Shown here in pieces: positions 1-64,000 of a stretch of 64,000 nucleotides of DNA. The first letter of the stretch is position 1; each line of letters opens with the position of its first letter. The notes below the pieces were generated by a model, which ran no database searches, was not told the DNA's origin, and saw nothing but the letters and a program-made list of their open reading frames with translations. The position numbers and the translations under genes were made by a program. The stretch spans positions 62,394-126,393 of the forward strand of contig DFGJ01000021.1 of the NCBI GenBank assembly GCA_002372375.1, written 5' to 3'. The DNA is from Ruminococcaceae bacterium UBA3753 (GTDB lineage: Bacteria > Bacillota > Clostridia > Oscillospirales > Acutalibacteraceae).

Positions 1-26
1 TGATGTATACTAAACCATATAAAAGT

Positions 27-758
27 TCATTTTTTTGATTCCAAAAACTTTTTGACTCCGTCAAAAATGCAATTCGCTATACTGTTTTGATATTCATCTG
101 TTAATAATTTCTTTGACTCCTCCTCGTTAGATATAAATCCGCACTCCACTATGATGGCAGGTATATCGGCGTTTCTTAGTAGATATATATCTTTACCTGC
201 TTTTTTGTTTTCTCTTTTATTGTCTGGCTGTAAAGTTTTTATGACAGATTCTTTTACAAAATTTGCTAAAAGTTCGCTGTCTTTATTATTTGAAGAATAA
301 AAAATCTGCGTTCCGCTGTACTGGGGGTCAGTGAACTTATTTTGATGTATACTTATTAGAATATTTTTGTCACTAGAATTTGCTATATTGGCCCTGCTTT
401 TTAGGTCGTCTACTTTTTTTTGTCGTAAAGTTTTATTTTTTCCAGGTTCTTGTTTATATATCGCTTTATCTTCAGTCCTTGTCATAACCGCACTGAACCC
501 TGATTTAATAAAAATATCATTTAGCTTTTTAGCTATTTTTAGATTAATGTCTTTCTCTAATATGTCATTGACTCCTACTGCTCCGCCATCTTCTCCACCG
601 TGACCTGCATCTATTACTATAGTTTTATCGCCGAATTTTGCGACAGCATTTACTCTTTTTGACATATTGCAAAAAAAGTTACCTAGTAGCAATGCTGTAA
701 GAAAAAAAAGAACTAAAGTTACAAAATAGAATAAATTATTTTTTAGTTTATTTATCAC
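27..758 (-). CDS. cwlD: N-acetylmuramoyl-L-alanine amidase, germination-specific CwlD-like
   Basis: 243-aa ORF with a single N-terminal hydrophobic anchor. It has the Amidase_3 motifs VIDAGHGGEDGGAVG, ISIHQN and ECGFISN, and is colinear with Bacillus CwlD as I remember it. It ends on TGA. Confidence 0.8.
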   Translation of the reverse strand: MINKLKNNLFYFVTLVLFFLTALLLGNFFCNMSKRVNAVAKFGDKTIVIDAGHGGEDGGAVGVNDILEKDINLKIAKKLNDIFIKSGFSAVMTRTEDKAIYKQEPGKNKTLRQKKVDDLKSRANIANSSDKNILISIHQNKFTDPQYSGTQIFYSSNNKDSELLANFVKESVIKTLQPDNKRENKKAGKDIYLLRNADIPAIIVECGFISNEEESKKLLTDEYQNSIANCIFDGVKKFLESKK

Positions 759-1464
759 AATAAAGTTTTCCGTAATCTAGTTGTATAGTTTTATATGTAT
801 GCCTTAAAATTAAAATATAGTACAAAAATAGCATTACAAAAATTAAGTGCTTAGGTTTAGATAATCGTGTAAAAAATATACAGTCTTTATGAATTATACT
901 CAAATTAATTAATTCCAATTTTACTTAAGTTCTTAAGAAATTTCGGGAATAGTTGAAGATGATTTCTAAAGTAAAATTTGTAAGGTAAAATACAAGTATA
1001 TTTATATAATATACTTAATGAAAAAAGTAAGCTATTATGTGATAGCATAGGATTTTTGAAAGAATACTTAAGAAATTGCAAATTTAAAAAGCTGTATTTG
1101 TAGTTTTAGGTCAACTGGTGTTAGTTTTAAAAAGCATGATTAGAGATTGAGGATAGGTGGAAAATTAATTAAAAATAAGAAAATTTGAAATTTTTCCGAA
1201 ATAGGACTAAAAAAATAATGGAGCAAGGCTCGTACAGATAAGAAAATTAAATATTTAAAACCATGGAAAAACGTCGTCTTACTTGGAAGTTTACTTGCAA
1301 GTATAATGGGATTAAACTTTTTTACAATTTACTTCATGCAATCATATAGAGACTTATTTTTATTGCATTAAAAATTACTAATATATAGAATCTTGATTAG
1401 TAAAAACGCTTTGTAGTATAAAATATTGAGCTGCAAGTTTTTAGGTGGAGTAACATCGTTAAGT

Positions 1465-1818
1465 ATGTTTGAGTATAAAAAGATAAGGGCACAAGAGGAT
1501 CTGAAAGCTCAAATTGCCCTTGCTATAAGGAAAGTTAAAGATTCACGGGTCAGAGACTCACTTGTAAATATAGTAAAATTAGAGTGCTCAAATAAGCTCG
1601 CTTCGATTAGGGTCTATGTAAGTACTGTACTAGGACTGAAAATAGCCAGAAGAGCAGCTGAGGGTCTAAATTCAGCAACTGGATTTATAAAGCAAGAGCT
1701 AGGCAAAAATTTGAGAATGAGATATATGCCCTGTATTACCTTTATAGCTACAGATTCAATTGAGTATGGAACAAAAATTTCTAAAAAAATAAGTGAACTT
1801 AGAGGAGTTACCGGCTGA
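1465..1818 (+). CDS. rbfA: ribosome-binding factor A
   Basis: The track ORF is 1426..1818. I prefer the ATG at 1465 (MFEYKKIRAQEDLKAQIA...), which gives a typical ~117-aa RbfA. The ASIRVYVS core is present. Its TGA stop abuts the ATG of the next gene. Confidence 0.8.
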   Translation: MFEYKKIRAQEDLKAQIALAIRKVKDSRVRDSLVNIVKLECSNKLASIRVYVSTVLGLKIARRAAEGLNSATGFIKQELGKNLRMRYMPCITFIATDSIEYGTKISKKISELRGVTG

Positions 1819-2778
1819 ATGGATGCGTCTTTAGGACAGATATCAACCCTTTTAAAGGAAAACGATAATTTTTATATCTTAACTCATCAGTATCCGGATG
1901 GAGATACTTTGGGCTCCGGGTTTGCTCTTTGTCGTGCACTGCAAAAAATTGGGAAAAAGTCAAAAGTAATTAACAATTCTGCTATACCAAGTAAATACAC
2001 TTTCTTAAGGGATGGGGTAAGGGAGGAAGGGTTTAAACCAGGTTTCGTTATATCGGTAGATGTGGCTGATGAGTCCTTGCTTGGACCAAATTTAAAAGAG
2101 TATGTCGGCAAAGTTGATGTTTGTATAGATCACCACAAGATAAACAAGGATTTTGCTAAATACAAATATGTAGACTGCACAGCTGCTGCGACAACACAGA
2201 TAATATACGATCTTTTGCAAAAGATGGAACTAAAGATAGACAAGTTAATTGCAAACAGTATATACACTGGTTTAGCGACCGACACTGGATGTTTTAAATA
2301 TCAAAATACTACGTCTAGGACCCATATAATAGCCGCTAGAATGTTGGATCTTGGAGCAGATTTTGCAGCAATAAATAAAACAATGTTTGATCTTAAAACT
2401 AAAAAACAATTTATAGCGGAGCGCTATATTGCCGATTCTATGGATTTTTACTTAGAAGGTAAGTTGGCAATAATTTACGTCACGCTCGATATACTCGAAA
2501 AGTCAGGTGTAGACGACTCTGTAATTGACGGGATAGCCGGTATGCCAAAGCAAATAGCGGGTGTACTAATAGGTGCAACTTTTAGACAAAAAAAGGAAGA
2601 AGAGTTTAAGATTTCCGTCAGAACAGAGCCAGGTGTAGACGCTTCTCTTTTGTGTAGGCACTTTGGCGGTGGAGGACACGCTAGTGCTGCTGGTTGTGTT
2701 TTAAAAGGCAGTTTAGAAAAAGTGAAGATGTCGTTTGTTGATTATGTAAAAGAATTTCTTACTAAGCTAAATCTTTGA
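1819..2778 (+). CDS. nrnA: DHH/DHHA1 phosphoesterase, NrnA-like oligoribonuclease/pAp phosphatase
   Basis: 319 aa with the DHH-family motifs HQYPDGDTLGS, DHH at CIDHHK, and GGGGHASAAG (DHHA1). rbfA-nrnA adjacency is common in Firmicutes. Confidence 0.85.
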   Translation: MDASLGQISTLLKENDNFYILTHQYPDGDTLGSGFALCRALQKIGKKSKVINNSAIPSKYTFLRDGVREEGFKPGFVISVDVADESLLGPNLKEYVGKVDVCIDHHKINKDFAKYKYVDCTAAATTQIIYDLLQKMELKIDKLIANSIYTGLATDTGCFKYQNTTSRTHIIAARMLDLGADFAAINKTMFDLKTKKQFIAERYIADSMDFYLEGKLAIIYVTLDILEKSGVDDSVIDGIAGMPKQIAGVLIGATFRQKKEEEFKISVRTEPGVDASLLCRHFGGGGHASAAGCVLKGSLEKVKMSFVDYVKEFLTKLNL

Positions 2779-3293
2779 TATATTTTTATGAGTGTAGTCA
2801 ACTTATTGAATGTTTCATGTCTTTTTAGCTTTTGTAACAAAGTACTTGAGTTTTTAAATGTGATAGTCTCCAAATTTTTAATGTTGTTGTTTTATGTCCG
2901 TTTATAAGAAGCTAGTGCTAAGAAGGTTTTGAGATTTGAAAGTTTTTAACAAATTGTATGTAAAGTTGAGGGTATGTATTTAGTTAGTTTAAAATAACAG
3001 GTAAACTAAGAATATTTAAGTAGATGTTTGGAACAACTGCCCTGATATGGCATATTTTTTAATTAGATATTTTCGCTTCAAATATAAGATGATTTGATAA
3101 CTGTGTACGTAGTTCTTGTAATTTTGTTTTTTGTGCGTTTAAGGTAAGAACTGTTTTTGAATGTTTTTTCTCTGTAAACATTCCGCGATTTTATCTTATA
3201 GCTTTTTGCCTCGTCAGTTGTTTTCTGATATTATAAAAAGTAAATAGTTTTGTGCTATTTAATAGTAATTTTTTTAGCAAATAGCTGTAAATA

Positions 3294-4331
3294 GTGCTCG
3301 GCCTTTGTGTAGTTCTAAGTACAAAAACTGATTTTAAAGGTGATGAAGTGGGTTTTTTGTCATTTAATGAAAAATATTATAATCAAAGATTAAACGAACT
3401 CGAAAATAAAGCGCTCACTTCTAGTGACATTTATGAAACAAAGCAGCTTTTGAAAGTCCTTGAAGATCTTTACGATGAAGGCTACACAAATTTAAATAAT
3501 CATATGGAAAATAAATTTTCCTGTTTAACAAGGTTACGCAACCTTCTAAAAAGGTTTGGAACTTCACCTTTCCCTATTATTCGAAGAGAGATTCCGCAAA
3601 TTAATTACTCAGCAAAAAGCTATGCACTCGATAGCGTAATAGATAAGCTTATTGCGAGTGCCAAAAAAATTGATGCCAGTTCCATAAATTCCTTTTTGGT
3701 TAGTATTTACCAATACAGTGAGTGGATTGGATACGAAGAAGGAACAGCATATATTTTCCTTCTAAGGGATACTTTGTTACCCTATATATTTTTCAGGAAT
3801 AAAAACAGAAGAAGTATTCATGCGTGGCTGATCAATCGTAACTTTCTTAAAGACATAACAAGAATCAACGAAATAGACGACAACTTTAGACTGCCCATCT
3901 ATGAAGCACTGGAGTCAGGAAAGGTATCGTTTGATACTTTTTGTAGCTTTTGCAGGGTCAGGACTCTATCTACCTTAAATACACACAAGAAATTGAAAGA
4001 TGTGCTTGCCAATTTATTGAACTCAATAAGTGAAGAACGAATCGTTGTTGTTGAATCAGGATACGCTGGCACAATTCCTATTACTCTGAAAGCCCTGGAT
4101 AATAGGGTCGATTTTAGGATGTACACAACTGCACCTTTCCTTTATGAAACTTACAAAGACCGAATTTTTTGTCAAAAATACGAAGATGTCCGAAAGTTTG
4201 AAACACTTATTTCGCAGGATGTACTACTAAAATATTCTTCGTATATTAACGGCAAATTTTATGTCAACATAACAAATAATGATGCCGTCTTCAACGAATC
4301 TTTAAAAGAAATAAAGTTATTTTTAAGCTGA
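3294..4331 (+). CDS. hypothetical protein with no family recognised
   Basis: Long open frame of 345 codons in AT-rich DNA with coding-like amino-acid composition. A likelier start is the GTG at 3348, preceded by AGGTGA. I recognise no motif. Confidence 0.5.
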   Translation: MLGLCVVLSTKTDFKGDEVGFLSFNEKYYNQRLNELENKALTSSDIYETKQLLKVLEDLYDEGYTNLNNHMENKFSCLTRLRNLLKRFGTSPFPIIRREIPQINYSAKSYALDSVIDKLIASAKKIDASSINSFLVSIYQYSEWIGYEEGTAYIFLLRDTLLPYIFFRNKNRRSIHAWLINRNFLKDITRINEIDDNFRLPIYEALESGKVSFDTFCSFCRVRTLSTLNTHKKLKDVLANLLNSISEERIVVVESGYAGTIPITLKALDNRVDFRMYTTAPFLYETYKDRIFCQKYEDVRKFETLISQDVLLKYSSYINGKFYVNITNNDAVFNESLKEIKLFLS

Positions 4332-5007
4332 AAGATTGAAATTTCGCCATTTCCTAAGTCAGATTTTCTTTATTAAAAATGAGCACTTTTTTAACTAATG
4401 TTGAAAATAAGTCTTACTGTAGAGCAATTTTAATGGTGTTTGCTAAAACAAACACGAAAGCAAAGGGGCTAAACTATAGTAGAGACCGGTTGTTTAAACT
4501 ACTCTGTGTGTTTATGTTTCTTATTTTTTCGATTATACTCAGAATGTCATAGTAGGGTGAACAACGAATTATAAGATATTTCGATAGTAATACATACTAT
4601 TATTGTGTAATACAACAAGCCAACCAGACGGAGTTAAAATCTAAGAAAAAACTGTTATTTAGGACAAGTGCATTGCTTTACCAACGAAAAACACTACTTT
4701 CCTAAAATAGATAGAATGATCCCAGTGTAATTTATTCGCTAAAAGTCTTTAATATTCTAGTTTCCAATGTCTTCTACGATATAAAAAAACTATAACAAAC
4801 GATTTTAGTACAAAAGCTCTCTAGTTATTTGGCAATAATGTTCTAAGATGTACGTTTTCGTTATTTTTATTTTTATATTTCACCTTTTTAGACATTTATT
4901 AGTTATTTTTTATGATATTATCTCATATTAAGCTTACAAAATTTATATAAATTTATTTGCAATTTAATTCTCATTGCTTGGTCCAGCCATATAAAGTTTT
5001 TTAGATG

Positions 5008-5694
5008 TTAATTCTTTTTAAATTTTCTACGCAAAATAGTGACAGCTTTCTTTTCTATGCGGGAAACATACGACCTGGATATGTCTAGCTTCTTTGCGAT
5101 CTCACGTTGAGTGTACACTTTTTCACCATTTAGTCCGTATCTTAAATTTATTATTGTCTGCTCTCTTGGTGTTAAATTTTCTTTTATATAGCCGTTTAAT
5201 TTCTCTGCTTTAATTTTTATATCTATGTTGTCTGTAATGTCTTCATTAGTAGACATTATGTCCATTAGAATTAAAGTATTGCCATTTTTATCAGTATCTA
5301 TAGGCTCATTTATAGAAACATCTTTTTCGCTTTTCTTGCTATTTCTGAAAAACATCAAAACTTCATTTTCTATGCATCGTGCTGCATAACTCGATAGTCT
5401 TATTCCCTTCTCTAAGTTAAAAGTGTCAATAGCTTTTATTAACCCTATTGTGCCAACCGATACAATGTCATCTTGGCTACTGTATGTAAAATAGTATTTT
5501 TTTGCTATGTGTGCTACCAATCTTAAATTGTGTTCTATAAGTTTATGACGCGCTGCGCTGTCGCCCGATTTCATTCTAATTAAGCAATTTTTTTCATCTT
5601 TAGCCGAAAGTGGCTGCGGAAACGCATTCGGACCATTTACATGCAATATGAAAAAAATCACATCTTTTAGTATAGAGCATAAAAAGCTTATCAT
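5008..5694 (-). CDS. sigK: RNA polymerase sporulation sigma factor SigK (pro-sigma-K), uninterrupted
   Basis: Hydrophobic pro-sequence followed by NAFPQPLS, then HNLRLVAHIAKKY, GTIGLIKAIDTF, ARCIENE and a region 4 HTH (QREIAKKLDISRSYVSRIEKKA). An AGGTG RBS lies 4 nt upstream of the ATG. Confidence 0.85.
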   Translation of the reverse strand: MISFLCSILKDVIFFILHVNGPNAFPQPLSAKDEKNCLIRMKSGDSAARHKLIEHNLRLVAHIAKKYYFTYSSQDDIVSVGTIGLIKAIDTFNLEKGIRLSSYAARCIENEVLMFFRNSKKSEKDVSINEPIDTDKNGNTLILMDIMSTNEDITDNIDIKIKAEKLNGYIKENLTPREQTIINLRYGLNGEKVYTQREIAKKLDISRSYVSRIEKKAVTILRRKFKKN

Positions 5695-6185
5695 ATAGCA
5701 CCTGTCGTCCTTTTTTTACATTGTATGAGAGTTAGAGGAACATGTTACATTTTAACTTTTTATGCAATTCGGATATTTACCTTAAGCATCAACAAATATT
5801 TAACACAAATATGTAAAATATTTATCAAAAACTTTCTGTTGATTACAAGTATTGGCAAACGTTTTTCGTCCTGCAAGACATTTATGTTGTTGCAATGTTA
5901 AAAAATATACAAATAGTTTTATTTGTGTGATGAAAATATGACACAGCATTCAACCAAGTAGGATTAGAGCTGGAAAGAAGTTTCAGAAACAAAAATTAAA
6001 AAATAGTCAAAACTTAAAAAATGGCTGTAAATTATTTAAGTTAGCGCAACATAATTTGTTAAACAAGGATAAAACTTTTTGCAGTTATCTAGATTTTTGG
6101 CACTCCAATGTGATGGTAACAAAAATCAAATTCGCACAAAGAAGCACGAAACTGATCTAAAGAATTATCAAATACAATTCTAACA

Positions 6186-6626
6186 CTAGGGCTCCGTATC
6201 AAAAGATACATTCCGCACTAAAAGGCTTGGCTGCTCTAAACGTTTATTATTTAAATCAACATGGTCTATTTTTTCTCCAGCACTACCTTCACAAAGACTG
6301 TCTCCTAGCCTTTCGTCTTTAATTTTAAAACCATTTTTCGCACTAGTCAACGTAATAGTAGTTGGAAGAATATCATTTAAAACTTTAAGTGATTTGTCAC
6401 AAAAATCTAAGAAATTCATATCTTCTTCTGAATATCACAATCTAATTAGTTCCATCTCGGAATCTGGTGAAACTTCGATCTTATTATCGTTTATATACGT
6501 AATTTTATTGAGAATTGATTCTAGCAACACTTTCAGAGTGATAGTATTAGTGTTCAATGCAATTTGCCGAAAAAACTGCTCGGGAGTTAGAGCTTTACAC
6601 TGATCTATCTTGAAAACGGAAATGTT
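6186..6626 (-). pseudogene. gene relic: open frame bounded upstream by TAG, with an internal in-frame TGA and no credible start
   Basis: The 77-aa track ORF (6186..6419) continues upstream in the same frame across a TGA at 6435..6437. That part reads ...KALTPEQFFRQIALNTNTITLKVLLESILNKITYINDNKIEVSPDSEMELIRL-stop-YSEEDMNFLDF... A TAG lies at 6627..6629 and there is no ATG near the 5' end. Confidence 0.3.
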
Positions 6627-6953
6627 CTAATTAACAATCACACCGTATATCAAGGTGATGGCTCCAAATATCTACATTAAATCCCTGGACTTTGGGACTT
6701 CTTGCCTTCCTTGATTATTTACATTTTGTTACTTAGGACTTTGCTCTTGCACCTCACTGTCCTTCCTAGTTTCAAGGAGGAAAGAATACTTTAGATATAT
6801 CGTTTTATTTGTTTAGCAAATTTAAAAGTCTTGCAGTTTACTTGAAAAATCAGGAAAAACACCTTGCATTTTTGTTGCGAAGAAAGTTATAAAGCTTGCT
6901 TGTACTCATAAAAAATATGATAGATCGGATCTTTTGTTTTTAAATTGAGTTAG

Positions 6954-6979
6954 AAAAAAGAGCGGACGAGTGCCCGCCC
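6954..6979 (-). terminator. rho-independent terminator
   Basis: On the minus strand: GGGCGGGC-ACUC-GUCCGCUC, an 8-bp stem with two G-U pairs and a 4-nt loop, followed by UUUUUU. It begins 9 nt after the TAG stop at 6988..6990. Confidence 0.7.
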
Positions 6980-6987
6980 TTTTACAA

Positions 6988-7191
6988 CTACTTTTTCTTT
7001 TTTTTAATAAATTGTGCCTCCTTGAGACCTATCTGGAGTCCTTGCTCCAGACCAAGTCGATAAAATTTATTCTTAGCTCTGTGATAAATACCGTCAGTCA
7101 TCATAGCTTCAGACTCATTAAGTCCCCCTGCTATCTCATCCCCTGAATCATCATCATAAACTTTCCAGGTGCCATCCCCCATTTGCACCAT
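6988..7191 (-). CDS. small acidic/basic protein (67 codons); possibly the downstream part of a frameshifted gene
   Basis: An open frame that ends immediately before a good terminator. Its own ATG sits inside a G5A4 run with poor RBS spacing. See the finding on 6988-7247. Confidence 0.45.
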   Translation of the reverse strand: MVQMGDGTWKVYDDDSGDEIAGGLNESEAMMTDGIYHRAKNKFYRLGLEQGLQIGLKEAQFIKKKKK

Positions 7192-7247
7192 TTTCCCCCG
7201 ACAGCATTACTTAAATCAGCTTCTGATATGCTATTAGTTAACACCAT
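7131..7247 (-). CDS. 38-codon ORF with a double-glycine-type leader (MVLTNSISEADLSNAVGG / KWCKWGMAPGKFMMMIQGMR)
   Basis: A GAGGTG RBS lies 7 nt upstream of the ATG at 7247. The leader-like ...EADLSNAVGG resembles the LSxxELxxIxGG class of leaders. The ORF overlaps the 67-codon ORF in the -1 frame. Confidence 0.3.
   Translation of the reverse strand: MVLTNSISEADLSNAVGGKWCKWGMAPGKFMMMIQGMR
7191..7197 (-). promoter_or_regulatory. candidate -1 ribosomal frameshift heptamer G_GGA_AAA
   Basis: In the leader frame the codons are GGG GGA AAA TGG, which fits the X_XXY_YYZ pattern. A -1 slip lands exactly on the ATG GTG CAA... frame of ORF 6988..7191. A GGUGC/GCACC hairpin follows, but only 1 nt downstream, which is shorter than usual. 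Confidence 0.25.
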
Positions 7248-7601
7248 AACCACACACCTCAAAAAATAATTTTCTTCAGTCTTAGACTTAAGATGTTTAA
7301 ATTGCAAATTATTTCAAGTAAAATGTTAATACTTTTATTTTTAAAAAACAAAATCATAAAAAGTCCCATACTTTAACTATTTAGCTAGCAAATAATACTT
7401 ATATGTCATTAACAATCATCCTGTATCTTTATTAAAATAAAAATTGTAGTTTTTAAAATAAATACTAAATAAATATGTCTAACTTGATATTTTAAGGCCT
7501 TACAAAAAATTAAAGACAGAAATTTTCATCATACTGTTGTACAAATTTTAAATTAGAAATTAGCACAACTTTTATTTGTGAATTGGCGAATTTTTAATTT
7601 T

Positions 7602-7982
7602 TTAAAGTATATTTTCTAAGTAAGGCTCCTCCGTTTCTTCTAAACCTTTTATTCTAACCAGAATACTTTTACAAATAGCCAGACTTTGTGAAAATTCGTT
7701 GCTCGCCAAATTGGACTTGAGTTCAGCAAAACTTACATCTATTTCTTCTAAATGACTGTGATCTATAAACCATTTTAATATTTTTTCACTTTTTTCCCAC
7801 TTATTATTGGCAGTATTTATTTCTCTATAGGCAAAGTCTGTTTTTTCTTCAGCTAAAAATTCTAATGCAGAGTCCAAATTTTTTGTAATTTCACTAGTTG
7901 TGTTTTTTAAAAAGAATAAGCTTAGAATACACAAAAAAACAGTAACAGTGAAAATAACCACGGCACATACTGTACGGAACAA
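7602..7982 (-). CDS. DUF4363-like small membrane-anchored protein
   Basis: 126 aa with an N-terminal TM helix and then a helical domain. It lies immediately downstream of a DUF421 gene, a pairing I recall as common in Clostridia. Confidence 0.55.
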   Translation of the reverse strand: MFRTVCAVVIFTVTVFLCILSLFFLKNTTSEITKNLDSALEFLAEEKTDFAYREINTANNKWEKSEKILKWFIDHSHLEEIDVSFAELKSNLASNEFSQSLAICKSILVRIKGLEETEEPYLENIL

Positions 7983-7988
7983 ATCCTT

Positions 7989-8675
7989 TTACATCTCCTT
8001 TTTTATTATGTTGAATTCTTTTTTTGCATTAGCTGTCATAATGAATATATCTTTAAGACACACTTTTTGTTGACATAATGTATCGTCTAGCCATTCTTCA
8101 CTCAATTTACAGACTTTCATACTATCCTTGGCTATTACACCGTCCCTAACAACCACTAGCTCTATTCCGGAATCTTGAGTCTGTATTTTTAACATAGAAG
8201 CATCTGGCTGCTGTTTTTCCGCTTTTTTTATTACACTCAGATTTCCACTTGTCTCGATAATTGCATATTTTACATCCTGGATGCTAGCAACTTCTAATTG
8301 TCTTAGCTGTTCTTCAAGGTCTTCAATACTTATGCGAAGTTCTTTCATCTTTTTTTGGTCTAACTTGCCATCATTTATTAAAAATGCCGGGCTTCCACAA
8401 ACAAATTTATGGAATTTAGCGCTTTTCAACATAATTAAGGATATTATAATCTCAAAGGACATAAGTATAGCAATAGGCACAAGACCGCTGAAGAGTGTAA
8501 TATTACTATTTTGCATCGGGATGGTTGCTATATTAGATATCAGTAAAGTTACAACCAGCTCAGACGTCTGCAATTCACTAATCTGTCGTTTACCCATCAA
8601 CCTTAAGGCTATGGCTACAATAATATAGAGGATCAGAGTGCGAATGACAGAGACAGTCATAAAAAATATCACCAA
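7989..8675 (-). CDS. DUF421 (YetF-like) membrane protein
   Basis: 228 aa. It has three N-terminal TM segments containing MGKRQISELQTSELVVTLLISNIA, then a soluble C-terminal domain. This is the typical DUF421 layout. Confidence 0.7.
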   Translation of the reverse strand: MVIFFMTVSVIRTLILYIIVAIALRLMGKRQISELQTSELVVTLLISNIATIPMQNSNITLFSGLVPIAILMSFEIIISLIMLKSAKFHKFVCGSPAFLINDGKLDQKKMKELRISIEDLEEQLRQLEVASIQDVKYAIIETSGNLSVIKKAEKQQPDASMLKIQTQDSGIELVVVRDGVIAKDSMKVCKLSEEWLDDTLCQQKVCLKDIFIMTANAKKEFNIIKKEM

Positions 8676-8944
8676 ATGTATTATTTCTTTAAAATCGATT
8701 TTTTATTCTCTATTTGCCTTGCTTTGTTTAGGTATCTATTCCATATATTCCTAACTGTCTTCTCGATTATCAATGTTTATTGTGAATCTAAATATTTAAA
8801 GGGTGTGATTAAAATGAGAACCGATAATTATCTTTTTTCTTTCCTTTATCTAAGAAGCAACAGTAGTTTTGTGAGACTAAAAACATAAAAGTGAGTTATA
8901 ATATGCCAGATTAAATTTGTTTTTGTGTTAAAAAGGACTTTGTT

Positions 8945-10618
8945 ATGTACAGGGCTCTTTACAGAAAATGGAGACCTAACAGGTTTTGTGACGTCATTGG
9001 GCAAGAATGCAGTACGGAAATACTGGAAAGTGAAGTCTTGTCCGATAAGATTGGTCATGCTTACCTTTTTATAGGGCCACGGGGTACAGGAAAGACTACA
9101 TGTGCAAGGATCTTTTCAAAAGCAATAAATTGTACTAATAGTGAATCTAGTGAAAAACCGTGTTTCGTTTGTAAGAACTGTACATTGGCAGAAAATGAAA
9201 CACTGCAGGATATAATTGAATTGGATGCTGCAAGTAACAACGGTGTAAATGATATTCGAGAAATATGTGAATCCACACGGTTTACGCCTGTTGTGTGCAA
9301 GTATAAGGTTTACATAATCGATGAAGTTCATATGCTCTCTACGGGTGCTTTTAATGCTCTTTTAAAGACTCTAGAAGAGCCGCCGGACCATGTAGTTTTT
9401 TTATTAGCTACTACCGAAGTAAACAAAATTCCACCTACCATATTATCTCGCTGTCAAAAATTTGAATTTAGAAAAATTTCTGTGGAAAAAATAGCAGAAA
9501 GGTTGATCTTTGTAGCAAATAATGAAAAAATAAATTTAGAAAAAAAAGCTGCCGTTAGTATAGCTGACTGTTCTGATGGTGCCATGAGGGATGCTCTTTC
9601 TATACTGGATAAATGTGCCTCAGTTAGCAATGATGTAACAGAGGAATTAGTTTGTAAAACTTTAATGATTGTTGATGAAGAATCGGTTTTTAAGCTGCTT
9701 GAGTGTATTGTGAACAAAAATTTAAAAGATGCTTTTGTGCAGTTAGCAAACGTAGAATTTTTGTCCGACAGTGTTTCCGATTTGTTTTCCAGACTGATTT
9801 TTATGTTCAGGGATCTAATGATATCAAAATCTGGGGTTGATGTTAGAAATATTACAAATTTAAGTGGAAGTTTGATCGATAAAATAAAAAAAGTATCCAA
9901 TAATATAAGCTTAAGCAGTATTCTTTCAATACTAGATAAATTGCAGGAGTATGCCCAAAAGCTGCCATATGCGCTGGATAAGGAACTTTTATTTCAATCT
10001 GCATTAATAAAAATATGTGAAGATCAGTATCCAAATTCTGGTATCAAACAGGATGTTGCTTGTGAAAGATTGCAGTTGGAGAACAGACTTAGTGTTATAG
10101 AGAATGAACTGAAAAAGGTGCAATCTAGCAAAGAAAGTTTAATTCCAATTAACGAAATGCAATCTGAAAAACGGAGTGTTTCGAATGATGATGCTGTGCA
10201 AACTCAAAAGATAACCAGTGAGAATTTAATAAAAAATGCAAAAAAAATGGAGAATTGGTCAGAGGTTCTAGAAATACTCAAAGGCACATCACGTACTGTA
10301 TACAGCGCTTTTAAAGGTTCAAGTGCGTACATAAGTGATGGTTATGTCCTTATTGATTCTCCAGCAAATTTGGCCTTTGACTTATTAAAAAAATCTGTAC
10401 AAAGAGATAAAATTCGAGATATAATAAAAAAGGTTACGGGAAGGCATTATAGACTTGGTCCTTACAAAAAGCTGGTTGGTTCAGAAGGTGTTGTAGGGAA
10501 GGTTGGGACCTCTCTTGTAGGTACTGGGAGTAATGGTAGTGAGTCAGATCCGCTCAATGTTTTTATCAATAGGGCGAGGGACTTGGGGATTGATGTGGTT
10601 TTAAAAGGCGGAGATTGA
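8945..10618 (+). CDS. dnaX: DNA polymerase III subunit gamma/tau
   Basis: MYRALYRKWRP..F.DVIGQE, Walker A GPRGTGKTT, a Cys-rich zinc module CFVCKNC, DEVHML, and SRCQKFEF. Confidence 0.92.
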   Translation: MYRALYRKWRPNRFCDVIGQECSTEILESEVLSDKIGHAYLFIGPRGTGKTTCARIFSKAINCTNSESSEKPCFVCKNCTLAENETLQDIIELDAASNNGVNDIREICESTRFTPVVCKYKVYIIDEVHMLSTGAFNALLKTLEEPPDHVVFLLATTEVNKIPPTILSRCQKFEFRKISVEKIAERLIFVANNEKINLEKKAAVSIADCSDGAMRDALSILDKCASVSNDVTEELVCKTLMIVDEESVFKLLECIVNKNLKDAFVQLANVEFLSDSVSDLFSRLIFMFRDLMISKSGVDVRNITNLSGSLIDKIKKVSNNISLSSILSILDKLQEYAQKLPYALDKELLFQSALIKICEDQYPNSGIKQDVACERLQLENRLSVIENELKKVQSSKESLIPINEMQSEKRSVSNDDAVQTQKITSENLIKNAKKMENWSEVLEILKGTSRTVYSAFKGSSAYISDGYVLIDSPANLAFDLLKKSVQRDKIRDIIKKVTGRHYRLGPYKKLVGSEGVVGKVGTSLVGTGSNGSESDPLNVFINRARDLGIDVVLKGGD

Positions 10619-10642
10619 TTTTTATTTCGGGAGAGTGTTGTC

Positions 10643-11002
10643 GTGAAAGCGAATTTGCCAAAAAAGTTTAGGGGTGGTGGGCAAAGTAACCCCCGTGAGG
10701 CCCTTCATCAAGCGCAGGTAATGCAGAAAAAGATGGAAGAATTAATTTCTGAACTTAGTAATAAGGAATATGTGGTTTCGTCTGGTGGGGGTATGATAAA
10801 GGTGACTTTGACCGGGGACATTAAGGTAAAAAGTATAGAAATTGATCCTGAGGTTGTCAACAAGGACGATATATCTATGTTAGAAGATATAGTGGTTGCA
10901 GGAGTTAATGAAGCTATATCTGTGGCGAGGTCCGAGAAAGACAAAGCCCTAGAGGAGCTTTCTGGCTCTGCTGACATTTCTGGTATGTTGGGCATGCTTT
11001 AA
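10643..11002 (+). CDS. ybaB: YbaB/EbfC nucleoid-associated protein
   Basis: 119 aa with a GTG start preceded by GGGAGAG. It has the QAQVMQKKMEE...VSSGGGMIKVTLTGD pattern typical of YbaB and lies directly after dnaX. Confidence 0.9.
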   Translation: MKANLPKKFRGGGQSNPREALHQAQVMQKKMEELISELSNKEYVVSSGGGMIKVTLTGDIKVKSIEIDPEVVNKDDISMLEDIVVAGVNEAISVARSEKDKALEELSGSADISGMLGML

Positions 11003-11049
11003 ATTTGTTTTTTATTTTCAGTTCACTTATAGGTTAGTGATTAGCGTTT

Positions 11050-12010
11050 TTGTTGACTATTTTTTTGCTAAAAGTGGAGGTTGTCCTCTTCTGGGTGTGG
11101 TTGTATCCAAACATAGAGGTTGTTTCTTGTAATGATGTGGCGTTAATGCTCTCTTTTTTGGAATTTTTCAGTTTCTTCGGTTATCTTGAGGAGTTGACAG
11201 TTTTTGTCAAAGACGGACACTGTTGTCTGCGCGGTGTTGGAGCTATTTTTTGAAATGATGCGACATTAATATTCTTGCTTGGAGAATTTTTTGGTTTCCT
11301 CAGTTGTTTTTTTGTGTTGAGGTTTTTTTGTTAAAGACGGACACTGTTGTTTGCGCGGTGCTGGTTGGAGCTGTTTTTTGAAATGATGTAGCATAAATGT
11401 TCGCGCCTGGAAAATTTTTTGGTTTCCCCAGTTGCTTTTTTGTGTTGAGGTTTTTTTGTTAGGTGTGTGCGCTGCTGGCTGCGGGCTTTTGGTTGCAGCC
11501 AAAAGTTAAAGCTATTTTTTTATAATAGTGTAGCATTGATGTTCTCTTTTTCTGAATTTTTCAGTTTCTTCGGTTATCTTGAGGCGTTGATGTTTTTTGT
11601 TAAAGATGGACACTGTTGTCTGCGCGGTGTTGGAGCTCTTTTTTGAAATGATGTGACATTAATATTCTCGCTTGGAGAATTTTTTGGTTTCCCCAGTTGT
11701 TTTTTGGCGTTGATGTTTTTTGTTAAGGATGGACACTGTTGTCTGCGCGGTGTTGGAGCTGTTTTTTGAAATGATGTGACATTAATATTCTCTCTTGGAA
11801 ATTTTTTTGGTTTCCTCAGTTGTTTTTTTGTGTTGAGGTTTTTTTGTTAGGTGTGTGCGCTACTGGCTGCGGGCTGTTGGTTGCGTCTGGCATAGAAGTC
11901 GTTTCTTGTAATAATGTGGCGTTAGCGCTCTCGTTTGAGGAATTGTTCAGTTTTTTCGGTTGCTTTGAATTGATGTCAATGTTTTTTCTATTGTTCTCAA
12001 GATATAAGAA
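11050..12010 (+). repeat. tandem array of ~123-141 bp monomers in a ~390 bp three-unit higher-order repeat (about 7.5 monomers)
   Basis: Unit boundaries fall after 11120, 11244, 11372, 11513, 11637, 11760 and 11900. Units 11121-11513 and 11514-11900 are colinear and highly similar, unit for unit. Confidence 0.9.
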
Positions 12011-12365
12011 TTCGATATATTGAGTTATATTTGCACTGAAAGGCTTTTGCGGGTTTGAATCTCGACTTAGATGCTCCGTATGCAGTCTAGTAAGCTAAGC
12101 TGTGAGTTTAGGCGAGGTTGTGCCTTGGGTTGTGCGCTAGTTCTTCGTTTATTTGTTTTCTTTTTATATAAGTTTAAGTATACTTTGTTTAGTGGTTTTT
12201 TTTTGAAATTCTACGAAACTCCGAAGATTGTTTTCTGTATAAGTGAGTTTTTTGTGTGTTTAAATTGTTGAACGAGCAGGGTTGTGGTAGCTATCTCCGT
12301 TATTTAAAGTTAAAAGTTCAGTTTAGTGGTCAAATTTCAGATTCACATAGTTTTAGGGTTGATGG

Positions 12366-12980
12366 ATGTTAAATATGGGCGAGTATGTAGTTGCATCTCT
12401 TAAAAATTTGGTTGAAAAGCTTAAAATGCTTCCAGGCATAGGCGAAAAATCGGCGCAAAGGTTAGCGTATCATATAATAGGTTTACAAAAAAATGAGATA
12501 AAGTCTTTTGTTGATGCTATTTTAGACGCAAAGACCAAGATTCATTTTTGCAGCATTTGTAAAAATTTAACAGACAGTGAAGTTTGCTCTATATGTTCTG
12601 ATGAGAACCGAGATGGTTCTACTATATGTGTTGTGGAGTCCCCTCAAGATGTTGTATCTTTTGAGAAATCCGGTGGATTTAATTTTAGGTATCATGTTTT
12701 GCATGGGGTGATTTCACCTTTGAATGGTGTAGGTCTTTCTGATATTTACATAGATGCACTTATAAAAAGACTTGAGGCTAACGGTGACGTTAAGGAAGTA
12801 ATAATGGCAACAAATCCGACTATGGAAGGTGAGGCTACGGCGCTTTACATAAAAAAATTACTTAAACGCTTTGATATAAAAGTTACGAGACTGGCCTGTG
12901 GAGTTCCCATCGGCGGTGACCTAGAATATACTGATAAGATGACTCTTATACGAGCACTCGAGGGGCGAAGTAGTATGTAA
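12366..12980 (+). CDS. recR: recombination protein RecR
   Basis: LPGIGEKSAQRLAYH (HhH), the C4 zinc finger CSICKNLTDSEVCSIC, and a Toprim region VVESPQDV...ATNPTMEGEATA. Confidence 0.92.
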   Translation: MLNMGEYVVASLKNLVEKLKMLPGIGEKSAQRLAYHIIGLQKNEIKSFVDAILDAKTKIHFCSICKNLTDSEVCSICSDENRDGSTICVVESPQDVVSFEKSGGFNFRYHVLHGVISPLNGVGLSDIYIDALIKRLEANGDVKEVIMATNPTMEGEATALYIKKLLKRFDIKVTRLACGVPIGGDLEYTDKMTLIRALEGRSSM

Positions 12981-13901
12981 GCATTTTTTGCTGTTTTTTG
13001 AGGAAAGCTGATTTTTGAGAAGTAAGTTATTAAAAATTGCATAAAACACCCCGATTGCTGTCACCCAATTACAGTAACAACCTGGGAAGAGTGGTCTACG
13101 AGTGAATTGCAAGGTGAATCTTCTTTGGCAAAGATAGTTCTAAAAAGATATGAAAAATGGATCATGTTACCATAGAAAGTATAGTGAAAGTAGATGATTA
13201 CTAATAAGGGATTATGTATCGCAGCAATATGGTTGTTTGGAGAGCTCTCAGACTATATTTTTTGTATATACTGTCTAAACGCCCAATTTTCTTGTTCTTT
13301 ACGTGTAGGCAATTCCTCGCGGAACTGTAAGGCAAAAAGATGAGGTTTTTTGTTCTAAAGTGTTCTACCCCGCAGTCTATAACCAAAGTGGTTGCAAACA
13401 TACGTTTCCTAAGATTTAGCAGATAATAATTAAATAATAAGAGGTCTTTATGAATTCTGTGACTTTCTATACCAGCATAACCTTTTTCTCTAAGTTGATC
13501 TACTTCTATTTAAATTTTGCGAAAGGTCGAAATATAAAGATTCGTTACTAGAACTTACACGGATACTTATATTTTACGTACTTCAGTTTAATTGAATATT
13601 CTTACTGTCTCTCAAATAAAAGACACTATGAACAATATATGTATTGATAAAATTGCGGATTTTTCTAATTTTGGCCACCATTAAAAGTAGCATCGAAATC
13701 TAATGAAAGCAAACGAACTATTTCAATAATTATTAGAACTTATTTTCTAAACCGTCAATATAATTAGTCTGGGTTGTTTAGAATTTAACAACTGCACCAG
13801 TATTAGTACGGAAAGTTACATAAAGCAAACAAAATCTTTAAATTTTTGTCGACCAACGTCAGTGTAGCTTAATTATATTTATAATTGAATTCCATAAGCA
13901 T

Positions 13902-15227
13902 TCATTGCTTTTTTGTAAAAAAATTCAATGTTGACGCTATCAAATTTTTGTGCAAATCTACTTTTATTTCTTTTTCAGTGACCGCTTTTATAGAAAAGGC
14001 ACCAAATGTTCCATAATGTTTTTCAGAGTCTTGACCTGTTACGTCAACAAAATCGTTACCAAGTAGTATATAAGATTGATCACTTTTTTCAGTAAAACTT
14101 AGAGCACTGTCTTTACCAACAACTTTGATACAAGGCGAAGAACAGTCTTTACGACCAGCATCTTTTTCGATGGATACTATTATGGCGCCTTTACCAGGTA
14201 AAATTTTTGCTGGAACATCAAGTTTTGCAGTAAAATACCCAGAATAAGGGACGGTACCAGAAGCCAGAGATTGCCACTTACTTTTATCGCTACTGGGCTT
14301 ATTCCCAAAAAAAGATGAGGTGTAGTATATCCTATATACACAACCTTCAGCGTTTGTACCGAGCGTAATCTCTTTTAAGGTCTCATTTTCACCAAAACTA
14401 AATACATTACAAGCCGTCAGATTGTCTTTTTGGCTAAACAGTCCCATATTTCCATATAGATCATGCTGATATATTTTTTCGCAAGGCTTATACTTTCTGA
14501 CATCAGTAAAAGCTGTACATTCATCTAGAACTGTGCTGTATGGGAGCGTTTTATAGTAGTTTTTGGAACTATCAAAGCTATCTTTAACTAGCCAAACTTT
14601 TTTGCTATCATTCCACCCGATCACTGAAACTGCGTGCCGGCCATCGTCACCTTTATAGTGAGTATATATCGCTCCGTATTTATCTATAGCACTTTTAATA
14701 GTATCGATATTGTTTTCAATCTCTGCGATGCCTTTAACTGAACACACAGGTAACATGTTCTTATCTAAGTTAGAAAATTCCTCATCGATCAAACTATAAC
14801 GTTTATCTTTTTCGTAGACAGGACCAGATCCTGAAATAAAATAACCACCAGGTACGGAAAAACTGTCTACACCTTCTTCGATTTTAACATGATATCCTTC
14901 CTCGTGATCATTGCGGTTTGCCCAATTTAACAAATGTTTTTCAGAAAGACTGCCACTTAAAATTCCATTCTTACACATTGCTGTTTCCAAAGCCGATATA
15001 GCAGCAAAAGCCCAACAACTGCCACTGATCAATTGAAATTTTTTGCGTAAACCTTTCTTCATTAATAAACCGAAACACGTTGTTGGAACAACTGATAAAT
15101 GATCTTCGAATTCTTCACGAATAGCACTGCAAAGAACAGAACCGGTTGAAGTCATAAGACTGGAAACGGAACCAAACACACAACTAGCGTAGGCAATAGA
15201 AAATAATGTTTTTTTCGTACTTCGCAT
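13902..15227 (-). CDS. secreted papain-like (C1 family) cysteine peptidase with a C-terminal extension
   Basis: Signal-peptide-like N-terminus. Catalytic Cys context SGSCWAFAAISALE, His context HAVSVIGWND, then WLVKDSF. The ATG at 15227 follows a GGGTGA RBS (the track start at 15236 is GTG). The C-terminal ~200 aa are unassigned. Confidence 0.75.
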   Translation of the reverse strand: MRSTKKTLFSIAYASCVFGSVSSLMTSTGSVLCSAIREEFEDHLSVVPTTCFGLLMKKGLRKKFQLISGSCWAFAAISALETAMCKNGILSGSLSEKHLLNWANRNDHEEGYHVKIEEGVDSFSVPGGYFISGSGPVYEKDKRYSLIDEEFSNLDKNMLPVCSVKGIAEIENNIDTIKSAIDKYGAIYTHYKGDDGRHAVSVIGWNDSKKVWLVKDSFDSSKNYYKTLPYSTVLDECTAFTDVRKYKPCEKIYQHDLYGNMGLFSQKDNLTACNVFSFGENETLKEITLGTNAEGCVYRIYYTSSFFGNKPSSDKSKWQSLASGTVPYSGYFTAKLDVPAKILPGKGAIIVSIEKDAGRKDCSSPCIKVVGKDSALSFTEKSDQSYILLGNDFVDVTGQDSEKHYGTFGAFSIKAVTEKEIKVDLHKNLIASTLNFFTKKQ

Positions 15228-15644
15228 AAAAATCACCCAGCAGTCATTTTATCATGAAAAATAAAAAAAGTAAACAACAACTTATATTTTTAAGTGATAT
15301 TAGGTATATTATACAAATCAGCTTTAAAACTACCCCCCCTAATGCTTATACATCTACCTAAAACACCGAAGTGCGCAAATAAATTTCATCATCTAACACC
15401 AAAAACGAAAACACCTCCACTTGCAATACGAAAAGTACAACACGCACCGTACTACCTGTAAAAATACTTTACCTAAAAACTTGCTTATAACTGGAAAATG
15501 TGCTACACGGAATCAGACAAATTTACGTCCTCTAAAAAGCACTGAAAACTTACATAAAACTGATATAAGTAAAGTCCAGAACAATTCAAATACAAGCAAG
15601 AAAGCTTTGGGCTCAGAATAGCCAATCGAACAAGCAAACATGAG

Positions 15645-17003
15645 CTAGCTAATCAGCCCCGGCGAATAATTTATAACACGCCCACTGCATCCAGGACAAC
15701 CGCCCACTCCGTCACTACCCTGAAAAAACCAATAGTTAGGATTATGCTTCGTACCACGGCCTCCTCTTCCGCCTTCTCCAGGAACAAAGGTACAATTTCC
15801 TTTGTTTAAAACTTTTCCGTGATCCGGTTCAACAAAAAAAACATCTGCACCGTTACCTCCCTTGCCACCATCACCTCCGCTTCCTCCCCATAGAAGAAAG
15901 CCAATGGGCGCATAAGCTATCTCGCCACCCTCACCACCGTCAGACGCCTTAGCTACCAAATTTTCTAAAGTCAAACTTCCACTTAAAACTTTAAACAAAG
16001 GTTTACTGCTAATTCCTGCATACCCTTTTCTAGAAAAAACAGGTCCACTACTACTATCGATGAAAGAAGCTTTCGAAGGGGTAAGACCAACTATTTTTCC
16101 TCGTATATCTCTACCATTACTAAAAATTTTCACTTTCACCGTATCGTCGTATTCATAATATGCTTCCTGCACTTTCTCTTCATACGCTGGCACCAAAACA
16201 TCATAATACCTTGTTTGAGAACTACGTTCATTCGAATCACCGCAAATTTCGGTACTTTTTCCACTATCTGTATAAATACTTTCACTTCTTCTCTCAAACC
16301 TTGGTTTGTGATGAACTGTTTTCTCTCTAAATCTTTTATCTTTTCTACCTACAATTATAGATGCATCTGGGAAAATAGACAAAGTGTGCCCATTTAAATC
16401 TAAGTTTGCTCCATCAGGCAATATAAGGTCATTTGTCACACATATATCATCAACCAGTCTAACATTAATTAAACCTTGTTCATCCTTTTTGCCTTTTTCA
16501 AGTGCATCAACCAAATCAGGATAAGTAGCTACCTTAACATAACTATTCTTATCACAAAAATTCCTCGAATAATCTGTGCCAATACTCTGATCAACACAAG
16601 AATCTACGTTATATACCACGTTGTTATAGTCATTTCTTTTACAAGAACCGCGAGGATAATCTGCACTACTTGACCAATCCATACATGAATTTACATTACG
16701 TACTGAATCGTTATAGTCATTTCTTCTACAAGAACCGCTAGAATAATCTACACTGCTGGACCGATCCACACATGAATTTACATTATGTACTGAATCGTTA
16801 TAGTCGCTTCTCCCACAAAAGTCGCGAGAATAAGCTGCATTGCTGCTGGACTGATTAACACAAGAACTTGCGTTACGTACTGCATCGTTATAGTTATTTC
16901 TTCTACAAGAACCGCGTGAATAATCTGCGCCAACGCCAATACATGAACTTTCCAGAGCAGCGGTAAAGAATGGTATAACAAACAATTTAAAGCCTGCCTT
17001 CAT
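15645..17003 (-). CDS. secreted repeat protein: Cys-pair repeats, a beta-helix-like middle and a Gly-rich tail with RTX-like nonamers
   Basis: Signal-peptide-like N-terminus. About 4.5 repeats of ~29 aa (DYSxGSCRRNDYNDSVRNVNSCxD). LDLNGHTLSI is typical of parallel beta-helix adhesins. GGSGGDGGK-GGNGADVFF fits the GGxGxDxUx pattern. Confidence 0.6.
   Translation of the reverse strand: MKAGFKLFVIPFFTAALESSCIGVGADYSRGSCRRNNYNDAVRNASSCVNQSSSNAAYSRDFCGRSDYNDSVHNVNSCVDRSSSVDYSSGSCRRNDYNDSVRNVNSCMDWSSSADYPRGSCKRNDYNNVVYNVDSCVDQSIGTDYSRNFCDKNSYVKVATYPDLVDALEKGKKDEQGLINVRLVDDICVTNDLILPDGANLDLNGHTLSIFPDASIIVGRKDKRFREKTVHHKPRFERRSESIYTDSGKSTEICGDSNERSSQTRYYDVLVPAYEEKVQEAYYEYDDTVKVKIFSNGRDIRGKIVGLTPSKASFIDSSSGPVFSRKGYAGISSKPLFKVLSGSLTLENLVAKASDGGEGGEIAYAPIGFLLWGGSGGDGGKGGNGADVFFVEPDHGKVLNKGNCTFVPGEGGRGGRGTKHNPNYWFFQGSDGVGGCPGCSGRVINYSPGLIS
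16541..16925 (-). repeat. intragenic tandem repeat, ~87-90 bp x ~4.5
   Basis: The block cgttatagtcatttcttctacaagaaccgc recurs at about 16622, 16709, 16796 and 16885. Confidence 0.85.
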
Positions 17004-17859
17004 AAAAACCCCCCTATTATCATAGAAACAATAATATTTGCATTATAAACCAGAATATTTAAAGAATCAAGTTGCAAATGTAAACTTATTTATGTTTTTA
17101 AGAAATAAAACAAAAATTCAAAATTTAATTCAAACTAGTTTAAAAAGTTATTTAATTCTTTTAATAAAAATAAAAGTTCTATATAGTATAGTCGGACATA
17201 AAAAAGTGGCATTTTTTGTGAGAAAGATCAATCTAACTAGTACATTTAAACAATTACTTACCTAAGAGGTAGAGTTTTTTGTAGGTATGCAAATTTTCCA
17301 TTTCAGTAAGTTTTGGCCTAGTGCCCTATTATAGAAAGTTCATAAGATGTAGATCATCGATATTTAAACAATTTTTTTCGGTACTACGTTCTTATACTAG
17401 CCAGTGGATGGTGCTGTATCCTGGTTTTCGAAACAAATAGTATTTTTATTACAAAAGTTCAGTGCGCACCAACATGTGCTTTTTAGAGCAAAGACATATC
17501 TAAGTCTGATCCTTATGAATTTATAATTTATTAAAATATGATAATAAAAAATTAATTTAAAATATCTAAAATATTAATAAATAGTTCATATTTGTGGAAA
17601 AGTACTTTAACTCGGCATTTAAATTTAAACTGAACTTAAAACGACGATATGTCTCTTAATCAATTATTTCACCGTTTTGTAACTTAATTCTATCAATTTT
17701 TTGTTTACAGATGATTTTTCCCTTATATTCCTATTTTATGTTTAATATCGACAATTATATTCTGTTTTGCTAATAATTTCTAAAAAAATAACACCATTAA
17801 CAGACAAACCTTTCGTTCTCCTAGGCGTATAATTTCGTGTATTAAACAAATTTTGGGAG

Positions 17860-20229
17860 ATGATGCCTGTGGTCAAGACCTCTGAAATGCAAATACTAAA
17901 AAAAAAGATGCAAGAAGAAAGTATACCCTGGAAGATACATATAGTCACTAATACTATATTTTTCACTATAGGTCTATTAATATCTGGTAAAAGTATTTAC
18001 GAAAAATTTTTTCCATTTGGTATAGCACTAGTCACTGGGGTACCATACAAAAACCTTATTCTGTCGTCCGTAGCTTCCTCATTAAGCTATTTAATTACTA
18101 ATGACATTAGTTATTCAATAAAGTACGTAGCAACAGTATTTGCAATATGTGCAGTAAGATGGCTCTTAAAGGACATAAAATTGTCGCACAAATGCTTGTG
18201 TAATTCTATAATGTGCAGCTTGATCAATTTTTTTATGAGCTTCCCCGTATATATGCACGGAGATTCTTCATTTTACATTTTGACAGATATATTTATAGAA
18301 TCCGCACTTGCCGGATCATGCTCATTTTTATTTGAAAAAAGTATAAATATAACTCTAAAATACTTCAAAACTAAATCTAAAACTAAATTTTTGGTAAGAA
18401 ACACTAGCGACTTGTTAATTATTTCAAGTAGTATTTTTGTCGTAACCTTTTCACTTTCTGATTTTAACTTGGGACCCATATCTTTAGGTAATGCAATTTC
18501 TACTTATATTTTATTTTTAATTTGCAGAGCCGGCGGAACTTTATGCGCAGGTGTGTCCTTTATTATTTTAAATTTCATATCAGGGTTTAAACCGTCATCA
18601 ATAAATACGTATGTCAGCAATTATTACAACTTCTCAGTACCTGCAATTTGCATGTTAGTTGTTGGTCTATTTCCAAAGCATTCCAAAATCAAAGTATCCA
18701 TACTGTATATTTTTCTTAATCTAATTTTAAAACTATATTTTTTCTCAGAGATAAACATAGGCATAATAATCTCTAGTTTATATGAATCCATTCTGTCTTG
18801 TACACTTTTACTAATAACACCGGATAACATTTTAAATAAGTTGATAAACTTTAATTGTAATGACGAATTTAAAGCAAATAATTTGTACTGTATCCAACAG
18901 CGTTTAAGCTTAAATCTTAAATATTTATCAGAGTCCTTTAAGAATATTGGAAGCGGATTAGATGTTGTGTCTATGAAAAAAGAAGCGAATAAAAATACAG
19001 ATTTACGGGAATTATTAGAAAAAACAAATGAAAAATTTTGTTCTGTTTGCTCATTAAGCACCTTTTGCTGGGGAAGCAACAAAAATAACACAATAAATTA
19101 TTTAAATAATATTCTTAAGAAAAGAGAAAACAATCTAATGCATGAAAATGAATTTAGTAGCATATGCCCTAGCGTAGAAAAAATTAGAAAGTATTACGAA
19201 TATTTAAATATGGAGAAAAGCATAAAGGACATAGCTCAAATAAAAGTTAATGAAATGAAGGACTATGTTGTAGAACAGTTTAAAGATACAGGATCAATTT
19301 TAAGTAATTTATCAGAAAAAATTAATAACTCGTTTAATTATAATCTTAATGTTTCTGATAAGATTTTAAATATCCTAAGAAAAAACAACATAAACTGCTA
19401 TTATGCTTTTTGTAAAGATTATTTCGATAAAAAGTGGAGCATAGAGATTTCAGTTGATACAAGTGATAAACAGAAATTTGAAAACCTTCGCATTGAAGAT
19501 ATTTTGAAAAATGAATACGGAAAAATATTTAATAGTCCTATATTAATAAACAACTACAAAAAAAGTTTTAAATACATAATCCTCGAAAAAACAAATTATA
19601 CAGTGCGTGTTGACGTCGCACAGCACGTATGCAAAAATGGTGATTTTTGTGGTGATAGTTACAAATATTTTTTCACAGAAGATGGTAAACTAGTTATAAT
19701 TCTAAGCGATGGAATGGGAACAGGAGTAAGAGCAGCTGTTGAAGGAACTTTAGCATGCGAAATTTTGAGTACACTAATTAAATCCCATGTAGATACTGAT
19801 ATCGCACTAAGAATAACTAATACGACCCTTCTTACAAATCCGAATGAAGAATCGCTGGCTGCCATAGATCTGGTAATTATCGACTTAAACACCGGGAATT
19901 CCAGATTTATAAAAGCAGGTGCGGCAAGCAGTATTATAAAGAGTAAAAATGAAATAAAGATTTTAGATGAAGCTTCTCTACCTATTGGCATTTTAAAAAA
20001 TATCGATTATTCCATCAATGATATCAAACTAAAAAATAAAGATAAAATTCTGATCATGTCCGATGGGGCATCTTACCCAAGCAATGACTGGATCGCTGAA
20101 AAACTGAACAGTTGGAAGGGAGAAAATGGTGATCTTGCAAAAAGTATAATAGATGATTCGTTAAAAAAAGCAGAACAAGACAAAGACGACGATATAACAG
20201 TTATAGCGGTAGAGATTTTAAATAGTTAA
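17860..20229 (+). CDS. spoIIE: stage II sporulation protein E (membrane PP2C phosphatase)
   Basis: 789 aa. The N-terminal ~330 aa are polytopic membrane. The C-terminal PP2C domain has CGDSY..., LSDGMGTG and IMSDGA. The start may be the GTG at 17869, which has better spacing from GGGAG. Confidence 0.9.
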   Translation: MMPVVKTSEMQILKKKMQEESIPWKIHIVTNTIFFTIGLLISGKSIYEKFFPFGIALVTGVPYKNLILSSVASSLSYLITNDISYSIKYVATVFAICAVRWLLKDIKLSHKCLCNSIMCSLINFFMSFPVYMHGDSSFYILTDIFIESALAGSCSFLFEKSINITLKYFKTKSKTKFLVRNTSDLLIISSSIFVVTFSLSDFNLGPISLGNAISTYILFLICRAGGTLCAGVSFIILNFISGFKPSSINTYVSNYYNFSVPAICMLVVGLFPKHSKIKVSILYIFLNLILKLYFFSEINIGIIISSLYESILSCTLLLITPDNILNKLINFNCNDEFKANNLYCIQQRLSLNLKYLSESFKNIGSGLDVVSMKKEANKNTDLRELLEKTNEKFCSVCSLSTFCWGSNKNNTINYLNNILKKRENNLMHENEFSSICPSVEKIRKYYEYLNMEKSIKDIAQIKVNEMKDYVVEQFKDTGSILSNLSEKINNSFNYNLNVSDKILNILRKNNINCYYAFCKDYFDKKWSIEISVDTSDKQKFENLRIEDILKNEYGKIFNSPILINNYKKSFKYIILEKTNYTVRVDVAQHVCKNGDFCGDSYKYFFTEDGKLVIILSDGMGTGVRAAVEGTLACEILSTLIKSHVDTDIALRITNTTLLTNPNEESLAAIDLVIIDLNTGNSRFIKAGAASSIIKSKNEIKILDEASLPIGILKNIDYSINDIKLKNKDKILIMSDGASYPSNDWIAEKLNSWKGENGDLAKSIIDDSLKKAEQDKDDDITVIAVEILNS

Positions 20230-21180
20230 AATAGAAGTAAAAACTGTTACAAAATGAGCTGTTGCCTTAGGAATACTTCAAAAAATAAAATAACACAATC
20301 TACGATAAAAGAACCGCTCCCAAAGATTAAAACCGAATATACATTTTATGCCTCTAGTATGTTTATAATTGAACCTTTAAAAAAATAACTTATCTCTATT
20401 TAAGGCGTTTTCAATCTCCAGGATAGTTTTATTACTAGTTTTTGTAAGCTTTTCACTTTTTTAATTTTTATAAGTTTTTTTAAACTTATCCATTTAAAAT
20501 CTTGTGTTTCACTTTTTTTGTAAACTGTGGTGTTGGCTTTATCCCAGTAAAAAGATGCGATTTAGTTATATTTTGTTACAGATACAATATAAGTTGGTGT
20601 ATTTGTTATACAAATATTATTTTAAATAAACACCATAAAAAAGCTTTCATTAAAAATTCACTTACACAAAGATAGATCATGCTCGACCAACTGTATTAAT
20701 GACTGGTACCTTGTTATAAACTAAAGTTTTAACTATGAAACAATATATCATCCACACTAATTTTATCTAAAAAAAATAAATACTAATAAAATATGTAAAT
20801 GGCTTGGCAGAAGCTAATGCATAAAGTAGAAACAAATCTATAACAGTAATTCCTTTTTAAGGAAAATAATTTTGGAATAACTAAATAAAAAAATTTATTT
20901 AAAGGAAAAATGTGCCTGCTGATGCAACTTCAAAATAAAAAGTAGACAGTGTGGACTGTAAGAAACGAAACGTCTGTGTTTCTGTCTGGTGCAGGAAATA
21001 AAACAAACACACTAACTGGCTTTAAGAGTACAAAGATGCTGGGCTGATCTGCTGACCATTAGTTGTTAGTCACGAACCCAAAGCAAATGAAAGACCAAAC
21101 GCTTTCAGAACATGTACTGGCACCAAAAACTCAAGTTAATGCCGCCATAACGTTGAAATTAATGTTGTGCACACAGAACT

Positions 21181-21403
21181 GGATGCACTAATCCTAGATT
21201 TTAGTCACAATCCTACCAAATTTCATCCTGTACAGACTCCTTCACGGATTATTATACATCACACTTATTGTGTAACAGTGCCGAATGGGATACGCTGTCC
21301 AGAAATATTAGCCGTTGCACTTTCCATACAAAATAAAAAGCCCCGCCAAAACAGCGAGGTCGGCTTGGTAATGGGATGCACTAACCTTCTATTTTAGTTA
21401 CAA
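21181..21403 (-). repeat. ghost copy of the tuf 3' end about 193 bp downstream of the real one
   Basis: Plus-strand ggatgcactaaccttctattttagttacaac (21374-) matches ggatgcactaatcctagattttagtcacaatc (21181-). The similarity continues into the gene: ccttcgcggattgc versus ccttcacggattat. Confidence 0.65.
21331..21364 (-). terminator. probable rho-independent terminator of tuf
   Basis: On the minus strand CCUCGC-UGUUUUG-GCGGGG forms a 6-bp stem with one G-U pair, extendable with a bulge. It is followed by CUUUUUAUUUU, about 17 nt after the tuf stop. Confidence 0.55.
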
Positions 21404-22586
21404 CACCAGAACCCACCGTACGCCCACCTTCGCGGATTGCAAACCTCAAACCCTCTTCAATCGCAATCGGAGTTATGAGCTCAACAGACATATCCACATT
21501 ATCACCAGGCATAGCCATTTCTACACCTTCCGGTAAAGTTATTACACCAGTGACATCAGTAGTTCTGAAGTAAAACTGAGGTCTGTAATTATTGAAAAAC
21601 GGAGTATGACGCCCACCCTCATCTTTAGTTAAAATATAAACTTGTCCACTAAACTTAGTATGCGGATTTATCGTCCCCGGTTTCGCTAAAACTTGACCAC
21701 GCTTAATTTCATCTCTCTGGACGCCACGTAAAAGCGCGCCAACATTATCGCCCGCTTCACAATAATCCAAAGTTTTACGGAACATCTCCATACTAGTGAC
21801 CACTACTTTACGCCTTTCGGTAGTGAGACCAACTAGCTCAACCTCATCACCGGCATTAAGTCTTCCTCTCTCTACACGGCCAGTAGCAACTGTACCGCGT
21901 CCCGTAATGGTCATAGTATCTTCAACAGGCATCAAGAAAGGCAAGTCGGACTTGCGCTCCGGCGTCGGAATGTAAGAATCCACAGCATCCATAAGTTCAA
22001 GGATCGGCTTGTACTCTTCAGCAGAAGGATCAGTGGAAGAACTTTCCAAAACCTTCAAAGCAGAACCTTTAATTATCGGCGTGTTATCACCATCAAACTC
22101 ATAGCTGCTTAGAAGCTCACGTACCTCCATTTCCACCAAGTCTAAAAGTTCCGGATCATCTACCTGGTCGACCTTATTCAAAAACACAACTATACTTGGC
22201 ACACCGACCTGCCTAGCAAGTAATATATGTTCACGAGTTTGTGGCATAGGACCGTCAGCTGCTGAAACAACTAAAATCGCTCCATCCATTTGCGCTGCAC
22301 CAGTAATCATATTCTTAACATAATCCGCGTGACCTGGGCAGTCAACGTGCGCATAGTGCCTCGCATCGGTCTGATACTCCACATGGGCAGTATTAATCGT
22401 TATACCACGTTCACGTTCTTCAGGAGCCTTATCAATATTTGCATAGTCAGTAAAATCCGCATACTTCTTAAAACTAAGAACCTTCGTAATTGCTGCAGTA
22501 AGCGTCGTTTTTCCGTGATCCACGTGTCCGATAGTCCCAATATTAACGTGCGGTTTGTTTCTCTCAAATTTCTGCTTTGCCATCAA
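21381..22586 (-). CDS. tuf: elongation factor Tu
   Basis: Unmistakable EF-Tu: [44 protein letters not shown]. The true start is probably the second ATG, at 22583. Confidence 0.97.
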
Positions 22587-22737
22587 AATCCTCCATCAGC
22601 AACAATAATTTAAAAGGCAAGGGGCACAAAACCAAAAATAACGTGAGTAATTCTAACAACTATATTTCAAAAAAGCAACAAAAAATTACGTAAAACAATA
22701 AATTGACTTTCTTGGATCAAAAAAATAAAAATAAAAT

Positions 22738-23925
22738 TCAAGATAAAACAGCATATTTATTTTTTGCACTTAAAATACGATCTAAAGATTTGTCTATCAT
22801 TTCTTCAGATATTGTATCTTTTTCAGTACTTTTAACATTCTTTACAATACTATTATAAAGGCTTTCTAGTTTGTGAAAATCTTTACGACTTTTTAGGGTA
22901 ACTGGAATACTTAAAAGATCGTTACCAGCTTTTATTGCCGTTATAGCAGCCAACTCCCTTCCAAAGTGATCTGAAACTGCTTTCATTTCTAACGCATCTG
23001 TCATTGCTACCCCTCTAAAGCCCAGCTCCTCTCTAAGAAGGCTTGTCATAATACTCTTCGATAAAGTTGCTGGAACAACTATCGCTTTCCCAGCTTTTTT
23101 TGAGTGAATTTTTGTATCGTCGATCTTTGGAAGAGATATATGCGCTGACATAACGAAGTCTACACCTGCATCTATTGCTGCCTTGAAAGGCTTTAATTCT
23201 ATTTCCCTTAGCTCTTCTAATGTTCCAGGAATAACAGGGAGCATATTGTGCGAATCAGAATCCGTATTTCCGTGGCCTGGGAAATGCTTAGCTGTGGCTG
23301 CTATGCCCATCAAATGTAAGCCGTTTATAAAGCTAACACCAAAATCTGAAACTAAATCTGCATCAGCGCCAAAAGACCTTTCCCCTATAACGGGATTCTT
23401 AGGATTATTGTTGACATCTACAACAGGTGCTAAATCACAATTTATACCTATTTCCTTAAGCTCTTTTGCTATTGTCACACCTTTTTCAAAAGCTTCCTCA
23501 GAAGATTCTATTTCTGAATTATTTTTTAACGTTTTTCTACCAAACGCAAAACGCTCTACTTTTCCACCTTCCTGGTCTGTGAATATTAAAAGAGGGGGAA
23601 AATTATATTTTTTAGTTATACTCTGTAAGTCAGAAACTAACTTTTTAGACTGATCTTTGTCTAAGAAGTTATCTTTAAATAAAACAATACTCCCAACTCC
23701 ATACTCGCCAATTAGTTTTTCTAGCAGTGGTCTAGTAACCTTATCAACTTCTGTTATTGCTCTACCATTATTTAAATACCTTATATCTAGAACCATCATT
23801 TGTCCTATCTTCTGGCGTAAAGTAAATCCGTTAGAATCAAAATTTGAGTCAAAACTTGAACCAAAAGAAGAAGGAAACAATAAAAAAAGCACACTTGCAA
23901 AAATTTTTTTAAGAGATTTAAGCAT
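22738..23925 (-). CDS. secreted glycoside hydrolase family 3 beta-N-acetylhexosaminidase (NagZ-like)
   Basis: KIGQMM, DQEGG.V.R and KHFPGHGNTDSDSH motifs with a signal-peptide-like N-terminus. I place the start at the ATG at 23925 because AGGAGGAC lies 5 nt upstream. The track ORF extends to 23982. Confidence 0.8.
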   Translation of the reverse strand: MLKSLKKIFASVLFLLFPSSFGSSFDSNFDSNGFTLRQKIGQMMVLDIRYLNNGRAITEVDKVTRPLLEKLIGEYGVGSIVLFKDNFLDKDQSKKLVSDLQSITKKYNFPPLLIFTDQEGGKVERFAFGRKTLKNNSEIESSEEAFEKGVTIAKELKEIGINCDLAPVVDVNNNPKNPVIGERSFGADADLVSDFGVSFINGLHLMGIAATAKHFPGHGNTDSDSHNMLPVIPGTLEELREIELKPFKAAIDAGVDFVMSAHISLPKIDDTKIHSKKAGKAIVVPATLSKSIMTSLLREELGFRGVAMTDALEMKAVSDHFGRELAAITAIKAGNDLLSIPVTLKSRKDFHKLESLYNSIVKNVKSTEKDTISEEMIDKSLDRILSAKNKYAVLS

Positions 23926-24029
23926 AAACAGTCCTCCTAAATAAAATGTAGTAGTATAAATAAAAAAAGACAAAAAAGGCAAAAACCACGATGATAATTG
24001 CCTTTAAAACGATTATGTACATTTAAAAA

Positions 24030-24311
24030 TTAAACAGATTTTTTCTTTAAATTCGCTATTTTCACGTCCACCCAATTCTCAAACTGCTCATCTGTCATGC
24101 GTGGATCTTTCTGTCCCATATAAGTACTGCAATCTTTTATAGAACATTCACTGCAGTCCTGCCTATTTTTCTTACTTGCACAGTCATAGATTGGGCAAAC
24201 AGCTCCACCTCTGTAAAATACCTTACCCTCGGCCTTGGAGCAACCACCACATTGTGGAAGAGAATCGCACGCAGAACAGTCGGCACCACAAGCTGCTATC
24301 ATCTTTTCCAT
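24030..24311 (-). CDS. Cys-rich DUF3795-like protein
   Basis: 93 aa with CGADCSACDSLPQCGGC...CPIYDC...CSECSIKDC, a spacing typical of DUF3795 as I recall it. Confidence 0.55.
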   Translation of the reverse strand: MEKMIAACGADCSACDSLPQCGGCSKAEGKVFYRGGAVCPIYDCASKKNRQDCSECSIKDCSTYMGQKDPRMTDEQFENWVDVKIANLKKKSV

Positions 24312-24950
24312 AAAAAACCCCCTTAAATTGTAATTATTTGTACCGAAAAAATACCGTACCGTTGAAGTTTAAATTAAAACTTTTTAAAGATCCAGTTAAA
24401 ATTTAGTTTTTATGTAGCAATAAGCGAAGTGCAAAACTTCTGCTTTTGTAAGTCAAAATTTTATCTATTTTGCAAATAGAACAAGAAGTAAAACCCTGCA
24501 GTAAAACATATATTTATAAAAACTAACTAAAGCCTCTTCTACGCTCTAAATAATCTTATATATCTAAGACGCAATTGATAATTGACCAACAAAACAAAGA
24601 CCAGACTATAAATTAAGCCCAAATCATTTATATTCTTGTTTTTTATCTTAAAGAAATTAAAACAATAAATCGAAAACGTTCACAATTTCTGAGTTATCTA
24701 TCCCTAAGAAATTCATCGTTGTTAGCTATAATAACATGTTTATATTTATTGCACTGATTAAAATGTTCAGAATGTTCCATGTATGCAGTTAACAAACTTT
24801 TTAGCCTCCCCACTATGATCTACCAATAACGTCCTCAGAGTTGTCCGGAACAAGGTTGTAACCCAAAAACGATAAATTACTCAGTGGTTGTTTTCCAAGT
24901 GCAAAAGCAAAAGACTAAAAGCAGATTATAAGCTGGAGAAGATTGAATAA

Positions 24951-25420
24951 AAGTACGGCAACTTAGAAATTTTAAAGGGGCAATTAGAATCGGTGCTATT
25001 TTACAAAGAAGCCGCATCATTATCTATCAGCTATTTGCACGCTCGATCCTTTCTCTTTCCGCCTGGGGAGGCATTATATAATTTATTTACAAACTTTGAG
25101 CGTCTAAAGTGCGGCAACTTAGAAAATTCAAAAAGACAATTAGAAGTCGGCGCTGCCTTACAAAGAAGCCACATCATTATCTATCAGCTATTTGCACGCT
25201 CAATCCTTTCTCTTTCCGCTTGAGAAGGCCCTATATAATTTATTTACAAACTTTGAGTATCTGAAGTGCGGCAACTTAGAAATTTTAAAGGGGCAATTAG
25301 AATCGGTGCTACCTTACAAGGAAGCCACATCATTGTCTATTAGCTATTTGCACGCTCGATCCTTTCTCTTTCCGCTTGAGAAGGCCTTATATAGTTTATC
25401 TGCAAACTTTGAGCATCTCC
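24951..25420 (-). repeat. tandem array, ~156 bp x 3; the innermost unit contains the last ~26 codons and stop of tsaB
   Basis: Unit starts (aagtRcggcaacttagaaa) are at 24951, 25107 and 25264. The string tatttgcacgctcRatcctttctctttccgc recurs at about 25033, 25190 and 25344, and the tsaB stop is at 25340. Confidence 0.9.
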
Positions 25421-26086
25421 AGCTTCAGTTCCGCTTTCCAAAAGAGTTTTTGCAGCAAATGCGACGCTTCTAGCTAATTGATATTTAAAACCTGAGTGCA
25501 TAATCCTGATATTTTCTGTTTCTTTTTCAAAATTTTTATTTATGAAATTATAAAAAATATCTGCACCATCGCCCAATAGAATTACATCTTTTTCTTTAAA
25601 ATCCTTTATTTTTAAAAACATATCTTGAAAACTAACAGCATTATCTACAGTTATTCTGAATATCTTCCCATCTTTTACGTGAAATAATGCAGCATAAAGC
25701 TGATCTCTTCTAGCGTCCATGCATGTACACACTACCGCATCTTTTTGATCAATAGCGTTAAAGGCCATCGCATACAAAGTAGAAACCCCTAAAGTTTTTT
25801 TATTTAGTGGTAAAGCCATCCCCTTTATCAGTGAAACACCTATGCGTACCCCAGTGAAAGATCCTGGACCATTGCTTACAGCAAATAGATCTATGTCTTT
25901 TACTGAGAATTGAGAGAGGTCCAGCAAACTCTTTACTGTTGGAGCAAGGGTAGTACTATGGACTAATCCGGAATCCAGGTAAATCTCCCCAACTAGTTTT
26001 TCGTCATCTAGTATCGCGCAGGATGCAACCTTAGCACTCGATTCTACTGCTAATATTCTCAAAACCAGATCTTCCTTTATGGGCAA
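25340..26086 (-). CDS. tsaB: tRNA t6A37 biosynthesis protein TsaB
   Basis: ILAVESS..., GPGSFTGVRIGV, and the C-terminal ...IRPSQAERE typical of TsaB. The track start is TTG at 26086. A TTG at 26062 (LRILAVESS) is an alternative. Confidence 0.85.
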   Translation of the reverse strand: MPIKEDLVLRILAVESSAKVASCAILDDEKLVGEIYLDSGLVHSTTLAPTVKSLLDLSQFSVKDIDLFAVSNGPGSFTGVRIGVSLIKGMALPLNKKTLGVSTLYAMAFNAIDQKDAVVCTCMDARRDQLYAALFHVKDGKIFRITVDNAVSFQDMFLKIKDFKEKDVILLGDGADIFYNFINKNFEKETENIRIMHSGFKYQLARSVAFAAKTLLESGTEAGDAQSLQINYIRPSQAERERIERANS

Positions 26087-26669
26087 CGCCAGTATTGTAG
26101 TAGTATATCCAATTAATTAATTTTTTTAACACACGCAAATATGACCACCACGTCATTTTACTGCTAGTTTGCATGAAATCGAAATCTTTTTTTAAAATAG
26201 AGAAATGTGTACAAGTCAATACCAAAGTATTATAACTAAAAAGTGAAAACATAACGAAAATTAGTGATCTTCAATTTTTGTGTTTATATTTACTGTGTAC
26301 TATTTTTAGAATTAATACTTGCTTATGTGCAATGAACTTATGCATGTCAAGAAGTTTTTATCAAAGTCTTGTTTATCAGTTTTTTATTTCCTGGGGTGAG
26401 TCAAAGGAACGGAGTCTACTTGTAGACATTTTGTAGAGGAGGAAAATATGTAATTTTGTAAAATGAACTGTAAAATTATAAAAACAAAGGTGTATAGCAA
26501 TAAAAAACTCGTATTTAAAAAGAAAACTAAGCTGTAACTCTTTGTACAGACTTAGTAACAACTTCTAGAACAGCACATTCACACCACATGCTATGACGTT
26601 CTTGGAGCGAGAGTTCGTTGGAGATAGGTTCACAATCTGAATTCCCTCCACTGTATATATAGCGGATAG

Positions 26670-27101
26670 CTAGAAATGTTCTATTCCAAAAAAGTCAAAA
26701 TTTCTTGTATTTTTCCCACTATAGGTGATTTTTACTTTTATTGTAGGATATTTTTTGGGGATAAAATCCTCTATATTTTCACTCCACTCTATCAATGTTA
26801 TGCCATTACCTATGTAATCAAAAAAACCAGTGTCGAATAATTCTTCTTCCGAGTTTATTCTGTACATGTCCCAATGATATATGTAAAACTTGCCTTTGTA
26901 GATGTTAATTATGTTATAAGTAGGGCTCGTAACCACTTTGGGGTCTTTCACAGAAAGCCCGTTAGCTAATCCTCTAATGAAGGTTGTTTTTCCTGCACCG
27001 AGTTCACCGTAAAACTGTATTATTTCTGTTCCTGCTAGTTTTTTCGCGAACCGTGCTCCAAGGTCTTCTGTAAATTCTTTTGAGTTACTTTTTATTAACA
27101 C
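26670..27101 (-). CDS. tsaE: tRNA t6A37 biosynthesis ATPase TsaE
   Basis: 143 aa with Walker A GELGAGKTTFIRG, SPTYNI and HWDMYR motifs. GTG start. Confidence 0.85.
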   Translation of the reverse strand: MLIKSNSKEFTEDLGARFAKKLAGTEIIQFYGELGAGKTTFIRGLANGLSVKDPKVVTSPTYNIINIYKGKFYIYHWDMYRINSEEELFDTGFFDYIGNGITLIEWSENIEDFIPKKYPTIKVKITYSGKNTRNFDFFGIEHF

Positions 27102-27461
27102 GGCATTTTTTCTCGCTGTTTCAGATTATTTGTAAAATAGCATGTATTTTTGCCTTGAATTAATCTAAGATTGCATTTTCAACTACACATTAGATTCAAA
27201 TGACTGTAATGTTCAGTTTGTTAAGCCACGATTCAGTATAAATATAAAATATGTTTTATAGTAGACAGTAATGAGGGCTAAAGTGATATTACATAATAGA
27301 GAATTTAAGATTATTCACTCTTTAATTCAAGTAAAAAGTTTAACCATTTCTTTCTCATTGTTTCACTTTGCTTATTTCGTTTTTTTGTTTATAACTACGT
27401 CAGAAAGTATATTTAAACACAGGGGATTAAACTAAAATAGTTTAGAAAAGGGCATGATAAG

Positions 27462-27983
27462 ATGGAAGTTTGGGACGCGTATGATTCGTCTTTTAAGTTA
27501 GTCGACGGCGTATATCTGATAAGAGATGAAGTTATACCTGAAGGACTGTATCACCTGGTTTGCCAGGTATTGGTGCAGCATGTGGACGGAACTTATCTTT
27601 TAATGCAAAGAGATAAGGACAAAAGCCAGGGTGGTATGTGGGAAGCGAGCGCCGGTGGCTCAGCTTTGAAAGGAGAAAACGCCAAGGTTGCAGCTAAGCG
27701 CGAACTTTTTGAGGAGACAGGTATAGTTGCTGATAATTTAAAAGAAAAACATAAATACAAATTCCGGAATAGCATATTGGTTGAATTTTTTACAACAATT
27801 TACAGGGATAAAACTAAAATTGCCTTACAAAAAGGTGAAACACAGAATTTTAAATGGGTAAATGCAAAAAAACTGATAGAAATTAAAAAACGTGGAATGC
27901 TTACAAAAACTAGCAATAAAACTATATTAGATATTGAAAACTCCTTAAGTAAAGAAAAATTATTGCCGAATGTTCAAATTTAA
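27462..27983 (+). CDS. NUDIX hydrolase
   Basis: Nudix box GGSALKGENAKVAAKRELFEETGI (GX5EX7REUXEEXGU). Confidence 0.8.
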   Translation: MEVWDAYDSSFKLVDGVYLIRDEVIPEGLYHLVCQVLVQHVDGTYLLMQRDKDKSQGGMWEASAGGSALKGENAKVAAKRELFEETGIVADNLKEKHKYKFRNSILVEFFTTIYRDKTKIALQKGETQNFKWVNAKKLIEIKKRGMLTKTSNKTILDIENSLSKEKLLPNVQI

Positions 27984-28130
27984 ACATATAGAAGTGCAAA
28001 ATGTACTTTTAGTTTCGCTCACCAGGTGCAGTCATCTGCTCTTGGTTTGTTCCTATTTTAGACGCCTTTTCTGTGTATATTTTTCCCGTCAAGACTTAAA
28101 CGGCATAATTATTTCGAATAATACCTAATT

Positions 28131-28913
28131 TTATATTTGTGATTTTATTTTATCTAGGGCTGTTTTTTCTAGCCGTGAAACTTGAGCTTGACTTATTCCT
28201 ATTTCTGATGCCACTTCCATTTGCGTTTTGCCCTCAAAAAATCTGAGTTGCATAATCTTTTTTTCGCGCTCCGTGAGTTTTTTGATGGACTCTTTTAAGG
28301 CTATTTCTTCAAGCCAGTTACTGTCTTCATTTTTGCTCCCTATTTGATCCATTACATATATCGTGTCTGTACCGTCCGAAAACACCGGCTCATATAGAGA
28401 GATAGGTTCCACTACGGCCTCAAGCGCCAGTATTAAATAATCTTTTGGAATTTGTAAATTTTTAGCTAATTCGTCTACTGTAGGTTCTTTGTTGTTTTTA
28501 GCCATCAAGGTGTGCTTTGCTTGCATCGCCTTGTAAGCAATATCTCTTAGTGAGCGACTCACTCTGACTGAGTTATTATCCCTTAAGTGACGCCTGATTT
28601 CACCTATAATCATAGGCACACCATATGTTGAAAATCTAACATCCAGCGTAACATCAAAATTATCTATGGCCTTAATAAGGCCTATGCAGCCCACTTGAAA
28701 TAGATCATCCAAGTTTTCGCCTCTGTTGTTAAACTTTTGTATGACGCTAAGAACTAACTTTAGGTTTCCATTAATGAGTTTTTCTCTTGCTAGTTTTTTT
28801 TCTTTCTCATTTCCATTTTTCATTTTCTTTAGGAGTTCAATTTTTTCAGACTCGCTTAAAACTTTTAGTTTTCCGGTATTTATTCCACATATTTCAACTT
28901 TCCGATAGTTCAT
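28131..28913 (-). CDS. sigG: RNA polymerase sporulation sigma factor SigG
   Basis: KVEICGINTGKLKVL, NGNLKLVLSVIQKFNNRGENLDDLFQVGCIGLIKAIDNFD, MIIGEIRRHLRDNNSVRVSRSLRDIAYKA. These match SigG rather than SigF signatures. Confidence 0.9.
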   Translation of the reverse strand: MNYRKVEICGINTGKLKVLSESEKIELLKKMKNGNEKEKKLAREKLINGNLKLVLSVIQKFNNRGENLDDLFQVGCIGLIKAIDNFDVTLDVRFSTYGVPMIIGEIRRHLRDNNSVRVSRSLRDIAYKAMQAKHTLMAKNNKEPTVDELAKNLQIPKDYLILALEAVVEPISLYEPVFSDGTDTIYVMDQIGSKNEDSNWLEEIALKESIKKLTEREKKIMQLRFFEGKTQMEVASEIGISQAQVSRLEKTALDKIKSQI

Positions 28914-29458
28914 AAATATTACCTTCTATCGTTTTGTTTCCACAATATTGATTATTCTCAAAACGAAGAGTTTTAATTCATATATTTTTTAGCAAAATAA
29001 AGTCAATATTCTACAACTTTTGTTAAATTAAGATATAGCTTGGGTTTAAAATACAAGTAACCTTACTCTTTTAGGAAGCCAAATCTTAGGTTTATATCTG
29101 AAGGAAATTCGCTAAGGGGATCAAATATTAAAGAGAGTACTTTGAATCTGGATTAAGAGGGAAAATAAATAATATTTTTATGAAGCTTTCGTAATAATAA
29201 CAAAATATGGTCGAAGTCATTTTTAAAATAAACTTCACAGCTTATGTAGTATTAAATGTTCCTGCTAAAGCGGTGTGTGCATATCGGATAAATTTATGAT
29301 TAATAAATAACTAACTAGATCTGTAGCTCTAATAATTCAAACAAATTTGTGCTATCAAGCCCATTTCGTGGCCAGTTTTTATATTTAAGTGTTGACATAA
29401 TGATTTATATATGCTAGCATGTTGTAGTTATATTTTTTGATGGTGTGGAGGGATGTTT

Positions 29459-29551
29459 ATGGTAGCTATTTTCGATGCTGGTGTTTTCTTAGGGGTATTG
29501 CGTCATCATCATTGCTTCCATAGACGTTGCCATTTCGCACTTGGAAGTTGA
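29459..29551 (+). CDS. speculative 30-codon His/Cys-rich small ORF (MVAIFDAGVFLGVLRHHHCFHRRCHFALGS)
   Basis: A GGAGGG RBS at 29447-29452 lies 6 nt before the ATG, and the stop is TGA at 29549. There is no other support. Confidence 0.2.
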   Translation: MVAIFDAGVFLGVLRHHHCFHRRCHFALGS

Positions 29552-29734
29552 TTTATTCTGATTTTTGAGTATTTTCCGTGGCCGTGGTTTCGTCTTATTC
29601 TGGGAAGCTTCTGCCGCGGTGTTTTTCTGGTATAAAAACAAGATTAACGCATGTATATTTTATTTTGAAGTTAAATACATTAGAACTGAGTCTGTGATAG
29701 GTTGTTTGCAGTTTTTAGAGCTTTTAGGTACGTT

Positions 29735-30320
29735 TAGAAGAAGCAAAGGTTGTGTTCTTTAAAAGGATTTGTTAAATAGGTTTTAGCCTTGACTTGTTAT
29801 AGCAGTAAAGAAACCGATTTATATTTTGGCGCGAATAATGATGTTTTCAATTAGATTCCTTCAGCTTTAATATCTAGTACTTATGAATTCAATACAAATG
29901 TACATCTAACGAATAACAAGGGGGGCGGACCGACTAAAAGAAGCAAAAGTTGTACTCCTTAAAAAGGTTTGTTAAATAGGTTTTAGCCTTGACTTGTTAT
30001 AGCAGTACAAGATCCGATTTATTTTTGGCGCGAATAATGGTGTTTTCAATTAGATTCCTTCAGCTTTAATATCTAGTATTTATGAATTCAATACAAATGT
30101 ACATCTAACGAATGACAATTGGCAGATCGACTAAAAGAAGCAAAAGTTGTACTCCTTAAAAGGGTTTGTTAAATAGGTTTTAGCTTTGACTTGTTATAGC
30201 AGCAAAAAAGCTGATTTGTGTTTTGGTGTAAATAGTGACGGGCTTTTGTTTGGATTTCTTCCGCTTTAATATCTAGTATTTAAATATACGTCTAACGAAT
30301 AACGAGGGGACGGATCGACT
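29735..30320 (+). repeat. tandem array, ~197 bp x 3, upstream of the ABC transporter gene
   Basis: The unit-start motif ctaaaagaagcaaaagttgt is at 29934 and 30131, with a diverged form at 29735. The internal block ggttttagccttgacttgttatagcag recurs in each unit. Confidence 0.9.
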
Positions 30321-30453
30321 TTGGGCTAGATTCTGTGTCTTTCAACAATAGAGTTTTGTAAAAAAATGAATTAGTAATCTTTTGAGGTAACTTTTTTAGA
30401 ACTGTAAGAAAAGGAGATAGTTTTTTTTACGATTAAAAAGAGTGGGGTAGATT

Positions 30454-31917
30454 ATGAAGAATGTTGTTATAATTTTAATATCTTTGTTGTTTATGAATTT
30501 TAATAATAATAATGTTTGTTTAGCAAAAAATAAAGAAACAATAATTATCGGTTTAGATGCCGATTTTCCTCCAATGGGGTTTTACAACGAAAAAAATGAG
30601 ATAGTTGGGTTTGATATTGATCTTGCAAAAGCTGTTGGTAAAGAAATGGGATTTAAAATAGAAGCTCAGCCCATAAATTGGGATGCAAAAGAAATGGAAT
30701 TAAAAACAGGGAAAATAGATGCTATTTGGAATGGGTTAACCTACTCTGAAGAGCGAAATGCAAACATGTTATTAACGAAGCCATATATGAAGACCAAACC
30801 TGTTGTCGTGACAAAAAATGACGCCAATATAAACAAAATAGAAGACCTAGAGGGCAAAACAGTATGTTTGCAAAAAGGCGCGTTAGCGCAAGCATCTTTG
30901 ATTTCGAGCGAAGTTTGTAAAAACGCGAAAGATATCTTCTACCTAGAAACCATGCTGGATTGCCTTAACGAAGTAAAGCTTGGTAAAGTAGAGGCAGCGG
31001 TCGTGGATGAAGTAATTGCCAGATATTATTTAAATATAAATAGCAAAGAAAACTGCTTCAAGATTCTGGAAAAGAATATTCCTGCAGAAGATTATGTTAT
31101 AGCCGTCGCAAGAGGTAATGAAAAACTTAAAAATACTATAGAAGAAGGTTTAAATAAAATAGTAAAGTCCGGTGAGGCTGCTAGGATATCTGAGAAATGG
31201 TTTGGAAAAAATTTAGTCTGCTTTAATGAAGAAGATCAGTCAGCAAAAAAGATCACTGCAGAATCAACTAAAGAAAATAGTGACGTATTTAATGGAATTT
31301 TTAGTGGATTATTAGTAACTTTAAAGTTATTCTTCGCTTGTGTTCTTTTTTCCATACCTCTTGGATTACTGATTTGCTTAATAAGAAGACGCAATATAAA
31401 AATTTTAAACGCTATTATTGATCTTTATACTCTAGTAATTAGAGGCACTCCACTTCTTTTACAAATATTTTTTATATTTTATGGTTTGCCCCTGCTATTG
31501 CCAGCTATGAAAATAAGTAATCGATTTTTAGCAGGATCGGTGGCATTTATTATAAATTACACAGCTTACTTTAGTGAAGTATTCAGAGGCGGAATTAATA
31601 GCATACCGATTGGGCAATGGGAAGCAATAAAAGTACTTAGAATCCCTAAATTTAAAGCCATAGAGAAAATAATAGTTCCACAAAGTTTAAAAGCATGTTT
31701 GCCGTCTATATGTAATGAGGTCATAACTTTAGTAAAAGATACAGCACTTATTTTTACAATTGGCATTGTCGACCTTCTGAGTGCAACAAAAAATGCCGTG
31801 AATATAAGTGCTAATGTCTCTATTTATGGAGTAACAGCTGCAATTTATTTATTTATGTGCTGCATATTAAATATCATATTTAAGTTATTAGAAAAAAGAT
31901 TTAACTATAAAAGCTGA
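30454..31917 (+). CDS. amino-acid ABC transporter, fused substrate-binding protein and permease
   Basis: The N-terminal half is SBP family 3-like (IIIGLDADFPPMGF..., GFDIDLAKAVGKEMG, IDAIWNGLT). The C-terminal half is a polar amino-acid permease (...TPLLLQIFFIFYGLP..., EAIKVLR). Confidence 0.85.
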   Translation: MKNVVIILISLLFMNFNNNNVCLAKNKETIIIGLDADFPPMGFYNEKNEIVGFDIDLAKAVGKEMGFKIEAQPINWDAKEMELKTGKIDAIWNGLTYSEERNANMLLTKPYMKTKPVVVTKNDANINKIEDLEGKTVCLQKGALAQASLISSEVCKNAKDIFYLETMLDCLNEVKLGKVEAAVVDEVIARYYLNINSKENCFKILEKNIPAEDYVIAVARGNEKLKNTIEEGLNKIVKSGEAARISEKWFGKNLVCFNEEDQSAKKITAESTKENSDVFNGIFSGLLVTLKLFFACVLFSIPLGLLICLIRRRNIKILNAIIDLYTLVIRGTPLLLQIFFIFYGLPLLLPAMKISNRFLAGSVAFIINYTAYFSEVFRGGINSIPIGQWEAIKVLRIPKFKAIEKIIVPQSLKACLPSICNEVITLVKDTALIFTIGIVDLLSATKNAVNISANVSIYGVTAAIYLFMCCILNIIFKLLEKRFNYKS

Positions 31918-32123
31918 AGCGATAGAGATACCGCCATTTTGTTTTCACATCGTTTTTCTGAAGTGCAAGGAATCTACAGTAAGATGTTCATATTAGCAAG
32001 AGTGTCGTCGTAGAGTATGAATTAATAGGGAGCATCATCGTGCAAAGATTATTAAGTAAGGGGCAAGTTATGTCAAAAGTAAGAAAATTAAATGTAAAAA
32101 ATTTAGATCCATTAAAAAGATAG
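31918..32123 (+). pseudogene. possible relic of the C-terminal end of an ABC ATPase
   Basis: Directly after the permease stop the frame reads SDRDTAILFSHRFSEVQGIYSKMFILARVSS-stop. With a one-base shift it reads VVVEYELIGSIIVQRLLSKG... This resembles the ...ILFSSH.(L/M)SEV...DR..IL..G.IV..G end of ABC ATPases. Judged by eye only. Confidence 0.25.
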
Positions 32124-32194
32124 AAACATGGCACTTACAAAACATTTTTTAATAAAAAATCTTTAATTATAAATATAAAGGATACAAAGCAGAT

Positions 32195-32824
32195 ATGAAC
32201 ATTATTGAAGTTAAGAATCTAAGTAAACAATTTTTAAATAAGAACATATTTCGCGACTTTAATTTTAGTGCTAAAAAAGGTGAAATAACTGCAATAGTAG
32301 GGCCGTCAGGGCAAGGAAAATCAACGTTTCTGCGAATCTTGGTTGGTCTTGAAAAGGCAGATAACGGCACCATACAGATAAATGGCAAGAATTTATTGAA
32401 GGATGGCGTGTACAACAATGATCGAAAAGAAATTAGTGATATTTTTAAAGACATTTCTATGGTCTTTCAAGAACACAATCTGTTTTTTAATTTAACGGTC
32501 ATTGACAATCTAAAAATAGTAAAGGAAGATATGAGAAAAATAAACAATTTACTAGAGGATTTCGGCCTTGCAGGCAAGGAAAACTTGTTTCCAGCAGAAC
32601 TTTCTGGTGGACAAAAGCAAAGGCTTTCTATAATTCGTTCATTGCTACTGGATCCAAAAATTATATTATTTGACGAACCCACATCTTCTTTGGACAGTGA
32701 AAATCGTGTAAAAATTGCAAATATTTTAAATAAGTTAAAAGAAGACTCTTACACAGTGGTTGTCGTCACTCACGACGAAAGGCTACTGAATTTGGTTGAC
32801 CCAATTATATATCGCATAAAATAA
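32195..32824 (+). CDS. amino-acid ABC transporter ATP-binding protein (short, 209 aa)
   Basis: Walker A GPSGQGKST, signature LSGGQKQRLSI, Walker B ILFDEPTSSLD, and H-loop VTHDE. It is about 30 aa shorter at the C-terminus than typical GlnQ-type proteins. Confidence 0.85.
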   Translation: MNIIEVKNLSKQFLNKNIFRDFNFSAKKGEITAIVGPSGQGKSTFLRILVGLEKADNGTIQINGKNLLKDGVYNNDRKEISDIFKDISMVFQEHNLFFNLTVIDNLKIVKEDMRKINNLLEDFGLAGKENLFPAELSGGQKQRLSIIRSLLLDPKIILFDEPTSSLDSENRVKIANILNKLKEDSYTVVVVTHDERLLNLVDPIIYRIK

Positions 32825-33499
32825 GAGATAAATTAACGGCTTTAAATCGTCATTTTCCCAGGCATATCACTGTGGCAGTATTAAAAAGATAAGTCACAGC
32901 ATCCTGGACTTTAATTCCAAAAAAGCTTACAAAAAACGATACTATTTTTGAACTATCCTCTTTGAATCTTATAGCACTTCAACTTTTAATATTTAGCAAT
33001 TTTAAACGCTACGTTCGCCGTTTTATCTGTAGTACCTAGCCGTACTCGCTTTACTAATTACAGTCCTTGACGGTTGAATTTTCTCGAATTTTTCTTGAAC
33101 AACTTCAAGATGTTCTTTAGATAGTCTATATCTTCAAATTCTTTGTAACCGACATAGTGGATACCGGCCTCATTTATACAGGTAACAAATCCGAATGTCA
33201 CACAGGCTAATCACATAGGAACAGAAAGGAGCGAAGTCATGTAGAGTAAAGTAGGACAAACGCGATACAGTAAAAATTACCTTAAGCAAAACAGCACAAA
33301 CAGCCAAACATGGTAACCACGGACTAAATCCGTCGATTATTTAAGGCTCAGCAACTATTGAAGTGTTACCAAAAAAAGACATCAAACACTCGAAGCGATG
33401 CTCACCTCAAAGCTTCAAAAAATCAAAAAACCAACGGACACTTGTAATCAAATACTAAAATGCCTTTCCACCCAAATGCTCGTATCGCGGCTTTACCTA

Positions 33500-34537
33500 C
33501 TAAACAACACGTGCCCTCTCCTTTCTTACTTTGCTTACCTTTATGCTTCCCACTTCTAGCCTTTTGCCAGTACCTACGGCTACACAATCTAAAGGATTTT
33601 TTGCTATAGTAACATTTATACCAGTATTCTCATTAATTAGACGATCCAAACCAGGGAGGAGTGCACCGCCTCCGCTTAAGGTTATACCACTGTTTATTAT
33701 ATCTCCGGCAAGCTCCGGTGGAGTTAGCTCCAGAGCAGAGCGTATGGCATCTATTATGGTTTCCAAACTGTCTTTCAGGGCGCCCCTAACCTCACCAGAG
33801 TAAATATCTATGCTTTTGGGCAAGCCATCTAACATATTACGTCCTTTTATAGTTATACTCTTTTCTTCGTCTCCTAAATCGTAAGCTGAACCGATCGTCA
33901 TCTTAATGTTTTCTGCCGTTTTTTCACCTACCAACAAGCTGTATTTACGTTTTATATAACTGGCTATAGCTTCATCAAATTTATTTCCTGCTACTTTCAC
34001 AGAACAAGAAGTCACTATGTCTCCCAAAGATATAACAGCTATTTCAGATGTTCCACCACCAATATCTACTATTATGCTTCCAACAGGCTCGGCCACCGGG
34101 AGCCCAGCACCCAAAGCAGCCGCCATAGGTTCGCACATAAGCTCAACGTCCCTCGCACCGGCTTGCCTAGCAGCATCTTCAACAGCCCTCTTTTCAACTT
34201 CTGTAACTCCAGACGGCACGCATATAACAATCTTTGGTCTCCAGCCAAAAAAACCTATCCTGACTATTTTTTTTACAAAATACTTCAACATAGCCGCCGT
34301 CACTTCAAAGTTAGCTATAACACCGTCCCTGAGGGGTCTTACAGCGACTATTGAACCAGGAGTCTTACCTATCATCTTTTTTGCCTCAGACCCAACCGCT
34401 ATAACAGCATCCTTGCTTACATCAACAGCAACGACCGAAGGTTCCCTTAAAACTATTCCTTTGTTTCTTAAATATACCAAGGTATTTGCTGTGCCAAGAT
34501 CTATACCGACATCTTTCGTTTTAAACAATTTAACCAA
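33500..34537 (-). CDS. mreB: rod shape-determining protein MreB/Mbl family
   Basis: GIDLGTANTLVY, REPSVVA, RPLRDGVIA, DIGGGTSE, and GGGALL.GLD..I. No mreC or mreD lies downstream. Confidence 0.9.
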   Translation of the reverse strand: MVKLFKTKDVGIDLGTANTLVYLRNKGIVLREPSVVAVDVSKDAVIAVGSEAKKMIGKTPGSIVAVRPLRDGVIANFEVTAAMLKYFVKKIVRIGFFGWRPKIVICVPSGVTEVEKRAVEDAARQAGARDVELMCEPMAAALGAGLPVAEPVGSIIVDIGGGTSEIAVISLGDIVTSCSVKVAGNKFDEAIASYIKRKYSLLVGEKTAENIKMTIGSAYDLGDEEKSITIKGRNMLDGLPKSIDIYSGEVRGALKDSLETIIDAIRSALELTPPELAGDIINSGITLSGGGALLPGLDRLINENTGINVTIAKNPLDCVAVGTGKRLEVGSIKVSKVRKERARVV

Positions 34538-34962
34538 CTGAGTTCCTTCCTTACTGTCACAAACATTTTATTCTGAGGCAACAATACCAGGGAGAGTATA
34601 GCACAACAATCGAAACTGTGTAAATATATATTGTTGCTTTTCGAAAACATTAAATCCAAGATGACTAAAAAGCACAAGGCAAAAAAGTATTTACTTTAAA
34701 ACCTAAAAAATTAAACGGTCGCCGCAAAGTAAGCTTAAGTGGACAGGGAAGTAATTTAGATTTAACGCTTCTAACTCTTTACTATGATTTAGATCTAACA
34801 ACTCACTCAAGTTTTATCTATAAAGCTGTTTTTACTTCTGCTAGCACTGTGACGAGATTTCTTAAATTTATTGAAGAAATGATCAGTAACCTGCTTAACA
34901 GCCAAAACAGCTGCAGTAGCCCAGCCGGTTACCAGTACTACTATGCTCTTCCGGTTGCTTTC

Positions 34963-35568
34963 TCATTTTGGAATACAGTTACTCTTTGGAATGAAGTGTT
35001 TCTTAAATTCTGGATTATCAGCCAGATGCTTTTTAAAACCTGTAGCCGCGGGTAGTTCTATATGATCCTGGCGTAACAGCTTTTCAACAAAATCTGCAAC
35101 CTCTTTCTCTGCTTTGTCCATCATAGAAATCAGAGAGCCGGTACTCACATCAGGCTTATTTAATCTTTTAAATAAGTTAATAAACTCTTGCGTATTATCG
35201 TCAGGGTCATCAAAAGTATTTACACCAAAAAATCCCAACTGGTTTAAAGTAGAGTAAAACTCTGGAAATGTCCTCTTCTGTTTAGGGCAAAAAGTACGTC
35301 GCAAAAAAGCCAACTCTTCTTCAGTGAAGACAGCACTCTCTGAATCGAGCTTTTTCTTTAATACTTTCCCACAAAGCTTACCAGCAAAACTTTTGTTTCC
35401 TTTTTTTATTTTTTTCAAATCTTCTTTTAATACAGAAGTTAGTAGCCTGTCGCCATTAGAAATATGGTCAAAAATATAGTCAGAGTCAAGCTGATACCGT
35501 ACGTTACGAAGCAAATCAGAATCATCACTTTTAAATATATCGAATTCCGATGTGAAATAAATTAGCAA
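34963..35568 (-). CDS. hypothetical protein, possibly the C-terminal part of a frameshifted gene
   Basis: 201 codons with a TTG start inside a T6 run. It overlaps the stop of the upstream ORF by 7 nt in the -1 frame, and its frame opens only 3 codons upstream of that start. Confidence 0.4.
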   Translation of the reverse strand: MLIYFTSEFDIFKSDDSDLLRNVRYQLDSDYIFDHISNGDRLLTSVLKEDLKKIKKGNKSFAGKLCGKVLKKKLDSESAVFTEEELAFLRRTFCPKQKRTFPEFYSTLNQLGFFGVNTFDDPDDNTQEFINLFKRLNKPDVSTGSLISMMDKAEKEVADFVEKLLRQDHIELPAATGFKKHLADNPEFKKHFIPKSNCIPK

Positions 35569-35960
35569 AAAAGCGCCTCATTAGCGCTTACGTGGTAATT
35601 AGCATATCCCAACTTTTTCTTAGCGAATTCACTCAAGTATTTATCTAACTCTTTTAGGTAAGAAAAATCCTTAATGCTTCCACCCTTGGATTCAACATAA
35701 GAACCTCTAAAGTAAATTCTAGGCTTTTTTTCGCCATCCATCAATCTACAAACAAACGCTGGAGCTTCGATTTTAACTTCTGAACCACTCAAATAAAAAT
35801 TTCCCACCTTGTCGCAAGGTTCGTCGAGACAGTATCTTTCATCTTCCAGCCGAATGTCTTCAAACTTAGGATACTTACCGTCCTCGGCCTGCACAACTGA
35901 ACTTGCAGCGAGGCTTCCAAACACTCCAAGACAACAAGTGGACGACAAAAACTTTTTCAC
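35562..35960 (-). CDS. hypothetical secreted protein
   Basis: GTG start with a GAGG RBS. The signal peptide MKKFLSSTCCLGVFGSLAASSVVQA resembles those of ORFs 55481..56287 and 56504..57292. Confidence 0.5.
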   Translation of the reverse strand: MKKFLSSTCCLGVFGSLAASSVVQAEDGKYPKFEDIRLEDERYCLDEPCDKVGNFYLSGSEVKIEAPAFVCRLMDGEKKPRIYFRGSYVESKGGSIKDFSYLKELDKYLSEFAKKKLGYANYHVSANEALFC

Positions 35961-36352
35961 AAAACAACCTCAGATCACTTTAGAGCTGAGATTGTTATAC
36001 AGTATTGCAAAAAATTATGCAAGCTTAACTCAACCAAGCCAAATGTATTTAGCTGAACGTGTATTTTGTGGAGTTAGAAGAGCAGCATTTATTAGTCTTA
36101 TTTTCATTAAGTGTAGTTACTTTTTATATATATAACTAAATTTGTAAAATTTTAAACAAAAGTATTGATTGTTTTTTCTATCTTTTAGTCTGAGACCTCA
36201 CTCGGCTATTACATATGCGCTACTTTTTTGTAGATTGCATTTTATTATAATTTTAGTGAAATCTTTTGAAACAGGTCTTTTATTTTGTTGTTGCAACTTA
36301 GTTAAGGATATTTTAAAATATAGATAATACTTTTGGATAGTGGTACATAGAG

Positions 36353-37414
36353 ATGGATATTTTAAAAAGAGTTTTTGGATTGTTTTTAATTTTTCTTATA
36401 GCTTTCGTTTTTTCTGCGTGCAAAAGCAAAGTTGATACATCTTGGTTAATTAAGTACGACGGTAAGGTTATGCCGATTGGGATTTTTAAGTATTACCTGA
36501 AGGAATCATACAATAAAGCTGTAGATATTTTGACGGCAGCGGGGGCTTACTCTCAGGAAAGCACAAATGACAGTATAGCAGGTAAAAGTTTCGACTCCTG
36601 GATTAGGGATGATGCCGTAAATTCATGCAAGGATCTGATTGCCTTGGAGTCGCTATTCAATAGTGAGGGGCTATCCTTCAATGAGATGGAAAACAGTGAA
36701 ATGAAAGCGAATGCAGAAAATATTCTAGCAACTATATCGCAAAATTTAGAAAAAAATTATTTAAGCTTAGAAGATGTGAAGAGGGCGTATTCTGAGTGTA
36801 AAGCAATGTACAAAAAACTTTTTGATCACTACTATAAAAAAGGTGGTTCAAAATTTGTAACAGATGATGCCTTACTTGAATACTATAAGCAGAATTATGT
36901 TTCTTATTCCATGGTGACAGTTTATCCGTTCGTGTTTTCAGAATCTTCCGGTGTTGAAAGTGGTAGTAATATTAGTTTGGACCAACTGAATAAGACAAAA
37001 TCTATTGCAGAGGACTATGTTAATCAAATCAATGCTGGTGAGAAGACACTTTCCGATGTTTCTAATACCATCAACGAAAGGAGCGGAAAAGAGTTGGGGC
37101 CCCCTAATGTCGAAACTGTAAACCTCGATAGTGCTAATGTCCCAGAGAACATTTTAATTAAGTTGAAAGCACTAGATGTAGGAAAAGCTGACTATGTGCA
37201 GGTAGATGATTTTTTTGTAATTTTGTATAAGCTGAACATTAACGACAGTTTGCCTGATCTTGGTAAGGAAGATGTAAGAGACGATGTACTGAACTGTATG
37301 AAGCAGAATGAGTTTTACGATATTTTGGCAGAGACGAAAAGAAATATTAGATTTGAAGTAAATGCAGAGTTTTTAAATAGCTTCGTTCCCAAAAATATTT
37401 TTAAAGATTCTTAG
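36353..37414 (+). CDS. putative lipoprotein; a PrsA/SurA-N-like chaperone fold is suspected only
   Basis: Signal peptide ending in the lipobox-like FVFSAC. The rest is hydrophilic and helical. I could find no rotamase motif. Confidence 0.55.
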   Translation: MDILKRVFGLFLIFLIAFVFSACKSKVDTSWLIKYDGKVMPIGIFKYYLKESYNKAVDILTAAGAYSQESTNDSIAGKSFDSWIRDDAVNSCKDLIALESLFNSEGLSFNEMENSEMKANAENILATISQNLEKNYLSLEDVKRAYSECKAMYKKLFDHYYKKGGSKFVTDDALLEYYKQNYVSYSMVTVYPFVFSESSGVESGSNISLDQLNKTKSIAEDYVNQINAGEKTLSDVSNTINERSGKELGPPNVETVNLDSANVPENILIKLKALDVGKADYVQVDDFFVILYKLNINDSLPDLGKEDVRDDVLNCMKQNEFYDILAETKRNIRFEVNAEFLNSFVPKNIFKDS

Positions 37415-38338
37415 ATTTGAGTGATAATGCACTAAAATGCAGAAATTCTGGTTAGCTTGTTTGTAGCTTTAGTGGCCACGCATGATAGTGGCGGGACTTA
37501 AAACGTTTTGGCTACATTGCTGATTTACTTATTTTTGGGGTTGTCCATAGATGTTCCAGGTTGAGATATATTTTTGGGGCACGTTTTTTGAATTATTCTC
37601 TTAAAGCATAACTATATAGTGGAACATTGAATTTTGCTACCCTTTGGCTGTAGTATTTTATTAATAATATATACTGTGCCTGAATTTAGCGCCTTTGTAT
37701 GTTAATTTTTGTAGTTATACTTATGTTATTTGTTGTATTTCGTTAAAAAAATTTATATAGAACTTTTCTTAAAGAGCATACATGCTACAAATTTTTTAAT
37801 ATATTATCAAAATATAATACCATGTTTATATTACAATATACTTCTCGAGAGTCCCTCTGTTTTTCACTTTCTCAACTCTGCGAAACGAGTTTTTAAATCA
37901 ATTTTTACTATCTTATAAGATCTTACTTTTGAGCAAAACTGTATTAAATTGTTCTGGTTTTATTTTTATATATTTAATTCTAATATAAATTGTTAATGTG
38001 ATTATTTTTAAGCATTTTAGGGAAAATATATATATCATTTTTATGGTAAAGATGTACTTGGTTTGATGTTTTAGGTTAGGATTTTTTATGAATATTTTCA
38101 GTACTTCAGTTTCGACATTATAACGAATGTTTGGGATTTTTAACATCGCTGATATAAACAATAACGACTTAATTATATGGAAATAAAGGATGATTTTATA
38201 TTTAAAATTGATTTATTTTATATTAATGGTTATAATGCAGTGCGATGTTTTATGTAGAAAGCTGGAGAATTATTTTCTATATAGTTTTTTTCTATCAGCA
38301 AATTTAAAGTGTAATGGCTAAGAAAGGATTGGTTTTTT

Positions 38339-40420
38339 ATGAAAAGACAGGTATCTTTGGAGAAAACAAGAAATATAGGTATTATGGCTCACATAGATGC
38401 CGGAAAAACTACGACGACAGAAAGAATTTTATTTTATACAGGAGTTAACCACAAAATAGGTGAAACCCATGATGGCGCTGCCACCATGGATTGGATGGAG
38501 CAAGAGCAAGAAAGGGGTATAACTATAACTTCAGCGGCGACAACGTGCTTTTGGAAGCAGCATAGAATTAATATCATAGATACACCAGGTCACGTGGATT
38601 TTACCGTTGAGGTTGAAAGGTCTTTGAGAGTTCTGGATGGGTCTGTTACAGTCCTGTGTGCTAAAGGGGGAGTAGAGCCACAGTCGGAGACTGTCTGGCG
38701 TCAAGCTGACCGCTATAAAGTGCCTAGAATGGTCTATGTGAACAAAATGGATGCTGTGGGAGCTGATTTCTATAATGTTATCCAAATGATGAAGGACCGT
38801 CTACGCTGCAACGCTGTTCCGATTCAATTGCCAATAGGTTCGGATGAAACTTTTAGAGGGATCATAGATCTTGTTGAGATGAAGGCATATATATATAATG
38901 ACGATCTAGGTAAGGACATAACTGTTGAGGAGATACCGCAAGAGCTTGAGGACCGATCGGCTGAATATAGGCGAGAACTTTTAGAGCATGTTGCCGAAAT
39001 GGACGATGCTTTGTTCGAGAAATACTTGAATGATGAAGAAATAACACAGGATGAAATAAAGTCAGCTATTAGAAAAGCGACACTTGCCAATAAGATGGTG
39101 CCTGTAACTTGCGGGAGTTCTTACAAAAATAAAGGTGTTCAAAAGCTTTTAGATGCAATAGTCGATTATATGCCTGCACCAACAGATGTTCCGGCTATAA
39201 AAGGGATAAACCCTGAAACTAACGAGGAATGCGAGCGTCACTCTTCGGACTCTGAGCCGTTTTCAGCTCTGGCTTTTAAAATTGCTACTGACCCTTACGT
39301 AGGTAAGCTATGCTTCTTCAGGGTGTACTCTGGATCTATCAGTGCTGGTACTACTGTTTATAACTCAACTAAAAACAGTAAAGAAAGACTTGGCAGAATT
39401 CTTCAAATGCACGCAAATCATCGGCAAGACATAGATACTGTTTACGCTGGTGACATTGCTGCTGCAGTTGGTTTAAAGAATACTACAACTGGCGATACTC
39501 TTTGTGTGGAATCCAATCCAGTAATTTTAGAGTCTATGGAATTTCCTGAGCCTGTTATTAGGGTGGCCATTGAGCCAAAAACAAAGGCTGGCCAAGAAAA
39601 GATGGGCTTGGCACTTGCCAAGCTTGCCGAGGAGGATCCTACGTTTAAGGCTTACACGGATAAAGAGACCGGGCAGACGATAATTGCTGGAATGGGTGAG
39701 TTGCACCTTGAAATTATCGTGGACAGATTACTGAGAGAATTTAAGGTTGAGGCTAATATTGGTGACCCTCAGGTTGCGTACAAAGAGACCATAAGAGAGA
39801 ATGCTGATGTTGAAAGTAAATATGTCCGTCAGTCTGGCGGTAGAGGGCAGTACGGTCATGTGAAAATAAAAATTTCGCCTAACCCGGCCAAAGGCTATGA
39901 GTTCGTTAATTCTATTGTTGGTGGTGCTATTCCTAAAGAATACATTCCTGCTGTGGATGAAGGTATAAAAAGTGCTATGCAGGCTGGTATTTTAGCAGGA
40001 TATCCGGTTGTGGATGTTAAGGTTGAGTTATACTATGGTTCTTTCCACGAAGTCGACTCATCTGAAATGGCGTTTAAAATAGCGGGATCAATGGCTTTTA
40101 AAGATGCGATGAGCAAAGCTGATCCCGTATTGTTGGAGCCCATAATGAAAGTTAGTGTTACCGTTCCGGAAGAATATATGGGGGATGTTATAGGTGACCT
40201 TAATTCTCGCCGTGGCATGATTCAGGGAATGGAAGCCCTTGCTGGTGCACAAAGAATAAATGCAAATGTTCCTCTGTCTGAAATGTTCGGATATGCTACT
40301 GACATGCGTTCTAAAACTCAAGGTAGGGGACAATACACAATGGAGCCAAGTCATTATGCTGAGGTACCGAAATCTGTTTCGGAAGGAATTATATCCTCAA
40401 GAGTTAAGCCGGCGGGATAG
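38339..40420 (+). CDS. fusA: elongation factor G
   Basis: [38 protein letters not shown] and NKMD, with full-length colinearity to EF-G and the end ...SRVKPAG. Confidence 0.97.
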
Positions 40421-41350
40421 GTTGGCCATACCGCTGGCATGCGTTCTAAAATTTAAGATAAGGCGGAAATACGCAACGTAACCGCGTCACTATGTTAGGG
40501 TACTAAATTCTGTTTTGAAAGAATTGTGTCCTTTAAGAGTGGAGTTGACGGGAAATCGGCCGCCAGTTTGTGCTTTCTTTCCAAGACTTAAGATTTGAAG
40601 TATTATGCTATGAAACTGGGTCAATGTGCTGGGGTACCGAGATCTGTTTCGAGAGTAATTTTGTCCTCAAGAGTTAAATCGACGGTAGCGGTTGTCGGCA
40701 TGTGTACTTCCAGTGTTCGTTCTAAAATTTAGGACTGGGGACAATGCGCAATTTAATTGAGTTACTGTGTTGAGGTACTGGGATATGTTTCGGAAGGAAT
40801 TATATTCTCGAGGGTTAAGCCGGCGGAATAGGTTGCCATACCGCTGGCATGCGTTCTAAAATTTAAGATAGGGCGGAAATACGCAACGTAACCGCGTCAC
40901 TATGTTAGGGTACTGAATTTTGTTTTGAGCGAATTGTGTCCTTAAGAGTGGAGTTGACGGGAAATCGGCCGTCAGTTTGTGCTTTCTTTCCAAGACTTAG
41001 GATTTGGAGTATTATGCTATGGAACTGGGTCACTGTGCTGGAGTACCAAAGTCTGTTTCGAGGGGGATTGTGTCCTCAAGAGTTAAGTTGTTGGTAGCAG
41101 TTGCCGACTTGTGTGCCTTCAGCATGCGTTCCAAAACTTAGGACTAGTACGCAATTTAGTTGAGTTACTATGCTGGGGTACCGAAATCTGTTTCGGAATG
41201 AATTATATCTTCAAGAGTTAAATCGACGGTAGCGGTTGTCGGCATGTGTACTTCCAGTGTTCGTTCTAAAATTTAGGACTGGGGACAATACGCAATTTAA
41301 TTGAGTTACTGTGTTGAGGTACTGGGATCTGTTTCGGAAGGAATAACTTG
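40304..41350 (+). repeat. tandem array of ~132-143 bp units (about 8) seeded by the last ~117 nt of fusA, with higher-order re-duplication
   Basis: Unit starts (atgcgttctaaaa and diverged forms) are at 40304, 40439, 40571, 40713, 40848, 40980, 41123 and 41257. Units 2 and 5 are near identical, as are units 4 and 8. Confidence 0.92.
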
Positions 41351-41536
41351 CTAATTTGTATGTGCCTCCAACAGGCGTTTTTGTTAGTCACGGTTATGTT
41401 AATAGTGCACGTTTTTAATTTGAATACAATGTTTTATTTTTGCTCTTTTCGTAGAGCGCTGGGAGATTTATAAATATTTGGGAATTCTTTGCATCATTGT
41501 TTTGCTTTAGTTTTTGTTTTGCTGTAAGGTGTTTTT

Positions 41537-42142
41537 ATGAGAAAACAGATAAAATTATTAATTTTTAGTTCATTAATTTTTGCATTTCTTGGTGGATTTC
41601 TCTTTTTTTTGATTTACTTTTGTCCCAAGGAGAAAGTAAGCGACGTCTCATTCGCAAATAAAACAACTAATATAAGCGATGAAAAACTCATAAATAAAAA
41701 TTTCAAAAACTTGGAGTGTATTACACTAAAGAATAGAGGAGATTCATTTACGGTAAATTTGGAGAAAAATGAAAAAGGTGAAGATGTTTACCATTTAATA
41801 AAGGCAGATTGTTCCGAAGTTTCACAAGATTTAATAGAAAAATCGATAATGAAGAATTTTATTAATGAGATTGAAGAAATGACATCGTTAAAGCTCGTTA
41901 GCGAAGGAAGTGACGATTTTCCAAAATATGGATTAGAAAATAAGAATATTTCCATCACACTTAATTTTAAAGGAAGTGATTCCGTAGTTCTGTTTTTGGG
42001 GAATGAAGCTCCATTTTCGTCTGGTTACTATCTTAGTGGCAGTTCGCCTGAACTGAATAACATTTACCTTATTTCGGAAACAGCTGCAGAAGTATTTTTC
42101 TTAAATGTGGAATCTTTTATGACAGAGGCTAAAGTAGCTTAA
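41537..42142 (+). CDS. membrane-anchored protein, DUF4340-like (tentative)
   Basis: N-terminal TM helix. LFLGNEAPFSSGYYL resembles the G..tP....YY motif I associate with DUF4340. It is shorter than typical family members. Confidence 0.45.
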   Translation: MRKQIKLLIFSSLIFAFLGGFLFFLIYFCPKEKVSDVSFANKTTNISDEKLINKNFKNLECITLKNRGDSFTVNLEKNEKGEDVYHLIKADCSEVSQDLIEKSIMKNFINEIEEMTSLKLVSEGSDDFPKYGLENKNISITLNFKGSDSVVLFLGNEAPFSSGYYLSGSSPELNNIYLISETAAEVFFLNVESFMTEAKVA

Positions 42143-42781
42143 AAGAGCGGGACTTATCCTGAAGTGTGTAGACTTTTTTTGATAATACGTTTTAATCGCA
42201 TTAGATATCTTATATTTATTGTATGAACTTTACACTACGTCATATTTTTAAACTTTTGCTCCGAATGTTAGATTTTAGGAACACTTGCTTTTGTTGTAAA
42301 TTCTGATGAGTACTGTATTATTTCTTTTTACTTTAACTTTATCAGTGATAAAGATAGGTAAATGGGTTAAAAATTTGGTAATTTAACCTATAAGCAAAAA
42401 ATTAAAACATAACTAGAGAGTAAAAATTAACTAGAAATCAGGTTTTTAATACATAAAAGACTAAAATTTTCCCCATGGTTGAGACAAAAATAAACAAACA
42501 CGTCGGGACAATGGAAAAACACAGCAGCAATGAATCCTTCCCAAACCTAGTCAAGAACAAAAGACTCAAGCATATACACAAAACATCGAAGAACGTCCAA
42601 ATTGCTACTCGCCTGTGATATGTTGCATTAAAATAAAAAAACTTAAACAATCTATTAATCTAACCACATATTTTAACATCTGCATCAGCACGTCAACCGG
42701 CACGTTTCAGCAGCATGACTATTTTTTAACAATTTCAAACATGTATTTTATTCAAAACAAACAAAGAAAAATAAAAACCGC

Positions 42782-43549
42782 TTATTCCAATTTTTGCTGT
42801 ATTAAAATCCTTTTTATCGCGTTTATAGCAACTTTAACTGCACGATTTATGTCAAAGCACTGATTCTGTGAAACACCTACTTTTCCAATTTCTTGATTCC
42901 AAATTGCAAGCAATATAGTGCCTGCATGAAGGCCTAAATTACTTGAAACAACAAACAAAGCAGCAGATTCCATTTCACTACACAAGGCTCCCCCTTTGAT
43001 CCATGCCGACCACTTGTCACAAAGTTCATATGAAACTCCCATTCTTTTTGGTGAATGCTGACCATAAAAACTATCTTTGCAATGGACTACACCCACATGA
43101 TATGGAAAATTCAATTCCTCAGCAGAACTTTTTAAGGCAAATGTTATATCAAAATCTGCAACAGCAGGAAACTCTATAGGCAAATATTCCTTACTCGTAC
43201 CTTCTTGCCTTATGGCCGACGTAGCAATCACAAGATCTCCCGCGTTTACTCGCAAACTCATGCCGCCACTTGTTCCCACACGCACAAGGTGAGATATCCC
43301 TATTTGCGCAAGTTCCTCCACACAAATAGCTGTAGAAGGCCCACCTATTCCAGTCGATATTACTAAAATTTTCTTACCTTCAATTTCACCCAAGAAAGAA
43401 ATATACTCTCGGTTTTCTCCTATTTTTCTTGGATTTTCTAAAAACATTGCAATTTTCTCAACTCGCCCAGGGTCGCCAGTAAGAATAGCAAAACGCGCGC
43501 CGGATATATCGTTTCTTGAAAGACCTATATGGTACATAACTTCACTCAT
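42782..43549 (-). CDS. udp: uridine phosphorylase
   Basis: HIGLSRNDISGARFAILTGDPGRVEKIA, STGIGGPSTAICVEELAQIG, and RVGTSGG. It is closely colinear with E. coli Udp as I recall it. Confidence 0.85.
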   Translation of the reverse strand: MSEVMYHIGLSRNDISGARFAILTGDPGRVEKIAMFLENPRKIGENREYISFLGEIEGKKILVISTGIGGPSTAICVEELAQIGISHLVRVGTSGGMSLRVNAGDLVIATSAIRQEGTSKEYLPIEFPAVADFDITFALKSSAEELNFPYHVGVVHCKDSFYGQHSPKRMGVSYELCDKWSAWIKGGALCSEMESAALFVVSSNLGLHAGTILLAIWNQEIGKVGVSQNQCFDINRAVKVAINAIKRILIQQKLE

Positions 43550-44155
43550 TCCCTAGACCACCCCGTGCGCAGTACGATAAACTATAACCCTAGTGTTATA
43601 ACATAAATGAAATATTTTTTGCAAGCATATTGGAGGCTTTAAAATAAAAAACCTATTAGGTTTATTGCGTAATTACAAACAAAAACTTACTTTCACAAAA
43701 AGTGAAAATTTAGAGTCAAAAGTTTTAATTTTTATATCCTATTTCTGGTACGACGCTTAAATTTTCCTTTTTACATAACAAAAAACTTGTTTTAATTTTT
43801 ACATTTTATTTTTTTCAGAAAAACGAATTTTGAAACTCTGCTGATGCCACTCGAATTAAACAAAATAATTAAGTCTTGCTACTTTTTGCCCTCAAACCGT
43901 TTTTTCAATACTTATTTTTTACAACCTACAATTTTACTTATTTCTAGTTCAACGTATTTTCACCATACTGTACAGTCAATGTAACCAAAAAACGTTTTAA
44001 AACAAAATCATTAAGGATAAGCTAAAAAACACACCAAAAATGGACAAAAATATAAAAAGCTACACAAAAAACAATACTACTGATTAAGAATACACATTAC
44101 CCTAAATTTCTTTATACCAAAACCTAAAAATGCACCTTAAACAAAAAAGGTAAAG

Positions 44156-44971
44156 TTACGAAACAGTGCAAAATAGTCTCTTTAAAGTAGCAATTTGATC
44201 TTCACTCATGCCGCCATACTTCAAATAATTGACCGCCACCGCGTGGAAATCGCCCTGAGTTCGAACTGCACTACCCTTTTCAGCATAACTATATAACAGA
44301 TAATCAACAAAATCGTCAAATTTTGTGTCTTTTATAGCATTATACTTATCTGGATCACTTTCTTTTGTGATACTGTAGTAATTTTCATATGTTTTCATAT
44401 AATCGTCCAAAACCTCATTATAAGAAGCACCACACAGCATAAAAAGTAACGCACAAACAAATCCTGTTCTATCCTTGCCCTCGCGGCAGTGTATTAGCAA
44501 CTTGACGGGTTCACTGTTATTATTACGCACACAATATTCGACATAGGATTTCAATCCACTAACAATCTTTTGTGCATGGCTCTTAGAACGATAATTACAC
44601 GCCACGCCAAGACAAACACACTTTCCTTTTTTGTATAAATTAACTGCAAAACAGTTTTTGTCAGCACTATCTACAGTGCTTCGTAACGTTTCATCCTTGC
44701 CTGCTAAATTTATCAAAAACGCTATATCATTATTTTTTATGCATTTATTTACACAATTCACTCTATTGTACTTATTGACAAACGGCGAAGCGGACCTATC
44801 AATTGAGTCATTTCCTAATTCATCACTGCGACATTTCCTATAGTTAGCAAATGACTCATCGCTAGTGTAGTCCGAACGATTATTGCTGCATAGCGTAGCA
44901 TGCACTTTCTTTATATTTAGATACTTAAACTTTTCTTTAAGCGTAATCGTAACACTATCACCATCTTTCAA
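44156..44971 (-). CDS. protein tyrosine phosphatase-like domain (CX5R), 3' part of a disrupted gene
   Basis: The active-site loop is IHCREGKDRTGF. The TTG start in the track is simply the first start-like codon after an in-frame TGA. Confidence 0.6.
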   Translation of the reverse strand: MKDGDSVTITLKEKFKYLNIKKVHATLCSNNRSDYTSDESFANYRKCRSDELGNDSIDRSASPFVNKYNRVNCVNKCIKNNDIAFLINLAGKDETLRSTVDSADKNCFAVNLYKKGKCVCLGVACNYRSKSHAQKIVSGLKSYVEYCVRNNNSEPVKLLIHCREGKDRTGFVCALLFMLCGASYNEVLDDYMKTYENYYSITKESDPDKYNAIKDTKFDDFVDYLLYSYAEKGSAVRTQGDFHAVAVNYLKYGGMSEDQIATLKRLFCTVS

Positions 44972-44983
44972 ATTAACTTCTGT

Positions 44984-45555
44984 TCACAACGAATCCCAGT
45001 TATTACGACAAATAGTAGAGCGACTAGTCCCATGATAATTCACAATCAATGGAGCTCTTGTCCGAGTAGAATATGTCCTAGAATAGGGTATATCTAACAG
45101 CTCAAAACCATTGCTAAAGCAAACATTCACACTATCACCATACTCAAATCCTTCTTCTTGCAATCTATTAGCCGATATACAAAGTAAAATTTGTCCAAAC
45201 ACAGGGTCATGAGCTACTTTACATTTTACGGCTTTACTAATTCTTTGATTTAAATCTTTTGAAACTTTTACATTATCAGAAAAATCTATACTAACTGCAT
45301 CATTTTCCCTGATTTGAACGTTGTTAAGACCATCAGTCTCACATACCGACCCGGAGTTGCTATCTTGGAAAATAACTTTGTTGTTAGGCTGCGTGGAAAC
45401 ATCCGAACCGGAAAGTTTTTTTGTACCAATTTCAGTTAAAGAATGCAAACTCAATTGACTAAACTCTCCACTTTGCAGTGAATAAATAACAGAACTTGTA
45501 TTACACAGATTAGCTAAAAACAAAAAATTAAAAAAACAGAAACCAGCTTCTTCAC
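44984..45555 (-). pseudogene. 5' part of the same phosphatase gene: signal peptide in another frame, then a 179-codon frame ending at an in-frame TGA
   Basis: A GTG at 45555 (GAGG RBS 8 nt upstream) encodes MKKLVSVFLIFCF-stop. The 44984..45523 frame continues ...LANLCNTSSVIYS across T7/T6/T5 runs. A TGA at 44984..44986 is in frame with 44156..44971. Confidence 0.5.
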
Positions 45556-46097
45556 AAGTAAAACCTCATACAAACCATTATCCATCAAGATAATAACACA
45601 ATAATTCTTATCAAGGCAATAAAAAAATACTAAAAAATCGAAATTAAAATATTTAATTTATATTGTATAAAAATCGTTATAAACATATGTTCCTTATATC
45701 AATAATAACATTATTATTTCCTACAATTTATCAACTTATATTAACTTTAATATACGGCTTTTACTCCTCCCAGCAAAGAATTCTCATTTCTGAAATAATA
45801 CCAAAAGGTGCTTATATTTTCTTAAATTTTGGACTCGTTAAGCGTCAATGCAAATGAGCAATTAACGTCGTATTTATAATGTTTCTTTAATAAAGCTCCT
45901 ATCTAATTTTTATTGATAAAATTTATTTTGTGCAAGCTAGAATGTCAACTTTATTACATATAAAACTTTACTTTGTATTTTATTATGCTTCTAAATAAAA
46001 TACAAAACATTGACAATTTATACAATCTATAGTACCATTGTACAGGTGGCTAGGTTGATAGCGTTAATTCATACCATTTTTTAGGAGGAAAAAATTT

Positions 46098-46256
46098 ATG
46101 CAAACAAGGGAAACCTAAGGCAAAAATATTGATAATGAAAACGAGTTAAAAAAGGTAGCTGGGGGTAATATTGCCCCAACCCCTGAAGAAATTGAATACG
46201 TCAACAAACGTTTGTCTGAAAACTTAAAGAAAACTATAGATAACAAAAATCGATAA
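46098..46256 (+). pseudogene. double-glycine-leader peptide gene interrupted by an in-frame TAA
   Basis: An AGGAGG RBS lies 9 nt before the ATG. The frame reads MQTRET-TAA-GKNIDNENELKKVAGG NIAPTPEEIEYVNKRLSENLKKTIDNKNR-stop, all in one frame. Confidence 0.35.
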
Positions 46257-46372
46257 CATTTTTAACAATTTCCCCTACTCTTTATTTCGGACCTAGTACT
46301 GGCTTTTGGAGGCTGCCTGTATTTAGTGCACCGTGCACAAAGAATGCGGACGACAGAAGAAACCAGGGCAAG

Positions 46373-48307
46373 TCAACTTAACTTATCTACTTTTTCGTTA
46401 TCAAAATCTATTTCGTATAAACGATACTGTTGCCCATCCAGATTTACAATCAATGTTTTTTTCCCATTGCTGCCTTTAACCGTGACGGTATAAGTTCCCG
46501 TATAAGCCGGTATTACAGTTTTAGAAGAATCTAAAACACCATCTATATATGTCTTTAAGGAAACTTCTTTGGTAACATCTTTTGGCAGGTCTACATAAAC
46601 CGCTACGCTCTTTTGGATCGCTTCACCTGAACTAACTGTTACTTTAACACTAGTACCCTCTTTCACTTCTGTCCCCGGCAAAGGACTAATTTTCAAAACT
46701 ACATCTTTGGCTTTTTCGCTTTTTTCTTTAATTATTTCGGAGTCCACCTTGAGATTCTTACGCGATATCTCATTTACTGCTTCATTGAGAGATTTGCCTA
46801 CAACGTTCGGAACAACTACAGTTTTCGCTGCTGGACCTTTGCTGACAAACAGTTTTACCGTGCTATTAACAGCAATTTCCTTCCCGGCATCTGGGTCCGT
46901 ACCAATCACTACTCCTTTTGCCGTCTCGCCGTCCTCTACATACAGAACCTCGTATTGAAAACCCGCATCTTTTAGCGTTGATTTAGCAACATCTTCAGTT
47001 TTGCCCTTTAAATTAGGTAGAGCAACACTCGCGCCCGAACTATTAACAAAAAGTGTAATCTCCGAATTCTCTTTAACCTTTTTGATTCCAGCTTTTGGGT
47101 CTTGATCTATAACGATACCTTCCGGCTTCAAAGAATCGTAAGCATACTTTAGATTCCACTTAAATTTGTACTCTTTTCCATCTACTATATCAGATGCTCT
47201 GAGACCAATAAAATTAGGCACAGCAACATCTTTACCAGTTAATCCAAACCATCCTGTTAAAAGGCCGGATACCAAAACAGCCGTAAAAATTAAAACAGAT
47301 ATTCCAACACCTATAGCGATACTTAAAGCTTTCGACGATCTCGATTGCTCTTTACTGATTACAGCACTTTCATCATCAAGATCAAAATTCCTTTTAGAAG
47401 CTTTTACACTATCGATAACATCTATGTATTTTGTTGGAGCACTATCAACAAAATAATTATAATCGAACTTTATACTGGGATTTTTTTTAAACTCATTAAT
47501 AGCCTCCATCATGTCATCAATAGAGCTGTACCTAAACCGAGAATTTTTTTGCATAGCCTTTAAAGTTATTTCCTCTAAACCCTCAGGTATATTGGCATCC
47601 AACTCCCTTAAAGGCTTTGGGTCGCTTTGAAGTTGCATTATCGCAACGGAGACCGCATTATCCGCATTAAATGGAAGTGTACCAGTCAACATCTCGTATA
47701 GTAACACGCCCACAGAGTAGATATCTGTTCGTTCATCGGTGGTACCACCTTTTGCTTGCTCCGGAGCTATATAATGAACCGAACCTATAGTTTTGTCAGT
47801 TAGTGTGTAAGTTTCATATCCCAAATACTTAGATATACCAAAATCTGTAACCTTTATGGTTCCATCCCTTAAAAGCATTATGTTCTGTGGCTTAATATCC
47901 CTGTGAATTATCCCTCTTTTGTGAGCATGCGAAAGAGCATCCAATATTTGTCCTGTAAAAAATATGGCATCCTTCCACTTAACTTTTTCTTTCTTAGATA
48001 TAAATTCCTTGAGTGTTATACCATCTACGTACTCCATTACAATATACTGGATCTTGTCGCCTAAGCTCACATCGAATACCTTAACTATATTCGGATGAGA
48101 CAGCATAGCTATAGTTCTAGACTCATTTTTAAACCGGCGCATAAAATCCTGATTGTTCAAAAATTCATCTTTTAAAATCTTTATGGCTACCAAACGCTTT
48201 TCTAGTATATCGAAGGCACTGTAAACGACAGACATGCCCCCTGTTCCAATTAGCTCTCTTATTTCATAACGCTTATCTAGTCTTTTTCCAGCATACTTAT
48301 CTATCAA
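46373..48307 (-). CDS. prkC: Ser/Thr protein kinase PrkC with PASTA repeats
   Basis: Hanks kinase motifs GTGGMSVVY, VAIK, HRDIKPQN, DFG and APE. These are followed by a TM helix and three PASTA-like repeats (VPN..G). The TTG start overlaps the stp stop. Confidence 0.9.
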   Translation of the reverse strand: MIDKYAGKRLDKRYEIRELIGTGGMSVVYSAFDILEKRLVAIKILKDEFLNNQDFMRRFKNESRTIAMLSHPNIVKVFDVSLGDKIQYIVMEYVDGITLKEFISKKEKVKWKDAIFFTGQILDALSHAHKRGIIHRDIKPQNIMLLRDGTIKVTDFGISKYLGYETYTLTDKTIGSVHYIAPEQAKGGTTDERTDIYSVGVLLYEMLTGTLPFNADNAVSVAIMQLQSDPKPLRELDANIPEGLEEITLKAMQKNSRFRYSSIDDMMEAINEFKKNPSIKFDYNYFVDSAPTKYIDVIDSVKASKRNFDLDDESAVISKEQSRSSKALSIAIGVGISVLIFTAVLVSGLLTGWFGLTGKDVAVPNFIGLRASDIVDGKEYKFKWNLKYAYDSLKPEGIVIDQDPKAGIKKVKENSEITLFVNSSGASVALPNLKGKTEDVAKSTLKDAGFQYEVLYVEDGETAKGVVIGTDPDAGKEIAVNSTVKLFVSKGPAAKTVVVPNVVGKSLNEAVNEISRKNLKVDSEIIKEKSEKAKDVVLKISPLPGTEVKEGTSVKVTVSSGEAIQKSVAVYVDLPKDVTKEVSLKTYIDGVLDSSKTVIPAYTGTYTVTVKGSNGKKTLIVNLDGQQYRLYEIDFDNEKVDKLS

Positions 48308-49092
48308 TTACTTGAACCCCCTGATTCCGTGCTAATCTTATTCCCTTTGATGTCGCTAATTAAAATAGCTGTTATATTATCGCTTCCACCCTTACTGTTG
48401 GCATCATTTACTAATGCACAAACCAAATCTTGTTTTTTTGTTTTGTAATTTCTGAAATAATCTAGCAAAGCTTTCTCGTCAAAGTAATTGGTCAAACCAT
48501 CTGTACACAGCAAAACATCTTCACCCAAGCTCAGCAGTATTTTTGAATAATCAACCTCAACGCTCGACTCTATTCCAAGAGCCCTTGTTAGTATATTTTT
48601 TTGCAAAGAGGACCTGGCTTGGCTAGATGTGATTTTACCATATTTTAACATTTCTTGTACAACAGAATGGTCTTCTGTTATTTGCTTTATGTAATTTTCT
48701 GAAACAACATACGCGCGGCTATCACCTATATGGGCTACGTGCAAAACACTCCCAACAACGACTCCAGCTACAACAGTTGTCCCCATTTTACCAATTTGCT
48801 TTTCACAAGATCTGTCGAAAATCTTCTTATTTGCATTTACTAAAGCACCGACTATAGCATCCTTTATGTATTCATCGTTGAAATTAAACGAATTATTACT
48901 AAATTCTTTAACAAAACTATCCGTAATTATTTCTTTCGCCATAGAACTCGCTAGGCCACCAAATTTAGTGCCTCCCATCCCGTCGCAAACTACGACCCAA
49001 GCAAACTCATCATCTAAAACTTTGAAACTGTAACAGTCCTGGTTACTTGAGCGTACCCTACCAACATCAGATTTAGCATAAATATCTAGCAC
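48304..49092 (-). CDS. stp: PP2C-family Ser/Thr phosphatase
   Basis: RSSNQD, VCDGMGG, GDSR, CTDGL and GGSDNIT motifs. It is translationally coupled to prkC. Confidence 0.9.
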   Translation of the reverse strand: MLDIYAKSDVGRVRSSNQDCYSFKVLDDEFAWVVVCDGMGGTKFGGLASSMAKEIITDSFVKEFSNNSFNFNDEYIKDAIVGALVNANKKIFDRSCEKQIGKMGTTVVAGVVVGSVLHVAHIGDSRAYVVSENYIKQITEDHSVVQEMLKYGKITSSQARSSLQKNILTRALGIESSVEVDYSKILLSLGEDVLLCTDGLTNYFDEKALLDYFRNYKTKKQDLVCALVNDANSKGGSDNITAILISDIKGNKISTESGGSSN

Positions 49093-49292
49093 TTACTTTG
49101 CTTCCTTATATCTAACATCTTGCGGCAAATTATCAATCATATAGACTGATACTTAAATTACAACAACTAACCCACTTGCTCAACGTGATTGAGACGCAGC
49201 AAACCAAATTGGTGATCCAGACACTTTAAAATCAGACACAGAACGTCCCTGCGTAAAGACTTTCTTAGCCACCTTTTAAGTGAGTAGTAAAA

Positions 49293-50330
49293 CTATACAC
49301 CGCTAGCTCTAAGTTGCCCACAGGAGGCTCTTATATCTGAACCTAGGTTTCTCCTGATTGTAACGTTTATTCCCTTTCTTAGTAAAGTATTTTTAAATTT
49401 ATTTGCAGAAACGATAGTAGACGGTAATAAAGAAGAAGCTTTGCAGGTTTTATTAAGATTAATTAGGTTAACATGACAAAGCATCCCTTTGATTTTACTA
49501 GCAAGTTCCAGTGCACATTCGACGGAATCATTCACGCCAGAAATAAGAGTATACTCAAAAGAGATTCTTCTCTTTACTTTTTTGACATAATGCTTGCAAG
49601 CTTTAAGTAAATCATCGAAAGAAAATTTTTTGCCCACAGGCATTAAATTTTTCCTTATTTTGTCGTTACTGGCATGAAGCGAGACAGAGAGAGTAAGCGC
49701 CAGATTCTCGTTAGATAAATCATAAATTTTGTTTACAATACCACAGGTAGAAAGAGATACATTGCGCTTGCTAATATTTAGACCATTGGCATCTGTTAGT
49801 ATATTTAAAAATTTGATAACATTTTCATAGTTGTCTAACGGTTCACCCATACCCATAAGGACAACATGGGATATTTTAATTTTGTTAATACTATTCATTT
49901 TTTGTATTTGCTCCAACATTTCTCCAGGCGTAAGATTTCTTATAAATCCACTCATTCCGGTAGCGCAAAATTTGCATCCCATCCTACACCCCACCTGTGT
50001 AGATATGCAAGCAGTGTACCCATATTTATATTTCAGCAGAACCGATTCTATGTAATTATCATCACTTAACTTAAATAAATATTTTCTTGTTTCATCTTTT
50101 TTGTCACTAATTAACGCTTTTTTAACTACTAAATTTTCCAAAAAGAAATTTCTATCTAACAATTTTCTTTCGGTTAGCGGTACATTGGACATATCACTAA
50201 AACTATTTATACCCGCCATCGCCCAACCGTACACCTGCGAGGCTCTGTATTTAACAAGCCCAAGTTCCAAAAGCTTTTCTTCTAGTTCACTTTTAAACAT
50301 GGACTTTACATCCAACAACTGCGCACTCAT
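49293..50330 (-). CDS. rlmN: 23S rRNA/tRNA A2503/A37 C2-methyltransferase RlmN (radical SAM)
   Basis: YRASQVYGW, the radical SAM CxxxCxxC as GCRMGCKFCATG, MGMGEPL, and the C-terminal ACGQL. The order rlmN-stp-prkC is conserved in Firmicutes. Confidence 0.9.
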   Translation of the reverse strand: MSAQLLDVKSMFKSELEEKLLELGLVKYRASQVYGWAMAGINSFSDMSNVPLTERKLLDRNFFLENLVVKKALISDKKDETRKYLFKLSDDNYIESVLLKYKYGYTACISTQVGCRMGCKFCATGMSGFIRNLTPGEMLEQIQKMNSINKIKISHVVLMGMGEPLDNYENVIKFLNILTDANGLNISKRNVSLSTCGIVNKIYDLSNENLALTLSVSLHASNDKIRKNLMPVGKKFSFDDLLKACKHYVKKVKRRISFEYTLISGVNDSVECALELASKIKGMLCHVNLINLNKTCKASSLLPSTIVSANKFKNTLLRKGINVTIRRNLGSDIRASCGQLRASGV

Positions 50331-51555
50331 AAGTCCCTAACACTTCACTAAAACATTATTTTTAGATAAACTATAAAATTTCAAAAAACACCCGGAAAAA
50401 TCTCAATGGAAACTGAAAAATTTGCACTACAAAAGGGAACTTACGCAGCCCCACAAGAAACGGGATACTACTCCGCAAGAACATCCCAACCTGTATTTTC
50501 AGACATTACCATCCAAAAAGGAAGAAAAAATCGTCAAAAAACGATCGTGATTTACTTTATAAATGTGCAAAAGATCACGCTGAAAACCTCGCCACGAAAG
50601 TCACCCAAAAATTCCGACAGCGTTCAGCACAAAACCTAACCACAGGTACTCCCCTGAAATAATACTACAAATCTAAAAATTAAGTAAACTTCAGAATCCT
50701 AAAAAACTCCAATCTTACTCGCAACTGCTAAATGTCATCACGAACGCTATTTCTTTAAAGGCTACCCCATGCCTAGTAACAAAACTGAAGCAAGCACAAA
50801 ACACGCACGAAATCTAGGTATACTACTAGAAAAAACACACAACCGTTAAAGCCGCCAAAAAACTATTCACGCTAGCTTTAAAAGAGGTAAAAACGCTAAA
50901 TTACTCGACGTATAACATAAAAATGGTCAAAGGTAATAATGAAAATTTTGGCTTTAAAATAGACGGAACAGAAAACTTAGATGCCGCCCGTATTTCGTGC
51001 AAAAGTAACTCACAAGACACGAATTATCTTTTTCAAAAAAGTTTAGATGATATTACACCTCTGAGCGCCAGAAATCTTTATTCGGTTAGAATTACAGCGC
51101 TACCAGTTTTCCCAAAAAATACAATGCGCCAAAAAGCGGCAACCCAACAATTTTACAAGAAACGCTGTACCAAACCGAACAACCAACAAAAATCGCTATT
51201 CCACTGCTAAGAGCACAAAACTAAAAAACATCGAAATTTAATCCTAACAAATACGCCACAACATGAACGTGCAAACAAACAGAACAACCAATTCACCCTC
51301 AGCTAAACGCTTAATGCTGCTCAGTTCCCTGCCTGACATACTTCACGCCGCTGAACCGAAATGCGCCAATTTATCTACATACCCATGTGTGACTTCTGCA
51401 TGGTACCACAGATATAAGGTGTATGTCAACCAAATAAAGAAGTTTTTGATTAATGCATAAAGGTCAAGCTTTATGGAACGTATTCAGTTTTGCTTGAACT
51501 TGTGTAGTATTTAAAATATAATACATATGTTCGGGAAATGCTTGAGGAATACTCC

Positions 51556-52125
51556 ATGTTAGTTTTAGTTTTGATTTTTGTTTCCCTGCTGTTTTTTCTT
51601 TTTTGTCCAATACGATTTCATATTTTTTTGCGTGGAAATAAATTGAAGGCGAACTGCAAAGTGCTTTGTTTTAGTTTTAACTTTATAGGGGAAAAAAATG
51701 TTTTTGAAGGAAGCATAAAAAAAGATTCTGAAGGGGAATGTCCTAATAAGTATTGTAAAAAGCAAAAAAAAATTGTAATGGACAATAGAAAGGTTATTAT
51801 TGTGTTGTTGAACGGACTAAAGGATTTTATTAGATCTTTAAAATGCTTTCAGTTATTTCTAGAGGTGGGGGCTATCGACAGTGCAACTGTAGCCCTGAGG
51901 TATGGATATTTGTGTGCCATAATGGCGATGTTGGAAAAATATGTTTTTGGCAATACCCGCGGTAATAGAATTGAGGTTGCTCCAAATTTTTCCTGTGAAT
52001 GTAATTTTGTCAGTTTTTTTTCTTGTAAGTTTAGGTTGAATTTATTTATTATACTTAAAAATGTTGTTTCTACAATTTCTAAAATTATGAAAGCGGGTGT
52101 TTTTTGTGGAAGAAAGGCCACTTAA
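51556..52125 (+). CDS. ytfI: DUF2953 (YtfI-like) sporulation protein
   Basis: N-terminal TM helix, an alternating Cys/Phe-rich body, and a position directly upstream of ytfJ. The ATG at 51556 follows GAGGAA by 6 nt. The track start is 51538. Confidence 0.55.
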   Translation: MLVLVLIFVSLLFFLFCPIRFHIFLRGNKLKANCKVLCFSFNFIGEKNVFEGSIKKDSEGECPNKYCKKQKKIVMDNRKVIIVLLNGLKDFIRSLKCFQLFLEVGAIDSATVALRYGYLCAIMAMLEKYVFGNTRGNRIEVAPNFSCECNFVSFFSCKFRLNLFIILKNVVSTISKIMKAGVFCGRKAT

Positions 52126-52528
52126 TTCATTGATTGATAGTACTCTATTAAAAATAAAAGAAATGGTGGACGTAAATACATCTATTGGTAAGCCAGTAGT
52201 TATAGATGAAGGTATCACAGTGATACCGATTTCAAAATTAACATATGGATTTGCTTCCGGCGGCTCGGAATTCTCCGATAAAAATGACAATAAGGATAAT
52301 TTGTTTGGTGGCGGCACCGGAGCAGGAGTAACAGTTTCGCCGATTGCGTTTATTGTGATAAATGATGGAAACGTGAGTATGCTCCGAATAGAGAGTAGCT
52401 CGTCTACGGTTGATAAAGCGCTGGATGTTTTACCCGAAGTCCTTGAAAAAATAAAGTCTTTTTTTAACAAAAAGGGTAAGAGTAAAGGAGATGTAGATAA
52501 AGAAAGTAACCAAAAGTCCAATGCCTAG
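52097..52528 (+). CDS. ytfJ: GerW/YtfJ family sporulation protein
   Basis: IKEMVDVNTSIGKPV...ITVIPISKLTYGFASGGSEF...FGGGTGAGVTVSPIAFIVI is the characteristic YtfJ pattern. The start is GTG at 52097 or 52106. Confidence 0.8.
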   Translation: MFFVEERPLNSLIDSTLLKIKEMVDVNTSIGKPVVIDEGITVIPISKLTYGFASGGSEFSDKNDNKDNLFGGGTGAGVTVSPIAFIVINDGNVSMLRIESSSSTVDKALDVLPEVLEKIKSFFNKKGKSKGDVDKESNQKSNA

Positions 52529-53200
52529 TACTGCAGGTTAGCAGGTAAATTGTGTTGTTTCGACGGGTGTAGAGGTTTATTCCGTTTCAGTTGAAAGTGT
52601 ATTGATGCGGTTGCGGGCCTCTTGTGCTGTGGGGATATAAAAAGGGGTTGAGTTTCTGAAAAATGTCTTGCTGACTGTATAATTTTGGATTGATATTTAT
52701 CTGCTTATAATTAGTTACGACTAAAACTTGTGTGTTTGCAAAATTATTTAACAAGATAAGCAACATCGTCGGTACAGTAGAAAAAATATTTAGGCTACTC
52801 CTTTAATTATATCAAAGTGATATGTTGACTTATAGTATTTGGGTTACTTTAAGTTAAATGTATGTAAATTAAAAATTGACAAACTACAAGGGTGAGTGTT
52901 CGAAAGAACTGTGATCTGAAATTTAAAATCTATCTAAATTAATAGCTCTAATATTCATCAAAAGTTACAAAAATTTGTATCATGTACAAACATTCTAAGT
53001 TCGCGGCCACGTAGTTTGTACAGCAATAAATGTAGCACAACGTCGAATGCATCTTCATTAGCGGAACATGTAGAAAATTGAGAGCTTGAGCGGACTTAGT
53101 AAATTAGTACGTAGAACAGCGCGAAAACAGCTTAAAAAATAAACAAAACTTTCAGATCTTGTACAAAAATCAATTCAAAGCATAAGAAACACCCAAGATA

Positions 53201-53953
53201 TCAAATAACAAGACCTCCATCAACTTGCAAAATCTGGCCTGTTATGAAATTTGCTTCTTCAGAAGATAAAAACAATACAGCATTTGCAACATCTTGCACA
53301 GTACCTATTCTGCATAATGAAGTTCTGCCCCGAAGTAATTCAAGGTCATGTTCGTTTAAATTTTTGTTCATTTCAGTATCTATCAATCCTGGAGCAACGC
53401 AATTAATATTTATATTGCATGGTCCTACCTCTTTTGCCAAAGCTTTCGTAAAGCCTACTATTGCCGCTTTGCTGGCAGAATACGCAACCTCACAGGACCC
53501 TCCGACTATACCCAAAATCGAAGAGACGTTTACTATCTTCCCTTTTTTTCTCTCTATCATTTCTGGCAACACTGACTTACAACAATTAAAAGTTCCTTTA
53601 ACATTAACATCAAAAATTTTGTTCCAGTCTTCTTCAGATGTATCTCCAAAAACTCTACCAATGCTTATACCAGCATTGTTAACTAGAGTGTCTATTCGCC
53701 CTAAAAAAGAAATAGCCTTTTTTACCATATTTTGAACTTCTAAGTAATTTACAACATTCGCACAAACGGCTAGAGCATCACAACCACTATCCCTGAGTTC
53801 TTTCTCTAAGTTCTCTGCTTCTTTTTCAGATTTAAAATAATTCAGAACTACTCTATAACGATTTTTTGAGAAAACCTTAGCAATCTCTCTGCCGATGCCT
53901 CTTGAAGCTCCAGTTATCAACACTGTCCTGTTCTGCATTGTTAGCTTTTGCAC
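53201..53953 (-). CDS. SDR-family oxidoreductase, FabG-like 3-oxoacyl-ACP reductase
   Basis: TGASRGIG, NNAG, and the catalytic YSASKAA. There are no neighbouring fab genes, so the substrate is uncertain. Confidence 0.75.
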   Translation of the reverse strand: MQKLTMQNRTVLITGASRGIGREIAKVFSKNRYRVVLNYFKSEKEAENLEKELRDSGCDALAVCANVVNYLEVQNMVKKAISFLGRIDTLVNNAGISIGRVFGDTSEEDWNKIFDVNVKGTFNCCKSVLPEMIERKKGKIVNVSSILGIVGGSCEVAYSASKAAIVGFTKALAKEVGPCNININCVAPGLIDTEMNKNLNEHDLELLRGRTSLCRIGTVQDVANAVLFLSSEEANFITGQILQVDGGLVI

Positions 53954-54207
53954 CCCAATAAAAATAAATTCACTAAGCCAAACACAGCTAACAAGTTAAC
54001 ATGCACAAAAAGTACATCCTACAACCAAACCCAAACTGCATGTTAAAACTATTGGCCATTAGACAAAAAGTTTAAAAAATTACGCAATAAAGAAAGAACA
54101 TCTTAGCAAACTCCAACTCGCATTTGTATCAGTCTCCCACACTTTAAAAATACAACAAACTTTCTGATAAATACACTTATATGACTAGCTCTTTACATAA
54201 AACGTTG

Positions 54208-55284
54208 TTAAATAAAGCCCCTTGCACAGAGTAGTTCAGCCAAAAGCACGGCGCCCCCGGCGGCACCGCGGATGGTATTGTGTGAGACGCTAACAAATTT
54301 TACACTATTTTCAGAATCAACATTTAATCGGCCAACAGATATCCCCATACCTTTTTCTAAATTTTTATCTAATTTGACCTGTGGCCTATCGTTATTCTCG
54401 AAATACTTTAAAAACTCGTTTGGCGCAGATGGAAGTCTTAGATCTTTTATTGGATTTATATAATTCCTCCATTTGTCAATTATATCATTCTTTTTAACTT
54501 TATTTCTGAATTTTGCAAAAACCCCCGCAGTATGACCATCGGAGACTGGCACTCTAAAACATTGCGCACTTATCCTTGGACTTTTGGCACTTACTATTTT
54601 ATTTGATATTATACTGCCAAAAATCTTTAAAGGTTCTGTCTCAGACTTTTCCTCTTCTCCAGCAATGTAAGGAATAACGTTATCTACAATTTCCGGAAAA
54701 GTTCCGAAGGTTTTTCCCGCACCCGATATTGCCTGATACGTACAAATTTTAACTTCTTCTAAACCAAAATTTAGCAGTGGGAAAAGAGCAGGAACATAAC
54801 ATTGCAAAGAGCAATTAGGTTTAACGGCTATAAAACCACGACTTGTCCCCAACCTTTTTTTCTGAGATTCTATAATATCTATATGATTTGGATTTATCTC
54901 TGGTAAAATCATGGGGACATCTGGAATCACTCTATTTGCACTATTATTTGAGATTACAGGACATTCACATTTTGCATATGATTCTTCTAGTCGACGTGTT
55001 TCTTCTTTAGGAAGGTTTATTGCACAGAAAACAAAATCAACACTTTCAGAAATTTGTTTGAATTCTATTAAAGCATCATTAATAATTAAGGGCTTTACAT
55101 CTTTAGGTATAGGTGTAGACATAAGCCACTTATTCTTAACAACATCTTCATAAACTTTTCCCGCCGATCTTGTACTTGCAGCTACCTTTGTAACAACAAA
55201 CCACGGATGGTTCTCCAGCAAAGTTAAAAACCTCTGCCCTACCATACCTGTCGCGCCCAAAACACCAATTTTGTATTTTTTCAT
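54208..55284 (-). CDS. asd: aspartate-semialdehyde dehydrogenase
   Basis: GVLGATGMVGQRF, the active-site Cys context KPNCS, QAISGAG, and RVPVSDGH. An AAGGGG RBS is present. Confidence 0.85.
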   Translation of the reverse strand: MKKYKIGVLGATGMVGQRFLTLLENHPWFVVTKVAASTRSAGKVYEDVVKNKWLMSTPIPKDVKPLIINDALIEFKQISESVDFVFCAINLPKEETRRLEESYAKCECPVISNNSANRVIPDVPMILPEINPNHIDIIESQKKRLGTSRGFIAVKPNCSLQCYVPALFPLLNFGLEEVKICTYQAISGAGKTFGTFPEIVDNVIPYIAGEEEKSETEPLKIFGSIISNKIVSAKSPRISAQCFRVPVSDGHTAGVFAKFRNKVKKNDIIDKWRNYINPIKDLRLPSAPNEFLKYFENNDRPQVKLDKNLEKGMGISVGRLNVDSENSVKFVSVSHNTIRGAAGGAVLLAELLCARGFI

Positions 55285-55480
55285 AGAGAACCCCTTAGCT
55301 ACTTGGCACTTAAACTATATAATATTCTATGAAGCAACTGAAAAAAGGTACAGAGAAATCTACCTAAATCCCATCTAATTTAGCCTGTCACAAAAAGTTA
55401 AAAGTTAAAATGCATTTCGTTTTTTACTAAAAACATTCTAGAATATATAAGCCTGCCGCACTAGAAAGTTTTGAGGGAAT

Positions 55481-56287
55481 TTAGTAAAGCTCATAAGGAT
55501 GACGGTCAAACGATTTATATTCATCAAAAAAACGGAGTAAGTCTTTAGCATCGTCAGAGTTAGGTTTTTCATTTTTATAAAAATTTTCAAACTCGCTAAC
55601 CACATTTTTATACGACTTCTTGTTAGATTTCGACAAACGCAATTCTTCACGATATTTCTCCCAAAACATAGCATGTTTCGATTCAAGATGTTTCGTAATC
55701 AAGCGAAGAACAGGTCTTAATGCAGGGTTAGTATAAAAGAGCTTGAAACGTTTTCGTTTGCTAAAAGGAAACAAAGGAAACAACAACATACTCCAATCTT
55801 GTTCTATGCGACCATTCAGTATATAACATTGCATTAAATTATCATTCGCACTACGCCAAAGAGTTAAAATACTTCCCGCTCTTTTAATAATGTCTGGACA
55901 AATAGCTATAGAGTGTAGCTCCAAAAAGTTACACTCTGTTAGAATATCTTCATGAGCTTCTACGATCATATCCATAACGTGGAGAAGTCGATTTAACGCA
56001 TCTGAATCTTTCTCAAAACGATCAATAAGTACTTTTAAAAACAAATTAAAGTTACGTTCCTTTAAATACCACTTTGCTAAAACAGAGATGGACAATACCA
56101 TTAGTGTGTGAATCATCAGCGATGCAAAATCATTATCAGGAATCTTCATGAGATTTTGCTTATTATGAGCGTCCATACTTGTCTCTTGTTTTTCATTCTC
56201 CCAAGTTGGATTCCTGCACTCGTGCGCGCTTGCCGCTAAATTTCCAGTAAGCCCTAGCAAAATCGTCGTACCTATGAATTTTTTCAT
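55481..56287 (-). CDS. hypothetical exported/membrane protein (family shared with 56504..57292)
   Basis: GGGGAGG RBS. The signal peptide is MKKFIGTTILLGLTGNLAASA, followed by a second hydrophobic segment at about aa 60-75 and then a helical domain. Confidence 0.5.
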   Translation of the reverse strand: MKKFIGTTILLGLTGNLAASAHECRNPTWENEKQETSMDAHNKQNLMKIPDNDFASLMIHTLMVLSISVLAKWYLKERNFNLFLKVLIDRFEKDSDALNRLLHVMDMIVEAHEDILTECNFLELHSIAICPDIIKRAGSILTLWRSANDNLMQCYILNGRIEQDWSMLLFPLFPFSKRKRFKLFYTNPALRPVLRLITKHLESKHAMFWEKYREELRLSKSNKKSYKNVVSEFENFYKNEKPNSDDAKDLLRFFDEYKSFDRHPYELY

Positions 56288-56503
56288 AAAACCTCCCCTT
56301 AATTGCAGAATAAATTACTCTCACAAAACAAATACCTAACTATGTTAAAACCTACCTAAAATAAGTTCAATACGCCAGAAACTCCCTGAAAATAAAATTC
56401 GCAAAAGACCAATACGAATAGTAAATATTTACATTATTTTTGTCAATTAACATTGTTCTTCACCTGCGACAAAATTGTTTATAGCAAAAAAATTTTCTTT
56501 TAT

Positions 56504-57292
56504 TTAATGATCTGTAAAAATTTCGCTAATTGAACGAGAAAGTATAAAAGCGGGAGCTTCCTTGATTTGCTTTTCTAGCTCGCCCCGTATCTTGCTCGCT
56601 CCTATACGTAATATTGTTGCTTTTTTACCAACCTTATTTATACTATTGGAGATTACCCTATCAAACAAACGATAAAATATTCTCGATACAAATAACTTAT
56701 TTTTTAACCACCGAAACTTATTTTCGTCAAGAAAAACGAAGCGATCAAAAATAGCATTAATTTCTTCTATTCTTTTATTTAAATAGTTTAAACTATTTTT
56801 CATACCAACGAGAAGCTCTTTCTCACTGCGCACATTGCTTTTATAACAGTGTCTAAACAAAAAACTTCCATACGGTGCATGATGCTCCATTAACTCACGG
56901 CTTAACCCTCTCTTCTCTATAAGGCTACACCAAACTGCATCAAATTCCGGGAAGATAACCTCAAAAGGGCGCATATTATTTTTTAAACGTGAAAGCTGAA
57001 ACTGAATGTCTTTTAGATCTTTATCTATTTTTACATTTTGCTCTCTAATATTGCGCACAACCTGCCGCAACCAAATACTGATTAAAAAACTTGCAACCAG
57101 ACAAGTAGAAACAACCAGATCATTAGAACGCTCTTTTAAACTAAATTTGTTAACTATAGTTGTATCGGATTCATTATTACAATTGAAAATCAACTTACTC
57201 CCCACTTTTCCTCGTGTATCCGCCATATTTGCACCCAACGCCAAGTTCTCTGAAAGCCCTAACAACATTACTGTACTCAATATCTTTTTCAT
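56504..57292 (-). CDS. hypothetical exported/membrane protein (family shared with 55481..56287)
   Basis: The ATG at 57292 has a GGAGGG RBS 4 nt upstream. The signal peptide is MKKILSTVMLLGLSENLALGA, and the architecture matches the neighbour. Confidence 0.5.
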   Translation of the reverse strand: MKKILSTVMLLGLSENLALGANMADTRGKVGSKLIFNCNNESDTTIVNKFSLKERSNDLVVSTCLVASFLISIWLRQVVRNIREQNVKIDKDLKDIQFQLSRLKNNMRPFEVIFPEFDAVWCSLIEKRGLSRELMEHHAPYGSFLFRHCYKSNVRSEKELLVGMKNSLNYLNKRIEEINAIFDRFVFLDENKFRWLKNKLFVSRIFYRLFDRVISNSINKVGKKATILRIGASKIRGELEKQIKEAPAFILSRSISEIFTDH

Positions 57293-57509
57293 GAAACCCT
57301 CCATATTTGATTTGAATGTAATATACATTATAATATATAGATTTTATGATGTATATATTTTACTAGTTATTTTTTAAAAATCTATTTTTTACATAAATTT
57401 TCGTTTCAAATTACACTAAATTTCGTTATATAAAACACTTCCTTTTTTTGATTTTTATATTAAAATTGAATCTGAGAGGTTCATGCCTGAACGAATAGGA
57501 GGACGAGAC

Positions 57510-58796
57510 GTGCTAGACTTGAAAAAACTTAGAAATGATCCGGATACTATTATCCATTCGCTAAACAGAAGAGGACACGATTATTCTTCTGCCGTTAATG
57601 GTTTGTTGAGAATCGATAAAAAGAGGCGCGAGTTGATGGCAAAAATGGAAAGCCTCCGTTTTGAACAAAATGAAGCGAATAAAAGGATTGCCAAATTAGT
57701 CAAAGACAAAGAAGACACAACGGAGCTGTTTGCAAAGTTTAGATCGATTTCATCCCTTGCATCTGATTATAAGTCGCAAATTTCTGATCTTGAAAAAGAA
57801 CAAGAAGAAATTTTGTTGAGTTTGCCTAATACGCCTCACTGCGATGTGCCCACTGGCCTTTCAGATAGGGAGAATAAGGAAGTGAGACGAGTTGATGCTC
57901 CAAAAATAAACAATTTCAGAAATAAACCACATTGGCAGATTGGTGCGGATTTGGACATCCTGGATTTCTCGCGGGCGAGCAAAATAACAGGGTCTAGGTT
58001 TGTTGTTTATAAGGGTTTGGGGGCTAAACTGGAGCGCGCTATAATTAGTTTTTTCCTAGATGTTCACACTAAAAATGGTTTCAAAGAGATTTTGCCGCCG
58101 TATATTGTAAATTCTAAAAGCATGACTGGCACGGGTCAGCTCCCTAAATTCAGTGAAGATACTTTTAAATTAGAGCGTTCTGATTATTATCTAATACCTA
58201 CGGCCGAGGTACCTGTAACTAATTTGCATTCTGGTGAGATATTGAAAGAGTCAGAACTGCCGGTAAAGTACTGTTCGTACTCTGCATGCTTCAGGGCAGA
58301 GGCCGGTTCTGCGGGAAAAGATACAAAAGGCATTATACGACAGCACCAGTTTAATAAAGTTGAGCTTGTAAAATTTTCACTACCAGAAAATTCTAATGAT
58401 GAATTAGAGTCGTTGCTAGAAGAAGCTGAATTAATTTTAAAAATTTTAGAGCTCCCGTACAGAGTGGTGTGCTTATGCACGGGGGATTTAGGTTTTAGTT
58501 CCGCCAAGACCTATGACATTGAGGTTTGGATGCCCTCGTATGATAGGTACGTTGAAATATCGTCTTGTTCAAATTTTCTGGATTTTCAAAGTAGGCGTGC
58601 AAATATAAAGTACAAAAATAGTAGAACCGGTACGAATGAGTTTGTGCATACTTTAAATGGATCAGGTCTCGCTGTCGGGAGAACTTTTGCCGCTATCTTA
58701 GAGAATTATCAAAATGAGGATGGTTCTGTGAGCATCCCCGAGGCACTGAGGGAGTATATGGGAGTAAACGAAATATCTGTCGATAACTCGTTCTAG
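57510..58796 (+). CDS. serS: seryl-tRNA synthetase
   Basis: The GTG at 57510 is preceded by AGGAGG (6 nt) and gives the canonical (M)[11 protein letters not shown]-terminus. Class II motifs [18 protein letters not shown] and ...[14 protein letters not shown] are present. Confidence 0.93.
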
Positions 58797-59280
58797 ATTC
58801 TTACTTGATATTTCTAAGGTGAAGCGTTCATATTTCCATTTTGCTTTTTTAGCAAGCCGCTCTTTTGTTGATAATAACTAAGTTGTTGCAGTTACTTTTC
58901 TGGCAGGAAAGTGTTTGTCGCTACTTTAGAAAATCATAGTAACGAGGGTAATTTTGTGAGCATACACGAAACGCTACAGGAGTATAGTATGTGGGATCAA
59001 ATGGGGTATTTGTCGATGGCTCACTCTAGGTTTTTCGTTTGTTATTTTTCAGAAAAAGTGATTCATACCTTTCTTATATTTTTAGGTAATGCGCTCTTTT
59101 ATTGATGATAATGGAATTACGGTTTCCTCGTCTAAGGTGGTTGTGCTGAATTTTTTGACCGCAGTGAATGTTTTTGTCTAGTGCGTCGCATACTTGTTAT
59201 CGGTTTTAGGTAATTTCTGGTTCTATTTTGTGACTATGTAGTACAATTTACTTCTACCGTTTTGGAGTTTTCATTTTTAA
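58685..59280 (+). repeat. tandem ~226 bp units: the serS 3' end plus downstream spacer, then one clear and one decayed ghost copy
   Basis: gccgctatcttagagaattatcaaaatgaggatggttctgtgagcatcc (58689-) matches gtcgctactttagaaaatcatagtaacgagggtaattttgtgagcatac (58917-). The spacer blocks ...gccgctcttttgttgataata and ...gcgctcttttattgatgataat also correspond. Confidence 0.8.
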
Positions 59281-59289
59281 AATTTCTCC

Positions 59290-60156
59290 TTGTTTTTATT
59301 GAATATGCTTATGGATAAATCCGATATGCAGTTTAATTTGAATCATGTGACGTTTTCCTACAGATTGGGAAGTAGGAAAATTTTAGATGATGTTTCTTTA
59401 AAAATAAAGAAGGGTGAATTCGTTTTTTTGTTAGGAAAAAATGGATCCGGAAAATCTACATTTTTAAAGCATCTTAATGCCATGCTTATACCTACTTCAG
59501 GAGAAATTTATGTTGATGGAAAGGATACAAAACTTGAAAAAAATATTTATAAAATTCGCAAAACAGTAGGGATGATTTTGCAAAATCCTGAAAGTCAAAT
59601 TGTAAACAGTATCGTTGAAGAGGATGTCGCTTTTGGATTAGAAAACATTGCAGAGGATCCTAAAATTATTCAGAAAAGAGTAGACAGCGCTTTACAGGCT
59701 ATTGGTATGCAAACTTATAAAAAGCGGATGATTAATGAGCTATCTGGTGGACAAAGACAGAAGATCGTTATTGCCGGCGTTTTGGCTATGCAACCTGATT
59801 GTATACTCTTAGACGAACCTACTTCTATGCTTGATACTAAAAGCAGGTCAGAAATTTTGCGTATAATATATGATTTAAATAAAAAATTGGGAATCACCGT
59901 CGTTTGGATTACACATAACCTAGAGGAAGTGCAATGCGGGCACAGAATCTTGTTAATGAAGGAAGGTAAAATAGCACTTGATACAACCCCTTCTGAACTT
60001 TTTTATAACGACGAAATACTTAGCAAGTTCGACTTAAAAAGAACAGAATTGGTAGAATTTGTGTGTAATTTAAAAAAGAAAGGTCTCAAAATAAAAGATA
60101 CAACTAATAAAGAAGCGGTAATCGATTTTATATTTAATCAGCTGAGAAAAAACTAA
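59290..60156 (+). CDS. ecfA: energy-coupling factor (ECF) transporter ATPase EcfA
   Basis: GKNGSGKST, QNPESQ, LSGGQRQKIVIAGVLAM, LLDEPTSMLD and ITHNLEE. The start is uncertain, and the ATG at 59326 (MQFNLNHVTFSY) is plausible. No ecfA2 or ecfT follows. Confidence 0.85.
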   Translation: MFLLNMLMDKSDMQFNLNHVTFSYRLGSRKILDDVSLKIKKGEFVFLLGKNGSGKSTFLKHLNAMLIPTSGEIYVDGKDTKLEKNIYKIRKTVGMILQNPESQIVNSIVEEDVAFGLENIAEDPKIIQKRVDSALQAIGMQTYKKRMINELSGGQRQKIVIAGVLAMQPDCILLDEPTSMLDTKSRSEILRIIYDLNKKLGITVVWITHNLEEVQCGHRILLMKEGKIALDTTPSELFYNDEILSKFDLKRTELVEFVCNLKKKGLKIKDTTNKEAVIDFIFNQLRKN

Positions 60157-60204
60157 AGTTATTTTAAAATTAAAATTTGCAAAATTTTTATTACTATGCG
60201 AATT

Positions 60205-60900
60205 ACAAAGTTGTAGACACAAGACATAAGTCCGCACAAAATAAATCAAGCAAATCGAAATATAGTATAAGGGCACACAATTTTTATTTTTGGTGTCCGT
60301 ATAGTTAGCTCCCCCCAAAAAAATTTTGAAAAGTATCGCTGATTAAAACCGCTTTTGACTTTTTAATTGACCAAATTGAGGGTACTTCTTCATTTCTGAT
60401 GTTTTAATCTACAAATCGAATTTTTGAATTATCAAATTATAAATACAAGACATAAGTTCACACAAAATAAGTCAAACAAATCAAAACATAGTACAAAAGT
60501 GCTCTATTTTTATTTTCAGTATCTGTATAGTCAGCCCCCCAAAAAAAATTTTTGAAAAGTATCGCTGTTTCTGACCATTAAAATCGCTTTTGACTTTTTA
60601 ATTGACCAAATTAAGGGTACTTCTTCATTTCCGATGTTTTAATCTACAAATCGAATTTTTGAATTACCAAATTATAAACACAAGACATAAGTCCGCACAA
60701 AATAAATCAAGCAAATCAAAATATAGTATAAAGGCACACCATTTTTATTTTTAGTGCTTGTATAGTTAGCTCCTGAATTTTTGTATAAGTACCACTATTT
60801 TGGCTTATGAAGATAACTTTTAAATTGACCAAAGTTTGGGCACTTTTTTAATTTTTTATATTTTAATCTACATATCTAATTTTTGGATAATTAAACTACA
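60205..60900. repeat. tandem array, ~226-235 bp x 3, between ecfA and the DUF1653 gene
   Basis: acaagacataagt recurs at 60219, 60445 and 60680. The long colinear block ...gcttttgactttttaattgaccaaattRagggtacttcttcatttc appears in each unit. Confidence 0.9.
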
Positions 60901-61822
60901 AACATAGTATATAAATTTGCAGATAGTAAACTAAAAAGATTAGGGGCATACTAAATAAAGAGAGACTACTAATTAACTGCAAAAATGTTTAATAAGCCTG
61001 CTAAACGTTATAATCGCAAGACAGCCCATAAACCCGACTATTCACCACAAATATACAAATATAGCAGATATAATTCTAACGAATACAACATGTATCAGGC
61101 TGCATATTTATCTATTTTTGGGACGAAGCAGTCGTACTTTTGTTAAAATTTTATTAACCAAATATGTTTCTATAACGCACTTTCAAATGAACAATACTGA
61201 TAAAAATCGGTTTGCAGCTTGTCACAAACGTTTTACTAATGTAAAGTACACAAAAGGCCGGTCGATAAAAATACAATGTACTATAAGCAATTTTTAATAA
61301 TGAGCCAACATTTCTCTACACAAATTCTACATATATATTCAAAAGCCATTTGTCTTAAAGCTAAACTTTTTGAACGGCTTTCGTCATTCGACTTAGTTTT
61401 GCTAAATAGCAAAAAACCACAACTTAGCTTTCAACACGATAAAATCTGCAGAAAACGAGAATTCACACGAACCAAATGCGAAAAGTGTCCCTGTGCACAA
61501 ATTCTGAAAACCGTTAGGAGAACCAACACTTCCCGCGAGTGCTATTAGGCACAGAAAGTAACGATTCCACAGCCACTCTTAAACATCAAGATGCAAAATC
61601 AAAACAGTGCAAAACACTTTTCAGAAGGATTTTTAATTAAACATCACGAATTAAATCCGTGTTCCAACCGAAACTGAGTAAAAACATGAGGAAGACGATT
61701 ACCACTCTCTCACCGTAACCAATTGGCAAAATCAGCTTAAATCAAACTCAAGAATCAGCTTTAACTAGGCGAAGGGACTTACACAAACAATACTATACAG
61801 CCATAATTAATAAAAAAGAGTG

Positions 61823-62044
61823 TCAAACTTTGCTTTCTATGTTTTGCAGCTCAAACCTGTATTTTTGTCCATTTTTATTAACTTCATCTAAAAACATATC
61901 GTAAGGGCGACACCAAAGCCTATTATCTCCGTACAAAGCCCTATACACTATCATTTTCTCACAAGTCTCGCTGTGGTAAGCAATATCCACTGTTAGATAC
62001 AAATTGCCTTTGTAATGCTTGTAAATTCTATTAAGTTCTATCAT
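61823..62044 (-). CDS. DUF1653 domain protein
   Basis: YKHYKGNLY...HSETCEKMIVYRALYGDNRLWCRPYDMF is the DUF1653 pattern. The ATG at 62044 has a GGGAG RBS. The track ORF extends to 62146. Confidence 0.7.
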   Translation of the reverse strand: MIELNRIYKHYKGNLYLTVDIAYHSETCEKMIVYRALYGDNRLWCRPYDMFLDEVNKNGQKYRFELQNIESKV

Positions 62045-62653
62045 AAAAGCTCTCCCTGAATTAAAAACTAGTGTTACGATTCTAGTAAGGTATTTGCGGC
62101 GAATTACACCACCTAACAGAACGCCACCTTCCTTTCCACTTCCCACACATTCATTTTAACACAGTCTAACTAAAAGAGCCAACGTAATTTAGAATTTGGG
62201 TTAGCCAGAATTGAATATTTAAATATAAAAATTTTTGAAATGTGCTTTTCTATAATTTCAATGTAGTTTTATTGGATTTATTTTTCTTTGGTTTTTACAT
62301 GTATTTTTTAATTAACTAAAAGTTAAGAAAATAACGCCATATTTGTAGATAAATGTCACTTTACAGATTTGTGCCACAAAAAAACTTGCTAGAAATTAAA
62401 AATCACTAAAAGTAATAATATTCAAGCCGAGCTTGATAATGAAGATTTGTTTTTCTTTTATTTTTCACATCGACATTTTGATTGGCTATAAAATTCCTAG
62501 TTTTCTCCTTAATTTCCTGTATTTCTGAAATTTACTTGGCAAGAACTTTTTCCTATCTGAAAAATATTCCCACTAAAAAGTAAAAGCAAGTAGTTAAGCG
62601 CAAATTGTAACGCCAATCGGCGCTGATAGGGTACATAATTTCTAAGTTATAAC

Positions 62654-63868
62654 TCAAAGTTTAGATCTCATTTTTTCAATTGTTTCGTAAAGGTTGCCCT
62701 TCAGGTGCGTTTTGTCTAAGTACGGTAACAAATTTACTCCATATTTTTTTGCTACAGCCAAAAGCAATCTTTTTTTTGCTCCTTCTGATTTTACTTTGTT
62801 ATCAGCTAAAGTATCAAAAAAACTAAGTTGTTCCATGTATTTTTCAGACAAGTTATATAGCCCAACTCCCAGCAGTCTTACAGGACCTCTTTTTATTTTC
62901 AGCAACATTTTTTTTGCTTCAACATAAATTTTCAAATAATCGTTACTTGATGGAATATTTTTTGAGCGTGTTATGCTTTTCATATCTGCGTACGTTACCT
63001 TAAGAATAACTCCGTTGCCATAGAGACCTAGTCTTTTTGCTCTTTTTTCAACGCAAATTGAAAGCAAAAATAATACATCCTTAAGAAAAGTAACATTATC
63101 CACATCCTGCTGGAAAGTTATTTCTCTGCTGATCGATTTTGCATCTTTAGGTTCATGTGGAATAACTTTTCTTTCGTCTATACCTGACGATAAATTCACA
63201 ATAAATCTACCACTTTTTCCGAGTATATCGATAACTTTCTCACTGTTTTTTCTTACATCACGCACAGTTTTTATTCCATATTTTTTTAATTTTTCAGCTG
63301 TCATTTTTCCAACAGAATAAAGAGTGCGTACATCGCGGTCTATAATCAAATTAACAAAATCTTTTTCCGATGTTATCTCGAAATAACCATCAGGTTTCTT
63401 TTCTTCGCTTGCAATTTTAGCTGCTGACTTCGAATACGCCAATCCCACAGAGCAACTTAAGTTCAGCTCCTGCTTAATTCTTTTTTTTATTTCGAAAGCG
63501 ATTTTGCGTGCTTCATTAAAATCTTTGAAATTATTGGTGATATCCAAAAAAGCCTCGTCTAAGGCAATAGATTCCAAACAATCAGTATATGTACACCAAA
63601 TACTATGCAGTTTATTCGATATTTCTTTGTATTTTTCATAATTAGGGTGCATGTAAATGCCACTTGGACATAACTGGTAGGCCTTTTTTATATTCATTGC
63701 AGAGTGAACGCCGTATTTTCTGGCCTCGTAGCTACAAGTTGAAACAACTCCCCTTTCGCCAGGCAACGCGCCAATTATAAGAGGTTTGCCAGACAAACTC
63801 GGGTTATCCATAACTTCAACGGAGGCGAAAAAAGCATCCATATCTACATGTAGTATTATTCGTTGCAT
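62654..63868 (-). CDS. dinB: DNA polymerase IV (Y-family)
   Basis: ILHVDMDAFFASVE, SLDEAFLD, and the SCSVGLAYSKSAAKIAS motifs of DinB. Confidence 0.9.
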   Translation of the reverse strand: MQRIILHVDMDAFFASVEVMDNPSLSGKPLIIGALPGERGVVSTCSYEARKYGVHSAMNIKKAYQLCPSGIYMHPNYEKYKEISNKLHSIWCTYTDCLESIALDEAFLDITNNFKDFNEARKIAFEIKKRIKQELNLSCSVGLAYSKSAAKIASEEKKPDGYFEITSEKDFVNLIIDRDVRTLYSVGKMTAEKLKKYGIKTVRDVRKNSEKVIDILGKSGRFIVNLSSGIDERKVIPHEPKDAKSISREITFQQDVDNVTFLKDVLFLLSICVEKRAKRLGLYGNGVILKVTYADMKSITRSKNIPSSNDYLKIYVEAKKMLLKIKRGPVRLLGVGLYNLSEKYMEQLSFFDTLADNKVKSEGAKKRLLLAVAKKYGVNLLPYLDKTHLKGNLYETIEKMRSKL

Positions 63869-64000
63869 AAAAAAAACTATAAAAAATAAATTTACCTAGA
63901 AATAATCAATTGATTTATGTCTAATTTATAAAAATCTTCACACAAATAGTTGAAAAACTTGATATTATATATTTACTTGATTAAAAATTATTATTTTCCA

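Follow-up and report, generated by a model that had tools for sequence, protein, structure and literature searches.

Most pseudogenes of Ehrlichia ruminantium are reported by Collins et al. in PNAS in 2005 to be truncated gene fragments associated with repeats, and the 'genome size plasticity' of the species is said to have been described by Frutos et al. in J Bacteriol in 2006. Ehrlichia ruminantium is the closest analogue of the genome studied here, which is likewise small, has a very low coding density and carries locus-specific tandem repeats in long intergenic regions; the traits in question are an ORF coverage of 67 %, 195 local arrays and gene fragments in the form of copied gene tails or heads (48 and 17 cases, respectively), which are called ghosts below. 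The coding density of Ehrlichia ruminantium is ∼64 %, and non-coding tandem repeats expand and contract in its long intergenic regions (PMC10710844); other reduced genomes have a high coding density (PMC12306168). The two cases differ in several respects. Ehrlichia ruminantium is an obligate intracellular alphaproteobacterium, whereas the present genome belongs to uncultured rumen Clostridia (Oscillospirales-like). Strain-to-strain copy-number variation is documented for the former, whereas the likeness here is drawn from the sequence of one genome. The ghost described below, which lies behind the seryl-tRNA synthetase gene serS, is one old copy with an identity of 70 %, unlike the actively varying arrays of Ehrlichia ruminantium. 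No paper was found on the repeat architecture of this rumen lineage.

The second described system is the ordinary partial-gene tandem (segmental) duplication that leaves a pseudogene fragment on the 3′ side, and with this the serS ghost agrees in all essentials: the intact gene ends in the upstream copy, the one downstream has no promoter and is decaying, and the unit is locus-specific. As such a duplication the serS ghost is ordinary; only the frequency and the genomic setting are unusual.

The stretch analysed (hereafter the window) comprises 64 kb of a metagenome-assembled genome of 1.44 Mb in 48 contigs (34.5 % G+C). Public copies of it come from sheep-rumen metagenome assemblies, and among named relatives the nearest, with ∼60 % SerS identity, are Clostridia of the Oscillospiraceae/Acutalibacteraceae type. 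The serS locus contains the following features:

57483..58796, + strand: serS (seryl-tRNA synthetase), intact; ORF of 437 aa with Pfam Seryl_tRNA_N and tRNA-synt_2b
58672..58878, + strand: unit 1 of the tandem duplication (local alignment); last 125 nt of serS (codons ∼397-437 and stop) and 82 nt of 3′ spacer
58857..58877, + strand: best-kept spacer block, GCCGCTCTTTTGTTGATAATA, with its twin at 59091-59112 (alignment and repeat search)
58879-58899: junction between the units, 21 nt, unalignable
58900..59112, + strand: unit 2, the ghost (local alignment); decayed serS tail (58900-59029) and spacer copy (59030-59112)
58911..59105, + strand: accidental open frame of 64 codons with a GTG start, no gene (ORF listing; without a Pfam/NCBIfam family)
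58987..58991, + strand: 5-nt insertion (GTATG; its exact position is uncertain by a few bases), seen as an alignment gap, which frameshifts the ghost relative to serS
59027..59029, + strand: relic serS TAG stop, which ends the frame-corrected translation and is out of frame with ORF 58911..59105
59113..59289, no strand: rest of the spacer, once claimed as a third unit; no detectable similarity to unit 1, unit 2 or the head of the ecfA-like gene
59290..60156, + strand: gene for an EcfA-like ABC-transporter ATPase (Pfam ABC_tran, 1.8e-33)

The serS product was recognised by Pfam search (Seryl_tRNA_N, 9e-24; tRNA-synt_2b, 1e-44) and is 55-62 % identical to SerS from related Clostridia genomes and 72-76 % identical to SerS from the closest metagenomic relatives. 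The spacer between serS and the EcfA-like ABC ATPase gene measures 493-514 bp, the start of the latter gene being TTG 59290 for the longest ORF and ATG 59311 in the public gene call. The gap on the 3′ side of serS has a median of 72 bp across 84 related loci, and the spacer here is long because a pseudogene fragment sits inside it. A remnant of a lost gene was considered as another source of the spacer and rejected: some sister lineages have a gene for a 400-aa secreted protein between serS and the ABC ATPase gene, and no trace of it was detected in the window or elsewhere in the genome.

According to the original prediction, the C-terminal coding segment of serS and the spacer downstream of it are duplicated colinearly, and pairwise alignment of the units bore this out with a nucleotide identity far above background. 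Gapped local alignment of 58672-58878 with 58900-59112 gave a score of 79, compared with 20.4±2.7 (maximum 31) for 300 shuffles (z≈21). The units are adjacent, direct and colinear, with a period of ∼228-234 nt and an identity of ∼68-71 %. Self-blastn of the genome paired them at 67.7 % over 201 nt (E=3e-7, offset 228; the match spans 58686-58877 of unit 1), and the ungapped blocks found by repeat search are spaced 233 and 234 nt apart. The coding part of the ghost is 71 % identical to the serS tail and the spacer part 68 %; the spacer block that had been quoted as repeated does recur (58845-58877 versus 59079-59111, 79 %). The two-unit duplication is real and significant. No other copy of the unit was detected in the 1.44-Mb genome by self-blastn, nor was any other occurrence of the 21-nt spacer block at up to 3 mismatches; the unit is therefore not a dispersed element, and a dispersed repeat or mobile element (REP/MITE-like) was rejected on the ground that the unit is locus-specific.

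A third, more decayed unit had also been proposed, reaching to ∼59280, and this part of the prediction did not hold up. Pairwise scores were at shuffle level (59113-59420 against unit 1, 18; 59134-59420 against unit 2, 23; shuffles, 19-20), comparison of 59113-59289 with both units gave p≈0.11, and an nhmmer profile built from the two units (--max, E≤100) recovered only the two known units across the 64-kb window. Judged by these searches, the serS units appear to number two, not three; the remaining 177 bp of the spacer may be older decayed material. A candidate 'head ghost' of ecfA (59212-59238 versus 59281-59307) was at chance level (p≈0.36) and was rejected.

When the 5-nt insertion is removed, the ghost reads FVATLENHSNEGNFVSIHETLQEY-MGSNGVFVDGSL followed by a stop, and is colinear with the live serS tail up to the TAG at 59027-59029; the frame-corrected translation ends in ...QEYMGSNGVFVDGSL and the stop, colinear with the C-terminal end of SerS. 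Because the insertion shifts the ancestral TAG out of frame, the ORF runs on to 59105. The translation of ORF 58911..59105 that had been quoted is the same as in the ORF listing, and the ghost peptide matches the SerS tail, its sole match in the searches (BLASTP: 14/24 residues identical to SerS 402-425, E=1e-6). The resemblance is confined to residues 2-25 of the ORF, and what had been called a 'ghost ORF' is no gene: it is a frame that happens to stay open across a pseudogene fragment with a frameshift.

Ghost and serS differ at 32 nucleotides over 111 coding positions, spread 9/12/11 over codon positions 1/2/3, with no third-position bias in the ghost codons; 16 of the codon changes are non-synonymous, compared with 7 synonymous ones. 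The residues of both copies were compared with those of related SerS proteins, up to 91 in number (91 at most positions). Of the 16 amino-acid differences, 15 involve a ghost residue that none of these proteins has, the exception being V431, which is present in 13/79. At the same positions the live serS tail has a residue that is seen in the relatives and is usually the commonest, so the changes took place on the ghost branch. Q410, G414 and P419, each invariant in 91/91 related SerS, are replaced in the ghost. On this pattern of substitutions, and with the coding part (71 %) hardly better kept than the spacer part (68 %), the ghost is most probably a non-functional fragment that decays neutrally, free of constraint at the protein level.

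The reading that we prefer, with a probability of roughly 0.9, is a single tandem duplication of ∼207-228 bp (serS tail plus spacer), whose second copy is a neutral scar devoid of function and a product of a lineage-wide output of duplications filtered by selection. It would have reached from within serS, at ∼codon 397, into the 3′ spacer, which would yield the arrangement [tail-spacer][tail-spacer]; the probable route is replication slippage, template switching or unequal sister-strand exchange. We infer this molecular mechanism from the arrangement of the units; junction microhomology, the expected footprint of slippage, is no longer readable. Because the first copy is still joined to serS, the gene has stayed intact, with purifying selection acting on it. 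The ghost, which lacks the promoter-proximal part, the start codon and the ribosome-binding site, has decayed to ∼70 % identity, on this reading neutrally, and has taken up one frameshifting insertion; its only effect would be to add ∼230 bp to the serS-ecfA spacer.

The genomic setting was surveyed with a self-made greedy ORF set (ORFs of at least 80 aa) in place of a curated annotation, and a local array was defined as a direct repeat with an offset of ≤1500 bp in the genome self-blastn. On this basis ORFs cover ∼67 % of the genome, with a median inter-ORF gap of 304 bp, and the 195 local direct-repeat arrays cover 134 kb, that is 9.3 % of 1.44 Mb. They fall into 64 intergenic arrays, 53 that span a gene tail, 20 that span a gene head and 27 within genes, the rest being mixed. 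In the 777 ORFs that are at least 150 aa long, 48 tail ghosts (∼6 % of these ORFs) were found versus 17 head ghosts (binomial p=1.5e-4). The period is divisible by 3 in 25/27 intragenic arrays (p=2e-10), compared with 18/53 tail arrays, which is the chance rate. In the tail units the coding share is broadly spread (median 0.40, 10th-90th percentile 0.18-0.87), and tail ghosts occur as often in convergent spacers as in co-directional ones. Their identity ranges from 66 to 98 % (median 83 %), and at 67.7 % only two of the 48 are more diverged than the serS ghost.

That the tails of further housekeeping genes in the window are reiterated, as the original prediction had it, was confirmed for two arrays that overlap gene ends:

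24950-25418: tail array of a tsaB-like gene, period 156 (self-blastn)
40299-41344: tail array of fusA, period 135/411 (self-blastn)

Both are like the serS case in that coding tail and spacer are reiterated on the 3′ side of an intact housekeeping gene. They differ from it in having 3-8 copies, with 66-88 % identity between units, and in being younger, whereas serS has one ghost, which is old.

Two control genomes were run through the same pipeline. In G009, a member of the same family (2.5 Mb, 50 % G+C; 400 kb sampled), 3.5 arrays per 100 kb were found, with 3.5 % of the bases in arrays, an ORF coverage of 85 % and tail ghosts at 3/284 ORFs. G006, from the nearest GTDB genus (1.3 Mb, 36 % G+C; 177 kb sampled), had 24 arrays per 100 kb, with 20 % of the bases in arrays, an ORF coverage of 70 % and tail ghosts at 2/106 ORFs, its arrays being mostly intergenic. 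Since G006 and the study genome are rich in arrays and G009 is poor in them, repeat inflation is a trait of a small clade; an abundance of tail ghosts is more specific to the study genome than to the clade.

The in-frame rule inside genes, the spread of the endpoints and the independence of orientation point to a positionally unbiased supply of duplications on which selection acts. The lineage would have a high supply of tandem duplications with periods of 60-500 bp. Internal duplications that break the frame would be purged and those in frame would persist; duplications of 3′ ends would be harmless because the extra copy is untranslated; and duplications of 5′ ends, which copy promoter, ribosome-binding site and start, would be tolerated less often. 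We infer that selection, not a hot spot at 3′ ends, gave rise to the tail bias. The opposing account takes gene 3′ ends to be hot spots of template switching, for example through transcription termination or replication-transcription conflicts, so that tail ghosts arise more often there. The ratio of 48 tail ghosts to 17 head ghosts would follow from it directly, as would the fact that fusA, serS and the tsaB-like gene, which ghosts follow in the window, are highly expressed. We nevertheless consider it unlikely. The inner endpoint is unanchored, the coding shares being roughly uniform between the percentiles given above (0.18-0.87), and 64 arrays are purely intergenic and 27 intragenic. The in-frame rule (25/27) speaks for a strong selective filter on an otherwise unbiased supply, the serS spacer holds no terminator-like hairpin, and G006 is even richer in arrays, yet has tail ghosts at only 2/106 ORFs.

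An end state identical to that of a single partial duplication, [tail-spacer][tail-spacer], would also be reached if a whole second copy of serS had been formed by a duplication of at least 1.5 kb and its 5′ part had been deleted later; the 21 unalignable bases at the junction (58879-58899) could be taken as a mark of such a deletion. This course of events is very improbable. Upstream of 58672 the gene has no partner downstream (58300-58680 against 58880-59300 scores 22, shuffles 20.2), and the deletion would have had to end exactly on the unit boundary. The local-repeat offsets of the genome are mostly below 600 nt (366/484 HSPs), and most tail-ghost offsets, at 130-460 nt, fit short partial duplications.

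Less probable still is a function for unit 2, be it a small protein encoded by ORF 58911..59105, a regulatory RNA or leader for the ABC ATPase gene, or a duplicated cis element in the form of the 21-nt block. It is true that the ORF is open over 64 codons and that no part of the spacer is better conserved than the block GC(C)GCTCTTTTRTTGATRATAA. The ORF, however, has no Pfam or NCBIfam family at E≤10 and no signature of codon selection, and the AGGA in front of its GTG lies only 3 nt away, which on direct reading is too near for a usual ribosome-binding site and makes the spacing unusable. The Rfam search of 56000-61500 gave no match at E≤1; no terminator-like sites were found in the serS spacer, promoter-like sites occurred there at shuffle level only, and the spacer folded no better than shuffles on the two strands (z +0.71 and −0.74). 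A structured or regulatory RNA (T-box, riboswitch, terminator or sRNA) was rejected on the Rfam, terminator and folding results. The 21-nt block is absent elsewhere in the genome, and no similar spacer is present in the closest relative that shares the serS-gap-ABC ATPase arrangement. The two spacer copies are conserved slightly above the expectation for two freely drifting copies, notably in the 21-nt block, an excess that over ∼80 nt is not significant; they may contain a small cis element. Annotators should leave ORF 58911..59105 uncalled, and taken alone the serS ghost matters only for annotation.

The source of the duplicated segment can be read from residues that are rare in related SerS and common to the ghost and the live tail, namely F402 (8 %), S417 (1 %), E424 (3 %) and N429 (5 %). 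Several of them, for example S417 and E424, are missing from the closest metagenomic relatives (74-76 % SerS identity). No ghost was found behind serS in the four closest contigs, and the spacers there have no similarity to the serS spacer here. The shared rare residues and the ghost-free relatives together show that the segment was copied from the lineage's own serS after that split. This excludes, to the point where we give it next to no probability, a foreign serS scrap captured beside the native gene by homology-facilitated illegitimate recombination, an idea against which the colinear duplication of the non-coding spacer and the unrelated spacers of the closest relatives also speak.

An artefact of assembly, conceivable for a metagenome-assembled genome in 48 contigs, is equally negligible: the copies differ at ∼30 % of positions and by several indels and therefore have no assembler k-mers in common, ∼190 similar arrays of all ages are distributed across the genome, and stretches of 2.3 kb and 7.3 kb are identical in two other public assemblies, likely of the same dataset. 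Since these other public copies are 100 % identical and apparently derive from one sheep-rumen dataset, they are not an independent check; the case for a correct assembly and a stable copy number would be the 30 % by which the copies have diverged, a difference that no assembler can produce from one template.

With a single partial tandem duplication as the preferred reading of the serS locus, the genome as a whole gives a clean natural view of selection on tandem duplications, which are in frame inside genes, of any period at 3′ ends and few at 5′ ends. It also extends the 'Ehrlichia ruminantium' style of genome to a gut-associated Firmicute, which bears on how low coding density is to be seen in small genomes without mobile elements. 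As a speculation that we regard as doubtful, the rumen lineage and G006 might be undergoing a duplication-driven genome inflation convergent with that of Ehrlichia ruminantium, much of the 'non-coding' third being duplications decayed past recognition; the 3:1 excess of tails might then reflect template switching coupled to transcript 3′ ends, not selection alone, and the serS ghost, among the oldest that are recognisable, would mark the detection horizon.

Loss of a repair gene was considered as a cause of the duplications and rejected: MutS (a 903-aa frame) and RecA are present in the study genome. The MutS2 paralogue is missing in both the study genome and G006, an absence that is not clearly relevant. 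In G006 the gap on the 3′ side of serS is also occupied by repeats: it measures 1039 bp and contains a 135-bp × ∼7 array, which is not derived from serS.

SerS in the window is 437 aa long, and its C-terminus extends about 10-12 residues beyond that of most relatives (422-428 aa). The extension ends in ...ISVDNSF (residues ~431-437, positions 58775-58796), resembling ...ISPENAF in the closest relative (contig L138); its counterpart in the ghost, the decayed tandem copy of the serS tail and spacer, reads ...VFVDGSL*. Going by these termini, the extension was already in place before the ghost was made.

The serS leader is short (about 150 nt, 57329-57482). In many Firmicutes serS is under T-box control; a search of positions 56000-61500 gave no match to the T-box or any other Rfam family at E≤1. 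The leader is preceded by the following feature:

55481-57328, minus strand: two adjoining ORFs of 268 aa and 274 aa

No Pfam domain was assigned to the 268-aa ORF in the gene table, or to the 274-aa ORF in the gene table and our own scan; the public assembly annotates the latter ORF as a gene.

Downstream of serS, gene order was compared with that on serS contigs of metagenomic sister lineages. In three lineages with SerS 74-75% identical, serS is separated from the ABC ATPase gene by a gene of 386-403 aa, whose product resembles a signal peptide at its N-terminus and lacks any Pfam domain:

L135, 5675-6877, minus strand: 386-403-aa gene
L136, 3592-4752, minus strand: 386-403-aa gene
L139, 1888-3099, minus strand: 386-403-aa gene

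No trace of this gene was found in the window or its genome, and the closest relative shares the layout of the window (serS, a gap of ~526 bp, ABC ATPase). Directly 3′ of the ABC ATPase gene and ahead of a DUF1653 gene lies a further tandem array (60200-60930; ~3 units of ~226-235 bp, 77-83% identical); the corresponding place in the sister contigs reads ecfA, DUF1653 (minus strand) and a second ABC ATPase.

Across the whole genome, the period was divisible by 3 in 25 of 27 tandem arrays lying wholly within ORFs, as against 18 of 53 spanning gene tails, a clear footprint of selection having filtered a plentiful supply of tandem duplications. Long in-frame repeat arrays also occur within several large ORFs (1000-2800 aa) on contigs C8, C18 and C37.

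Repeats also surround serS in the nearest GTDB genus (G006, contig C115):

1216-1384 and 2824-2989: ~170-nt direct repeat on either side of serS, 84% identical
2939-3848: tandem array after serS, 135 bp × ~7, 87-90% identical

Pieces of the repeat unit recur at several sites within this locus, which suggests that a dispersed repeat family is present in G006. Of the G006 sequence sampled (177 kb), 20% is made up of local arrays.

The only gene with a MutS_V domain found in the genome of the window encodes MutS (903-aa frame, C18). A MutS2 paralogue (~800 aa) was found in 18 of 19 other genomes searched, and not in this genome or G006 (93% and 92% complete, respectively). These two, both without MutS2 in this search, are the two repeat-rich small genomes.
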